From NCBI GenBank assembly GCA_038087875.1, contig CM075994.1:8806001-8870000 (forward strand): a stretch of DNA of 64,000 bases, in the 5' to 3' direction. This DNA comes from Malacoraja senta (Eukaryota). This document shows, one piece after another, positions 1 through 64,000 of this stretch. The notes below the pieces were generated by a model. It was not told where the DNA came from, ran no database searches, and saw only the letters and a program-made list of their open reading frames with translations. A program made the translations under genes and the position numbers. Every line of letters begins with the position of its first letter. The stretch's first letter is position 1.

Positions 1-1
1 G

Positions 2-877
2 CAGAGCTGCCAAGTTTTGTCAGAGCATTTCAGTTTTCTAGTACCTGAATATCAGTATTTTGCTGAGGAAATCAGTATTTTTACATGGTGCCATTTTGCT
101 GAAAAAAATGTGTTTTTTTTAATGTGCGGTCATACCCATGTAAGAGTACAAGGATGCATAACTGTGCTACCAATTGACGTGTCTTCTACGCACCTTACTT
201 GACAGTGCATTCATTGCCATCTCTTTGTATACTGCTGTTTGAACGGCTGCTTCCTGCTTTTAGCACCAGATGATGTAGAAGCCATTTTGGAAGCCACCCT
301 TTCCCTCCTTCCTCTCTTGCCCTCCCTCCCTCCCACCCTCCCTCCTTTTTTCTCTCCCTCCCTCTCTTACTCCCTCCCTCCCTCTCCGTCTCCTTCTCCC
401 CCCCCCTCCCTCCTTCCCTCCCCAAACAGTCTGTGACCCATAGCGCTGTGGCCATAGCGCTTTGTGTAAAGCCCATAGCGCTATGTTTAGAGCCCATAGC
501 GCTATGTTTAGAGCCCATAGCGCTCCAGCTGGTAGCGCTATATTTAGAACCCATAGAGCTGTTGCCGACAGCTCTTTGTTTAAATTCCCACGCGCTAAAC
601 TGACAGCGCTGTTTAAACCTGGAGCGGGACAGGCAGATTAAAGCTTTAAAAAATAATCATCTAGATCTTGAAATTTAAAATACTGATAGATTAAAATGCT
701 ATAATTTTTAGTTACAGTATGACTTTATATATCCTTGCATTTTTTAAGCAGCAAGATGAAACAGGAAGTCAGGCCGATTAAAAAAAAATCCGTATTTAAC
801 AAAGCAAATCCGTACATCCGTATTCTGATCGCATTTCCAGACAAAATAAGGAAAATCCATACTACTTGGCAGCTCTG
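2..877. mobile_element. Non-autonomous hAT-like DNA transposon
   Basis: Perfect inverted repeat gcagagctgccaagt (1-15) / acttggcagctctgc (864-878); subterminal aaatc(a/c)gta repeats; internal 21-bp tandem repeat at ~437-556. Left TSD not visible at the window edge. Confidence 0.75.
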
Positions 878-878
878 C

Positions 879-1205
879 AAGAGGAATAGATCGGGTAAAC
901 GCACAGATTCTCTTGCCCAGAGAAGGGGAATCTAGAAGTAGAGGACATAGGTGAGGGGGGAAGGATTTCCTGAGACAACTTTTTTTTTTTACACAAAAGG
1001 TGGTGGGGTGGATGGAACGAGCCGCTGGAGGAGGTAGTTGAGGCTGGGACTATCGCAGCAATGTTTAGGAAACATTTACAGGTACATGGACAGGACGTAT
1101 TTCGAGGGATATGGGATGAGTTCAGGCAGGTGGGACAGGTGTAGATGGGGGACGTGTTAGTTGTTGTGGGCAGGTTGGGCCAAAGGGCCTGTTTCCATGC
1201 CGTAT
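879..1205 (+). mobile_element. CR1/HER1-like LINE 3' fragment
   Basis: Same 3' sequence as other CR1 tails in the window (ggccaaagggcctgtttcc end). Confidence 0.7.
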
Positions 1206-1247
1206 GATTCTACGACACACACACACTGTTAATTCTCTGGTCCGTAC

Positions 1248-1428
1248 CTGGTATTCTGCAGCAGGCCCCCAGTTGGCGGGGACTCGGCCTGGCCCGAGCT
1301 CGGTCGCGGCAGGGGCTGGACCCTCACCCCGAGCTGCCTTGACATTCGAGTGCTCATCCGAGGGGGTCTCCTTCCTGTGCTCAGAGTTGCGCAGCTCTTG
1401 CCGTTCAGGCCGACTCAACTGGCCGCTC
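1248..1428 (-). CDS. PRRC2A: PRRC2A coding exon 10 (WSGQLSRPERQELRN...PGRVPANWGPAAEYQ); gene continues beyond the left edge
   Basis: Acceptor tcttgttctgtgaag|, donor CAG|gtacgg; 181 nt, phase 2 to 0. NWGPAAEY resembles mammalian GNWGPPGDY. Confidence 0.8.
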
Positions 1429-1687
1429 CTTCACAGAACAAGATGATCATTTTCAGCATCCGCCCCCGACAATGTTATACCTACGCACCATAACGGCAGT
1501 GCCACATAAGCTTTTCAAAATCGGACGCCACACAACACCAGAAAAAGATAGTAGACAAAAATGCTGGAGAAACTCAGCGGGTGAGGCAGCAGCATCTATG
1601 GAGCGAAGGAAATAGGCAACGTTTTGGGTCGAAACCGAAGTTTCAGTTTCGACCCGAAACGTTGCCAATTTCCTTTGCTCCATAGAT

Positions 1688-1741
1688 GGGGTGGAAGATT
1701 GCAACCTTCACGTGTTCCGCCCTGTTTCGACTAATGCAATC
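1688..1741 (+). ncRNA. Predicted HDV-like self-cleaving ribozyme (copy 1; P3 has one mismatch)
   Basis: P1 GGGGTGG(1688-1694)/CCGCCCT(1717-1723); P2 GATTGCA(1697-1703)/TGCAATC(1735-1741); P3 ACC/GTT; L3 TTCACGT; tiny P4 T-TTCG-A; J4/2 CTAA with candidate catalytic C at 1731. Confidence 0.75.
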
Positions 1742-1828
1742 AACTCGACGTGCACAAACGGAAGATCAAATAGAACAAGTTGTCCAACAACTTTAGGCTG
1801 TGCACGCCACACGAAAGAAGAAGAAGAA
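1688..1828 (+). mobile_element. ~140-bp non-autonomous retroposon with HDV-like ribozyme head and (AAG)n tail, copy 1
   Basis: TSD gctccatagat (1677-1687) / gctccacagat (1829-1839); inserted in a PLE terminal repeat; aligns end to end with 35492-35629. Confidence 0.85.
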
Positions 1829-2134
1829 GCTCCACAGATGCTGCCTCACCCACTGAGTTTCTCCAGCATATTTGTCTACCTTCGATTTTTCCATCCTCTG
1901 CAGTTCCTTCTTAACCAGAAAAAGATGCGCTGGAAACAATGATGCTATATTGCTGGAATATAAATGTTGAGAGAAGCGATTTGTACTGACAGCCTGACCA
2001 CCTAAAGAATTGAATGGCTGGAGAACGTAGAACCAGAAAACAAAACTCCATGGCGATGCACAAAGCAGATGACTTTGGAGAACCATTACCGCAGAAACAA
2101 AGGTTTGCAGATGGAGGTTTATACCAAAGGCGGG

Positions 2135-3435
2135 CACAGAGTGCTGGAGTAACTCAGCGGGTCAGGCAGCATCTGTGGAGAACATGGATAGGTGACGTTT
2201 CACAGAGTGCTGGAGTAACTCAGCGGGTCAGGCAGCATCTGTGGAGAACATGGATAGGTGATGTTTCACAGAGTGCTGGAGTAACTCAGCGGGTCAGGCA
2301 GCATCTGTGGAGAACATGGATAGGTGACGTTTCACAGAGTGCTGGAGTAACTCAGCGGGTCAGGCAGCATCTGTGGAGAACATGGATAGGTGATGTTTCA
2401 CAGAGTGCTGGAGTAACTCAGCGGGTCAGGCAGCATCTGTGGAGAACATGGATAGGTGATGTTTCACAGAGTGCTGGAGTAACTCAGCGGGTCAGGCAGC
2501 ATCTGTGGAGAACATGGATAGGTGACGTTTCACAGAGTGCTGGAGTAACTCAGCGGGTCAGGCAGCATCTGTGGAGAACATGGATAGGTGACGTTTCACA
2601 GAGTGCTGGAGTAACTCAGCGGGTCAGGCAGCATCTGTGGAGAACATGGATAGGTGACGTTTCACAGAGTGCTGGAGTAACTCAGCGGGTCAGGCAGCAT
2701 CTGTGGAGAACATGGATAGGTGACGTTTCACAGAGTGCTGGAGTAACTCAGCGGGTCAGGCAGCATCTGTGGAGAACATGGATAGGTGACGTTTCACAGA
2801 GTGCTGGAGTAACTCAGCGGGTCAGGCAGCATCTGTGGAGAACATGGATAGGTGACGTTTCACAGAGTGGGCAGCATCTGTGGAGAACATGGATAGGTGA
2901 CGTTTCACAGAGTGCTGGAGTAACTCAGCGGGTCAGGCAGCATCTGTGGAGAACATGGATAGGTGACGTTTCACAGAGTGCTGGAGTAACTCAGCGGGTC
3001 AGGCAGCATCTGTGGAGAACATGGATAGGTGACGTTTCACAGAGTGCTGGAGTAACTCAGCGGGTCAGGCAGCATCTGTGGAGAACATGGATAGGTGACG
3101 TTTCACAGAGTGCTGGAGTAACTCAGCGGGTCAGGCAGCATCTGTGGAGAACATGGATAGGTGACGTTTCACAGAGTGCTGGAGTAACTCAGTGGGTCAG
3201 GCAGCATCTGTGGAGGAACATGGATAGGTGACGTTTCACAGAGTGCTGGAGTAACTCAGCGGGTCAGGCAGCATCTGTGGAGAACATGGATAGGTGACGT
3301 TTCACAGAGTGCTTGAGTAACTCAGCGGGTCAGGGCAGCATCTCTGGAGAACATGGATAGGTGACGTTTCACAGAGTGCTGGAGTAACTCAGCGGGTCAG
3401 GCAGCATCTCTGGAGAACATGGATAGGTGACGTTT
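2135..3435. repeat. Tandem array of 20 x 66-bp units derived from the interior of a PLE terminal repeat
   Basis: Unit cacagagtgctggagtaactcagcgggtcaggcagcatctgtggagaacatggataggtgacgttt; one 45-bp unit at 2861 and two 67-bp units. The flanks complete a single PLE repeat. Confidence 0.95.
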
Positions 3436-3685
3436 TTGGGTCGGGATATTTCTTCAGACTGAAGGCTAGATCATTGGGGGTACTTTCAAGAGTCAAGTGT
3501 TTATTTGACATGTGCACGTTATGCGATGGGAGCAATTAAATTCTTACTTGCTTCTGCTTTATAGGCACGTTCGAACAAAAAACAAATTGAATAAATATAC
3601 CATAAATGATCAGTTATTCGAAGCAAACTTGACCGTGACAGTGCAAGAACCAAAGTGCAACCATTGTAGTGTGAAGTCTATAGAG

Positions 3686-4798
3686 TAGCGTTGCTCAACC
3701 AGGGTTACGCGAGAGGTTGCTAGGGGTTCCGAGAGAAAGTAATAATACGAGACCAAACGTGGACTCGTTGGGTCCCAATAGACAATAGGTGCAGGAGTAG
3801 GCCATTCGAGCCAGCACCGCCATTCAATGTGATCACGGCTGATCATCCCCAATCAGTACCCCGTTCCTGCCTTCTCCCCGTATCCCCTGACTCCACTATC
3901 TTTAAGAGCCTCTCTTGAAAGTCTCCAGAGAACCGGCCTCCACCGCCCTCTGAGGCAGAGAATTCCACAGACTCACAACTCTGTGGAAAAAGTGTTTCCT
4001 CATCTCCGTTCTAAATGGCTTACCCCTTATTCTTAAACTGTGGCCCCTGGTTCTGGACTCCCCCAACATCGGGAACATGTTTCCTGCCTCTAGCTTGTCC
4101 AAACCCTTAATAATCTTATATGTTTCAAATAAGATCCCCTCTCATCCTTCTAAACTCCAGAGTATACAAGCCCAGCCACTCCATTCCCTCAGCATATGAC
4201 AGTCCCGCGATCCCGGGAATTAACCTTGTAAACCTACGCTGCACTCCCTCAATAGCAAGAATGCCTTCCTCAAATTAGGGGGCCAAAACAGCACACAATA
4301 CTCCAGGTGTGGTCTCACTAGGGCTCTGTACAACTGCAGAAGGACCTCTTTGGTCCTACACTCAATTCCTCTTGTTATGAAGGCCAACATGCCATTCGCT
4401 TTCTTCACTGCCTGCTGTACCTGCATGCTTACTTTCATTGACTGATGAACAAGGACCCCCCAGATCCCGTTGTACTACCCCCCCCCCCTCCCAATGAAAT
4501 ATTCCCCAGTAGCACTCGCCTAGACACGACGCTGGTTGTTAAAATGGCGATCCCGGCCCGGCAATCTTCCCTCAACTGCGCAGGCGCAGCTGACGGGTCC
4601 CCGTTGTGGCGCCAGAGATCGCCGTTGTGACCCGAGTCAATATGGCGATCTCAAAATGGCGGCCGGCCAGCTACACAGGCGTGGCTGACGAGCTCAAAAT
4701 GGCGGCGGGCCCGGCAACCCCCTCCAACTCAGGGGGTTCCCCGAGACATGAAAATTATTTCAAGGGTTCAGCAAGGGTAAAAAGGTTGAGAAACGCTG
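3686..4798. mobile_element. hAT (Charlie-like) non-autonomous element containing a nested CR1 fragment
   Basis: TIRs tagcgttgctcaacc (3686-3700) / ggttgagaaacgctg (4784-4798); degenerate 8-bp TSD ctatagag/ctgtagta. Confidence 0.6.
3777..4475 (-). mobile_element. CR1 LINE 3' fragment (ORF2 C-terminus and 3' UTR)
   Basis: ORFs 4220..4438 and 3902..4102 with [13 protein letters not shown] and SRTRGHSL motifs. Confidence 0.9.
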
Positions 4799-5000
4799 CT
4801 GTAGTAGATTGGTTTTGAGGTAGAGTTGTGGCTGGGGTTGAACATGGTAGTTCAAGAACCTAATGACAAGAAGCTATTCATGAACCTGGAGCTAATAGTT
4901 CGCACTGGAGACGTATAAATGTTTAAAAAGATTGGGAATTTGAAGGCTTATAGGAATCTGGGGACAGCAGAGAAGTTGGGGTAGATAGATCAACATAAAA

Positions 5001-5465
5001 AGATGTGTAAGAAAGAACTGCAGATGCTGGTTTAAATCGAAGGTAGGCACAAAATACTGGAGTAAAGGGCCCGTCCCACTTTCACGACCTCTGCCGAGTT
5101 TGCCCTTGACTCTTAATCGCAGCATGGTCGTCACGAGGTCGTAGGTAGGTCATGATGCTAGTCGTAGGGTACTCGTGGCATCAAGTAGGTCGGGGCGTTT
5201 TTTCTAGCATGATGAAAAAATGTCCACGAGTAAAAAAGGTTGTGAATTAGGTCGTGAGAGTGGGACAGGCCCTTAACTCAGCAGGTGAGGCAGCATCTCT
5301 GGAGAGAAGGAATGGCCGACATTTCGGGTCGGGACCCTTCTTCAGATTGAAGGGCTAGATCATCAGTCTGAAGAAGGGTCTCGACCCGAAACGTCACCCA
5401 TACCTTCTCTCCAGAGACGCTGCCCTGCCAGACCCGCTGAGTTACTCCAGCATTTTGTGTCTAAC
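5001..5465. mobile_element. Inverted pair of PLE terminal repeats; hammerhead-like motif at 5368-5395
   Basis: ctgaaga-a-gggtc-tc-gaccc-gaaa-cgtc on +, with a mirror copy at ~5317-5346 on -. Confidence 0.8.
5066..5273. mobile_element. PIF/Harbinger-type MITE
   Basis: TIR agggcccgtcccact / agtgggacaggccct; TAA TSD splitting the PLE motif ggagTAActcagc. Confidence 0.85.
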
Positions 5466-5532
5466 ATGAAAAAGCCATTGCTCTAGATTCAATGTTTTGT
5501 TAATACATGTACTCTATATAACGGATACTGAC

Positions 5533-5623
5533 CAATTTTCAGGTTTTCCCTTTTCAGCATCATCATCGTCTTCGTCATCGCTGAACTTTAACTTTTCAGT
5601 GTAGTCTATTTCCTCGTGTGCTC
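5533..5623 (-). CDS. PRRC2A: PRRC2A coding exon 9 (GAHEEIDYTEKLKFSDDEDDDDAEKGKPEN)
   Basis: Acceptor tttacttccacag|, donor TG|gtcagt; 91 nt, phase 1 to 2. GAHEExDYTEKLKFSD motif. Confidence 0.92.
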
Positions 5624-6166
5624 CTGTGGAAGTAAAGGTACAGGGTAAATAAGCATTGCTCTTGGCCCCAATACCCAGTTGCTCATCTCTGGTCCAGTCA
5701 ATAGACAAGCCATGCTATAAACAGCAAACTATGTTTCACCCAACCCTGCAATATAAACTTCCTCCATTTTACCTTCTGCAGAGGAAGAACAAACCAGTCA
5801 TCTGGAATATCATGTGTATGAAGGAACTGCAGATGCCTGGTTGAAACCAAAGATGGACACAAAATGCAGGAGTAACTCAGCGGGACAGGTAGCATCTCTG
5901 GAGAGAAGGAATAGGTGACGTTTTGTGTCCGAAACATCAACATTCTTCTCTCCAGAGATACTGCCTGAGTTACTCCAGCATTTTGTGTCTATCTTGAATA
6001 TCATACCATCATAAGCGATTTAGGAACTTCTTTAACAGACAGACTTCTTTAATGGCTCACATCAACTCTATGCTAATTTAGAGATTTTGCTTTATTATTG
6101 TCGCGTGTATCGAGGTACAGTGGAAAGCTTTGTTTTGCATGCTACTCAATCAAGCAATAGATCAAA

Positions 6167-6945
6167 GTAGGCCAATCGACCCTTCGAGCCAGCACTACCA
6201 TTCACTGTGATCATGGCTGATCATCCACATTCAGTACCCTGTTCCTGCCTTCTCCCCATATCTTTAAGAGCTTTATCTAACTGTCTCTTGAAAGCATCCA
6301 TAAAATTGGCCTCCACCACCTTCTGAGGCAGAGAATTCCACAGATTCACAACTCTATGGGTGAAAATGTTTTTCCTCATCTCTTATGGGTGAAAAAGTTT
6401 TTCCTCATCTCTGGTCTAAATAGCCTACCCCTTATTCTTAAACTTTGGCCCCTGGTTCTGGGCTCCCCCAACATCGGGAACATGTTTCCTGCCTCTAGTG
6501 CGTCCAAACCCTTAATAATCTTGCCAGGCCAGTGAAATTCCTCGTATGTTACAAAACATACTTGGCGAATAAATTCTGATTCTGATTTGTTTCAATAAGA
6601 TCCTCTCACCCATCTAAACTCCAGAGTATACAAGCCCAGCCGCTCCATTCTCTCAGCATATGACAGTCCCGCCAACCCGGGAATTAACCGTGTAAACCTA
6701 CGCTGCACACCCTCAATAGCAAAAATTTCCTTCCTCAGGTTTAGAGACCAAAACTGCACACAATACTCCAGGTGTGGTCTCACTAGGGCCTGTACAACAG
6801 CAGAAGGGCCTCTTTGCTCCTATACTCAACTCCTCTTGTTATGAAGGCCAACATGCCATTCGCTTTCTTCACTGCCTGCTGTACCGGCATGCTTACTTTC
6901 AGTGACTGATGAACAAGGAAACCCAGATCTCGTTGTACTTCCCCT
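6167..6945 (-). mobile_element. CR1 LINE 3' fragment
   Basis: ORFs 6592..6783 and 6783..6974 ([23 protein letters not shown]). Confidence 0.9.
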
Positions 6946-7442
6946 TTAATGGCGGTGCTGGCTCGAAGGGCCAAATGGCCTACTCATGCACCTGTTGTCG
7001 ATAACATTTCTAGTACCATGAGGTATCAAAGTTACTGCTCTCAAGTTATGCCAACTTCTGATGAGCTTAACTTTTAGCCCAGCCTGCTTTGTGTTGATGT
7101 ATGAAATGGAACCATTCGTCTAGATTCCCCAAGTCAAATTTGATAATGTACAGATTATTAGAATGATACACCTTCAAATCTATAAAGCTACAGCCATTTT
7201 TAAACTCAATGATGGGAATCAAGATATAAGAAAGCAAAAAAAAAAAAAAATGGTGACTAAAGTCGACGAAAGTAGGTTAGATCATGCTGTTGAAGATGGA
7301 GGTCAAGAGAAAGGAAGCAAAAGAGCAGTTAAATAGACAGCATAATCAGTGTTAAAATGTACGTTTTCTTTTAATTAGAAGATTAATTGGAAAGGACTTC
7401 ATGGTTTAAGGTTGACTCCGACAAGTTCACAATAAGAAGCTA

Positions 7443-7727
<285 letters not shown>

Positions 7728-7756
7728 TTAAAGACCAGCTGACCAGCAAATGTCCA

Positions 7757-8203
7757 ACTAGTCATCATCGGCTCCGACCTCCCCACCATCGAGGGATCTA
7801 TCGCAAGTCGCTGCCTCAAAAAGGCTGCCAGCATCATCAAGGACCCACACCATCCTGGCCACACACTCATCTCTCCGCTGCCTTCAGGTAGAAGGTACAG
7901 GAGCCTGAAATCTGCAACATCCAGGTTCAGGAATAGCTACTTCCCCACAGCCATCAGGCTATTAAACTCGCCATCAAACAAAACTCTGAACTATAACAGC
8001 CTTTTGCACTTTATCTGTTTATTTATGTGTATATATATATGGTCTATGCTATGTAGACACACTGATCTGTTCTGTATTTATGCTTACTATATTCTGTTGT
8101 GCTGAAGCAAAGCAACAATTTCATTGTCCTATCTGGGACACATGACAAGAATTTCATTGTCCTATCTGGGACACATGACAATAAACTCTCTTGACTTGAC
8201 TTG
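7757..8203 (+). mobile_element. Rex1/Babar-like LINE 3' end with (CTTGA)n tail
   Basis: Encodes CLKKAASIIKDPHHPGH...PSGRRYRSL; same family as 62020-63105; aataaa followed by cttgacttgacttg. Confidence 0.8.
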
Positions 8204-8246
8204 TGTTTATCTTCGGAGTAAACCATCATCTGCAGTTCAGTCTGCA

Positions 8247-9640
8247 GAATAGAATAGAATAGAATAGAATACGTTTATTGTCATTGCACAATACTATGCA
8301 ACGAAATTCCATTGCATCTCCTCCGGTTAAAAAAATACAAACACGACAACCATTGACACATATGTACACTTATTAGTAAAAATAATAAATAAGTATTTTA
8401 AAAGAATTTTAAAAGAATGTTGCATTTCTTGGAATTACATTTTGCTTCCCCAGTGTTCTCTGTTGGAATTAAGTTCTTTTATCGCACATGGGTAGAAACT
8501 ATTTTTTAGTCGAGCCTTCAGAGCCCCGAATCGCCTCCCAGAGGGTAGCAGAGTGAAAAGGTGGTTGGCAGGGTGGGATGTGTCCTGCTTGATGTTTGTG
8601 GCCCGGCGCAATATATCATCCAAGGAGGGCAGTTGAGCGTTTGTGATGCTCTGTGCAGTTTTTATAACTCTCTGCAGCGCCCTCCTCTCAGCCACAGTGC
8701 AGCTAGCAAACCACACCAGGATGCCATAGGAGAGGATACTTTCCATGGCGCATCGGTAGAAGGACAGCAGCAGCGGCTGTGAGACGTTTGCTCTCCGCAG
8801 AGATCTCAGGAAATACAGCCGCTGCTGTGACTTCTTCACGAGATTGACGGTGTTCATTTGCCATTTGAGGTCCTGGGAGATGTTTATTCCCAGGAATTTA
8901 AAGCCAGTGACTCTCTCCACCATGTCTCCTTTGATGTATAGATGAGCAGGTTCCTCTCTCTTCCTCCTGAAGTCAACGACCAGTTCTTTTGTCTTTGATG
9001 GGTTGAGTACCAGGTTGTTTTTGGTACACCAGACAGTCAGTTTTTGGACTTCATCTCTGTAGGCAGACTCGTCGCTGTTGTTTATCAGTCCCACTACAGT
9101 CGTGTCGTCCGCAAACTTGATGATCCTGTTTGTACTGTGTGTTGGTGTGCAGTCATAAGTGTATATTGTATACAAGTTGGGACTCAGCACACAACCTTGT
9201 GGCGCTCCTGTGCTGAGCGTCAGGACTGGGGAGTAATTGGACCCCATCCTGACAGTCTGTGGGCGATCTGTTAAGAAGTCCTTAATCCATCTGCATGTGT
9301 TTGTATTGACACCCAGATCAGACAGTTTGTCCACCATTCTGCTGGGGATGATTGTATTAAATGCAGAACTAAAGTCTACAAATAACATCCTCACATATGA
9401 GCCAGGACGCTCCAGATGTGTCAGTGCGGAATGTAGAGCTATGTTGATGGCATCTTCCGTTGACCTATTTGCTCTATATGCAAACTGATGCTGATCCAGG
9501 GTGGATGGGAGTGAGGACATAATGTGGGCCAGGACCAGCCGTTCAAAACCCTTCATCACAGTTGAAGTGAGAGCAACAGGTCTGTAGTCATTCAAGCTGG
9601 TAATGGATGTTTGTTTGGGTACAGGCACGTTAGTAGCAGT
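8247..9640 (-). mobile_element. Rex1/Babar LINE, 5'-truncated, with an open RT region and (TTCTA)n tail
   Basis: ORF 8435..9628: [37 protein letters not shown]. Confidence 0.92.
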
Positions 9641-9970
9641 CTTGAAGGGTCGCGACCCGAAACGTCACCAAACCAGAGATGCTGCCTGTCCCGCTGAGTT
9701 ACTCCAGCATTTTGTGTCTACCTTCAGTGTAAACCAGCATCTGCAGTTCCTTCCTCCTCACTAGTTAAAATGTGATGCTTTCAGAATTTGCCCTGTACAA
9801 CTTTTAGTTTTCCCCCTCATTTTCCTTGCACAGGAACTCCAAGATATGGTCCCCAAGAAACACAAATGGGTCGTTTTCTCAAGTAATGAAGGTTTACAAA
9901 TAGTGTGATTAATATCGAGTGGAAATGGTGTCCATTATAGCCAACTGTCCACTATATACGACTAAAATGG

Positions 9971-10279
9971 CGTCATGGTGGCACAGCGGTAGAGTTGCTG
10001 CCTTACAGCGAATGCAGCAGCAGACATCCGGGTTCGATCCCGACTACGGGTGCTGTCTGCACGGAGTTTGTACGTTCTCCCCGTGACCTGCGTGGGTCCC
10101 TCCCCCTCCCGAGATCTTCTGTTTCCTCCCACACTCCAAAGACATACAGGTATGTGGGTTAATTGGCTTGGTTAATGTAAAAAAATGTCCCTAGTTGGTA
10201 ATAGGATAGTGTTAATGTGCGGGGATCGCCAGTCAGCGCGGACGCGGTGGGCCGAAAGGGGGTGTATTTCTAAACTAAA
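9971..10279 (+). mobile_element. tRNA-derived V-SINE (HE1-like), near full length
   Basis: A box ggtggcacagcggt, B box ggttcgatccc, V-domain ggagtttgtacgttctcccc, CR1-derived tail ending ctaaactaaa. Confidence 0.85.
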
Positions 10280-10429
10280 GGATTACTGAGTAATAGAGCA
10301 TAATTGCATAAGTTGCAGAAAAAATGAACTACAATCGCTGGTTAGTACACGAGGGGACACAGAGTGCGGGAGTAACTCAGGTCAGGAGAACATGGAAAAC
10401 ATGGAAAAGTGATGTTTCAGGTTGAGCCC

Positions 10430-11005
10430 ATACTGGTAAGGCCACATCTGGAGTATTGTGTACAGTTTTGGTCTCCTAATTTGAGGAAGGACATCCTTGT
10501 GATTGAGGCAGTGCAGCGTAGGTTCACGAGATTGATCCCTGGGATGGCGGGACTGTCATATGAGGAAAGATTTAAAAGACTAGGCTTGTATTCATTGGAG
10601 TTTAGAAGGATGAGGGGGGGGTTCTTATAGAAACATATAAAATTATAAAAGGACTGGACAAGCTAGATGCAGGAAAAATGTTCCCAATGTTGGGCGAGTC
10701 CAGAACCAGGGGCCACAGTCTTAGAATAAAGGGGAGGCCATTTAAGACCGAGGTTAGAAAAAACTTTTTCACCCAGAGAGTTGTGAATTTGTGGAATTCC
10801 CTGCCACAGAGGGCAGTGGAAGCCAAATCACTGGATGGATTTAAGAGAGTTAGATAGAGCTCTAGGGCCGAGTTAAATCAAGGGATATGGGGAGAAGGCA
10901 GGCACGGGTTATTGATTGGGGGACGATCAGCCAGGATCACAATGAATGGCGGTGCTGGCTGGAAGGGCCGAATGGCCTCCTCCTGCACCTATTGTCTATG
11001 TTTCA
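10430..11005 (+). mobile_element. CR1 LINE 3' fragment
   Basis: [15 protein letters not shown] motif plus the standard 3' UTR. Confidence 0.9.
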
Positions 11006-11162
11006 GACTTGGTCAGGAACTGGACCTAGAATCCAGATGAGATGACCCCAACCTGCCCTGCTGTTTACCAAAATAATGGAGGAAAAAAGCTGCCAGTATT
11101 TTACATACCTACACATCGTATTAGACAGAGTGGTTAAAATGGCCCTCCAGCTATTTTAAAAG

Positions 11163-11920
11163 CATAGAATAAATAGAATAGAATGCCATTTATTGTCATT
11201 TAAACATACAAGCTTCAAACAAAATTTTGTTCCTGCAGTCATAACAGCAAAAAACCAAAACACACTATTAACACAATTCCACACAAACATCCATCACAGT
11301 GAATCTCCAAACACCTCCTCACTGTGATGGAAGGCAAAAGTCTTATCTCTTCCCTGTTCTCTGTTCTTTATTCTTCTCCTGCAGTCAAGCAGTCAAACTG
11401 CTACATCGGGCTGATCGAGTCTCTTGATGGTAAGTCCCGCGGCCGTTTAAGGCCCCGCTCCGGGTCGATTTAAACCACTCGATTCGGGCGGGTGAAGTCT
11501 GCCGTTGCGGGAGCTCCGAAAGCCGTCTCCCACCAGGGACCCGCGAGCTCCCGATGTTACCGCCCACAGGGCCTGCAGCCGAAGCCTCCGAAGTCGGGTC
11601 GCAGCCGCGCGCCACGACAGCGCTCCGAAGTCAGCCAGCTCCGCGATGGTGAGTCCGCAGGCTCTGCGACTGGAGTCCTCAGGTCGATTCCGGTTGGAGG
11701 CTGCCGGCTCCACGATGTTAGGCCCCAACGACAACGGAGACTCGAAAGGGAAAAGGTCGCGCCCCCATTCAAGGAAGAGATTAAAAAGTCCCCCCCCCCA
11801 CATATACACAGTTAAAAATAAAGTAAAACTAAAACCAAAAACATACATCTAACAGGAAAAAAAGAAAGAAAACACAGACGGACTGCAGTCGAGCCACTGC
11901 AACAAGGCGCCGCCACACCG
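11163..11920 (-). mobile_element. Non-coding retroposon-like element with a GC-rich body and (TTCTA)n-type tail
   Basis: Tail tagaataaatagaatagaat followed by tttattgtcatt, as in the Rex1 copy at 8247; related 3' ends at ~31647-31820 and ~58674-58880. Confidence 0.55.
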
Positions 11921-12993
11921 AATATTAGTGTTTAAGAAGGAACTGCAGATGCTGGAAAAGTCGAAGGTAGACAAAAATGCTGGAGAAACTCAGTGGGCGA
12001 GGCAGCATCTATGGAGCGAAGGAATAGGCGACGTTTTGGGTCGAGACCCTTCTTCAGAATAAATCAGTGTAATTTTTTGATTAGCCATTTCCTCTGTAGG
12101 TGCAGAGCCACACACATTCTTCTTTTCATCCATGTTTATAGGCACTACTAAAGACACACCCCAATCGGCAAAGCAAAAAACTGCTTGCTACATATTTAAC
12201 ATCGGCAATTCTAAAAAAAAGTGCCAGTGAAGACATCTTTCAGGACATGACAAAGAGCATAATTAGAACACATGTGAGCTACTCGTGTAGGACTGAAACT
12301 TGATTCACCAACACACAACTCCAATCACAAGACCATTTTGTGTTGAGATTGAGGTCAAGTTCCTGCATTTTTAACCCCAGAGATCCGGGTTCGATCCTGA
12401 CTACAGGTGCTGTCTGCACAGAGATTGTACATTCTCCCTGTGACTGAGTCATAGTGATACAGTGTGGAAACAGGCCCTTCGGCCCACACCGGCCAACAAT
12501 GTCCCAGCTACCCTAGTCCCACTTGCCTGCGCTTGGTCCATAACCCTCCAAACCTGTCCTATCCATGTACCTGTCCAAATGTTTCTTAAACGATGGGATA
12601 GTCCCAGCCTCAACTACCTCCCCTGGCAGCTTGTTTCATACACTGTGTGGAAAAGTTACCCCTCTGATTCCTATTAAATCTTTTCCCCTTCACCTTGAAC
12701 CTATGTCCTCTGGGTGCTCTGGTGTCCTCCCACACTCCAAAGGGGTTGTAGGCTAATTGGCTTCGGTAAAAATTGCAAATTGTTCCTAGCGTGTAGGATA
12801 GTGCTAGTGTACGGGGAAAGAACTAGTCGGTGGGCCGAAGAGCCTGTTCCCGCGCTGTATCTCTAAACTAAACTAGTTGCAGGACACAGGATGGGAATGA
12901 AACCATTATGTTCTGGCTTAAATACCACTGAGACAAGGCTAGAACCGGTCCATAAAAGAACCTAACTGTGAAGTCCCAATGACCTCTATATTG

Positions 12994-13312
12994 CAGGGGC
13001 CACGAAACGTTTTTGAAAGTGCGGGGGGGGGGGGGGGGGTCTGAGCGATCACCGATCACCCGCCTCGGGGGAGGGTGGTACAATTATTAATTTTTGTTGT
13101 TGCTCGACCTCCAAAAACTGGGGGATAATACAGGCCATCCCCCAACTCAAAAAGTGGGGGGATATATCCCCCAACAACCCTCTCTCTCTCTCCCTTCCTC
13201 CCTCTCGGGGCCGACTCTCTCTCTCTCGGGGCCCACCCCCCCCCACTGCGGGCCGGATAATTTTGGCTTAAGAAGCATGTCTTCCCCCCCCCCCCCATCC
13301 CTGTGGCCCATG
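12994..13312. mobile_element. Small G/C-tract-rich DNA transposon (MITE)
   Basis: Ends caggggccac / gtggcccatg flanked by tattg (12989-12993 / 13313-13317). Confidence 0.5.
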
Positions 13313-13352
13313 TATTGCACTATAACAAGACAGCGTAACCAGAGAGAACCTA

Positions 13353-13484
<132 letters not shown>

Positions 13485-13492
13485 TTACTATC

Positions 13493-13920
13493 GGGACTGT
13501 CATATGCTGAGAAAATGGTGCGGCTGGGCTTGTACACTCTGGAGTTTAGAAGGATGAGAGGATATCTTATTGAAACATATATGATTATTAAGGGTTTGGA
13601 CACGCTAGAGGCAGGAAACATGTTCCCGATGTTGGGGGAGTCCAGAACCAGGGGCCACAGTTTAAGAATAAGGGGTGAGCCATTTAGAACAGAGACGAGG
13701 AAACACTTTTTCACACAGAGAGTTGTGAGTCTGTGGAATTCTCTGCCTCAGATGGCGGTGGAGGCCGGTTCTCTGGATACTTTCAAGAGAGAGCTAGTTA
13801 GGGCTCTTAAAAATAGCAGAGTCAGGGGATATGGGGGAAGGCAGGAATGGGGTACTGATTGGGGATGATCAGCCATGATCACATTGAATGTCGGTGCTGG
13901 CTCGAACCTATTGTCTATTA
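13493..13920 (+). mobile_element. CR1 LINE 3' fragment
   Basis: ORF 13515..13868. Confidence 0.9.
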
Positions 13921-14654
13921 CTAGACTTTTTTTTTTTTTTTTAAAAGAGCCCTCAAGCTAGATAAAAAGTAACCAGTCCTGGCAGTACTTCAAAAGAAAA
14001 TCATTTGTTTTTGTATGGTCTAGTCATGTTTCAGACATTCAGAACTGCATCAGATCCAGTCGATGTAAAACAGAGTTAGTGATGTGCAAGTCAACAGGAC
14101 AGACAATTTGTCCACAAAATTAATAATATACCAGTTAATAGAATTGATCCAAGATAGAAATTGGATTACAAATCCTACACCTTCTGCCCTTTGAATCCCC
14201 CCATTACACAGCACCTTTCCCAAGGTAACTCCATCAGAGTTGTTTACAAAGGCAAAGAGATGCAATTCCCAGAGCCAGCCTGGAATCGATAGTGTTCAGG
14301 CCTTCAGGTCAAACTGTACCGACCTGAATCAAACCAACAGACAGCTAGTTCAGAGCTGGAAGGGCGGTCACCTGGGTCAGCACTTATTTTTACGTTACTT
14401 TGTTTAAATGTTGATTTTGGTAACAGATGAAATGGGTCACTGGATTTTCATAACGCCCATGCTTCAACTTCAATTTTGTTATATTTTAGGCTCGTGCACA
14501 AAGCATAGTTCTCAAATGATATACCCTTGGGGATGGACGACTGCTTTTATGAATGAGATATTTTCGAAGAAGCATGCTTTCAATCCAGTCAAAAGTAAAA
14601 TGCTTAACTTTCCCCAAATCTATCCTCTCTACAATCTACAGCTCCATAAAGATG

Positions 14655-15545
14655 ACTTGGATCTGCAAGATGACTTGGATAGGCTGGGTGAGTGGGCAAA
14701 TGCATGGCAGATGCAGTATAATGTGGATAAATGTGAGGTTATCCACTTTGGTGACAATAACCGGAAAGTAGACTATTACCTGAATGAATTAGGAAAAGGG
14801 GAGATGCAACGAGACCTGGGTGTCATGGTACACCAGTCATTGAAAGTAGGCATGCAGGTGCAGCAGGCAGTGCAGAAAGCGAATGGTATGTTAGCATTCA
14901 TAGCAAAATAATTTGAATATAGGAGCAGGGAGGTTCTACTCCAGTTGTACAGGGTCTTGGTGAGACCACACCTGGAGTATTGCGTACAGTTTTGGTCTCC
15001 TAATCTGAGGAAGGACATTCTTGCCATAGAGGGAGTACAGAGAAGGTTCACCAGACTGATTCCTGGGATGTCAGGACTTTCATATGAAGAAAAACTGGAT
15101 AGACTCGGCTTGTACTCGCTAGAATTTAGAAGATTGAGGGGGGATCTTATAGAAACCTACAAAATTCTTAAGGGATTGGACAGGCTAGATGCAGGAAGAT
15201 TGTTCCTGATGTTGGGAAGTCCAGAACAAGGGGTCACAGTTTAAGGATAAAGGGGAAATCTTTTAGGACTGAGATGAGAAAAACATTTTTTACACAGGGA
15301 GTGGTGAATCTCTGGAATTCTCTGCCACAAAATGTAGTTGAGGCCAGTTCATTGGCCATATATTAAGAGGGAGTTACATGTGTCCCTTGTGGCTAAAGGG
15401 ATCAGGGGGTATGGAGAGAAAGCAGGTACAGGATACTGAGTTGGATGATCAGCCATGATCATATTGAATGCTACCTCCTCTGGCAGGCTCGAAGGGCCGA
15501 ATGGCCTACTCCTGCACCTATTTTCTATGTTTCTATGTTTCTAAA
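14655..15545 (+). mobile_element. CR1 LINE 3' fragment with (TTTCTATG)n tail
   Basis: LQDDLDRLGEWANAWQMQYNVDKCEVIHFG; ORF 14945..15244. Confidence 0.92.
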
Positions 15546-15844
15546 GGCATGATGTTTGTGCAAAATCATGAGGGGAATGGAACAGGCATGTGCACGGTCT
15601 ATTGCCCAGAGAAGGGGAAAATTGAGAACCAGGGGACATAGGTTTAAGGTGGGGGGGGGGGGGGGGGGGGGGGAAGAGATTTAATAGGAACCCGAGGGGT
15701 AACGTTAAAAAAAATCATATTTGCACAAAGGGTGGTGAGTGTATGGAACGAGCTGCCAGAGGAGGTAGTTGAGGCAGGTACTGTCGCAATGTTTAAGATA
15801 CAGTGGTGCAGTCACGGTGGCGCAGCGGTAGAGTTGCTGCCTGA

Positions 15845-16383
15845 AGGGCCTGTCCCACTAACGCAACCTTTCAGCGACTGTCTTCGACCTTTAAGCTCGA
15901 GGGCACTCGTCTGAAAACCCTCGAGCTGGATCGACCGTCAGCGATGAAACTGCGAGCCGGATCGCCCGTCCGCGCACACACACACATAAACACATCGCAA
16001 AGGCGGGGGCCAGGGAAAGTGGGGGAGCGCTGTCTGAAATTCACACCCGCGACGAACAGGAAGGTAAAAGACGGCTGCACAGTGTACGGCGGTAAGACCT
16101 TTAGAGAGCGCGGGGAGGGGGGAGAGAGAGAAGGGGAGAGAAGGGGGGAAGAAGTGGAGGCTATATGGTCGTGCGAGGTCTCCTAAGGTCGTGAGAGGGC
16201 TCCCCCGACATGTCGCCAGGGGTCGCCTGTATGGTCGTGAGAGGTCTCCTATGGTCGTGAGAGGTCAACAAAGAGTCGCAGGGTCTTTCTGATCGCCGCT
16301 GAATTTTCAACGTTGAAAATTTCAGCGATCTATGACGGGTGCCGGCAGTCGCCTGTAAAGGGCGCGTAAGTGGGACAGGCCCT
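15845..16383. mobile_element. PIF/Harbinger-type MITE
   Basis: TIR agggcctgtcccact / agtgggacaggccct; flanks tga/tta. Confidence 0.8.
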
Positions 16384-16648
16384 TTATCTCGTTACTAAAT
16401 CACAGGTGACATCTCTCACAATGTACCCGTTTTACAACATGATAAAACCTTTGGTGAACAGGATAAACCCATTGCAATTTTAAAAAAGCCCCTTCCCTTA
16501 AGTTGAACAATCTTCTTACAATTGCTATTTTCTTCCCTATATCCACTCCATCTGGAGATACTCACGGAAAACATTAACCAAGCCAATTTCCACCAGCTCT
16601 GCTCAAGCTAACTTTCATCACATTTAACTGAATACAGTATGAGAGTGG

Positions 16649-17958
16649 ACGGCAGGGTGGCGCAGCGGGTAGAGCTGCTGCCTTACAGCACCAAAGCCAG
16701 AGCCCCCGGGTTCGATCCTGATTATGGGTGCTTGTCTGTACGGAGTTTGCACGTTCTCCCCGTGACCTGCGTGGGCTGTCTCCGGAATAGATTCATGGCT
16801 TCAGAGTGATAGAGTGTGGAAACAGGCCCTTCGGCCCAACTCGCCCAACAATGTCCCAGCTACCCGAGTCCCACTTGCCTGCGCTTGGTCCACATCCCTC
16901 CAAATCTGTCCTAGCCAAGTACCTGTCGAAATGTTTCTTAAACTATGGGATAGTCCCAGCCTCAACTACCTCCTCTGGCAGCTCGTTCCATACACCCACC
17001 ACCCTCTGAGTGAAAATGTTACCCCTCGGATTCCTATGCAATCTTTTTCCCCTTCACCTTGAACCCCGTGTCCTCTGGTCCTCGATTCCCCTACTCTGAT
17101 CAAGAGACTCTGTGCATCTACCCGATCTAATCCTCTCATGATTTTGGTTACCTCTGTAAGATCTCCCCTCATCCTCCTACGCTCCATGGAATAGAGACCC
17201 AGCCTACTCAACCTCTCCCTATAGCTCACACCCTCTAGTCCTGGCAACATCCTGGTAAATCTTTTCTGAACCCTTTCAAGCTTGACAATATCTTTCCTAT
17301 AACACGGTGCCCAGAACTGAACCCAATATTTTAAATGCGGTCTCACCAACGTCTTATACAACTGAAACATGACCTCCCAACTTCGACACTCAATACTCTG
17401 ACTGATGCAAGGCCAATGTGCCCAATGTTGGGCGAGTCCAGAACCAGGGGCCACAGTCTTAGAATAAAGGGGAAGCCATTTAAGACTGAGGTGAGAAAAA
17501 ACTTTTTCACCCAGAGAGTTGTGAATTTGTGAATTCCCTACCACAGAGGGCAGTAGAGGCCAAATCACTGGATGGATTTGAGAGTTAGATAGAGCTCTAG
17601 GGGCTAGTGGAGTCAAGGGATATGGGGAGAAGGCAGGCACGGGTTATTGATTGGGGACGATCAGCCATGATCACATTGAATGGCGGTGCTGGCTCGAAGG
17701 GCTGAATGGCCTCCTCCTGCACCTATTTTCTATGTTTCTATGTGCCAAGAGCCTTTTTGACCACCGGTCAAAAACCAGAGGATCTTCAGTTTCCTTCCAC
17801 ACTCCAAAGACGTACAGGTTTGTAGGTTAATTGGCTTTGTATAATTGTAAATTGTCCCTCGCGTGTGTGTAGGATAGTGTTAATGTATGGGAATCGCTGG
17901 TCGGTGCGGACTCAGTGGGCGGAAGGGCCGGTTTCAGCGCTGCATCTTTAAACTAAAC
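16649..17958. mobile_element. Nested stack: V-SINE (+) interrupted by CR1 (-, ~16790-17770), itself interrupted by CR1 (+, ~17416-17742)
   Basis: The SINE head at 16649-16785 resumes at ~17780; ORF 16966..17640 is a chimera of the two CR1 pieces. Confidence 0.8.
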
Positions 17959-18242
17959 AAGATATCCACTTGACTTCAGAGCACCTTCCAGCTGTCACTG
18001 GATGGCAACATCGTGTGAATGACAAGAACACTGGAGTCAGATTACGGATCTAAGTCTGAACGTTCCACTGCCCGACAGAGCCAGTGATGGTGCTGGAGAT
18101 CAGACAATTTGTTATACCACACACTCATTGACCCACCAAGTTAAGTGCACCCTGGCTTTAAGGAATTTGCCTGTGGAGCAGTTAGTGGACAGTTTGCTTC
18201 ATCAGATCACATGTAATCAGATATTATTTTCATTCATAACGA

Positions 18243-19392
18243 CAGGGCTGTGGAGTCGATACCCAAAACACCCGACTCCTTGATTTCTTGTGTATCCGAC
18301 TCGTAGGTATAATAATTCTAAATCGGCTATGATGACATTACACAAGATGGCATTTCATAAGAGCCACGTGACTCATCAGGCTACCTTTTAAACCCATGCC
18401 CTTAAAGTGTTGAGTCTAATGGTTGTAGCTATGCTATTGTGGCTTTTTAATATTGTTTATTCTTGGAAACAAAAAACATAATTCATCATGCTAAAAGAAA
18501 AAAAATTACACATAGGACTATGACAAAATTAAAATTCCATTGAATTACATTAAAATTATAAAAGCATTACTCCAAAATGTATTAAACTAAGGCCACAGGT
18601 ATGAGCTAAATGGCAAAATTATGACCAAATAAACATTCTCAAGTGCAATAGAATTTAAAAGTAAATGCACAGATAGTTAAGTTTGCTACAAAGTACATAC
18701 CTCAAATTTATTGGAGAAACTCAGCGGGTGAGGCAGCATCTATAGAGCCATAGATGCTGCCTCACCCGCTGAGGTTCTCCAACATTTGTCTACCTTCGAT
18801 TTTCCAGCATAGACAATAGGTGCAGTAGGCCATTCGGCCTTCGATCCAGCGAAGGCCGAATGGCTGATCATCCCCAATCAGTACACCGTTCCTGCCTTCT
18901 CCCCATATCCCCTATCTTTAAGAGCCCTATCTAGCTCTCTCTTGAAAGTATCCAGAGAACCGGCCTCCACCACCCTCCACCTTTCCTCTTCTCTGTTCTA
19001 AATGGCTTACCCCTTATTCTTAAACTGTGTGGCCCCTGGTTCTGGACTCCCCCAACATCGGGAACATGTTTCCTGCCTCTAGCATCTGCAGTTCCTTCTT
19101 AAACATTCCTAAAATTTATTAATAACGTGCTCAGGAACAGAACTGCTTCTGCCAGATCCTCTTTCATTGAAGCCCTTAAATCTGATTTAATTATCTACAG
19201 AGCGGAGAACAGTCTCTCCATGCTGACCCGAGTGGGTGGTATGGCTGTTTCTATTATAAAATCCAAAGTGGGATTTTTTTGCGATTTACGTAGTCTCTGA
19301 AATTTATGTTGAGGTCGGAGTCGGGACTTTTTTTACCGCCTATAGTAGCACCAAAATTGCTCTGACTCTGACCCGACGACTCCACAGCCCTG
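18243..19392. mobile_element. Non-autonomous hAT transposon with nested PLE and CR1 fragments
   Basis: 16-bp TIR cagggctgtggagtcg / cgactccacagccctg; 8-bp TSD cataacga (18235-18242) / cataacta (19393-19400). Confidence 0.88.
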
Positions 19393-19476
19393 CATAACTA
19401 TAGCTCTAATGAGGAAGATTTCCTCCTGCTCCGTTACCCGTCAATCGTCGTCTGTTAAAAGATCTTGGTTACTTAC

Positions 19477-19714
19477 AAAAGCCGGCATCATCCCCCTGTA
19501 TGGTGGAGGGTAGGGCTGGGGAACTGCCTGCTGGGCACACCGCTCCCTGATCTAGGTGGTTGTTCGGCCATCCTCGCAGGCACCTTCGGGTCGGCTGAGG
19601 ATGCTATAGAGCTTGCTGCTTCTTCTGGGCTTAGCTCTTTGGTTTCCCCCTCGATCAAAGAGACACCCGGAGCACCCAAGTTCCGCCCACCACCCTCCCT
19701 CCAGCTGGTCACAT
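19477..19714 (-). CDS. PRRC2A: PRRC2A coding exon 6 (NVTSWREGGGRNLG...GVP[Q]QAVPQPYPPPYRGMMPAF); apparent 1-nt deletion near 19533-19535
   Basis: Acceptor tccttccttgcag|, donor TTT|gtaagt. The start (TSWREGGGR) and end (PPYRGMMPAF) motifs are in different frames; 238 nt where 239 would fit. Confidence 0.88.
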
Positions 19715-19767
19715 CTGCAAGGAAGGAGAAAAGTCAAGATGCTACAGCAACATACAGAAATCGGGCA

Positions 19768-20030
19768 GTCACGGTGGCACAGCGGTAGAGCTGCTGCCTT
19801 ACAAAGAATGCAGCGCCGGAGATCCGGGTTCGATCCCGACTACGGGTACTGTCTGTGCGGAGTTTGTACGTTCTCCCCATGGGTTTTCTCCGAGATCTTC
19901 GGTTTCCTATCACACTCCAAAGACGTATAGGTTTATTGGCTTGATGTAAATGTAAATTGTCCCTGGTGTGTGGGGATCGCTGTTCGGTGCGGGCTCGCTG
20001 GGCTGAAGGGCCTGTTTCTGCACTGTATCA
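19768..20030 (+). mobile_element. V-SINE (HE1-like)
   Basis: Same family as 9971-10279. Confidence 0.85.
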
Positions 20031-20031
20031 G

Positions 20032-20480
20032 CAGGGGTTGGCAACCTTGTTCTCCATTGGGGCTGGCGCGCATGTCTGTGTGCGGATGGCGGGCCACATC
20101 TATCACGTGTACACATGGATCCCGCCCCGGATGGCAGGCATCAAAGCACGTGTTCACAGAAGGTAGACGAAAATTGCTGGAGAAACTCAGCGGGTGAGGC
20201 AGCCTCGTGCAATCCTTGCATGTCTCACCCGCTGAGTTTCTCCAGCATTTTTGTCTACCTTCGATTTTTCCAGCATCTGCAGTTCTTACTTAAAAATGTT
20301 CACAGAAGGTGCGCTGCCGTGTCGGCAGCTTTGCACAGGATGCGGTGCAGCCAGCGCCTGGCTGCTGCTCGGGACGCCCAGTGGGCCGGATGATTCCTGG
20401 GGGAAAAAACCCGCCTGCGGGCCGGATGATTTCGGGTTACGAGCCCCATTCGGCCCAGGGCCGTACGTTGCCGATCCCTG
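20032..20480. mobile_element. hAT-like MITE with a nested inverted PLE repeat pair
   Basis: TIR caggggttggcaac / gttgccgatccctg; TSD not clean. Confidence 0.6.
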
Positions 20481-20754
20481 ACGTACAGGTCTGTAGGTTA
20501 ATTGGATTGGTAAATGTATAATAAAATTGTCTCAAGTGGGTGTAGGATAGTGTTAATGTGCAGGGGTCAGTGCGGACCCAGTGGGCCGAAGGGCCTGTTC
20601 CCGTGCTGTATCTCTAAAACAAAAATGGGCATCACCGATAGCTTCAAATCAATTTACCAATTGTGTTGCAGTGCCTGTAAATAGAGTCTTATTTGCATTG
20701 AGCGGAAATTGTCAAGTGTTTAATTGTCATATTGACAGAACAATGGGATTCTTA

Positions 20755-21083
20755 AAGCCCTGTCCCACGGTACGAGTTCATTCCAAGAGCTCTCCCGAGT
20801 TTGCCCTGATTCCAACTCGGAGATTTACGGTAATGGCCACTCATCGGTACTCGGGGCTCTCGTGGACATTTTTCAACATGTTGATTAAATCTTCACGAGT
20901 CTTCCCGTGCTTACCTGCCATTAGCGAGTCTTCCCGAGTACCTGCCGTTAGCGTTACGAGCCGCTAAGAGACGTCCCCGAGCTCCGACGTACCCGCTACG
21001 TTCATTCTCTGTGCTTACGAGTTTGATTTTTTTTTAAACTCGGGAGAGCTCTTGGAATGAACTCGTACCGTGGGACAGGGCTA
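20755..21083. mobile_element. PIF/Harbinger-type MITE (long-TIR subfamily)
   Basis: agccctgtcccacggtacgagttcattccaagagctctcccgagtt mirrored at the right end; TTA TSD. Confidence 0.88.
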
Positions 21084-22150
21084 TTACTTTCTGCAGCTTA
21101 ACAGGACTGTAAGCATATTATAAATCTAATAAACAAAATAATAACCTTAATCCTAGTGCAAAAACACTATGTCCATAGTGCAACCAAAGATATTCCAATC
21201 TGAAGAAGGGTCCCGACCCAAGACATCACCTGTCCATGTTCACCTGACCCGCTGAGCTACTCGAGCGCTGTGTCTCTTTTTGTAAACTAGCATCTGCAGT
21301 GTCTAGTTCCCACAGTTCGAAACTCCCTGGTTCATCATGGAGGTTAGTGTTGTGTAATGTTCAAGAGCTCGATTGGAAATCGGAAGGTCCTTTCCTGCTC
21401 CCCAGAAGCCTCTGATTCCTGTCGAATTCTGACTGAAGAACCCGCAATTCTTCAGCATCTCATAAACGAATCATGCCGGAGAAACTCAGCGGGTGAGGCA
21501 GCATCTATGGATCGTTGGAAAAGGTGATGTTTCGGGTCGAGACCCTTCTTCAGATTGGAATATCTTTGGTTGCACTATGGACATAGTGTTTTTGCACTAG
21601 GATTAAGTGTGATCTTGTGTGATTTTGTTTTTAGCTGGAATATGCAAAGTCTGTGGTGTATCCGAAACTAACAGAGGTCCTGACCCCTGACTGAGAAGGT
21701 CCTGACTGGTTTTCCCCTTCCCAAATCCTGCAGTGCTTTGACAGAGAAACGTATGCCCAAGTTACCCATTTATTCTACCTTGTTACCAAACGGTTTTCTA
21801 TTTAGATTTAGTCAGAACATATCTTTAGTACAGTGTGCACTAATAGTCCTCTTGTTTGATTAGTGCAGGTGTCAGGGGTTATGGGGAGAAGGCAGGAAAA
21901 TGGGGTTGGGAGGGAGTGATAAATCAGCCATGATTGAATGGCGGAGTGGACATGATGGGATGAATGGCCCAATTCTGCTCCTATCACGAATGACCTTATG
22001 GTTTACCAGATTGATATCAGAAACGAGCAGGTTGTCTTATCAGAAGAGAGCGTACATGGAGAGGATGTTTCATCCCGTGGGAGAATGAAGGAAAATGATT
22101 CTCCTGCGAATATCACACAAAGTCCCACGTGTAATAAAAAACAACTCCTA

Positions 22151-22336
<186 letters not shown>

Positions 22337-22599
22337 TTATTAAAAGAAAATTCAACTGGAACCCAAACAGAATTCCACTACAAAAAGAGAAGCCCTTTTC
22401 ACACCGAAAGCCCTCTAAGTTTAGTTTAGTTTATTGTCACATGTGCCGAGGTGCAGTGGAAAGCTTTTGTAGCCTGCTAGCCAATCAAGCCAGCCACCCA
22501 CAGTGTACAGATACAGGATAAAGGGAATAACGTGGATAACGTTTAGTGCAAGATAAAGCCAGTAAAGTCCGATCAAAGATAGTCCAAGGGTCTCCAAGG

Positions 22600-23357
22600 C
22601 TTATCCACTTTAGTAGCAAAAACAGGACGGCAGATTACTATCTAAATGGTGCCAAGTTGGGAAAAGGGGAAGTACAACAGGATCTGGGGGTCCTTGTTCA
22701 TCAGTCAATGAAAGTAAGCATGCAGGTACAGCAGGCAGTGAAGAAAGCGAATGGCACGTTGGCCTTTATAACAAGAGGAGTTGAGTATAGGAGCAAAGAG
22801 GTCCTTCTGCAGTTGTACAGGGCCCTAGTGAGACCATACATGGAGTATTGTGTGCAGTTTTGGTCCCCTAATTTGAGGAAGGATATTCTTGCTATTGAGG
22901 GAGTGCAGCGTAGGTTTACAACGTTAATTCCCGGCATGGCGGGACTGTCACATGTTGAGAGAATGGAGTGGCTGGGTTTGTATGCTCTGGAGTTTAGAAG
23001 GATGAGAGGGAATCTTATTGACACATATAAGATTATTAAGGGTTTGGACACGTTAGAGGCAGGAAACATGTTCCAGATATTGGGAGAGTCCAGATCCAGG
23101 GGCCACAGTTTAAGAATAAGGGGTAAGCCATTTAGAACGGAGACGAGGAAACACTTTTTCTCACAGAGAGTTGTGAGTGTGGAATTCCTGCCTCGGAGGG
23201 CGGTGGAGGCCGGTTCTCTGGCTACTTTCATGAGAGAGCTAGACAGGGCACTTAAAGATAGCAGAGTCAGGGGATATGGGGAGAAGGCAGGAACGGGGTA
23301 CTGATTGTGGATGATCAGCCATGAATGCCGGTGCTGGCTCCTGCACCTATTGTCTAC
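22600..23357 (+). mobile_element. CR1 LINE 3' fragment
   Basis: ORF 22546..23304. Confidence 0.92.
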
Positions 23358-24563
23358 AATAAGGTAGATAGTAGTTCAGGACTGCTCTCGAGCTGTTGGT
23401 AGGATGGCTCAGTTGCCTGATAACAGCTGGGGAGAAATTCATTTGCATGTGTAGAGTCACATACATTTTTTTCAGCTATGTTTACAAGCACTACTAAAGG
23501 ATGTGGGAGGAAACCAGAGCACCTGGAAGAAACCCACGCTCTCACAGCGAGAATGCACAATCTCCACACAGACAGGAGCAGAGGTCACGATCAGACCTGG
23601 GTCTCTGGCACGGTGAGGAAGCGACTCTACCAGCTGTACCACTGTGCTCAAGTGTAACCAGGAGTGGAAAGTCTATAAACAGCATCTCAAAGCATGCATC
23701 GATGCTCTCATACACTGAAGTGGAGGCCAGAATACACCCTCTGCCAACAGCTTTCTGAAGCAGAACAAAGCAAGCTTACTTTAGACACAAAATGCTGGTG
23801 TAACTCAGCGGGACAGGCAGCATCTCTGGGGAGATGTAATGGGCAACGTTTCGGGTCGAGTCTGAAGAAGGGTCTCGACCAGAAACGTCACCCATTCCTT
23901 CTCTCCAGAGATGCTGCTTGACCCGCTGAGTTACCCCAGCATTTTGTGTCTACCTTCGATTTAAACCAGCATCTGCAATTCTTTCTTACACATTTTTTCA
24001 TATTGATCTACCCCAACTTCTCTGCTCTGCCTGTTTCCTATAGCCTTCAAATTCCCTATCTTTTTAAACATTTATCTGCCTCCAGTGAGAAATATTAGCT
24101 CGACCCGAAACGTCACCCATTCCTTCTCTCCAAAAATGCTGCCTGTCCCGCTGAGTTACTCCAGCATGATGTGTCTACCTATGGAAACAAGATTTTCGGC
24201 ACACCGAGTCACCGCCGACCAGCGATCCCCGTACACTAGTTCTATCCTACACACTACAGACAATTTACAGAAGCCAATTAACCTTCAAACCTGCACATCT
24301 TTGGAACGAGAGAGGAAACCAGAGTTCCCGGGAAAGCCCGACGCAGTCACGGCGATAATGTACAAACTCCTTGGGGCCAGCACACGTAGTAAGGATTGAA
24401 CCCAAGTCTCTGGCGCTGGAAGCATCAGCTCTAACCGCTGCACCACGGTGGCGCAAATACCAGCTCCTGATTCCAACTAACTGGCGGCCAAGATAAGCGC
24501 AATCAATCAAGTCCAAACTGTCAGCGGAACGCAAGTACTTGCATCAGTATTCATGTTTCTTTT

Positions 24564-24808
24564 GTGGAGGAAGGAACTGCAGATTCTGGTCTGGTCCAAA
24601 GATCGACACAAAATGCTGGAGTAACTCAGCGGGGCAGGCAGCATCTCTGGATGGAAGGAATGGGTGACGTTTCGGGTCGAGACCCTTCTTCAGACTCCTT
24701 CTATTCAGACTGCTGAAGAAGGGTCCCGACCAGAAACGTCACCCATTCCTTCTATCCAGAGATGCTGCCTGCCCCGTTGAGCTACTCCAGCTTTTTGTGT
24801 CGATCTTC
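24564..24808. mobile_element. Inverted pair of PLE terminal repeats
   Basis: ~24600-24697 is the reverse complement of ~24712-24808; hammerhead-like core in both arms. Confidence 0.85.
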
Positions 24809-25344
24809 ATGTTTCTTTAGATCAAATTAAATAGAGAGATAATTACATTTATTTTACAGAGGTACAATCTGTAAGAGGGGCTAAGCCTGAACATCAGGTC
24901 AGATCTTACATGCGTTTCTTTTCTAAATCAAATTTGCAGGGTCAAGCCTTCAACATTAGATATTCTTTGAGAAAAATCCATTGGAACTAGATTAAGTTGA
25001 AGGTGGCAAGTTTCTTAATTAAAATAGTACTCACCTGCACACCAGGTAACATAGCCACTATAGTAAAAGCAGCCAATCAGGTTACAACATTATGACATCA
25101 TAATATCACTGAGCAGATAATTTCAGGGTTACGGAAATATTGAGGTGCAGAGATGGGGTGAAGCCAAACACTTTAACCCCCCCTCCCATTCCCACGCTGA
25201 CCCCGTCTGAAGAAGTAGTCTCGACCGGAGACGTCACCCATTCCTTCTCTCCAGAGATGCCGCCTGTCCCGCTGCGTTACTCCAGCTTTTTGTGTCCATC
25301 TTCGGTTTAAGCCAGCATCTGCAGTTCCTTCCTGCCTATTTCTG

Positions 25345-25792
25345 TCCTGGGTCACCTCCAATGCCGGAGTGAGGCCCAGCGCACATTGGAGGAACAGCGC
25401 CTCATAATTCGCTTGGGCAGCTCACACCCCAGCGGTATGAACATTGACTTCTCCAACTTCAAGTAAACCTTGCTTTCCCTCTCTCCATCCCCTTCCCCTT
25501 CCCAGTTCTCCGACCAGTCTGACTGTCTCCGACTACATTTTATCTTCTGTTTGTTACCTTCTCCTAACTAACAACGATCTATTCTACATTTTTGTTGATC
25601 CCCATTCCCCTTGTCCTGTTTTTCACACCTTACACTTACTTATCTATACACTTCCTTATATATGAACCTCCCACTCCCCTCACATCAGTCTGAAGAAGGG
25701 TCTCGACCCAAAACGTCACCCATTCCGTCTCGCCAGAGGTGCTGCCTGTCCTGCCGAGTTACTCCAACATTTTGTGTCTATCTTCGGGTTAA
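25345..25792 (+). mobile_element. Penelope-like element 3' fragment (GIY-YIG C-terminus plus terminal repeat)
   Basis: LEEQRLIIRLGSSHPSGMNIDFSNFK followed by cagtctgaagaagggtctcgacc. Confidence 0.8.
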
Positions 25793-26007
25793 ATGATCTT
25801 TTCACTTGGTGGACTGGGCAGCAGCAGTGGTTTTGGAACTGGGTTAATCTCTGCATAGCAAGAAAATTAGTACGCATTTTCCTGCCTGGTTTTCAATTAG
25901 CTGACAAAACAGAAGCATACACCTTGTGCGTTGAGCTCACAGCTCACGCCCTTAACCTCGTCAGCCTGAGCTGGGTATTATAAAGTGCTCCACTCCTTTC
26001 ATGCAGA

Positions 26008-26417
26008 GTAATAATAATAATAATACATTTTATTTGTATAGCGCTTTTCAAGGACTCAAAATCGCTTTACATGGAGAGTCAAAGACAAAACAAAATAGAG
26101 CAGTAAGACAGAGATGCAAAGGGGAGGGGGACATGGGACTAAGGGTATGCAGAGGTGAAGAGATGGTCTTGAGGCGGGACTGGAAGATGGTGAGGGACTT
26201 AGAATTTCGGATCAATTGTGGGAGGGAGTTCCAGAGCCTGGGGAGCTGCCCTGGAGAAGGCTCTGTTTCCAAAAGTGCAGAGGTTGGATTTCGGAATGGA
26301 GAGGAGACCGGCTGATGTGGATCTGAGGGACCGTGAGGGTTGGTAGGGGGAGAGGAGGTCAGTGAGATAAGGGGGGGCCAAGTGGTTGAGGGCTTTGTAG
26401 GTGAGGACCAGGATTAT
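26008..26417 (-). mobile_element. L2 LINE 3' fragment with (TTA)n tail
   Basis: TYKALNHLAPPYLTDLL...RSLRS...FGNRAFSRAAP (ORF 26199..26450). Confidence 0.85.
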
Positions 26418-27399
26418 AGAGTGTAGATTATATATGCATTCCTCTTTCAAAAAAAGGACTTATTTTAAAATCAATGATTGGAGTCGTCAATTGCAGTGAG
26501 ACAAAGTGCTGGAGTATCTCAGGGGGTCAAGCAGCATCTCTGGAGCACATGGATAGGTGGCGCTTCAGCTCGGCACCCTTCTGAAGAAAGGATCCCAACC
26601 CAAAACGTCACGATCCATGTCCTCCAGAGGTGCTGCCCGATCAGGGTGGCACAACGGTAGAGTTGTTGCCTTACATCACCAGAGACTGCAAAGCACTGCA
26701 CCGGCTCAGACCTCCCCACCATCGAAGGGATTCATCGGAGTCACTGCCTCAAAAAGGCAGCTAAAATCACCAGAGGTCCACACCATCCTGGCCTCACACT
26801 CATTTCACCACTGCCATCGGGAAGAAGGAACATGAACCTGAAAACTGTAACGTCCAGGTTCAGGAATTGCTTCTTCCCTACAGCCAGCAGGCTATTAAAC
26901 ACAACAACCTCATATAGGCTCTGAACCACAATAGACTAGTATTATTATTGTTGCACTGTTTTGTTTGTTTTTTGAGAGCTTTTCTCGACCCGAAACATCA
27001 CCTATTCCTTCCCTCCATAGATGCTGCCTCACCTCTCCAGTAGTTTTGTCTACCTTTTCTTTTCTCTCTCTCGTTTGTCATATCATACTATGTATGCATG
27101 TTCTGTTGAGCTGCAGCAAGTAAGAATTTCATTGTTCTATCTGGGACATATGACAATAAAACACTCTTGACCCTCAGAGACCCAGGCTCGATCCTGACTA
27201 CGGGTGCAGACTGCACGGAGTTTGTCTGTTCTCCCTGTGACGACGTGGGTTTCCTCCGGGTGCTCTGGTTTCCTCTCATATTCCAAAGACATGCATTGGC
27301 ATTGGTAAAATTGTCCACACAGTGGATGGAAATAGTGTATGGGCGATTGTTAGTCGGCCCAGACTCGGTGGGCCGAAGGGCCCGTTTCCATGCTGCAAT

Positions 27400-27897
27400 T
27401 GCTATTGAGGTAGGTTCACCAGGTTAATTCCCAGGATGGCGAGACTGTCATATGCTGAGAGAATGGAGCTGCTGGGCTTGTACACTCTGGAGTTTAGAAG
27501 GATGAGAAGGAATCTTATTGAAACATACAGGATTATTAAGGGTTTGGACACGCTAGAGGCAGGAAACATGTTCCCGATGTTGGGGGAGTCCAGAACCAGG
27601 GGTCACACAGTTTCAGAATAAGGGGTCCGCCATTTAGAACGGAGATGAGGAAACACTTTTTCTCACAGAGAGTTGTGAGTCTGTGGAATTCTCTGCCTCA
27701 GAGGGCGGTGGAGGCCGGTTCTCTGGATACTTTCAAGAGAGAGCTAGATAGGGCTCTTTAAGATAGCGGAGTCAGGGGTTATGGGGAGAAGGCAGGAACG
27801 GGGTACTGATTGTGGATGATCAGCCATGATCACATTAAATGGCGGTGCTGGCATGAAGGGCCAAATGGCCTACTCCTGCACCTATTGTCGATTGTCT
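27400..27897 (+). mobile_element. CR1 LINE 3' fragment
   Basis: ORF 27436..27621 plus 3' UTR. Confidence 0.88.
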
Positions 27898-28111
27898 ACC
27901 TCTAAATAAAACATCAACGGAGGGAGTAAAAATTTGATTATGGCAATGCCACCGAATTGAACGCACACTCTTGGAGATGGTGTAACAGAATGCAATCTTT
28001 AAAGCTCAAATATAAAACATGCAGTTTAACTCCAAGGCAAAAACGGCAGACATCAGAATTGGCAGCACTCAAGTTTACAAGCAGACATTTAGGCATGGAT
28101 TTTGGACTCAC

Positions 28112-28184
28112 CATCTCCTTGTGCACCATGTGTAACGCTGGCCTGTGCCCAGGATTTTGTTCCGCCTTGTGCTGAAGGGGTGGC
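28112..28184 (-). CDS. PRRC2A: PRRC2A coding exon 4 (ATPSAQGGTKSWAQASVTHGAQGD)
   Basis: Acceptor ttgctcatcgtag|, donor G|gtgagt; 73 nt, phase 0 to 1. KSWAQASVTHGA motif typical of PRRC2A. Confidence 0.92.
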
Positions 28185-29180
28185 CTACGATGAGCAAGAG
28201 AAGAAATTATGTTGGGCTGTCATCTTCATTTCTAGCACTACACTCCCTCAACCTCGAAATTAATCGCTCATCTCTCATTTCCAAATTAAACTATGCCCGA
28301 CGTTTTAGAATAGTTATTCCAGCTTCGCAAGTAATGATAGAAAATAGGTGCAAGAGGCCATTTGGCCCTTCGAGCCAGCACTGCCGTTCATTGTGATCAT
28401 GGCTGATCATCCACAATCAATAACCCGTGCCTGCCTTCTCCCCATTTCCCTCGATTCCTCTAGCCCCTAGAGCTCTATCTAACTCGCTTTTAAATTCATT
28501 CAGTGAATTGGCCTCCGCAGCCCTCTGTGGCAGAGAATTCCACAACTCTCTGGGTGAAAATGTTTTTTCTCATCTCAGTTTTAAATGGCCTCCCCTTTAT
28601 TCTTAGATGGTGGCCCCCGAATCCCATGGGGGAATGCAGAACCAGGTGCCACTGTTTAAGAATAAGGAGTAGGCCATTTAGAACGGAGATGAGGAAAAAC
28701 GTTTTCACCCAGAGAGTTGCGAGTGTGGAATTCTCTGCCTCAGAAGGCAGTGGAGGACGATTCTATGGATGCTTTCAAGAGAGAGTTAGATGGAGCTCTT
28801 AAAGATAGGGGATATGGGGAGAAGGCAGGAACGGGGTACTGATTGTGGATGATCAGCCATGATCATATTGAATGGCAGTGCTAGCTCGAAGGGCCGAATG
28901 ACCTACTCCTGCACCCATTATCTATTGTTTCAACTTGCAACTATCTTATCACATACTACACCCAAAGCTGGAATGTTTAAGAAAGAACTGCAGATGCCGG
29001 AAAAATCAAAGGTAGACAAAAATGCTGGAGAAACTCAGCGGGTGAGGCAGCATCTATGGAGCGAAGGAATACGTTTTTTTTTCTGGGTTAAGATGTGGTC
29101 GTAGAATTTGAGGGAAGGGGGAATCACAGAGGGGGGGGCAGTGAGAGAGGAGGTTGTTAAAGAGGGGGCAGTGAGAGAGG

Positions 29181-29216
29181 AGGTCTGAAGAAGGGTCTCG
29201 ACCCGAAACGTCACCT
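29181..29216 (+). ncRNA. Minimal type I hammerhead-like motif in a PLE terminal repeat (best-paired copy seen)
   Basis: Stem I AGGT/ACCT; core CTGAAGA + A; stem II GGGTC-TC-GACCC; GAAA; palindromic ACGT in place of stem III; GTC cleavage triplet at 29210-29212. Confidence 0.55.
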
Positions 29217-29407
29217 ATTCCTTCGCTCCATAGATGCTGCCTCGCCCGCTGAGTTTCTCCAGCATTTTTGTCTACCTTTAAAAGCTGGAATTACCTTTTT
29301 TTTCCTTAAAGAAAAGGCCAGCTACATTTTGTATTACAAACGGAAAGATTAAGCAAAGTGAATTACGGGCCCACCCGGATTTCTTTGCAAGCTACGTCGA
29401 GTCATAC

Positions 29408-29528
29408 CTCCTGTGGTGTTACTACCACTGCTGTTGCTGCTACTGGACGTTTCGGCTGACTGGAGCCAGACGTCTGTGAAGCCGGCGGCTGCTGCGATTC
29501 CGGCTGCTGAGATGTCGATGCATCGGTA
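29408..29528 (-). CDS. PRRC2A: PRRC2A coding exon 3 (STDASTSQQPESQQPPASQTSGSSQPKRPVAATAVVVTPQE)
   Basis: Acceptor tgttgttttcag|, donor GAG|gtatga; 121 nt, phase 2 to 0. Similar to mammalian SDASTAQPPESQPLPASQT. Confidence 0.92.
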
Positions 29529-29689
29529 CTGAAAACAACAGCAAAGGGAAAGTAGGATGAAATATACAGTATGGATCGTACCATGCACCAACAACATGGC
29601 TGTTCATGTTCTACTGCTAAACATCAACCTTCCAAACTGCAGCGAGTTTAGAGGCCCAGTGCTATCAAGCGCTCATCATATGTTCTCAT

Positions 29690-30960
29690 CCAGGAATGAG
29701 TGGGTTAGCACATGATGAGCACTTGACAGCTGTGGGCTTCTACTCACTGGAGTTTAGAAGATTGAGTGGGGGGGGGGGGAAATCTCATTGAAACTTAGAA
29801 TAATGAAAGGCACAGCGGACGTGGAAAGGATGTTTCCACTGGTGGGAGAGTCTAGGACCAGAGGAAACATGTTCCCGATGTTGCGGGAATCCAGAACCAG
29901 GGGCCACACAGTTTAAGAATAAGGGGTAAGCCATTTGGAATGAAGACGAGGAAACACTTTTTCTCACAGAGAGTTGTGAGTATGTGGAATTCTCTGCCTC
30001 AGAGGGCGGTGGAGGCCGGTTCTCTGGGTACTTTCAAGAGAGAGCTAGATAGGGCTCTTAAAGATAGGGGATATGGGGAGAAGGCAGGAACGGGGTACGG
30101 ATTGAGGATGATCAGCCATAATCACATTGAATGGTGGTGCTTGCTCGAATGGCCTACTCCTGCACCTATTGTCATAGCCTCAGAATTAAAGGGTTCTCTT
30201 TTAGAAAGGTGGTAAGGAGGTACTTCTTTAGTCAGAGGGTAGTTAATCTGTGGAACTCATTGCCAGAGGGCTGTGGAGGCTAAGTGGATATTTTTAAGGT
30301 AGAGATAGACAAATTCTTGAATAGAACGGATATGGGGAGAAGGCAGGAAATTGGGATTAGGAGGCAGAGATCAGCCATGATCAAATGGCGGAGTAGACGA
30401 GATTGGCCGAACGGCCTAGTTGTACTTCTAAAACCTGTGAACATCATTGAATAGGTTTGAGGAAAATGAGAGGCCTAGAGTGGACGTGGAAAGGATGCTT
30501 CCGGTGGTGGGAGAGTCTAGGAGGGCACAGCCTCAGAATAAGAGGAACTGTCTTTAGAATGGAGGAGGAGTTTGTTTAACTAAAGGATGAGGAACTCGTG
30601 GAATTCGTCGCCAAAGGGAACTATGGAGACAGTCATTGGGCATTTTTAAAAGCAGCCATTGATAAGCTCTTGGGTAAACAAAAATACTGGAGAAACTCAG
30701 TGGGTGAGGCAGCATCTATGGAGAGAAGGAATAGGTGACGTTTTGGGTCGAGACCCTTCTTCAGACTGATGTGGGGGCGGGATGAGGAGAACGTTTTCAA
30801 AGTAGGCATACCTTGAGGAGATTTCGCAGTGGAGTAGATGAAATGTTTAAGGAAGATCTGCTATCAAAGGTTCCAGCATCTGCAGCTCTTCCTTAAACAT
30901 TGATAGGCTCTTGATCAGCAAGGGTAATAAAGGTTATGGGGAGAAGGCAGGAGAATGGGG
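29690..30960 (+). mobile_element. Mosaic of nested CR1 3' fragments with a PLE repeat at ~30672-30900
   Basis: Repeated gagtctaggaccaga / ggggagaaggcagga motifs of CR1 tails. Confidence 0.75.
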
Positions 30961-32366
30961 TCGAGAGGGGAAAAATGGATCAGGCAAGACTCAATGGGGC
31001 GAATGGCCTAATTCTGGCCCTAAGTCCTCTGGTTTCTTTGAAAAGCAAAACAAAATGTGCTTGGGAGGAAATGTAGTATTAACAAAATAATGGAATCGGT
31101 TCAGCCAAAGCGCATTGCACCATTGCCAAGGAGGCAGAAACTGGAGAAAAAGATCAGAGTAGTTCATCTGCAATAAGGCAGCCGAGAGCTTGGAAGTTTA
31201 AAAGCCTTACAGAAGGACAGTTGAGGATGGGAGCTTCTCACAGTTTTAAGGTCCTCCTTTTAAGATCAAATTCACTTTGCCAGGACTCATTCTCAACAAG
31301 TTAGCAGGGAGGAGAAGGAGGAGGCAGATGCAGGACACCAGATTTAGAGCAGAAGGCAAGCTAAAGATTATCAAGGTCAACGCTTATTTTAAAAATGTCT
31401 GAAAATACAAAGTTAACTAATAAAGCAACCATTTTGAAAGAAAAGAAATTGGACCAAACTCTGTAATTGAGTTACAGGTTGCTGGTATCTAAAAAAAAAA
31501 TTAAAAAATTGAATTTGATTAACACAGCCAGAAATTAAGCCGCAGCAATGATAAGTTTGGTTTTAGTTTAGTTTAGAGATACAGCACAGAAACAGGCCCT
31601 TCGGCCCAACTAGTCCGCGCTGACCAGCAATCCCCGTACACAAAGTCCAAGTCAATTTAATTTGTCGCATGCACCCGAAGGTGCAGTGAAATGAATTTGC
31701 CAGCAGCGATACACTGAAAAAGAACACACAATACACAATAAGATTTAACACAAACATCCACCACAGCATTCTCCACTGTGGTGGAAGGCAACAAAGTTCA
31801 GCCAGTCCTCCTCCTTGTCACCTAACACTATCCTACACACTAGGGACAATTTACAATTTTTCTAAGCCAATTAACCCGCAAACCTGCAGGTGTTTGGAGT
31901 GTGGGATTGAACAACAATGCACACAATTGCAGTTTTATATCGTGCTCATGACAAGACATCAACCTATTGAGTAAGGACAGCCCTGCGGATTTTATGGACA
32001 AAATAGATTGAGATGCTCAACCAGTCATGACTAATCATCTTTAAAATCAAATGTGCATTCCCACTCATTAACCCTGCCCATTGCCTTAAAAAAACAACAA
32101 ATGTATACTCTGATCCAAAATTGAATATTTTAAATTGTTATTCAAACCTCAAGGCACTTAAACCCCAGTGGATTCAATATTTGCAACTAATGGACTATTT
32201 TGATTTTCTTGCCCAAGGGGAAAAGGGGATAAATACAGAAAACTATTAAAGCAAATTAAAGCATTTAGTACTCAGGTACAACCAAGTAGAATTTAATGTG
32301 TGCAGCTGCAGCAAAACAGAATGCATTTTCATATGTGACAAAGATTTGCAGTAAAAAAGAGCAAAT

Positions 32367-33013
32367 GGGCCTGTCCCACTTAGGCGATTTTCTAGGCGAG
32401 TGCAGGAGACTGCGCTCGCCACATGTTCACCGGTGATCTCTGGTGAGTCTCCTTCATGGTCGCGAGGAGTTCCCGCATTCTGCGAACTAGTCGCGGCCTC
32501 AGTATGGTCGCCGCGAATTTTTCATCATGTTGAACATTTTTCTACGACCAAAAATTGGTCGCCATGGATAAAATCGATAATCCTGTAGTCGTAGGTGCAG
32601 TGTAGTGGGGTCGCCATGTAGTTATGGGTAGTCGAGGTAGTTTTAGTTAATAGCCTTTGTTGAATAGTCATTTTCATTGGCTCATTGGGGGAAAAACATA
32701 AGCAGGAGTTTCAGAACAAAGGATAACCGGCCGGTAATGTTAAATTTCCGCCAAACTTCACAGCTGTGTATCTCTGGCATTAAAAGTTGTCCGCCTTCTC
32801 CACTCTGTCCGCCTTCTCCACTCCTCCCCCCCCCCCCATCCCTTTAAAGGACTTACTGTACACTGTGCTAGCCATCTTAATTACAGCGCCAACCTTCCTG
32901 TGCATCGCAGTGTGTGTCTGTATCACCTTGGCTTTGCACCGTGTGAATTTCAGACAGCGCTCCCCCCCCGCTTGCCCTGGCCCCCCGCCTTTGTGATGTG
33001 TGCGCGTGTGTGT
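32367..33013. mobile_element. Truncated PIF/Harbinger-type element (same family as 42362-43491)
   Basis: Left TIR gggcctgtcccacttaggcg; interior collinear with 42362-43260; right TIR absent. Confidence 0.75.
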
Positions 33014-33675
33014 GGGTCTCACAACCAGGGATTAAAGCTTTACAGCTGCGAAGATGAAGCAAGGAACTTGCGGATGCTGGTTTGCAAAAAAAAAAAAGAG
33101 AAATCGTTGGAGTAACTCAGCGGATCAGAGCAGAGTCCCTGCAGAATATGGACAGGTGGCATTTCAGGTCAGAACCTTCCTCCGACCCCAAAACGTCACC
33201 AATCCATGTTCTCCAGGGATGACCTGCGAGTTACTGCGGCACTTAGTGTCTACAATCAGTTGCGAATTGTGACGGTCAATTGAATAGCCACAAAGATAGA
33301 GAAAGAGCAGAACATAAAATGTCGGAGGAACCGAGCAGGTCAGGAGACATTTGTGGAGGAAATGGATGGACAACGCTTTAGGGTGGGACCCTTCATCATA
33401 CTGGGGGAGGAAGAAGCAAGCTTCACGAACCTATCTGCACTTAACAATGGAGGAACCTAGAATACGTCTGCTAACGTAGTGGCTGAACCACGATAAGCCA
33501 GAAGCATCTCGGTTTCCTCTTGAGATCCTCACTTGGCGCCAGCCAATTTATTTCACTCCGACAGCTATCACGAAACTGCAGAGGATACCACAAAGGAAAT
33601 GGAACCAGATCACATCCCAGCTGAAGGACCGATGGCCTGCTCTCCAGAATTAGCTGCACCTCCAGCCAAGCTATT

Positions 33676-33983
33676 ATAGTTTAGTTTAGAGATACAGCCC
33701 GGAAACAGGCCCTTCGGCCGCGCCGACCAGCGATCCCCGCACACTAACACTATCTTACACCCACTATCTTACATTTACCAAGCCAATTAACCTACAAACC
33801 TGCACGTTTTGAGTGGGGGGGGGGGGGGGCAGAGGAACTGAAGATCTCAGTAAAAACCCACGCAGGTCACGAGGAGAAGGTACAAACTCCGTACAGACAG
33901 CACCCATAGTCGGGATCGAGCCCGGGTCTCCGGCACTGCATTCGCTGTAAGGCGGCAACTCTACCGCTGCACCACCGTGGCCC
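33676..33983 (-). mobile_element. V-SINE (HE1-like)
   Basis: Reverse complement of the 9971 family. Confidence 0.85.
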
Positions 33984-34837
33984 AAAGCTATGGTAGTGGC
34001 ACCGACAAAGCAATGTGGAACGTCGCCCAGATATATCCATTCACGGACAATTCAAATCCAGCTGATTATTGCCCAAATCAGTAAAGTGCTTTGGCCACAT
34101 TGCGATTGAGTGGTGCTTACTCACTCATACCCAGTTTGGATGTCACCAGGAACACACGGCTCCAGACCTCACTGCCTTGCTCCTAACATGGACCAGACAG
34201 TTGAATTTGAGGCAAGCAAAGTGCCTGCCCTTGACATCAAAGTAATACTCAACTGAGTGCTGGGGTCAAGGAAAGAACATTCACGTCGCTGCCCTGTTTC
34301 CACCAATCTTTTCACCACCACGCACAAGAAACGACAAGACAGACACCATTGTATGCAGATGCCGAGAAGTGTGTTCAACTCTGGCTGAACAACTTCTAAT
34401 CTTGCATGTGGACTTGATAAGAAGAAGAAATGAGTGCTGAATCGAGGCACCCCTGTTTAGCTGAAGTCAGATGGGCAACTGGTGTGTGTAGGAAGGAACT
34501 GCAGATGCTGGTTTATACCAAAGATGGACACAAAATGCTGGAGTAACTCAGCGGAAGAGACGGCATCTCTGGAGAAAAGGAATAGGCAACGTTTCAGGTC
34601 GGGCGCCAAGTAGAATCGCCGCCTATTCATTATCTTTAGGGATGCCGACTGACTCGCTACTCCAGGATTTTGTGTTTATCGAATGGTCAGGGGGTTGGAT
34701 ATTATCCAGAGCAAAGGAAGATGGCAGTGCGAGAGAGCGAGAGTGAGAGAGCGCATGCGCGCGCGTGTGTGTGGAAAAAAAAAAAGAAAGATGGGTCAAC
34801 CGTTCCAGCAACAACACTAATCGACCCAACTATGCTT

Positions 34838-35333
34838 TAGAAACGTAGAAACATAAAAACATAGAAAATAGGTGCAGGAGGAGGCCATTCGAGCCAGCAC
34901 CGTCATTCATTGTGATCATGGCTGATCGTCCCCAATAAATAACCCATGCCTGCCTTCTCCCATATTCCAGAAATCAATAACCCGTGCCTGCCTTCTCCCG
35001 TGATTCCACTAGCCCCATGAGCTCTATCTAACTCTCTCTTAAACCCATCCAGTGATTTGGCCTCCACTGCCCTCTGTGGCAGGGAATTCCACAATTTCAC
35101 AACTCTCTGGGTTAAAAAGTTTTTTCTCACCTCAGTCTTAAATGGCCTCCCCTTTATTCTAAGACTGTGGCCCCTGGTTCTGGACTCGCCCAACATTGGG
35201 AACATTTTTCCTGCATCTAGCTTGTCCAGTCCTTTTATAATTTTATATGTTTCTAAAAGATCCCCCCTCATCCTTCTAAACTCCAGTGAATACAAGCCTA
35301 GCCGTTTCAATCTTTCCTCATATGACTGTCCCG
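34838..35333 (-). mobile_element. CR1 LINE 3' fragment
   Basis: ORF 34903..35361; (CATAGAAA)n tail on +. Confidence 0.9.
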
Positions 35334-35491
35334 CTTTATCACGGACTGTTCTGCCATCCATCGTAAAATTTGGAGTCTTCCCTAGGACTATAATTTTTCA
35401 TTATTTTTGCAATTCCTCTGCAAGCCGATTAATGCATCGAGACCGAGACAACAAATCGAGCAGGGTACAAGCGGCAAGTAGCAGTCATGCA

Positions 35492-35545
35492 GGAGTGGGA
35501 GATTGCAACCTTCACGTGGTACACCCTGTTTGGACTAATGCAATC
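35492..35545 (+). ncRNA. Predicted HDV-like ribozyme (copy 2; P1 has two mismatches)
   Basis: P1 GGAGTGG/ACACCCT; P2 GATTGCA(35501-35507)/TGCAATC(35539-35545); P3 ACC/GGT; L3 TTCACGT; J4/2 CTAA with C at 35535. Confidence 0.7.
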
Positions 35546-35629
35546 AACCCGACGTACACAAACAAGATCAAATAGAATGAGTTGACCCACAACTTTAGGC
35601 TGTGCACGCCATACGAAAGAAGAATAAGA
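35492..35629 (+). mobile_element. ~140-bp non-autonomous retroposon with HDV-like ribozyme head, copy 2
   Basis: Perfect 10-bp TSD cagtcatgca (35482-35491 / 35630-35639); ends cacgccatacgaaagaagaataaga. Confidence 0.85.
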
Positions 35630-36125
35630 CAGTCATGCACAGATGCCAGACAAGGATCTCTTCCAACAAGAGGGAACCTACTCTTGGCATGAACACGGAC
35701 CAGACTTTAATCATCAATAACCTGGAACATGAGTACCATGACTACAAGAATAAGTCAGGTGATATCCTGCATGCAGGTGGGCGACTCTCCTGACACTCGA
35801 GGAATTTCGACCATCTACAAGGCACAAATCAGATGGAATACTCCACTTGCTTGCAGTGCCAACAAATGTCAAGAAACTCGGCCACATCTAAATCTTAGCA
35901 GCACACCGTCTCAGTGGTGGAGGAATGAGGTGCTCCACTAACCATCTTGAAGCCTTTATTCCCTCCACCATGCACTGACATGCAGTGGAGACAGGGTATC
36001 GTGCTTAAAATGCATTGCCATTATCTTCCTAGGCCATTCAGAGAACAATGGCAACAGACACATGGGAACACCACTACATGCAGGTTCCCCGCCAACTCAT
36101 GGAGCATCGTGATTTGTATAGGTAG

Positions 36126-36420
36126 ATTAGAGATACAGCGCGGAAACAGGCCTTCGGCCCACCGGGTCCGCGCCCACCAGCGATCCCCGCACATCAACAC
36201 TATCCTACACCCACTAGGGACAATTTTTACATTTACTAACCTAATTAACCTGTACGTCTTTGGAGTGTGGGAGGTAACCAAAGATCTCAGAGAAAACCCA
36301 CGCAGGTCACGGGGACAACGTGGCAAACTCCGTACAGACAGCACCCGCTGTCAGGATCGAACCCGGGTCTCAGGCGTCGCATTCGCTCTAAGGCAGCAAC
36401 TCGACCGCTGCACCACCGTG
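36126..36420 (-). mobile_element. V-SINE (HE1-like)
   Basis: Reverse complement of the 9971 family. Confidence 0.85.
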
Positions 36421-36891
36421 TATTATGCTATGCTATACTATGTATTAGTAATCCTTTATCGTTGCTGCAGTTGGAATTGCTTAACCAAGGGAGGATTGCA
36501 GTGTTTGAATGAATGAATAAGTTTATTGGCCAAGTATTCACATACAAGGAATTTGCCTTGGTGCTCCGCCCGCAAGTGACAACATGACACAGTGACAGTT
36601 AAGAATGATACATAATACATTAATAATAAAACATTATTGTTAAACATGCAAATTAAATAAAATCCCAGAGCAAAAGGAGGCTACAGATTTTTGGTTATTG
36701 AGTAGAGCTAGTACTTGTGGAAAAAGTTTCAAAGTGGAAGCTCATTTGTGGAAAGAGGAACCACCTCAAGGGCATTTAAAGATAGGCAATAAATACTAGT
36801 TTTGCCAGCAATGCCCATGTCCTGAGAAGTAATGCAAAAAGAAAACACTATTTGGCCATTTCCAATATAATTTGCAGACAAGTTAGTGTTA

Positions 36892-37194
36892 TAGCCCTGT
36901 TCCACTGTACAAGTTCATTGAAAGAGTTCTCCCGAGTTTGCCCCAATTCGAACTTGGAGATTTACGGTAATGGCCACTCGTCGGTACTCGGGGCTCTCGT
37001 GGACATTTTTCAACATGTTGAAAAATCTTCACGAGTCTTCCCGAGCTTACTGCCGTTAGCGTTACGAGCCGCTAAGAGACGTCCCCGAGCTCCGACGTAC
37101 CCGCTACGTTCATTCTACGTGCTTACCACGAGTTTGATTATTTTTTTTTACTCGGGAGAGCACTTGAATGAACTCGTACAGTGGGACAGGGCTT
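36892..37194. mobile_element. PIF/Harbinger-type MITE (same subfamily as 20755-21083)
   Basis: TIR agccctgt(t)ccactgtac / gtacagtgggacagggct; TWA flanks. Confidence 0.85.
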
Positions 37195-37293
37195 TAAGGA
37201 TCTCAATACAAGAACATTTAGTGCAATAGAAACAAGAATCCTGTGCAGCCTCCTATCCCGAAAGTCCAGGGCGATAATCGTTAAAAGCACTTA

Positions 37294-37471
<178 letters not shown>

Positions 37472-37616
37472 CTGTCAATGGAAAAACAAACATACACGAG
37501 CATTCAGATTAGCTGCGTCAAAGACAGAGACAATATTTAGTTTTGTTTAGAGATACAGCGCGGAAAAAGGCCCTTCGGCCCAACGACCGTGTCGACCAGC
37601 GATCCCAGCATACTAA

Positions 37617-37974
37617 AGGGTCTGTCCCACTTAGGCGACCTTTACAGGCGACTGCCGGCACCCGTGATAGGTCGCCGAAATTTCCAACATATAGAAAATT
37701 CAGCGGCGACCAGAAAGACGCGACGACTCTTTGGAGACCTCTCACGACCATAGACCTCCCGCGGCCATATAGACAACCTCTCATGACCATAGGAGACCTC
37801 TCACGATCATACAGCCTGTATGGTCGTGAGAGGTCTCCTATGGCCTTGAGAAGTCTCCAAAGAGTCGTAGCGTCTTTCTGGTCGCCGCTGAATTTTCAAC
37901 ATGTCGGAAATTTCGGCGACCTATGACGGGCGCCGGCAGTTGCCTGCAAAGGTTGCGTAAGTGGGACAGGCCCT
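37617..37974. mobile_element. PIF/Harbinger-type MITE, largely palindromic, inserted in a V-SINE (~37543-38160, -)
   Basis: TIR agggtctgtcccactta / taagtgggacaggccct; TAA TSD. Confidence 0.85.
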
Positions 37975-40858
37975 TAACACGAGGGACCATTTACAATTTT
38001 TACCGAAAACCGTATGTCTTTGGAATGTGGGAGGAAACCTGAGCACCCAGGAAAAACCCACAAGATCACGGGGAGAACGCTCAAACTCCGGACTGACAGC
38101 GCCTGTAGTCAGGATTGCACCCGGGTTTCTGGCGCTCTACGGCAGCAACTCTGCCACTGAGCTTTGCCGGACAATATTATAGTGGGCATAGAGTAAATCA
38201 CAAGGCACAGCCACAGCTGCGCTATTCATACTGCACTACTCAGATAGTGGGTTAATGATGGACACAATCAAACAATGGCAGTCTAACAGTGCAACCTTTT
38301 GATCAGAATTGCATTCAATCCACTATTTCATCAAAATAATCTGGTGGTCAATTAGCAGCTGTATCGCCTTGTGTGCAAGAAGCCACAGTGATGACGATTC
38401 AAGTCTTGCTCCTGGCTTTCCATCAGCCAGGACTCAGTGCCTATATAGAGGCATGCAGTGTTGAACCAGGCCCTTCAGCCCAATTTGCCCACATCGGCCA
38501 ACATGCCCAGCTACACTAGTTCCAACCTGCCTGCGTTTGGTCAATATCCTTCCAAACCTGTCCTATGTACCTATCTAAAATGTTGGGATAGTCCCTGCCT
38601 CAACTACCTCCACTGGCAGCTCGTTCCATACACCCACCACCCTTTGTGTGAAAACGTTACCCCTCAGATTCCGATTAAATCTTTCCCCCTTCAGCTTAAA
38701 CCTATGTCCTTAGGTTCTCGATTCACCTACTCTGGGCAAGAAACTGTGCATCTACCTGATCTGTTCATACATAGATGAATATGGACCCAATGTGGACAAA
38801 TGGCACAAATGTTGATGGGAACAATGGCCAATAAGGAAATTGTGGGTCAAATGGCATATCTCAGTGCTATACAACTCCATTTGGCTAATAAATTATGATT
38901 ATATAAAGATGTGGTACAGAAAGATCCACCAGGCAAAAATGGTTGTTGATTCCACAGCAGTGTTATGGCTCCCCATTGGGTCAAAGAGCATTTTGTTTAA
39001 AGATTAGAGGCATTTTGCTTCCACCACACTTTCTGGATGCCAGGTAGAGAATCCCACCAGCCTCAGTGAAACATTTAAGCGCACCTTTTTCTCTAATCCT
39101 TTCACCAATTATTTTTAATAGACATCAAGCTACAAGGACTTCCTGAAGGGAAACCAATCTGTTCTATTCAACATGCCTGGCCTTACTTCTTTCAGTATGT
39201 AATTTGACACCATTGCAGTTTCCTGTGCTTTAAGATAAACACCCCAATCAGACCAACCACTATCATAATTCACATTACGTAGACCCAGCCACACATTCAT
39301 TGCATCCTCTCTACTGGTGTCGCATCTTTCTGGTAGTCTAGTGACAGAAAGAAGGGTGGCGTAGCGGTAGAGCACCAGAGAACCAGGTTCGATCCTGACT
39401 TCGGGTGCTTGTCTGTACGGAGTTTGTACGTTCGCCCAGTGACCTGCGTGGGTTTTCTGAGATCTTCGATTTCTTCCCACACTCCAAAGACGTACAGGTT
39501 TGTAGGTTAATCGGCTAGGTATAAATATAAAATTGTTGTGTGTGTGCGTGTGTGTGTTAATGAACCTTCTGAATTTTGTGGTCGGCAGGGCAGTACTCTG
39601 CATATCGCCAACCTGGACAATTTTACATTTTTATCAAGCCAATTCAACACGCCAATTAACCTACAAACCTGTACGTCTTTGAAGTGTGGGAGGAAACCAA
39701 AGATCTCGGAGAAAACCCACGCAGATCACAGGGAGAGCGTACAAACTCCGTACAGACAGCACCCGTAGTTGGGATCGAACCGTGTCTCTGGCGCTGCATT
39801 TTTGCTGTAAGGCAGCAACTCCTGCACCTATTTTCTATGTTTTTAACTCTATCGCTGTGCCATCGTAATGTGCGGGGGAATCACTGGTCGGCGTGGACTA
39901 AGTGAGCTGAAGGGCCTGGTTTTCGCTGTAACTCTAAACTACATGCAATATTTTGGCTCAAGCCTCACTATTATTTTCTTTTTTATACAACAGATCCAGC
40001 AGCATAACCTCACACAACCACCCAGAGACTTGAGAAATTGTCGGTTCAACTGCAGGACAAGGCTGCGCGCATTGCTAGAGAGGGGAAAACAAGGACATTA
40101 TTGTGAACATTTAAAAACCTGAATGAGAAGTGCTATTGTTCCAAAAATAAACTGGAGATGTTAGAAACAGATGTTTAACTGAAACTGGGAAGCATCTGAT
40201 GAATCATGTCTCCTTGCTCTCACTGAGGAAATCAGTGTGTTCTTTGAATAGATTATATTTGTGGCCCAACAGTGGAGGCTGAAAATGACAAGAGTTGACA
40301 ACCTGAGCTACAGCATTGGTCAATAATAATTGCTGGCATCATGTTACAATGATTATGATGCTAGTTTAGTTGAAAACATTCAGTTTGTTTAGTTTAGAGA
40401 TGATGTGGAAACAGGCCCTTCAGTCCACACCGACCATCGATCACCCCATTCACTCGCACTAGCCCACACACACACGGGACAATTGTTCTCAACAATGACT
40501 GTAACCCAAGTCTTCAGAGTGGGGGAGGAAGCAGGAGATCCAGGAGAAAACCCATGGGATCACAAGGAGACCGTACAAACACCGCATTCAGGATTAAACC
40601 TGGGTCCCCGACTCCGTGAGGCAGCAGCTCTACCGTTGAGCCACTGTGCCGAAGTTAGAGAGCAACATGACCCATGATAATTACAGCAGTTGAGATCTTT
40701 CCAAATCACTTTTGGGGGGGGGGGGGGGGGGGGTGGGGGTTACTCTTTGAGAAATAGGTAGTCCTGTTGGTTTGGTGAAGAGAAGTTGGTGCTGAGGATA
40801 TGACCAAATGCAGGGAAATGCCATTAGCATCAAAGAACATAAAAGGTCAGCATGGATG

Positions 40859-41058
40859 NNNNNNNNNNNNNNNNNNNNNNNNNNNNNNNNNNNNNNNNNN
40901 NNNNNNNNNNNNNNNNNNNNNNNNNNNNNNNNNNNNNNNNNNNNNNNNNNNNNNNNNNNNNNNNNNNNNNNNNNNNNNNNNNNNNNNNNNNNNNNNNNNN
41001 NNNNNNNNNNNNNNNNNNNNNNNNNNNNNNNNNNNNNNNNNNNNNNNNNNNNNNNNNN
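40859..41058. other. Assembly gap (200 N)
   Basis: Run of N inside the intron between the first two coding exons. Confidence 1.
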
Positions 41059-41659
41059 AGCAGCTGTGGAAAAGCCATGTGAAACGTCCACGCAGATGGC
41101 ACCGCAAGCTAGGATCAAAGTTGGGTCGCTGGATCGGGGAGGCAGCAGCTCTCTCATTGCGCTACTGCGCTGTTTGAATACTAGCTGTTGTTGGGTTACT
41201 TGGCACCAAGGGTAAAACTGGCACACACCCAAGCCGAGGGAGGCGGTGAGGGATCAGAAACTGGGAAAGAAAGCGTGCCAAGTGATCACTTGCCACAGAA
41301 ATGCAAATGTACAGGGCCAGGAGTATTACTTCACTTCCAAAGTTTTCAGGGGTACGAGGGGAAAAAAAAGGTTTTGTCTCAAAGCACATGGCTACAAATA
41401 CTTGAAACGTCAAGCAGATTAACAAGGTGGGGGAATCCAGAACCAGGGGCCACAGTTTAAGAATAAGGGGTGGGCCATTTAGAACGGAGACGAGGAAACA
41501 CTTTTTCTCACAGAGAGTGGTGAGTCTGTGGAATTCTCTGCCGGTTCACTGGATGCTTTCGAGAGAGAGCTAGATAGGGCTCTTAAAAATAGCGGAGCCA
41601 TGGGGATATGGGGAGAAGGCAGGAACGGGGTACTGATTGGGGATGATCAGCCATGATCA

Positions 41660-42020
<361 letters not shown>

Positions 42021-42361
42021 CTGAAGCAGAAAAAGGAGATAATATTCAGATCAGCTGCCGAGAAATTAACTGTAAACATTCATTCAAACATATTGACGCC
42101 ATTGTACAATTTCACAGAGATTCTCGATTACATTATGTGACCAAAACTCAACCAACTGAGTAGGAAGCAACTGCAGATGCTGGTTTACACTAAAGATATA
42201 GAAAAAATTCTGGGTAGACAAAACTGCTGGAGAAACTCAGCGGATGAGGCAGTATCTATGGAGCGAAGGAAATAGGCAACGTTTCGGGTCGAGACCCTTC
42301 TTCAGAGTAACTCAGCGGATAGAGCTTGTGCCAGGTGCGCTAGGAGTTCCTATTTGGTTTA

Positions 42362-43491
42362 AGGGCCTGCCCCACTTAGGCGCCTTTTTAGGCGAGTGCA
42401 GGAGACTGCGTTCGCCACATGTTCACTGGTAGTCTCTGGTGAGTCTCCTTCATGGCCGCGAGGAGTTCCCGCATTCTGGGAACTAGTCGCGGCCTCAGTA
42501 TGGTCGCCGCAAATTCTTCAACGTTGAATCATTTTCCGCGACCAAACATTAGTCATCATGGAGAAAATTGATAATCCTGTAGTCGTTGGTGCATTGTAGT
42601 GGGGTCGCCATGTAGTTGTGGGTAATCGAGGTAGTCATAGGTAGTTTTAGTTAATCGCCTTTGCTGACCGGGCATTTTCATTGGCTCATTGGGGGGAAAA
42701 AACGTAAGCACGAGTTTTCAGAACCAAGGATAACTGACCGGTAACGTTAAATGCCCGCCAAACTTCACAGCTGTGTATCTCTGGCTTACTAAAAGTTGTC
42801 TGGCTTCTTAAGTGTCTCCACTCCTTCTCCTCCCCCCCCCCCCACCTCTTTTAAAGGACTTACCCACCACTGTGCTAGCCGTCTTATGGCCCTGTCCCAC
42901 GGTACGAGTTCATTCCAAGAGCTCTCCCGAGTTTAAAAAAAAACCAGGCTTGTGGTAAGCACGGAGAATGAACGTAGCGGGTACGTCGGAGCTCGGGGAC
43001 GTCTCTTAGCGGCTCGTAACGCTAACGGCAGGTACTCGGGAAGACTCGTGAAGATTTTTCAACATGTTGAAAATTGTCCACGAGAGCCCCGAGTACCAAC
43101 GAGTGGCCATTATCGTAAATCTCCAAGTTCGAATCAGGGCAAACTCGGGAAAGCTCTTGGAATGAACTCGTACCGTGGGACAGGGCCATTAGCCTTCCTG
43201 TTCATCATTGTGTGTGTATGTATCACCTTGGCTTTGCACCGTGTGAATTTCAGACAGCTACACTCGTCCCACCTACCTGCTCTTGGTCCATATCCCTCCA
43301 AACCTGTCCTATCCATGTACCTGTCCAACTGTTGTTATAGTATCTGCCACAACTATCTCGTGAGTGCGTGTATGTGTGCTCGTGTTCCACTCTGACAGTC
43401 GCTGTTCCAGTTCCCGTTTTTTCAGGCGAGTGCCGCAAACTTCACAGTCGCCGGCAGTCCGCTGAAAAAGCACGTAAGTGGCACAGGCCCT
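42362..43491. mobile_element. PIF/Harbinger-type element with a second MITE nested at 42887-43188
   Basis: Outer TIR agggcctgccccactta / taagtggcacaggccct with TTA TSD; inner tggccctgtcccacggtacg / cgtaccgtgggacagggcca with TTA TSD. Confidence 0.88.
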
Positions 43492-46005
43492 TTAGTGCAT
43501 CACTATAAATAAGCATTTATGCAGTATACCTAGTTTGGTGCCATTTTCTAGTCCCAATTGTAAGTATGGGAATCTTGATCTAACTATGAACCTGTAGTTT
43601 TCTGGCTTATCCTTACTCCCCTTTTTAAATATGCAATAATATTAACTGTCCTCCAGTCTTCTGGCACCTCACCCATATCCAATGAAGATGCAAAAATCTC
43701 AGAGACCCAGTAAAACGCCTTCCTCACTTTCCATAGCCTATTGGGATACAGTCCCTGGGATTTATCCACCTTAATGTGTGCTAATATCTTCAACTCCTTG
43801 CTGACACAGTACTTAATATATCAACATAGACCTTCGCTCACACTCCACATCCTTCTATCTTGTGAATAACAACGAGAAGTATTCCACACATATCTCCTGG
43901 CTCCACAAATAGATTTCCTTTTTGGTCTCTCAAGGAATCTACTGATCCCTAGCTACCATGTGGCTTTCAAAAAGCTTAAAGATTTGGGGGATTTTCCTTA
44001 AGCCTGCTTATCAAGGCCATTTCATGTCCATTTTTTCCTGCACTCCCAAATCCTTTGTCACATCCTCGAGAGGATGTTTCCACTAGTGGGAACATAGCCT
44101 CAGAATTAAAGGACGTTCTTTTAGGAAGGAGTTGAGGAGAAATGTATTTTGTCAAAGGTGAATCTGTGGAATTCTTTGCCACAGAAGACGGCAGAAGCCA
44201 AGTCAGAGGATATTTTTAAGGCAGAGATAGATACATTTTTGATTAGTACAGATGTCAGAGGTTATGGGGAGAAGGCAGGAGAATGGGGAAAGGAGGGCGA
44301 GATAGATCAGCCATAATTGAATAGACTGGCTTAATTCTACTCCTATCACTTATGACGGTCTATCCTACATCTCCAATAAACCAAAATGCCCATACCGGAC
44401 ATAGTGTTCCTTCTTACTGATCCAACATTTCCTGTGTAAACCATGCAGTCTTTCTAAAAAACAGTTAACAACCAGGAAAATATATTTCAATCTTCAAACA
44501 ATTTAAAACATAACCTCAAAAGAAAGTAAGTAAACCATTGATCAGACTTAGAAGCCAAAAAACAAATGGTGCTGGAGGAATTCAGAAACAAGGAACTGCA
44601 GATGCTGGTGTGCAAAAAACAGAGACAATATGCTGGAGTAACTCAGCTGGTTGCATAGCATTGCTGGATAACATGGATAGGTGCTACTTTTCATATCTGG
44701 CTTTTGTCTAACAGGTTGCCTATTAACCCCCCCCCTCCCCACTCCCTCACCTGGGAGAACCTGTGGCAAGCCATATTTTGTCCTGCCCCTCTTTTCCAGC
44801 TGTCTTCCCCCCCCCTCCCACCCCACAATCAGTCTGAAGAGGGTCCTGGCCTGAAACATCACCTATCCATGTTCTCCAAGGTTGCTGCCTGACCCGCTGA
44901 GTTACTCCAGTACTTTTTTGATGGAGGAATTCAGTGGGTTGGGCAGCATCTATAAAGGCAAAAGGATATTTCACGTTTTTAAATCATGACACTTCATCAC
45001 CCAATTCAGAATTACTTTTTTTAGTATATTTTCTGTAAGACTGACCCCATGTCCCTATTAATTGGAGACCAGAGGCAGAGTTCACTGCCGGAGGTAGCTC
45101 CTTAGAATCAGATACAACACAATTTGCACATTATGTTTTGCAGCGCCGAATAGGGAAAGGCCTGGATAGTGGATGTGGAGAGGATGTTTCCACTAGTGGG
45201 AGAGTCTAGGACCAGTGGCCATAGCATCAGAATTAAAGGATGTTCCTTTAGGAAGGGGATGCGGAAGAATTTTTTTAGTCAGTGGGTGGTGAATCTGTGG
45301 AATTCATTGCCACAGAAGGCTGTGGAGGTCAAGTCAATGGATATGTTTAAGGCCGAGATAGATAGATTCTTGATTAGTATGGGTATAGGGTGTTATGGTG
45401 AGAAGGCAGTAGAATGGGGTTAGGAGGGAGAGATAATAAAAATAATAATTAATTTTATTTATGGGCGCCTTATACCGAGGTCTCAAGGACACCTTACAGA
45501 GATTTATAGGAAACATATAATCAGAATTAAAAAAAAATAAGTTATAAAGACCAATACACAAATCAGGGACAGAATTCCTTCCAAAAACACACACAAAAAA
45601 AAAGAAAATCAGAAGCACAATTTGAGGAGAGAGCAGCGGCAACGAAACCGCGCCAGCGTCCACTCTCCCCTCCGACCTCCATCTTGAACACAGACTTGAT
45701 CGAATGGCGGAGTACTTGATGGGGCGAATGGCCTAATTCTGCTCCCATCACTTATTAACCTGCCACTGCAGCCACGATTATTAATTAAACAAGGAAATAA
45801 AAGATTTAAATGGGTATTCCTACAAGTTTCAGCAGAATTAAGAATCCTGATGTGCACAACTGTTTCTGTAATTAGTCTGAAGAAGGGTTTCGGCCCGAAA
45901 CGTTGCCTATTTCCTACGCTCCATAGATGCTGCTGCACCCGCTGAGTTTCTCCAGCATTTTTGTGTACCTTCTGTAATTAGGTATGTTAGTGTCTTGACC
46001 TGCAA

Positions 46006-46460
46006 TCGCTAGAGGCAGGAAACATGTTCCCGATGTTGGGGGAGTCCAGAATCGGGGGCCACAGTTTAAGAATAAGGAGTAAGCCATTTAGAACAGAGAC
46101 GAGGAAACACTTTTTCTCCCAGAGAGTGGTCTGTGGAATTCTCTGCCTCAGAGGGCGGTGGAGGCAGGTTCTCTGGATGCTTTCAAGAGAGCGCTAGATA
46201 GGGCTCTTAAAAATAGTGGAGTCAGGATATGGGGAGAGAGCTATATAGGGCTCTTAAAGATAGACAATAGGTGCAGGAGTAGGCCATTCGTCCCTTCGAG
46301 CCAGCACCACCACTCAATGTGATGTGGATAACGGAGTCAGGGGATATGGGGAGAAGGCAGGAACGGGGTACTGATTGGGGATGATCAGCCATGATCACAG
46401 TGATTGGCGGTGCTGGCTCGAAGGGCCAAATATTCTACTCCTGCACCTATTGTTTATTGT
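46006..46460 (+). mobile_element. CR1 LINE 3' fragment, locally rearranged
   Basis: Standard CR1 tail with an internal short inverted piece. Confidence 0.8.
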
Positions 46461-47426
46461 CAAGCACCTGTAGCCTGGATGAAAGGAATATGATAAAAAC
46501 AGTTCAAGACACATGGAATTAAGAGTAATTATCCCAGTTTGAAGCTCAACATCAAACACAATCAACTCCCAACTGTAACGAGGGGTGTGATTTAATCAAG
46601 CATGATTTAATCAAGTCAAGCATGATGTGTTAATGCCAAGCCAGTGGGAAATTTCTCTTTAGATAGACAACTCAGCGGGCCAAACAGCATCTCTGGAGAA
46701 AAGGAATAGGTGACGTTTCGGGTCGAGAGCCTTCAGACTGAGAGTCATGGGAAAGGAAAACAAGAGATACAGATGGTGATATAGAGAGATATAGAACGAA
46801 AGAATGAAAGATATGCAAGAATGATAAAGTAAACAGCCCTTTATCCAGGACAACACTTAAGCAGCTCTATGATTGACAAAGAATTCGGAAAACTGCTGGG
46901 ACAAAGCTGGAGTTGGCTTCATGTTTGTGAAAGCTGGCAGCAGACTTGTAAATGATACCGCTGAAGTATAGCATGTAGGACAAAATAACCCAAGACGTAA
47001 CCCTCGGGGAATGACAGATACAAATGAAAGGGCTGATGGTGCATTCATTACCTTAGACAATGACCATATTCAGGACAGAGTTTGTTATATTTTGCAGCAA
47101 CGATGATATCAGCAGGGGATTGGGAGAGAATGTGGAAGAGGTCTAAGACTGATTGCATTGTGTACCAAACAGCATTTGCACAAGCTGGGAGGAGTAGACC
47201 ATACACCACACCATTTTACCCTATCCAACACTTGATAAGAAACAGGTGCAAATGCAGGAGCTATTATGTACTTAAAGCCTGGAGTTAAATCAGGATACCA
47301 TAAGACACAGCCAGAAAATTCTGCCTTTGAAAAAACTGCCCATCAACTTGCAATGAGAATCACTTCCTCCAGTTCATTAACTTCTCTAAAACTGCAACAA
47401 TTTAAAAAAAAAAATTTGAATAATAA

Positions 47427-48100
47427 AAGTAAGCGTGCATGTACAGCAGGCAGTGAAGAAAGCGAATGGCATGTTGGCCTTCATAACAAGAGTTGAGTAT
47501 AGAAGCAAAGAGGTCCATCTGCAGTTCTATATGGCCCTAGTGAGACCACACCTGGAGTATTGTGTGCAGCTTTGGTCCCCTTAATTTGAGGAAGGACATT
47601 CTTGCTATTCAGGGAGTGCAGCGTAGGTTTACAAGGTTAATTCCCGGGATGGCGGGACTGTCATATGCTGAGAGAATGGAGCAGCTGGGCTTGTATACTC
47701 TGGAGTTTAGAAGGATGAGAGGATATATTATTGAAACATTTAAGATTGTTAAGGGTTTGGACATGATAGAGGCAGGAAACATGTTCCCGATGTTGGGGGA
47801 GTCCAGAACCAGGAGCCACAGTTTAAGAATAAGGGGTAAGCTATTTAGAATGAAGACGAGGAAACACTTTTCTCACAGATAGTTGTGAGTCTGTGGAATT
47901 CTCTGCCTCAGAGGGCGGTGGGGGCCGGTTCTCTAGATACTTTCAAGAGAGCTAGAGTGGGCTCTTAAAGATAGCAGAGTCAGGGGATATGAGGAGAAAG
48001 CAGGAACGGGGTACTGATTGGGGATGATCAGCCATGATCACATTGAATGGCGGTGCTGGCTCGAAGAGCAGAATGGCCTACTCCTGCACCTATTGTCTAT
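47427..48100 (+). mobile_element. CR1 LINE 3' fragment
   Basis: ORF 47562..47882. Confidence 0.9.
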
Positions 48101-49194
48101 TATTTAGTTACCACAGTCCCCAATAACGGCATAATAAAACTGGTAGAAACAAAATGCTGGAGTAACTCAGCGGGACAAGCAGCATCTCTGGAGAGAAGGA
48201 ATGGGCGTCTTCAGACCTGAAGCGTCTCCTATTCCTTCTCTCCAGAGATGCTGCCTGTCCGGCCGAGTTACTCCAGCATTTGGTGCCTACCTTCGGTTTA
48301 AACCAGTGTCTGCAGTTCTTTCCTACACGTAATCAAACTATGGGCGGCTTCAAAGAAAGAGCACTGGTGTCCATTCTAAATGACACATTCAAAGCCAAAG
48401 TCAATGATTGTTTTACAACCACTAAGCTAATATTAGTTTGGTTACAAATAGCGCACAATCTCATGCCAAATATTGAAAACTATACCATTTAGGTATGAAC
48501 CAGTCACACCCAATGCCGTCCCTGCCACCACACCACCCACACTTTCCTCTACCAGCAAGGATGACTCCCAGTTAATTTTCTTATCCTCGGGAAAAGGACA
48601 CACTTCGTTTGCTGCCCTAGTACAAGCAATCAAATAAAAGGCACAAAGTGCTGGAGTAACAGCGGGTCAGGCAGCATCTCTGGAGAACATGGATAGGTGA
48701 CATTTCGAGTCAGGATCTTACTTCAGCCTGATTTTGGGGAAGGAGGGGGTGCCATGATCATATTGAATGGCGGTGCAGGCTCGAAGGGCCGAATGGCCTA
48801 CTCCTGCACCTATTTTCTATGTTTCTAAGAGAGTTAAAAACTGCAAAAGAGCTGGATAGAGCCTGACAAGTAACAGCTTTCCTTCCCACCACAATCAGCC
48901 TGAAGAAGGGTACCAATCCGAAACGTCACCTCCCCATGTTCCCCAGAGATGCTGCCTGACCTGTTGAGTTACTCCAGCACTTTGTCTTTTTTTTTGTAAG
49001 CCAGTATCTGCAATTTCTTGTTTCTAGCCATAAAGCAGATGCAGTGAAATTTCATTGGCTGCAGTGGTCAGCGGTTCCAATACACACAGCAGTAATTGTA
49101 GTAGGATTGGTTTGCACTAGATTTCCCCACCGAGTCATTAAAGCTAGAATGAAGGGCAGAGGGAGGAGAGAGGTAGCAATTCTGTCAAGGAGAA

Positions 49195-49740
49195 GCTATA
49201 CTTCACCCTCGTTAGACCTCATTTGGACTACGCAGTTGCAGCATGGGACCCATACACAAATAAAAACATTTCTTCCATCGAACGTGTCCAAAGACAGGCA
49301 GCTCGATTTGTTACTAACACCTATGAGAGAGAAGCGAGTGTTACCAAACTTCTGAATTCTCTGGGGTGGAACCCTCTCCAAGACAGACGTGAAGCTCACC
49401 GTTTGACCTGTTTTTACAAAATGTTAAATGGTCAGCTCGACATAGATTACAAGGCCTACACCAAACCCAAACCAATTAGGAGCAGACAAGGGCATTCGAT
49501 CCAATTTGTGATTCCAGCTACGAAGACAGATGTGTACAGCAATTCATTCTTCCCCCGCACAATTAAAGCATGAAATAATCTCCACCCTACTATAGTTACC
49601 CAACCAGATGCAACTAAATTTAAGGTAGCTCTTTCTTCCCAAAAACCCTTTCTGGCTTAAGTCCTCCCTCCACCACCTCCAGTTTAAATTCCATTTGGAA
49701 TATTTTGGAGGACCAAGAAACCAAGAACCAAGAATTCCAA
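49195..49740 (+). mobile_element. LINE 3' fragment, RTE-X/CR1-group type, with (CCAAGAA)n tail
   Basis: LVRPHLDYAVAAWDPYTNKNISSIERVQRQAARFV...SFFPRTIKA; distinct from the dominant CR1 family. Confidence 0.75.
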
Positions 49741-50481
49741 GCTGTAAATGACTTGTCGTTTTCTTAGTCCCAGGTGGCACAAAAAAAAAGGAAAAGTTGA
49801 ATAGGTTTGAGCTTGTCTGCAAATGATACGAAGAAACTGTACCACTGCACTGAAGACAACAATTAGAAAGTCAAAGCAGTCACTGGAAGAACACAAAGAA
49901 GCCGCTGAAATGGGAGTTCCCTTTATTTACAGGAGCTTCATCACTATGGTGAAAGAACTCGAGACATCCACCAGGCATGTTGTGAATTAAACCATAACCT
50001 CACAACGTTGCAGACAGGATAAACACCCATTTATTACAATCCGATCGCAACAACGCTTTGGGGACAGTCATTTGCTTGCAATTGTTAGAGTAAACACTGG
50101 TAGCCTTTTAAAATGGAGCTGGTCAGGCATTGTTGGTTTCGGCTCACGACCAAATGCTGTAATTAGAGGATTGGAGAATTAAGACAACCAAGAGGCTGTT
50201 AAAGATGCCACAGAAATCCAAAGAATGTCACAGCAATGTTATCCAAGGTCTAGAGTCAAGCATTACAAGGAAATGCATGATTTTTTAAAAAGCTCTCTCC
50301 AGAACCTCACTTGGCAAACACTATAAATAGCTCGTTCTCCACTTGGTAAAGTCGGGCATTAACCTCGACCACCATCACCCCTAAACCATTTTCTATGGTG
50401 CACTTCTATGCTGCCTAGTACCTGGAAATGTTTTATTTCTTCATTTATCGGATGTGTATATCAGGAAAGGGCAAAAACCAA

Positions 50482-51068
50482 GGAGAGGGGGAGGAGATGA
50501 GAGGGGGGAGAGAGAGAGAGAGAGAGAGAGGGGGGGAGAGAGAGAGGGGGGAGAGAGAGAGGGTGGGGGGAGAGAGAGAGAGGGTGGGGGGAGAGAGAGA
50601 GAGGGTGGGGGGAGAGAGAGAGAGGGTGGGGGGAGAGAGAGAGGGGGTGGGGGGAGAGAGAGAGGGTGGGGGGAGAGAGAGAGGGTGGGGGGGAGCGAGT
50701 GGGAGGGGGAACGGGGAGAGAGGAGAGGGAGAAGGAGAGGGGGTGGGAGAGGGAGAAGGAGAGGGGGTGGGAGAGGGGGTGGGAGAGGGGGTGGGAGAGG
50801 GGGAGGGAGAGGGGGAGGGAGAGGGGGAGGGAGAGGGGGAGGGAGAGGGGGAGGGAGAGGGGGAGGGAGAGGGGGAGGGAGAGGGGGAGGGAGAGGGGGA
50901 GGGAGAGGGGGAGGGAGAGGGGGAGGGAGAGGGGGAGGGAGAGGGGGAGGGGGAGGGGGAGGGGGAGGGGGAGGGGGAGGGGGAGGGGGAGGGGGAGGGG
51001 GAGGGGGAGGGGGAGGGGGAGGGGGAGGGGAGGGGGAGGGGAAGGGGAAGGGGAAGGGAGAGGGAGGG
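50482..51068. repeat. Polypurine GA/G-rich compound microsatellite
   Basis: (GA)n, (GGGAGAGGGGGA)n and (GGGGGA)n blocks. Confidence 0.95.
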
Positions 51069-51498
51069 ATTGCTAGAAAATAAAACAGACAATGTTGGAA
51101 ATCTCTGTGGGAAAGAGTTAATTATTCAGGTCAAAGAACGTTTATCAGATCAGAGTTCTAACAAAGGGTTTGAGAGTCCGTCATCCAGCATGGGAACAGG
51201 CCCTTCAATCCAATTAAAAGGGACAAAATAAATCTGAATTGATCATTACATCGTGCCAATCATGTAGCTTGATATATTATCATCTTCAGGAGGTGGTGCA
51301 TGAGAAACTAGGTATCACTAGCCCGAAGGAACCGGGAAGAAGCTGGAGACATTGGACGCGAGGAGCAAGTGCCGGTAGGAGGGCGAACCAGGTTAATGCC
51401 TCCAGCACCTTCAGGAGGAGCCCCGCAGGACACAAAGATGGCCGGGCGAGAAGAGGAATGTCGGTTTGTGGGAACTGCGCCAGTACATCGACCGGACA

Positions 51499-51833
51499 GG
51501 GCGACAGATGGCGCAATGGGCTAAGTGTTCGGCTGGCAACCGGATGGTAGCCGGTTCAAATCCCGCTTGGAGTGCATACTGTCGTTGTGTCCTTGGGCAA
51601 GACACTTCACCCACCTTTGCCTGCGTGTGAATGTGTGTGAGTGATTGGTGGTGGTCGGAGGGGCCGTAGGCGCAGATTAGCAACCACGCTTCCGTCAGTC
51701 TGCCCCAGGGCAGCTGTGGCTACAAAAGTAGCTCACCACCACCGAGTGTGACTGAGGAGTGAATGAATAATGCGATGTAAAGCGCCTTGAGTATTAGAAA
51801 GGCGCTATATAAATCCCATCCATTATTTATTAT
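51499..51833 (+). mobile_element. tRNA-derived SINE with CORE-like domain and L2-type tail (not the HE1 family)
   Basis: A box tggcgcaatgg, B box ggttcaaatccc, gtgtccttgggcaagacactt, tail tgtaaagcgccttgag...aggcgctatataaat...(tta)n. Confidence 0.8.
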
Positions 51834-53452
51834 TCATTACTTTGGACATAATAGCGCCAAAAATGAAAGCGCCTGCATGTGTACTTTCTGCAAAGAAGAA
51901 GCAAATAAAGCACCAAAGAGAAATTATGTATTCTTACTTCATCTGAAACCAAGAACTCATGGACTCCCTTACTAACTAGATTGTTTAAGAAAGAACTGCA
52001 GATGCTGGAAAAATTGAAGATAGACAAAAATGCTGGAGAAACTCAGCGTCTAAGGAGCGAAGGAAATGAAGAACTAGATTGTTCTTCATTTTAAGTTGGG
52101 ATAAGAATGATGGAGGCATTGGCATTGCTTTCAGTGTGCCAAACGAGGAATTTGTTTTACTCAATTCAAGTCAAACTTAAAGTTTACTTAAGATAGACAC
52201 AAACTGCTGGAGTAACTCAGCGGGACAGGCAGCATCTGCAGAGAGAAGGAATGGGTGACGTTTCGGGTAGAGACCTTTCCTCAAACTTACTTATACCAGG
52301 ACAGGATCGGCCACAGTTTTGATCCTCTCCAGTTGATAAGCAACCTGCTGTGGTTCACGTGCAAAAGATCATCAGCGTGCAACATGAGCACACACCTGTG
52401 GGGCAGTTAAAATCCCCATTTTCTGCTCCACATTTCTTATTAAACTGCAAAGTAGAAGCTCCAGTGAGAGCAGGAGACTTTAACACTTCAGGTGCCAAAT
52501 AAAGCAAGTTTGTGGTTCTTGTGCTTCAAAACCAGATTTCCAACATCTTCAATCAGCAGCCTTCAAGATGAGCAACATACAAAAACTCCACTGCAGAAAA
52601 GCTGAAGAGGAAACTAAACAAATACAAACCCAAAGTGTAACCATGCTCCTGAAAGCTTGTAATTTAATCCAGCAGCAGGCTTAAAATCGACCAACCATGC
52701 AGGCCTTATTGATGGAAATTCAATCTGCCTGGTACCTCAGCATACACAATGAGGGTTTAACCAGTCATGCAGGGAGCCATACAAGTGCTGCACTAGAATT
52801 TCTGGCAAATACAATGTTTACAATAAACTGCTCAAGGCAGCATATGGTATACTTGCTTTCATAGCTCGGGGCACCGAGTACAAGAGTCAGGGAGTCATGA
52901 TGCAACATTGGTTAGGCCGCATCTGGAGTATTGAACGCAGTTCTGGTTGCCCCACTACAGAAAGGGATATGGAGGCTTTGGAATAGGTTTACCAGAATTA
53001 TGGATTACAAGGAATTACAGATGCTGGTTTAAAAAGAAAGACAAAGTGCTGGAGTAACTCAGCAGGTCTGGCAACATCTCATGTATATACAGGTGACGTT
53101 TAGGGAAGAAAGATCCCACCCATCCATTTTCTCCAGAGCTGCTGCCTGACCCCCAGAGCACTATGTGTCGTTTTTAAAAAGAACCCAGTGATGCCTGGAG
53201 TAAGGGGGGGGGGGGGGGGGGATATGCAACAAGGTTCGACAGACTTGGATTGTTCTTTGCTGGAACACCGCAAACACAAAATTATGAGGCATAGATAGTA
53301 GTTCAAATTTATTTTTCTTCGTAAATGTCGCACAAAGGCTCTTTGTTATTTAATGCGGTATTTCAAAACTACCACCAAAATCCAGCGATATTATGTCTAG
53401 TCGTGGTGTTAATCATCCACTTTCAGGATTCTGCAACCAAAAAAATAAATAA

Positions 53453-53967
53453 AGGGGCTGTCCCACTGCAGCGACCTAATTGAAGAGTTTAGGAGAGTTT
53501 GAAAAAAATGTCATGTTGAAGACCTCCTTCAACTATGCAGAAGACCTCCTTCGACTATGCCGAAGACTAGCTTTGGGAAAATTGGACACCGAATAGTGGA
53601 GAGTGAAGACGACCTCCTTCGACCTCCCTTTGACTATGATGAAGACTATCTACGACTACCTTCGATTACCTTCGACTACCCTCGATTACCTATGAATAAC
53701 ATGCCGACCTACTTTGACTAAACCTACGCGTAAAAAAAAGTATCGATACTTTGCATGGCAACCTTTTTTTTACTCGCGGGCATTTTTCAGCATGTTGAAA
53801 AATATGGCGCGACCTAGCTGAGGCCTCGAGTACGCGGGGACTACTCTCGAGCATGAAGGAGAGTTACAAAGACCTCCAAGGACCTCGTGTCGACCATGCT
53901 GTGATTATGAGTCGAGGGCAAACTCGTCTGAACTCGCGGATTAGGTCGCCACAGTGGGACAGCCACT
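53453..53967. mobile_element. PIF/Harbinger-type MITE
   Basis: TIR aggggctgtcccactg / cagtgggacagccact; TAA TSD. Confidence 0.85.
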
Positions 53968-53980
53968 TAAGCTTGCACCC

Positions 53981-54445
53981 AAGGTACACAAAAATGCAGG
54001 AGAAACTCAGCGGGTGCAGCAGCATCTATGGAGCGAAGGAAATAGGCAACGTTTCGGGCCGAAACCCTTCTTCAGACTGATAGGGGGTGGGGAGAAGAAA
54101 GGACAAAAAGGCAGAGGAGGAGCCCGAGGGCTAGGGGAGGGGACAACCAGAGGGCTGATGAAGGGGAGGGGACAGCAAGGGCTAGCAGAATTGGGAGAAT
54201 TCAATGTTCAAGCCCCCAGGATGTAGACTGCCCAAGCGGAATATGAGGTGCATTTCCTCCAATTTCCGGTGTTGCTCGCTGTGGCCATGGAGCAGACCCA
54301 GGACAGAGAGGTTAGATACGGAATGGGAGGGGGAGTTGAAGTGCTGAGCCACCGGGAGGTCAGGTTGGTTATTGCGGACCGACCGGAGGTGTTCGGCGAA
54401 ACGATCGCCAAGCCTCCGCTTGGTCTCACCGATGTAGATCAGCTG
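53981..54445 (-). mobile_element. Penelope-like element 3' fragment
   Basis: LYIGETKRRLGDRFAEHL region followed by the terminal repeat. Confidence 0.85.
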
Positions 54446-54870
54446 GCACCCAAATGGAATCCCGGGTTTCCATCGGAATAAGAAAATTATCTTCGTTCTT
54501 CTGGGAATCTACCAAGATATTAATCAAGGAGGAGGGAAGAAAGGGATTCTAACAAAAGGCAAGTTTGTAGTCATCGAGCCATGCAGCACAGAAATGGGCC
54601 CTTTGGCTCAGCTCGCTCATACCAACCAAGATGTCCCTATGTGTTAATTCCATTTGCCTACATTAGGCTCATATTGCTTTACACTCTGACTATCTCTTTT
54701 ACATGTTATATTATCTGCCACTGCCACCTCTTTTGTCAACTCATTCCATATAAGCACTACCCTCCCCATGGCTAATGTGTCCCTTAGATCTCCAAGGGTT
54801 ACATGCAAGAGTATACTAGTTAGTCAGAACAGTGACAGGCAGTATTTTGCCTGTACATCACTAACAGTTA

Positions 54871-55080
54871 AGGGCCTGTCCCACTTGGCCGTCATTTGCG
54901 CGTCACACAGACAGCGAGCAAAGATTTTGCACACCGTGCGTCACTGCCTATGTCACCACTCACCATGCGCGCTAATGCACACCATTAGCGCATCACGTGC
55001 TTGTCACGACGAGCGCGTTGTGACGAGTAAATGATGTCGCGTAAATTACACGCAAATGACAGCCAAGTGGGACAGGCCCT
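54871..55080. mobile_element. PIF/Harbinger-type MITE
   Basis: TIR agggcctgtcccacttggc.gtcatttgcg mirrored; TTA TSD. Confidence 0.88.
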
Positions 55081-55569
55081 TTAGACTCTATAGATAAATA
55101 ACACAAAGTTTGCATGTACAAGAATTTGATATTTGGATGTTGCCAATTTGAGAGTACAGAAAAGTAAATGAGCCAAGTACAGTGAATTACATGGGCGGCA
55201 TGGTGGCACAGCGGTAGAGTTGCTGCCTCACACCGCTAGAGTCCCGGGTTCGATCCTGACTATGGGTATTTCTGTACCTCTTGCCCGATAGGAGAGGGAA
55301 CTCAAGGGGTAACTATGACATTCAAACTTCATCCTGGACTTTATGCATAAATGGCATAGGTTGCAAAAGGAAATCACATTGAAGTTTTACAAACATCACT
55401 CCAGTCACAACTAGAATTTTGTGTTCAATATGTTGAACTTTATTTAGAGAAGGTCACACAGTCAGAGTTGTAAAGGATAGATGACCATTGGCCCAGTGCA
55501 TCCATGTAAGCTTTTGCCGATCTACACTGACCCAATCCCCAGCATCAGTCCCATATCCTTCTATATCTT

Positions 55570-56770
55570 AACTGACCGTCTCCGGTATGGGGTTGGTATT
55601 GATGGCACTGCCCTGAGCTGGTTCATCTCCTATCTCAAAGGTAGGAGTTTCTCGACTAACATAGGCAACTCTTTCTCCTCCCCAGCTAATCTCTGCTGTG
55701 GGGTTCCACAAGGTTCCATCCTTGGCCCCATTCTCTTCTCCCTGTATATGCTCCCCTTAGGCCAAGTCATTGAAAGGCACGGCATTTCCTTCCATTGCTA
55801 CGCAGACGATACACAACTCTATCTCCCCCTGAAGCCCAAAAACCAATCAAATCTGCTTAATCTTACCCACTGCCTCAAGGATATAAAGTGTTGGATGGCC
55901 CAGAACTTCCTCCAACTAAACGAGAGTAAGTCTGAGGTCATCCTTCTCGGCCCCTCGGACTCAATCGAAATGATAGCAGGCAGCCTTGGAAGCCTTACCC
56001 CACTACTCAAACCTCACGTCAAAAACCTTGGCGTGATATTTGACTCTGCACTGAAATTTGACAAACAAGTCAATGCCGTGGTAAAAGCTAGCTTCTTTCA
56101 GCTTCGGACGATAGCTAAAATAAAACAATTCCTCCAGTTTGATGACCTCGAAAAGATCCACACATTTATCTCCTCCCACCTAGATTACTGCAACTCCCTT
56201 TACACTGGCATCAGCCAATCTTCCCTGTCCCGCCTGCAACTGGTCCAAAACGCCGCAGCGAGACTCCTGACGGGCACCCGAAAAAGGGACCACATCACCC
56301 CGATCCTGGCCTCTCTCCACTGGCTCCCTGTGCGGTTCCGTATAAACTTCAAGATCCTCCTCCATGTCTACAAAGCCCTCAATGGGCTTGCCCCCACCTA
56401 CATAAAAAGTCTTCTCACCCACCACTCCACCTCCAGGCCCCTCAGATCGGCCGACTTGGGGTTGCTGAATATCCCACGGTCTAGGCATAAGCTCAGGGGC
56501 GACCGCGCCTTTGCGGTTGCAGCCCCATGACTGTGGAACAGCATCCCCTTTCCCATCAGAACTGCCCCCTCCATCGACTCTTTTAAGTCAAGACTAAAAA
56601 CGTATCTATACTCCCAAGCCTTTCCTGACGTCCTCTGAGTGAGGGCTACATGTATATATGTATGTAGTTTGTTTTGTTTATGCTATTCTTATAACAAATG
56701 TAAAGCACTTTGGCCAATGAGAGTTGTTTTTTAAATGTGCTATATAAATAAATGTGACTTGACTTGACCT
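55570..56770 (+). mobile_element. L2 LINE, 5'-truncated, with RT C-terminal region and (GACTT)n tail
   Basis: ORF 55481..56530: GVPQGSILGP, HCYADDTQLY, LHWLPV. Confidence 0.92.
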
Positions 56771-56777
56771 TGCCTAT

Positions 56778-57040
56778 TTAGTTTAGTGATACAGCGCAGA
56801 AACAGGCACGTTGGCCCAGTGAGCCTGCACCTACCAGCGATCCCCGCACACTAACACTATCTTACACACCAGGGACAATTTACATTTACATCAAGCCAAT
56901 TAACCTATACGTCTTTGGAGTGTGGGATGAAACCGAAGATCTTGGAGAAAACCCATGCAGGTCACGGGGATAACGTACAAACTCGATACAGACAAGCACC
57001 CGTAGTCAGGATCGAACCCGGGTCTCCGACGCTGTAACTC
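56778..57040 (-). mobile_element. V-SINE (HE1-like)
   Basis: Reverse complement of the 9971 family. Confidence 0.8.
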
Positions 57041-57164
57041 GACCTCTACGTTTAAGTGTCGGGCTAATTGTCTCAAACATAGCAATTGTACATGAATCCA
57101 TCACTTTGATGTCATCAATAAACTTATTAATCACACCTTAATCAGGAAATGCCACACTTGTTGC

Positions 57165-57722
57165 TTTACCTCCCCCCTTGACTCCATCCAAGGACCCAAG
57201 CAGTCTTTCCAGGTGCACCTCCTCCAACCTCATCTATTGCATCAGCTGCTCTAGGTGTCAGCTGCTCTACATCAGTGAGACCAAGCGTAGGTTTGGCGAT
57301 CGCTTTTCCCAACACCTCCAGCTCGGTTTGCACTAACCAACCTCATCTCCCGGTGGCTCAGCACTTCAACCCCCCATCCCATTCCGTCGTGGGCCTCCTC
57401 CATGGCCAGAGTGAGTCCCACCGCAAACTGGTGGAGCAGCACCTCATATTTCGCTTGGGGAGTTTACACCCAGCGGTATGAACATTGGCTTCTCCAATTT
57501 CAGGTAGTCCTTGCTTTCTCTCTCCTTCCCCAGCTCTCCCACAGCCCACTGTCTCCGCCTCTTCCTTTCTTCTTCCCCCCCCCTCCACATCAGTCTGAAG
57601 AAGGGTCTCGACCCGAAACTTCACCTATTCCTTCTCTCCGTAGATGCTGCCTCACCCGCTGAGTTTTTCCAGTATTTGTCTACCTTGGATTTTTCCCAGC
57701 ATCTGCAGTTCTTTCTTAAACT
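57165..57722 (+). mobile_element. Penelope-like element 3' fragment
   Basis: Degenerate GIY-YIG region (NLIYCISCSRCQLLYI) plus terminal repeat. Confidence 0.85.
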
Positions 57723-60626
57723 ATTAATCACACCCTGTACTTTCATATTCAAGTTGTTAAAAAATGTCACAAAGTTTCCAGCACCAATCACTGTGGTGTA
57801 CGACTGGTCAGACTTCCAATTACAAAATCACCCTTCCAACATTATCCTCCATCGTCAATCATTCAAGCTAATTTCTGATCCATTTAGCCTCAGATTCAAC
57901 CTTCTCGACAAGTTTACCACAGTCAAGACATTTATTTATATAGCACATTTAAAAAACAACTCTCGTTGGCCAAAGTGTTTTACATTTGTTATAAGAATAA
58001 TATAAACAAACAAACTACATACATATATACATATAGCCCTCGCTCAGAGGACGTCAAGAAAGGCTTGGGAGTATAGATACGTTTTAAGTCTTGACTTAAA
58101 GGAGTCAATGGAGGACCGTGGACACGACACAGGACCGTGTCAAATGCCCTACCGAAGTCTGTGTTGACAACATACACTGTCCTGCCTTCATCAACTTTAA
58201 TTAACACCTCAAAAAAACCCTCAATTGAGCAAGCAAGGATTCCCCTCAGCTCAAAGCCACGCAGTGTATCCCCAATCAGCTTTCAAAAGGTACAGAAATC
58301 CTATCCCTTGAAATTTCCTTCAATGATTTCCTCATCATGATACAAGCCTCAATGGCCAGTAGTTACCTGGCTTACCTTGAAGGCCATACTGAAATAAAGG
58401 AACATCTAGTGATCTAGCACCTCAATTGTGGCCACCAAAGATGCAAACAGCGACTGGGCCCAAGCTGTCTCCTCCTTTGTTTCCCATAGATTTAATCTGG
58501 CCCTAGGGTCTCATCAACCTTAATGCATCCCATTACATCTAACACCTTAATTACCTGCTCCAGATTATTCATGTTTCTCACCACAAACTCACTATCTTCC
58601 ACGTCTTCTCCTGGGGTAATACAGGCAAGTAATATTAATTTAGAATCTCACTCACATTGCCCAACTCCACAAGAGTTCAAGTTCAAGAAACATTTATTGT
58701 CACATGCACCAATTGATACGGTGAGATTTGAATTACCATGCAGCCATACGAATAAAAAGAACACAATACACGATAGAATTTAACATGAACATCCCCCCCC
58801 CCCACAGCGGAAACAACGTTTCCCACTGCGAGGGTGGCAACAAAGTGCAGTCCTTTTCCTCTTTGTTCACCCGTGGTCGGGGCCTTTGGGCCCTCCGCAG
58901 TGAGTTTTCTCAGAGATCTTTGGTTTCCTCCCACACCAAAGTCGTACAGGTTTAACATTTCCTCAGCAAGGTTCTGGAGATAGAACCATTACTGGTTTGC
59001 TCTTATGAGAACCTGCTATGATTCCACGAAGGTAGACAAAAGTTAATTAATTAGGTTATTTGGCTTGGTATAAATGTAAAATTGTCCCTAGTGCGTTTAG
59101 GGTAGTGTTAATGTGCGGGGATCGCTGGTCAGTGCGGACTCAGCGGGCAGAAGGCCTCGTTCCACGCTGTATCTCTAAACTAAACAGGAACATCTGGAAT
59201 AAGGAGGCAGTTTGGAGATAAAAGGCAATTCAATATTGAGACTGGTTGTGATTCCTTTCCCAAATATACAGACTTGTGGATACTGAGTCGCAAGGTATAT
59301 TCGAGGCAGCGAGTGTTTTGGCCTAACCGTGTCACTTACTCCAAATTACCCAACTAATGCTTCCCGTATTAGTTGATGTGGAGATTCAATCACGACACTA
59401 GAAGTTGCTGCCGCTATTTGTATTGCAGCTCAGCCTTCAGGATCATCAGGCAAGGTTTAGGATTTCAATGCAAGCAAAAGGAATAAACAGATAACTAAAT
59501 CCACAAACAAGCAAAAGTTTCACTAACTGCAAACACACCATGGCAACAGTAAATAGAAGCAAGCTTGACAACAGGAAAAAAAATGATCACCATTAAAAAG
59601 GATCCACTCAAATCTTGGTTGCCATAACATGCAACTTAAAAAAAATAATATTTTTAAACGCATGCAATTTTTGCGAGCCGCTTAAAAAAATGACGAAGCG
59701 TGGTGGCAAAATAAAAGTACCTTGCACTGTTTCGACAACTGGGAGAGCCATGTTTACGAAGAGCACAGACAAAGGCCTCTATCCGAAACAGAGGAACTGC
59801 CTCTCATTTCCAATATCAAATTTCCAAATTCCGTTTTTGTTTATGCAAATTGTACAAGAGAACTTCTATGCCAGATTACAATCCTCTGCAAAATACGATG
59901 TTTCTTTACTTAAGGCACATTTAATGAACATTTTGCAGTTTAATTCAACTGAGAGATTGATGCTGTGAAGGTCCAGATTCACCTTCAGCCTTATAGTCCA
60001 GTTCTGACTGAAGTTTGGGATTTGACCTAAAAAACCTTAGCAGTTTCCTCTCTCGTAATATACAGCCCAACTTCCTTAGTATTTCCAGCAATTTCATTGT
60101 TCCTCCACATTGGAGGAATGGTTACACTTTAAAGTCCATGAAGTTGTCTGGGGCCTTAAAAATTGCAAGGCCCAAAATAACTGGATGTGTAGAAAGGAAC
60201 TGCAGGTGCTAGTTTACACCAAAGATATACACAAAATGCTCTCAGCCGGTCAGGCAGCATCTCTGGAAAAAAGGAAGAGGTGACATTTCTTAAGAAGTGT
60301 CTCGACCCGAAATGTCACCTATTCCTTTTCTCCAGAATGGCAGCCTGAACCATTGGGTTCAGCATTTTGTGTCTATCTCCAAACTGGAAGTCTTTACGGG
60401 GAAAAGGAAATTAGCATCCTGGAATCCTTCGAGAATTCCCAGTCCATGTGTGCACAAGGAAACCAGGGCGAACTTTGCTTTGCATGCCTTGTTCCTCACG
60501 GCAAGAGAACTTGCCATTCTCTTAGTGTTCCAGTTTACCCAAGGAAGACTAGGCACACAGTCTGAAGAAGGGTCCTGACCCAACTCAATAAACAGATAAA
60601 GTGCAATAGGCAGTTATAGTTCAGAG

Positions 60627-62005
60627 TTTTGTTTAAGAATGAACTGCAGATGCTGGAAAATCGAAGGTAGACAAAAATGCTGGAGAAACTCAGCGGGTGC
60701 AGCAGCATCCATGGAGCGAAGGAAATAGGCACCGTTTTGGGTCGAAACCCTTCTTCAGACTGATGTAAGGGTGGGGGGGGAGGGGGGGGGGGGGAAGAAG
60801 AAAGGAAGAGGTGGAGCCAGTGGGCTGAAAGAGAGCTGAGAAGGGGAGGAAGTAGGGACCACCTGAAATTAGAGAAGTCAATGTTCATACCGCTGGTGTG
60901 CAAACTGCCCAAGCGAAATATGAGGTGCTGCTCCTCCAATTTACGGTGGTCCTCACTCTGGCCATGGAGGAGGCCCAGGACTGAAAGGTCGGATTCAGAA
61001 TATGAGGGGGAGTTGAAGTGCTGAGCCACCAGGAGATCAGGTTGGTTATTGCAAACCGAGCAAAGGTGTTCGGCGAAGCGATCGCCAAGCCTACACTTGG
61101 TCTCACCGATGTAGAGCAGCTGACATCTAGAGCAGCGGATGCAATAGATGAGGTTGGAGGAGGTGCAGGTGAACCTCTTCCGCACCTGGAAAGACTGCTT
61201 GAATGGAGTCAAGGGGGGGGGGGGGGGGAAGGTAAAGCGACAAGTGTGGCATTTCTTGGAGTGCCGGAGATGGGGTGATTCGGGTGGGAAGGGACAAATT
61301 GACCAGGGAGTTCTGGAGGGAGCGGTCTCTGCGGAAAGCAGACAGGGGAGGAGATGGGAAGATGTGGCAAGTGGTGGGATCACGTTGGATGTGGCGAAAA
61401 TGTCGGAGGATTATTTGTTGTATGTGACGGCTGGTAGGGTGGAAGGTGAGGACAAGGGGGTAACGGGGTATAGAAGAGACCCTGGTGAGAGCCTCGTCTA
61501 TAGTAAAAGAGGGGAACCCCCGTTCCCTGAAGAATGAGGACATCTCCGATGCCCTGGTGTGGAACACCTCATCCTGGGTGCAGATGCGGCATAGACGGAG
61601 GAATTGGGAGTAGGGGATGGAGTCCTTACATGAAGCAGGGTGGGAAGAAGTGTAGTCCAGATAGCTACGGGAGTCAGTGGGTTTATAGTGGATGTCGGTC
61701 AGTAGTCTATCACCTGCGATGGAGATAGTGAGGTCAAGAAATGGTAGGGAAATGTCGGAAATGGTCCAGGTGTATTTGAGTGCCGGAGGTAGTACTAATG
61801 CAGTCGTCGATGTAGCGGAGGTAGAGTTCGGGGATAGGGCCACGGTACGCCTCGAACAAGGATTGTTCGACGTACCCAACAAAGAGGCAGGCATAGCTAG
61901 GGCCCATGCGCGTACCCATAGCTAAGCCTTGTATTTGGAGGAAATGGGAGGAGTCAAATGAAAAGTTATTAAGGGTAAGGACCAGCTCCGCTAGGCGGAG
62001 GAGAA
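60627..62005 (-). mobile_element. Penelope-like retroelement, decayed (RT + GIY-YIG endonuclease + 3' terminal repeat)
   Basis: MGTRMGPSYA, RYIDD, FLDL, YKPTD, NLIYCIRCSRCQLLYIGETK across three frameshifted ORFs; terminal repeat at ~60627-60765. Confidence 0.92.
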
Positions 62006-62019
62006 TATCAATATACGGG

Positions 62020-63108
62020 GATAGTTCAGAGTTTGTTTGATGGCGAGTTTAATCGCCTGATGGCTGTGGGGAAGAAGCTGTTCATGAACCTGGATGTACC
62101 AGATTTCAGGCTCCTGTACCTTCTACCTGATGGCACTGGAGAGATGAGTGTGCGGCCAGGATGGTGTGGGTCCTTATTGACGCTGGCAGCCTTTTTGAGG
62201 CAGCAACTGCGATAGATCCCTTCGATGGTGGGGACGTCAGAGCCGATGATGGACTGGGCAGTGGTCACAACTTTCTGCATTCGTTTTCGCCCCTGAACGC
62301 TCGAGTTGTCGAACCAAGCCACGATGCAACCAGTCAGCATGCTCTCTACTGTGCACCTGTAGAAGTTCGAGAGTCCTCCTTGACATACCGACTCTCCGTA
62401 ATCTTCTCAGGAAGTAGAGGCGCTGATGTGCTTTCTTTATAATTGCACCAGTGTGCTGGGACCAGAAAAGATCCGCAGAAATATGCACGCCCAGGAATTT
62501 GAAGTTCTTGACCCTTCCCACCATCGTCCGTTGATATAAATGGGATTGTGGATCCCTATCCTACCCCTTCCAAAGTCCACAATCAGTTCCTTGGTTTTGC
62601 TGGTGTTGAGACCCAGGTTATTGTGCTGGCACCATTTGGTCAGTCGATCGATCTCACTTCTATACTCTGACTCATCACGATCAGTGATACGTCCCACAAC
62701 AGTGGTGTCTTCAGCGAACTTGATGATTGAGTTCGCACTATGTCCGGCTACGCAGTCATGGGTATAGACTAAAGCAGGGGGCTAAGCACGCAGCCTTGAG
62801 GTGCTCCCGTGCTGATTGTTATCGAGGATGACACATGTCCACTAATACGGACAGGCTGTGGTCTGTGAATGAGGAAGTCGAGGATCCAATTGCAGAGGGT
62901 TGCACAGAGACCCAGATCCGATAGCTTGGTAACCAGCTTGGAGGGGATGATGGTATTAAACGCCGAGCTGTAGTCAATGAATAACAGCCTGACATATGAG
63001 TTTTCGTTGTCCAAGTGGTCCAGAGCGGAGTGGAGCGCCAGCGAGATCGCATCCACCGTTGATCTGTTGTGGCGGTAAGCGAACTGCAGTGGGTCCAGGT
63101 AGGAGTTG
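62020..63108 (-). mobile_element. Rex1/Babar LINE fragment, frameshifted
   Basis: [46 protein letters not shown]. Confidence 0.9.
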
Positions 63109-63712
63109 ATATGCGCCATGTCCATGTTGGAAATGCTGCCTGACCAGCTGAGTTCCTCCAGCACTATGCGGGTTTTTTTTTTGTACACCAGCGTTATGCA
63201 GTTCATTGTTTTGAGACACTTTTTAAGGCTGGTCCAGGAATACTGCTAACAAGAGCAAGCAATAATTGATTGCCTGTTCTTTACTCCCTGGTAAATGAAC
63301 GTAATTGTGGAATTCTATCCAAAGGCACTTTCCTGTCATGCAAAATTATTTTTGCACAGATCACACACGCACGAGTCGCCACAATTTGGCTCCATTTACA
63401 AAAAGACCAATCCACCCGCTCAATGTTGGCAACAATCGATTGCGGACATCTCCTTCATCTGGAGGATCATCTGGTTCAGTTGACCCAAACTGTCAGCCTC
63501 CAACAAACAAGCATCGCCATAGATTCTTGACAACTACCCCTCAAACACGTTATTCAGCGGTTGAGGATGAGAGGTTGATCACATTGCAACTCCCGCCTAC
63601 ACCTTACATCCAAGTGTATAGAAAGAAAATGAAGAATCATTGAATACCACACCAGCCACCAGGGTTTATAGGAAGAAACTAAAGGATCATTGAAGACAAC
63701 AGGATTTCCTTT

Positions 63713-64000
63713 TGTGCAAGAAAGAACTGCAGATGCTGTTTTAATTCAAAGGCAGACACAAAATGTTGGAGTAACTCAGCGGGTGAGGCAGCATCTCCGG
63801 GAGAGAAGGAATGGCCGAGTTTCGGGTCGAGACCCTTCTTCAGACTGATGTCAGCGGAGGAGGCGGGACAGTGATAGAATGTAGTCGGAGACAGTGAAAC
63901 TAGTGGGAGAACGGGGAAGGGGGTGGAGAGAGAAAGAATGGCCATCTGAAGTTAGAAAAGTCAATGTTCATACCGTTGGGGGTGTAAACTACTCAAGCAA
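63713..64000 (-). mobile_element. Penelope-like element 3' end, running off the window
   Basis: Terminal repeat plus GMNIDFSNFR coding tail. Confidence 0.8.

Follow-up and report, generated by a model that had tools for sequence, protein, structure and literature searches.

A 138-nt retroposon headed by a predicted HDV-like ribozyme and derived from a likely Vingi-clade non-LTR retrotransposon

The described systems closest to the element reported here are short derivatives of longer retrotransposons. In NARTc, RIME and SIDER of trypanosomatids, with Pr77/L1TcRz, a short deletion derivative is headed by the HDV-like ribozyme of its parent, Ingi being a sister clade (PMC4035085, available text). 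The R2 SIDEs of Drosophila consist of a 5' HDV-like ribozyme and a 3' end, are long-lived and are mobilised in trans (PMC3414825, available text). Internally deleted derivatives of Vingi are also known, namely Vingi-1_EE (Kojima 2011 as cited in the available part of PMC5786205); these two-part elements join both ends of an APE-RT element that has one ORF and lacks RNase H. The element described here, inserted twice in a 64,000-nt window (the whole stretch of Malacoraja senta DNA that was analysed), resembles all three in its architecture. It differs from the first group by its vertebrate host, its predicted 54-nt rather than 77-nt head, a parent without RNase H and an (AAG)n tail; from the R2 SIDEs by an APE-type parent, the absence of site specificity and thousands of dispersed copies; and from the Vingi-1_EE derivatives by a head that has a predicted ribozyme fold, 40% of the 138-nt unit.

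Regarding the fold of this head, the minimal HDV-like ribozymes drz-Mtgn and theta also lack P4, or nearly so, and have the catalytic C first in J4/2, but they reside in gut phages, often beside tRNAs (PMC10879173, available text), whereas here the fold heads a vertebrate retroposon. The mammalian CPEB3 ribozyme (RF00622) has the same topology and L3 sequence as the element head, but is single-copy and intronic. No ribozyme is ascribed to Vingi in the available text of the literature searched (PMC13708176, PMC5786205, PMC4494074 and PMC3894237), a scope that leaves a prior mention possible in patents or Repbase; more specifically, PMC5786205, in its available part, names six other clades and gives Vingi no ribozyme. 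It is well supported that the element is of a known kind, a ribozyme-headed internally deleted element, whose clade, host group and size are new to the searched literature. A 2011 study by Ruminski reportedly may already cover Vingi-like elements under other names. If the prediction holds, Vingi joins the retrotransposon clades that carry a 5' HDV-like ribozyme.

The insertion on which we focus (copy 2) occupies positions 35492-35629 of the + strand, on which all its features are read. It is bracketed by a perfect 10-bp target-site duplication (TSD), the 10-mer CAGTCATGCA being found at both 35482-35491 and 35630-35639, and its first base is G1 of a 54-nt HDV-like ribozyme fold (35492-35545), predicted from a descriptor and from cross-family covariation. 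The fold comprises (i) P1 (35492-498/35521-527), with two mismatches in this copy; (ii) P2 (35501-507/35539-545); (iii) P3 (35508-510/35518-520) and L3 (35511-517); (iv) a P4 that retains roughly one pair and a loop of 4 nt; (v) J4/2 (35535-538), whose first base, 35535, is the predicted catalytic C. The predicted cut lies just 5' of 35492. Downstream of the fold come the continuation of the parent's 5' leader (its positions 55-74, at 35546-35565, identified by BLAST to long copies), a linker at the deletion junction (35566-35581), which differs in other short subfamilies, and the parent's 3' end (35582-35629), recognised by its match to long copies and consisting of the last ORF codons with the stop (35596-35598), a 3' UTR of about 18 nt and the (AAG)n tail. 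Copy 2, 138 nt long, can therefore be described as derived by internal deletion from a Vingi-like non-LTR retrotransposon of 3 kb, its head and tail matching the long APE-RT copies L122, L154 and L155.

A preliminary description of the window had presented copy 2 as a second, independent insertion, with a perfect 10-bp TSD and a unit starting at G1 of P1, of the element found 33.8 kb away at 1688-1828 on the + strand (copy 1; TSD 1677-1687/1829-1839, 10 of 11 positions alike). This was confirmed: the TSDs of copy 2 are identical and the unit aligns end to end, 124 of 140 positions being alike between copy 2 and 1688-1827, first through last base, in a pairwise comparison. The 1.5-kb flanks of the two copies have in common only pieces of a common interspersed repeat, out of register with the insertion; segmental duplication, the reading that flank homology would have favoured, is therefore ruled out as the source of the two window copies. 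The pairing given in that description also held when checked with descriptor segments: in copy 2, P3 is intact and P1 is broken at two pairs (G3A and C30A), pair 5 of P1 is U-A in copy 2 and U-G in copy 1, and P2, L3 and CUAA are alike in both. A relaxed HDV descriptor (custom script, with the noted mismatches allowed) matched exactly two places in the window, copies 1 and 2, and none in 10 shuffled windows; an Rfam scan of the window returned no ribozyme match and no tRNA-, 5S- or 7SL-type match.

Copy 2 is old and decayed. A contig of run X14, from another organism, spans its left flank and first 60 bases, and the insertion is therefore shared and old. The search for an empty orthologous site, suggested earlier, was carried out in four runs; no such site is present among the joints listed for them (37 further joints are unlisted), and the filled site was seen in one organism. 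Copy 2 probably has no function of its own; taken singly it is ordinary repeat DNA, and its significance lies in the family to which it belongs.

This family is large. The exact 54-nt head occurs 152 times in the genome, and an 18-nt tail pattern, allowing at most one mismatch, has 9,395 matches (reversed control: 0). Among the first 30 exact tail matches, all on contig 1, 25 correspond to short head-plus-tail copies (23 of which extend to position 1-2), one is a fragment from the 3' part of a long element and no head adjoins the other four, which suggests, by rough extrapolation from 25/30, about 8,000 short copies in the genome. We found a TSD in 76 of 98 perfect-head copies (100 were listed from the 152, and two near-duplicates were removed), with a mode of 11 bp, compared to 1 of 98 in a swapped-flank control; in 68 of these 76 copies the TSD abuts G1. 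The element sequence is present in the data of nine organisms, and in contigs from four other organisms the loose ends cluster at its two boundaries. It also occurs in four RNA or probable-RNA runs, as contigs that are uninformative on strand and ends.

Short subfamilies display several types of head/tail junction. In a very young subfamily, 28 of 29 sampled copies (L354-L383) are identical over 132 nt and have unrelated flanks; copy 1 is a member of it, one base apart (G28T, a private change in P3), and its U-G pair and A8 are traits of this subfamily. Copies 1 and 2 belong to different subfamilies. The preliminary description had seen their defects as complementary and together giving a fully paired consensus. 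The defects are present as stated, but because the two P1 mismatches of copy 2 are private (paired bases are present in other copies) and the U-G pair of copy 1 is a subfamily trait, they reflect chance decay and not covariation. Variation of the head was counted in 48 ungapped heads, sampled regardless of head sequence. Three changes are common, at position 8 (J1/2), at position 32 (where U-A becomes U-G) and at position 45 (the second J4/2 base), and 19 of the 48 heads retain all pairs and catalytic bases. These three changes, which are at the level of subfamilies, all keep the fold, with a chance probability of about 0.07; this is too weak for the subfamily changes by themselves to argue for selection on the fold, and we dropped that argument.

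The head keeps the HDV order, a nested double pseudoknot of P1, P1.1, P2 and P3, according to both descriptor and covariation. P1.1, a single C-G pair, is present in 47 of the 48 heads, and C44, the catalytic C that comes first in J4/2, in 45 of them and in all related families. When the head is compared with family B, L184 and L188, both bases differ in 13 of 17 stem pairs, each of these relatives having 0-2 broken pairs; family E adds eight such double changes and no broken pair. Across these families with different stems, G1, the core of L3 and the C that opens J4/2 are retained, as is the G1-U wobble. Note that pairs were counted from descriptor segments and not from the MAFFT alignment, because MAFFT misaligned P4 and J4/2 across families. 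A strict descriptor matched two of 22 metagenome relatives that have an endonuclease start (L184 and L188), none in antisense and none of 440 shuffles; one further family fits the fold by eye only. Family B (L426 and L431, about 1250-1325 on the element strand) has its own HDV-like fold with a longer P4, one P1 mismatch and a TAAA-type tail. Sampled 5' ends of families C and D, which may be truncated, contained no ribozyme. In Rfam, an intact sister copy scored 16 bits (E 1.3) on HDV-F-prausnitzii, spanning exactly its 54 nt, and L188, L431, L170 and L230 hit no ribozyme family. Altogether, the descriptor and the cross-family covariation support the HDV-like fold put forward earlier, and the element head is predicted to be a self-cleaving HDV-like ribozyme.

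Two observations on relatives may be added. The leader of L170, an intact-looking relative, appears by eye to be HDV-like with a long insertion in L3 (430-560). In the 3' UTR of family C (L433-L438), 11 bases are identical to the J1/2-P2 stretch of the element head, possibly by chance.

Through the variant junctions of the short element we traced long parent copies of 3.0 kb, which by BLAST share with it their first 74 nt and last ~48 nt plus the tail (positions 1-74 and 91-138 of the short element). Pfam searches of parent pieces revealed an endonuclease (APE) and an RT in one broken frame, and the last codons and stop of this ORF sit inside the tail of the short element; neither parent pieces nor P0001 nor family C gave an RNase H family at E 0.1. 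All parent copies seen are broken and about 10% diverged, and no intact parent ORF was found, the longest frame among the 150 scored matches being 442 aa. The nearest proteins are mostly about 1000 aa long, on ~3.3-kb contigs; parent pieces and relatives agree with a single ORF of about 1000 aa containing APE and RT, the parent copies themselves being broken. In an RT tree of 34 rows (P0004, P0117, L233 and L240 were left out, the outgroup was reduced and no L2 row passed the filter), the parent clusters with families B, C and D and metagenome relatives in a clade of 21 rows (support 100/100). In all, four families besides that of the parent lie inside this clade, L184 is a member, and the RTE, CR1 and Rex1 rows lie outside; no named Vingi protein is among the rows, and long branches meet. 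The RTE label rests on DUF6451, and the CR1, Rex1 and L1/Tx1 labels are presumed from sequence motifs.

By eye, the 5' end of L184 is like that of Vingi-2_Gav (available supplement of PMC5786205) at 34 of 36 and 10 of 11 positions, and Vingi elements are described as single-ORF, APE-type and without RNase H (PMC13708176, available text). Since the parent lies in a clade with L184, since the L184 leader resembles Vingi-2_Gav and since the description of Vingi fits, the parent likely belongs to the Vingi clade, as far as a tree containing no named Vingi protein can tell. The element itself is a short internally deleted, that is, two-part non-autonomous, LINE derivative, because it shares the first 74 and last ~48 nt of a parent that groups with Vingi-like and not RTE elements. 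In keeping with this class, it consists of the two ends of one autonomous element, has independent TSD-flanked insertions with a repeat tail and forms its own subfamilies.

Both window copies lie within a gene of the PRRC2 family. On the minus strand, Pfam BAT2_N identifies its first coding exon (41849-41959) and the exon upstream of the intron holding copy 2 (37285-37437). Exon-like frames at 22151-22336, 19491-19733 and 1125-1430, and others beyond the window, are presumably parts of the same gene, judging from their motifs. Given the minus-strand BAT2_N exons and the exon-like frames past both copies, copies 1 and 2 are intronic and antisense. This agrees with the earlier claim that they are antisense to PRRC2A, except that the gene is placed here at the level of the PRRC2 family; a protein-atlas search for its identity gave no match.

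It had further been suggested, with the caveat that two copies are too small a sample, that sense intronic copies with a working ribozyme, by cutting the host pre-mRNA, may be purged, so that intronic copies would be mostly antisense. Both window copies are antisense, and the GC skew on the element strand, uncalibrated as a marker of transcription direction, is slightly negative (mean -0.02, p 0.013; median-based p 0.07). However, TA skew, a proxy for transcription direction that reaches +0.057 on the coding strand of the PRRC2-family gene (unmasked sequence, one gene only), averages +0.001 (SE 0.004) on the element strand of 98 intact-ribozyme copies; beyond 0.03, 24 of these copies are antisense-like (negative) and 23 sense-like (positive), and by medians the split is 46 to 46 (96 loci). 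Neighbouring LINEs even lean the opposite way (52 same, 73 opposite, p 0.07). In a simulation with 40-50% genic copies, an antisense share of at least 0.65 is unlikely (P at most 0.03). Under the assumptions of this simulation a strong antisense bias is unlikely, and because the proxy is indirect a mild bias is possible. Selection against sense-oriented intronic copies is thus unsupported by these counts, and we regard it as rather doubtful. A vertebrate genome would then harbour thousands of near-minimal ribozymes without visible strong counter-selection of either orientation.

How does the element acquire its sharp 5' boundary? Very probably, it is a non-autonomous retrotransposon that combines 74 bases from the start and ~48 from the end of a single-ORF, 3-kb element of likely Vingi type, and its own 5' end folds as an HDV-like ribozyme predicted to cut the RNA out of read-through transcripts. 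A source copy would be transcribed by read-through from a host promoter, and cleavage by the ribozyme 5' of G1 would give the element RNA a defined 5' end. A Vingi protein acting in trans would then bind the 3' end and the (AAG)n tail, and target-primed reverse transcription from this tail into a new site would leave a TSD of ~11 bp. Models of the same type have been shown for the R2 SIDEs, with ribozyme cleavage and mobilisation in trans (PMC3414825, available text), and for L1Tc/NARTc (PMC4035085, available text). As the main alternative, an internal promoter could start transcription at G1, the fold being a non-cutting vestige or its cutting being secondary, as in Pr77 of L1Tc. Pr77 of L1Tc/NARTc is indeed promoter and ribozyme in one (PMC4035085, available text), the near loss of P4 might lower activity, and the absent orientation bias fits weak cleavage in vivo. 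Yet 68 of 76 copies start right at the predicted cut site, the catalytic C, the G1-U wobble and L3 are retained across families whose stems differ, and minimal HDV-like ribozymes devoid of P4 are active in vitro (PMC10879173, available text), which makes a promoter-defined start improbable. As for an RTE-derived two-part element or a tRNA-headed SINE, either is scarcely conceivable: the genome does contain an RTE family (DUF6451) whose (GAA)n tail is similar, and two-part elements are most often RTE-sourced (PMC5786205, available text), but the DUF6451 loci have only the tail repeat in common with the element, the window contains no tRNA call and no SINE-type Rfam match, and the true parent, with an RT outside RTE in the tree, has both head and tail, the head being the LINE's own 5' end.

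If the element is mobilised by ribozyme cleavage and a Vingi protein in trans, a natural 138-nt passenger marks out the ends sufficient for mobilisation; the Vingi-1 of the anole is under development for RNA-only gene insertion with native UTRs (PMC13708176, available text).

The families related to the parent also likely point to the origin of the CPEB3 ribozyme. The element head itself gave no match on RF00622 (cut-off 35 bits); the L184 leader scored 55.6 bits on this model. In a search of the genome with RF00622, 51 places matched and 39 exceeded the cut-off, the latter among 59 scored. Six of the seven matches inspected (L446-L449, L451 and L452) are members of a single young family, family E, which scores 60-64 bits; there, a CPEB3-family ribozyme directly precedes an endonuclease frame akin to those of the Vingi-like families; L450 has a different CPEB3-like head without the endonuclease frame of family E. 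By eye, and leaving the P4 loop aside, the 5' end of the crocodilian Vingi-2_Gav, as given in the available source, agrees with the CPEB3 consensus of Rfam at 52 of 54 positions, when only six bases are invariant in the ribozyme class of CPEB3 (PMC8256844, available text). Vingi traces are present in the human genome (PMC5753468, available text). These similarities suggest that the CPEB3 ribozyme and the Vingi-type 5' ribozymes are likely of common descent, and we infer the direction, from Vingi to CPEB3, because Vingi is the more widely spread. It is probable, on the whole, that Vingi constitutes an unlisted class of HDV-ribozyme carriers, that the present element is the smallest unit of this class to propagate by itself and that the mammalian CPEB3 ribozyme is a domesticated Vingi 5' end. 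Our search found no literature linking CPEB3 with Vingi; the relatives of the element offer a testable source for the CPEB3 ribozyme.

Several observations concern the parent and its kin. P0001 (1019 aa, ENA assembly), the sister of the parent in the tree, shares 72% identity with one decayed parent piece, far above the next matches (about 45%). In L122:1473-2363 and L155:661-981, an in-frame ATG lies at the J4/2-P2 junction of the parent, with a second ATG ~60 nt further on, and the parent ribozyme is readable in frame with the ORF. Among 19 long loci chosen for their ORF start, a choice that biases the sample toward loci retaining a 5' end, the 5' part is in opposite orientation to the 3' part in 12 (11 distinct; L121, L123, L158-L162, L164, L165 and L167-L169), five are collinear and two are single pieces; five of the inverted copies (L121, L123, L162, L164 and L169) are bracketed as a whole by one TSD. 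This is the pattern of twin-priming, which has been called possibly almost exclusive to L1 (PMC2912911, available text). The related families B, C, D and E are younger, with 95-99% identity and frames of up to 986 aa, and the (AAG)n tail is common to C and D; one of these families may have taken over as driver of the very young short subfamily.

Finally, two local features of the region were noted. At the PRRC2 locus, the same 210-aa minus-strand frame occurs twice (L252 and L253), ~13 kb apart and adjoining an assembly gap, which is either a local duplication or an assembly artefact. Positions 2033-3435 of the window are a 66-bp tandem array derived from a common interspersed repeat.
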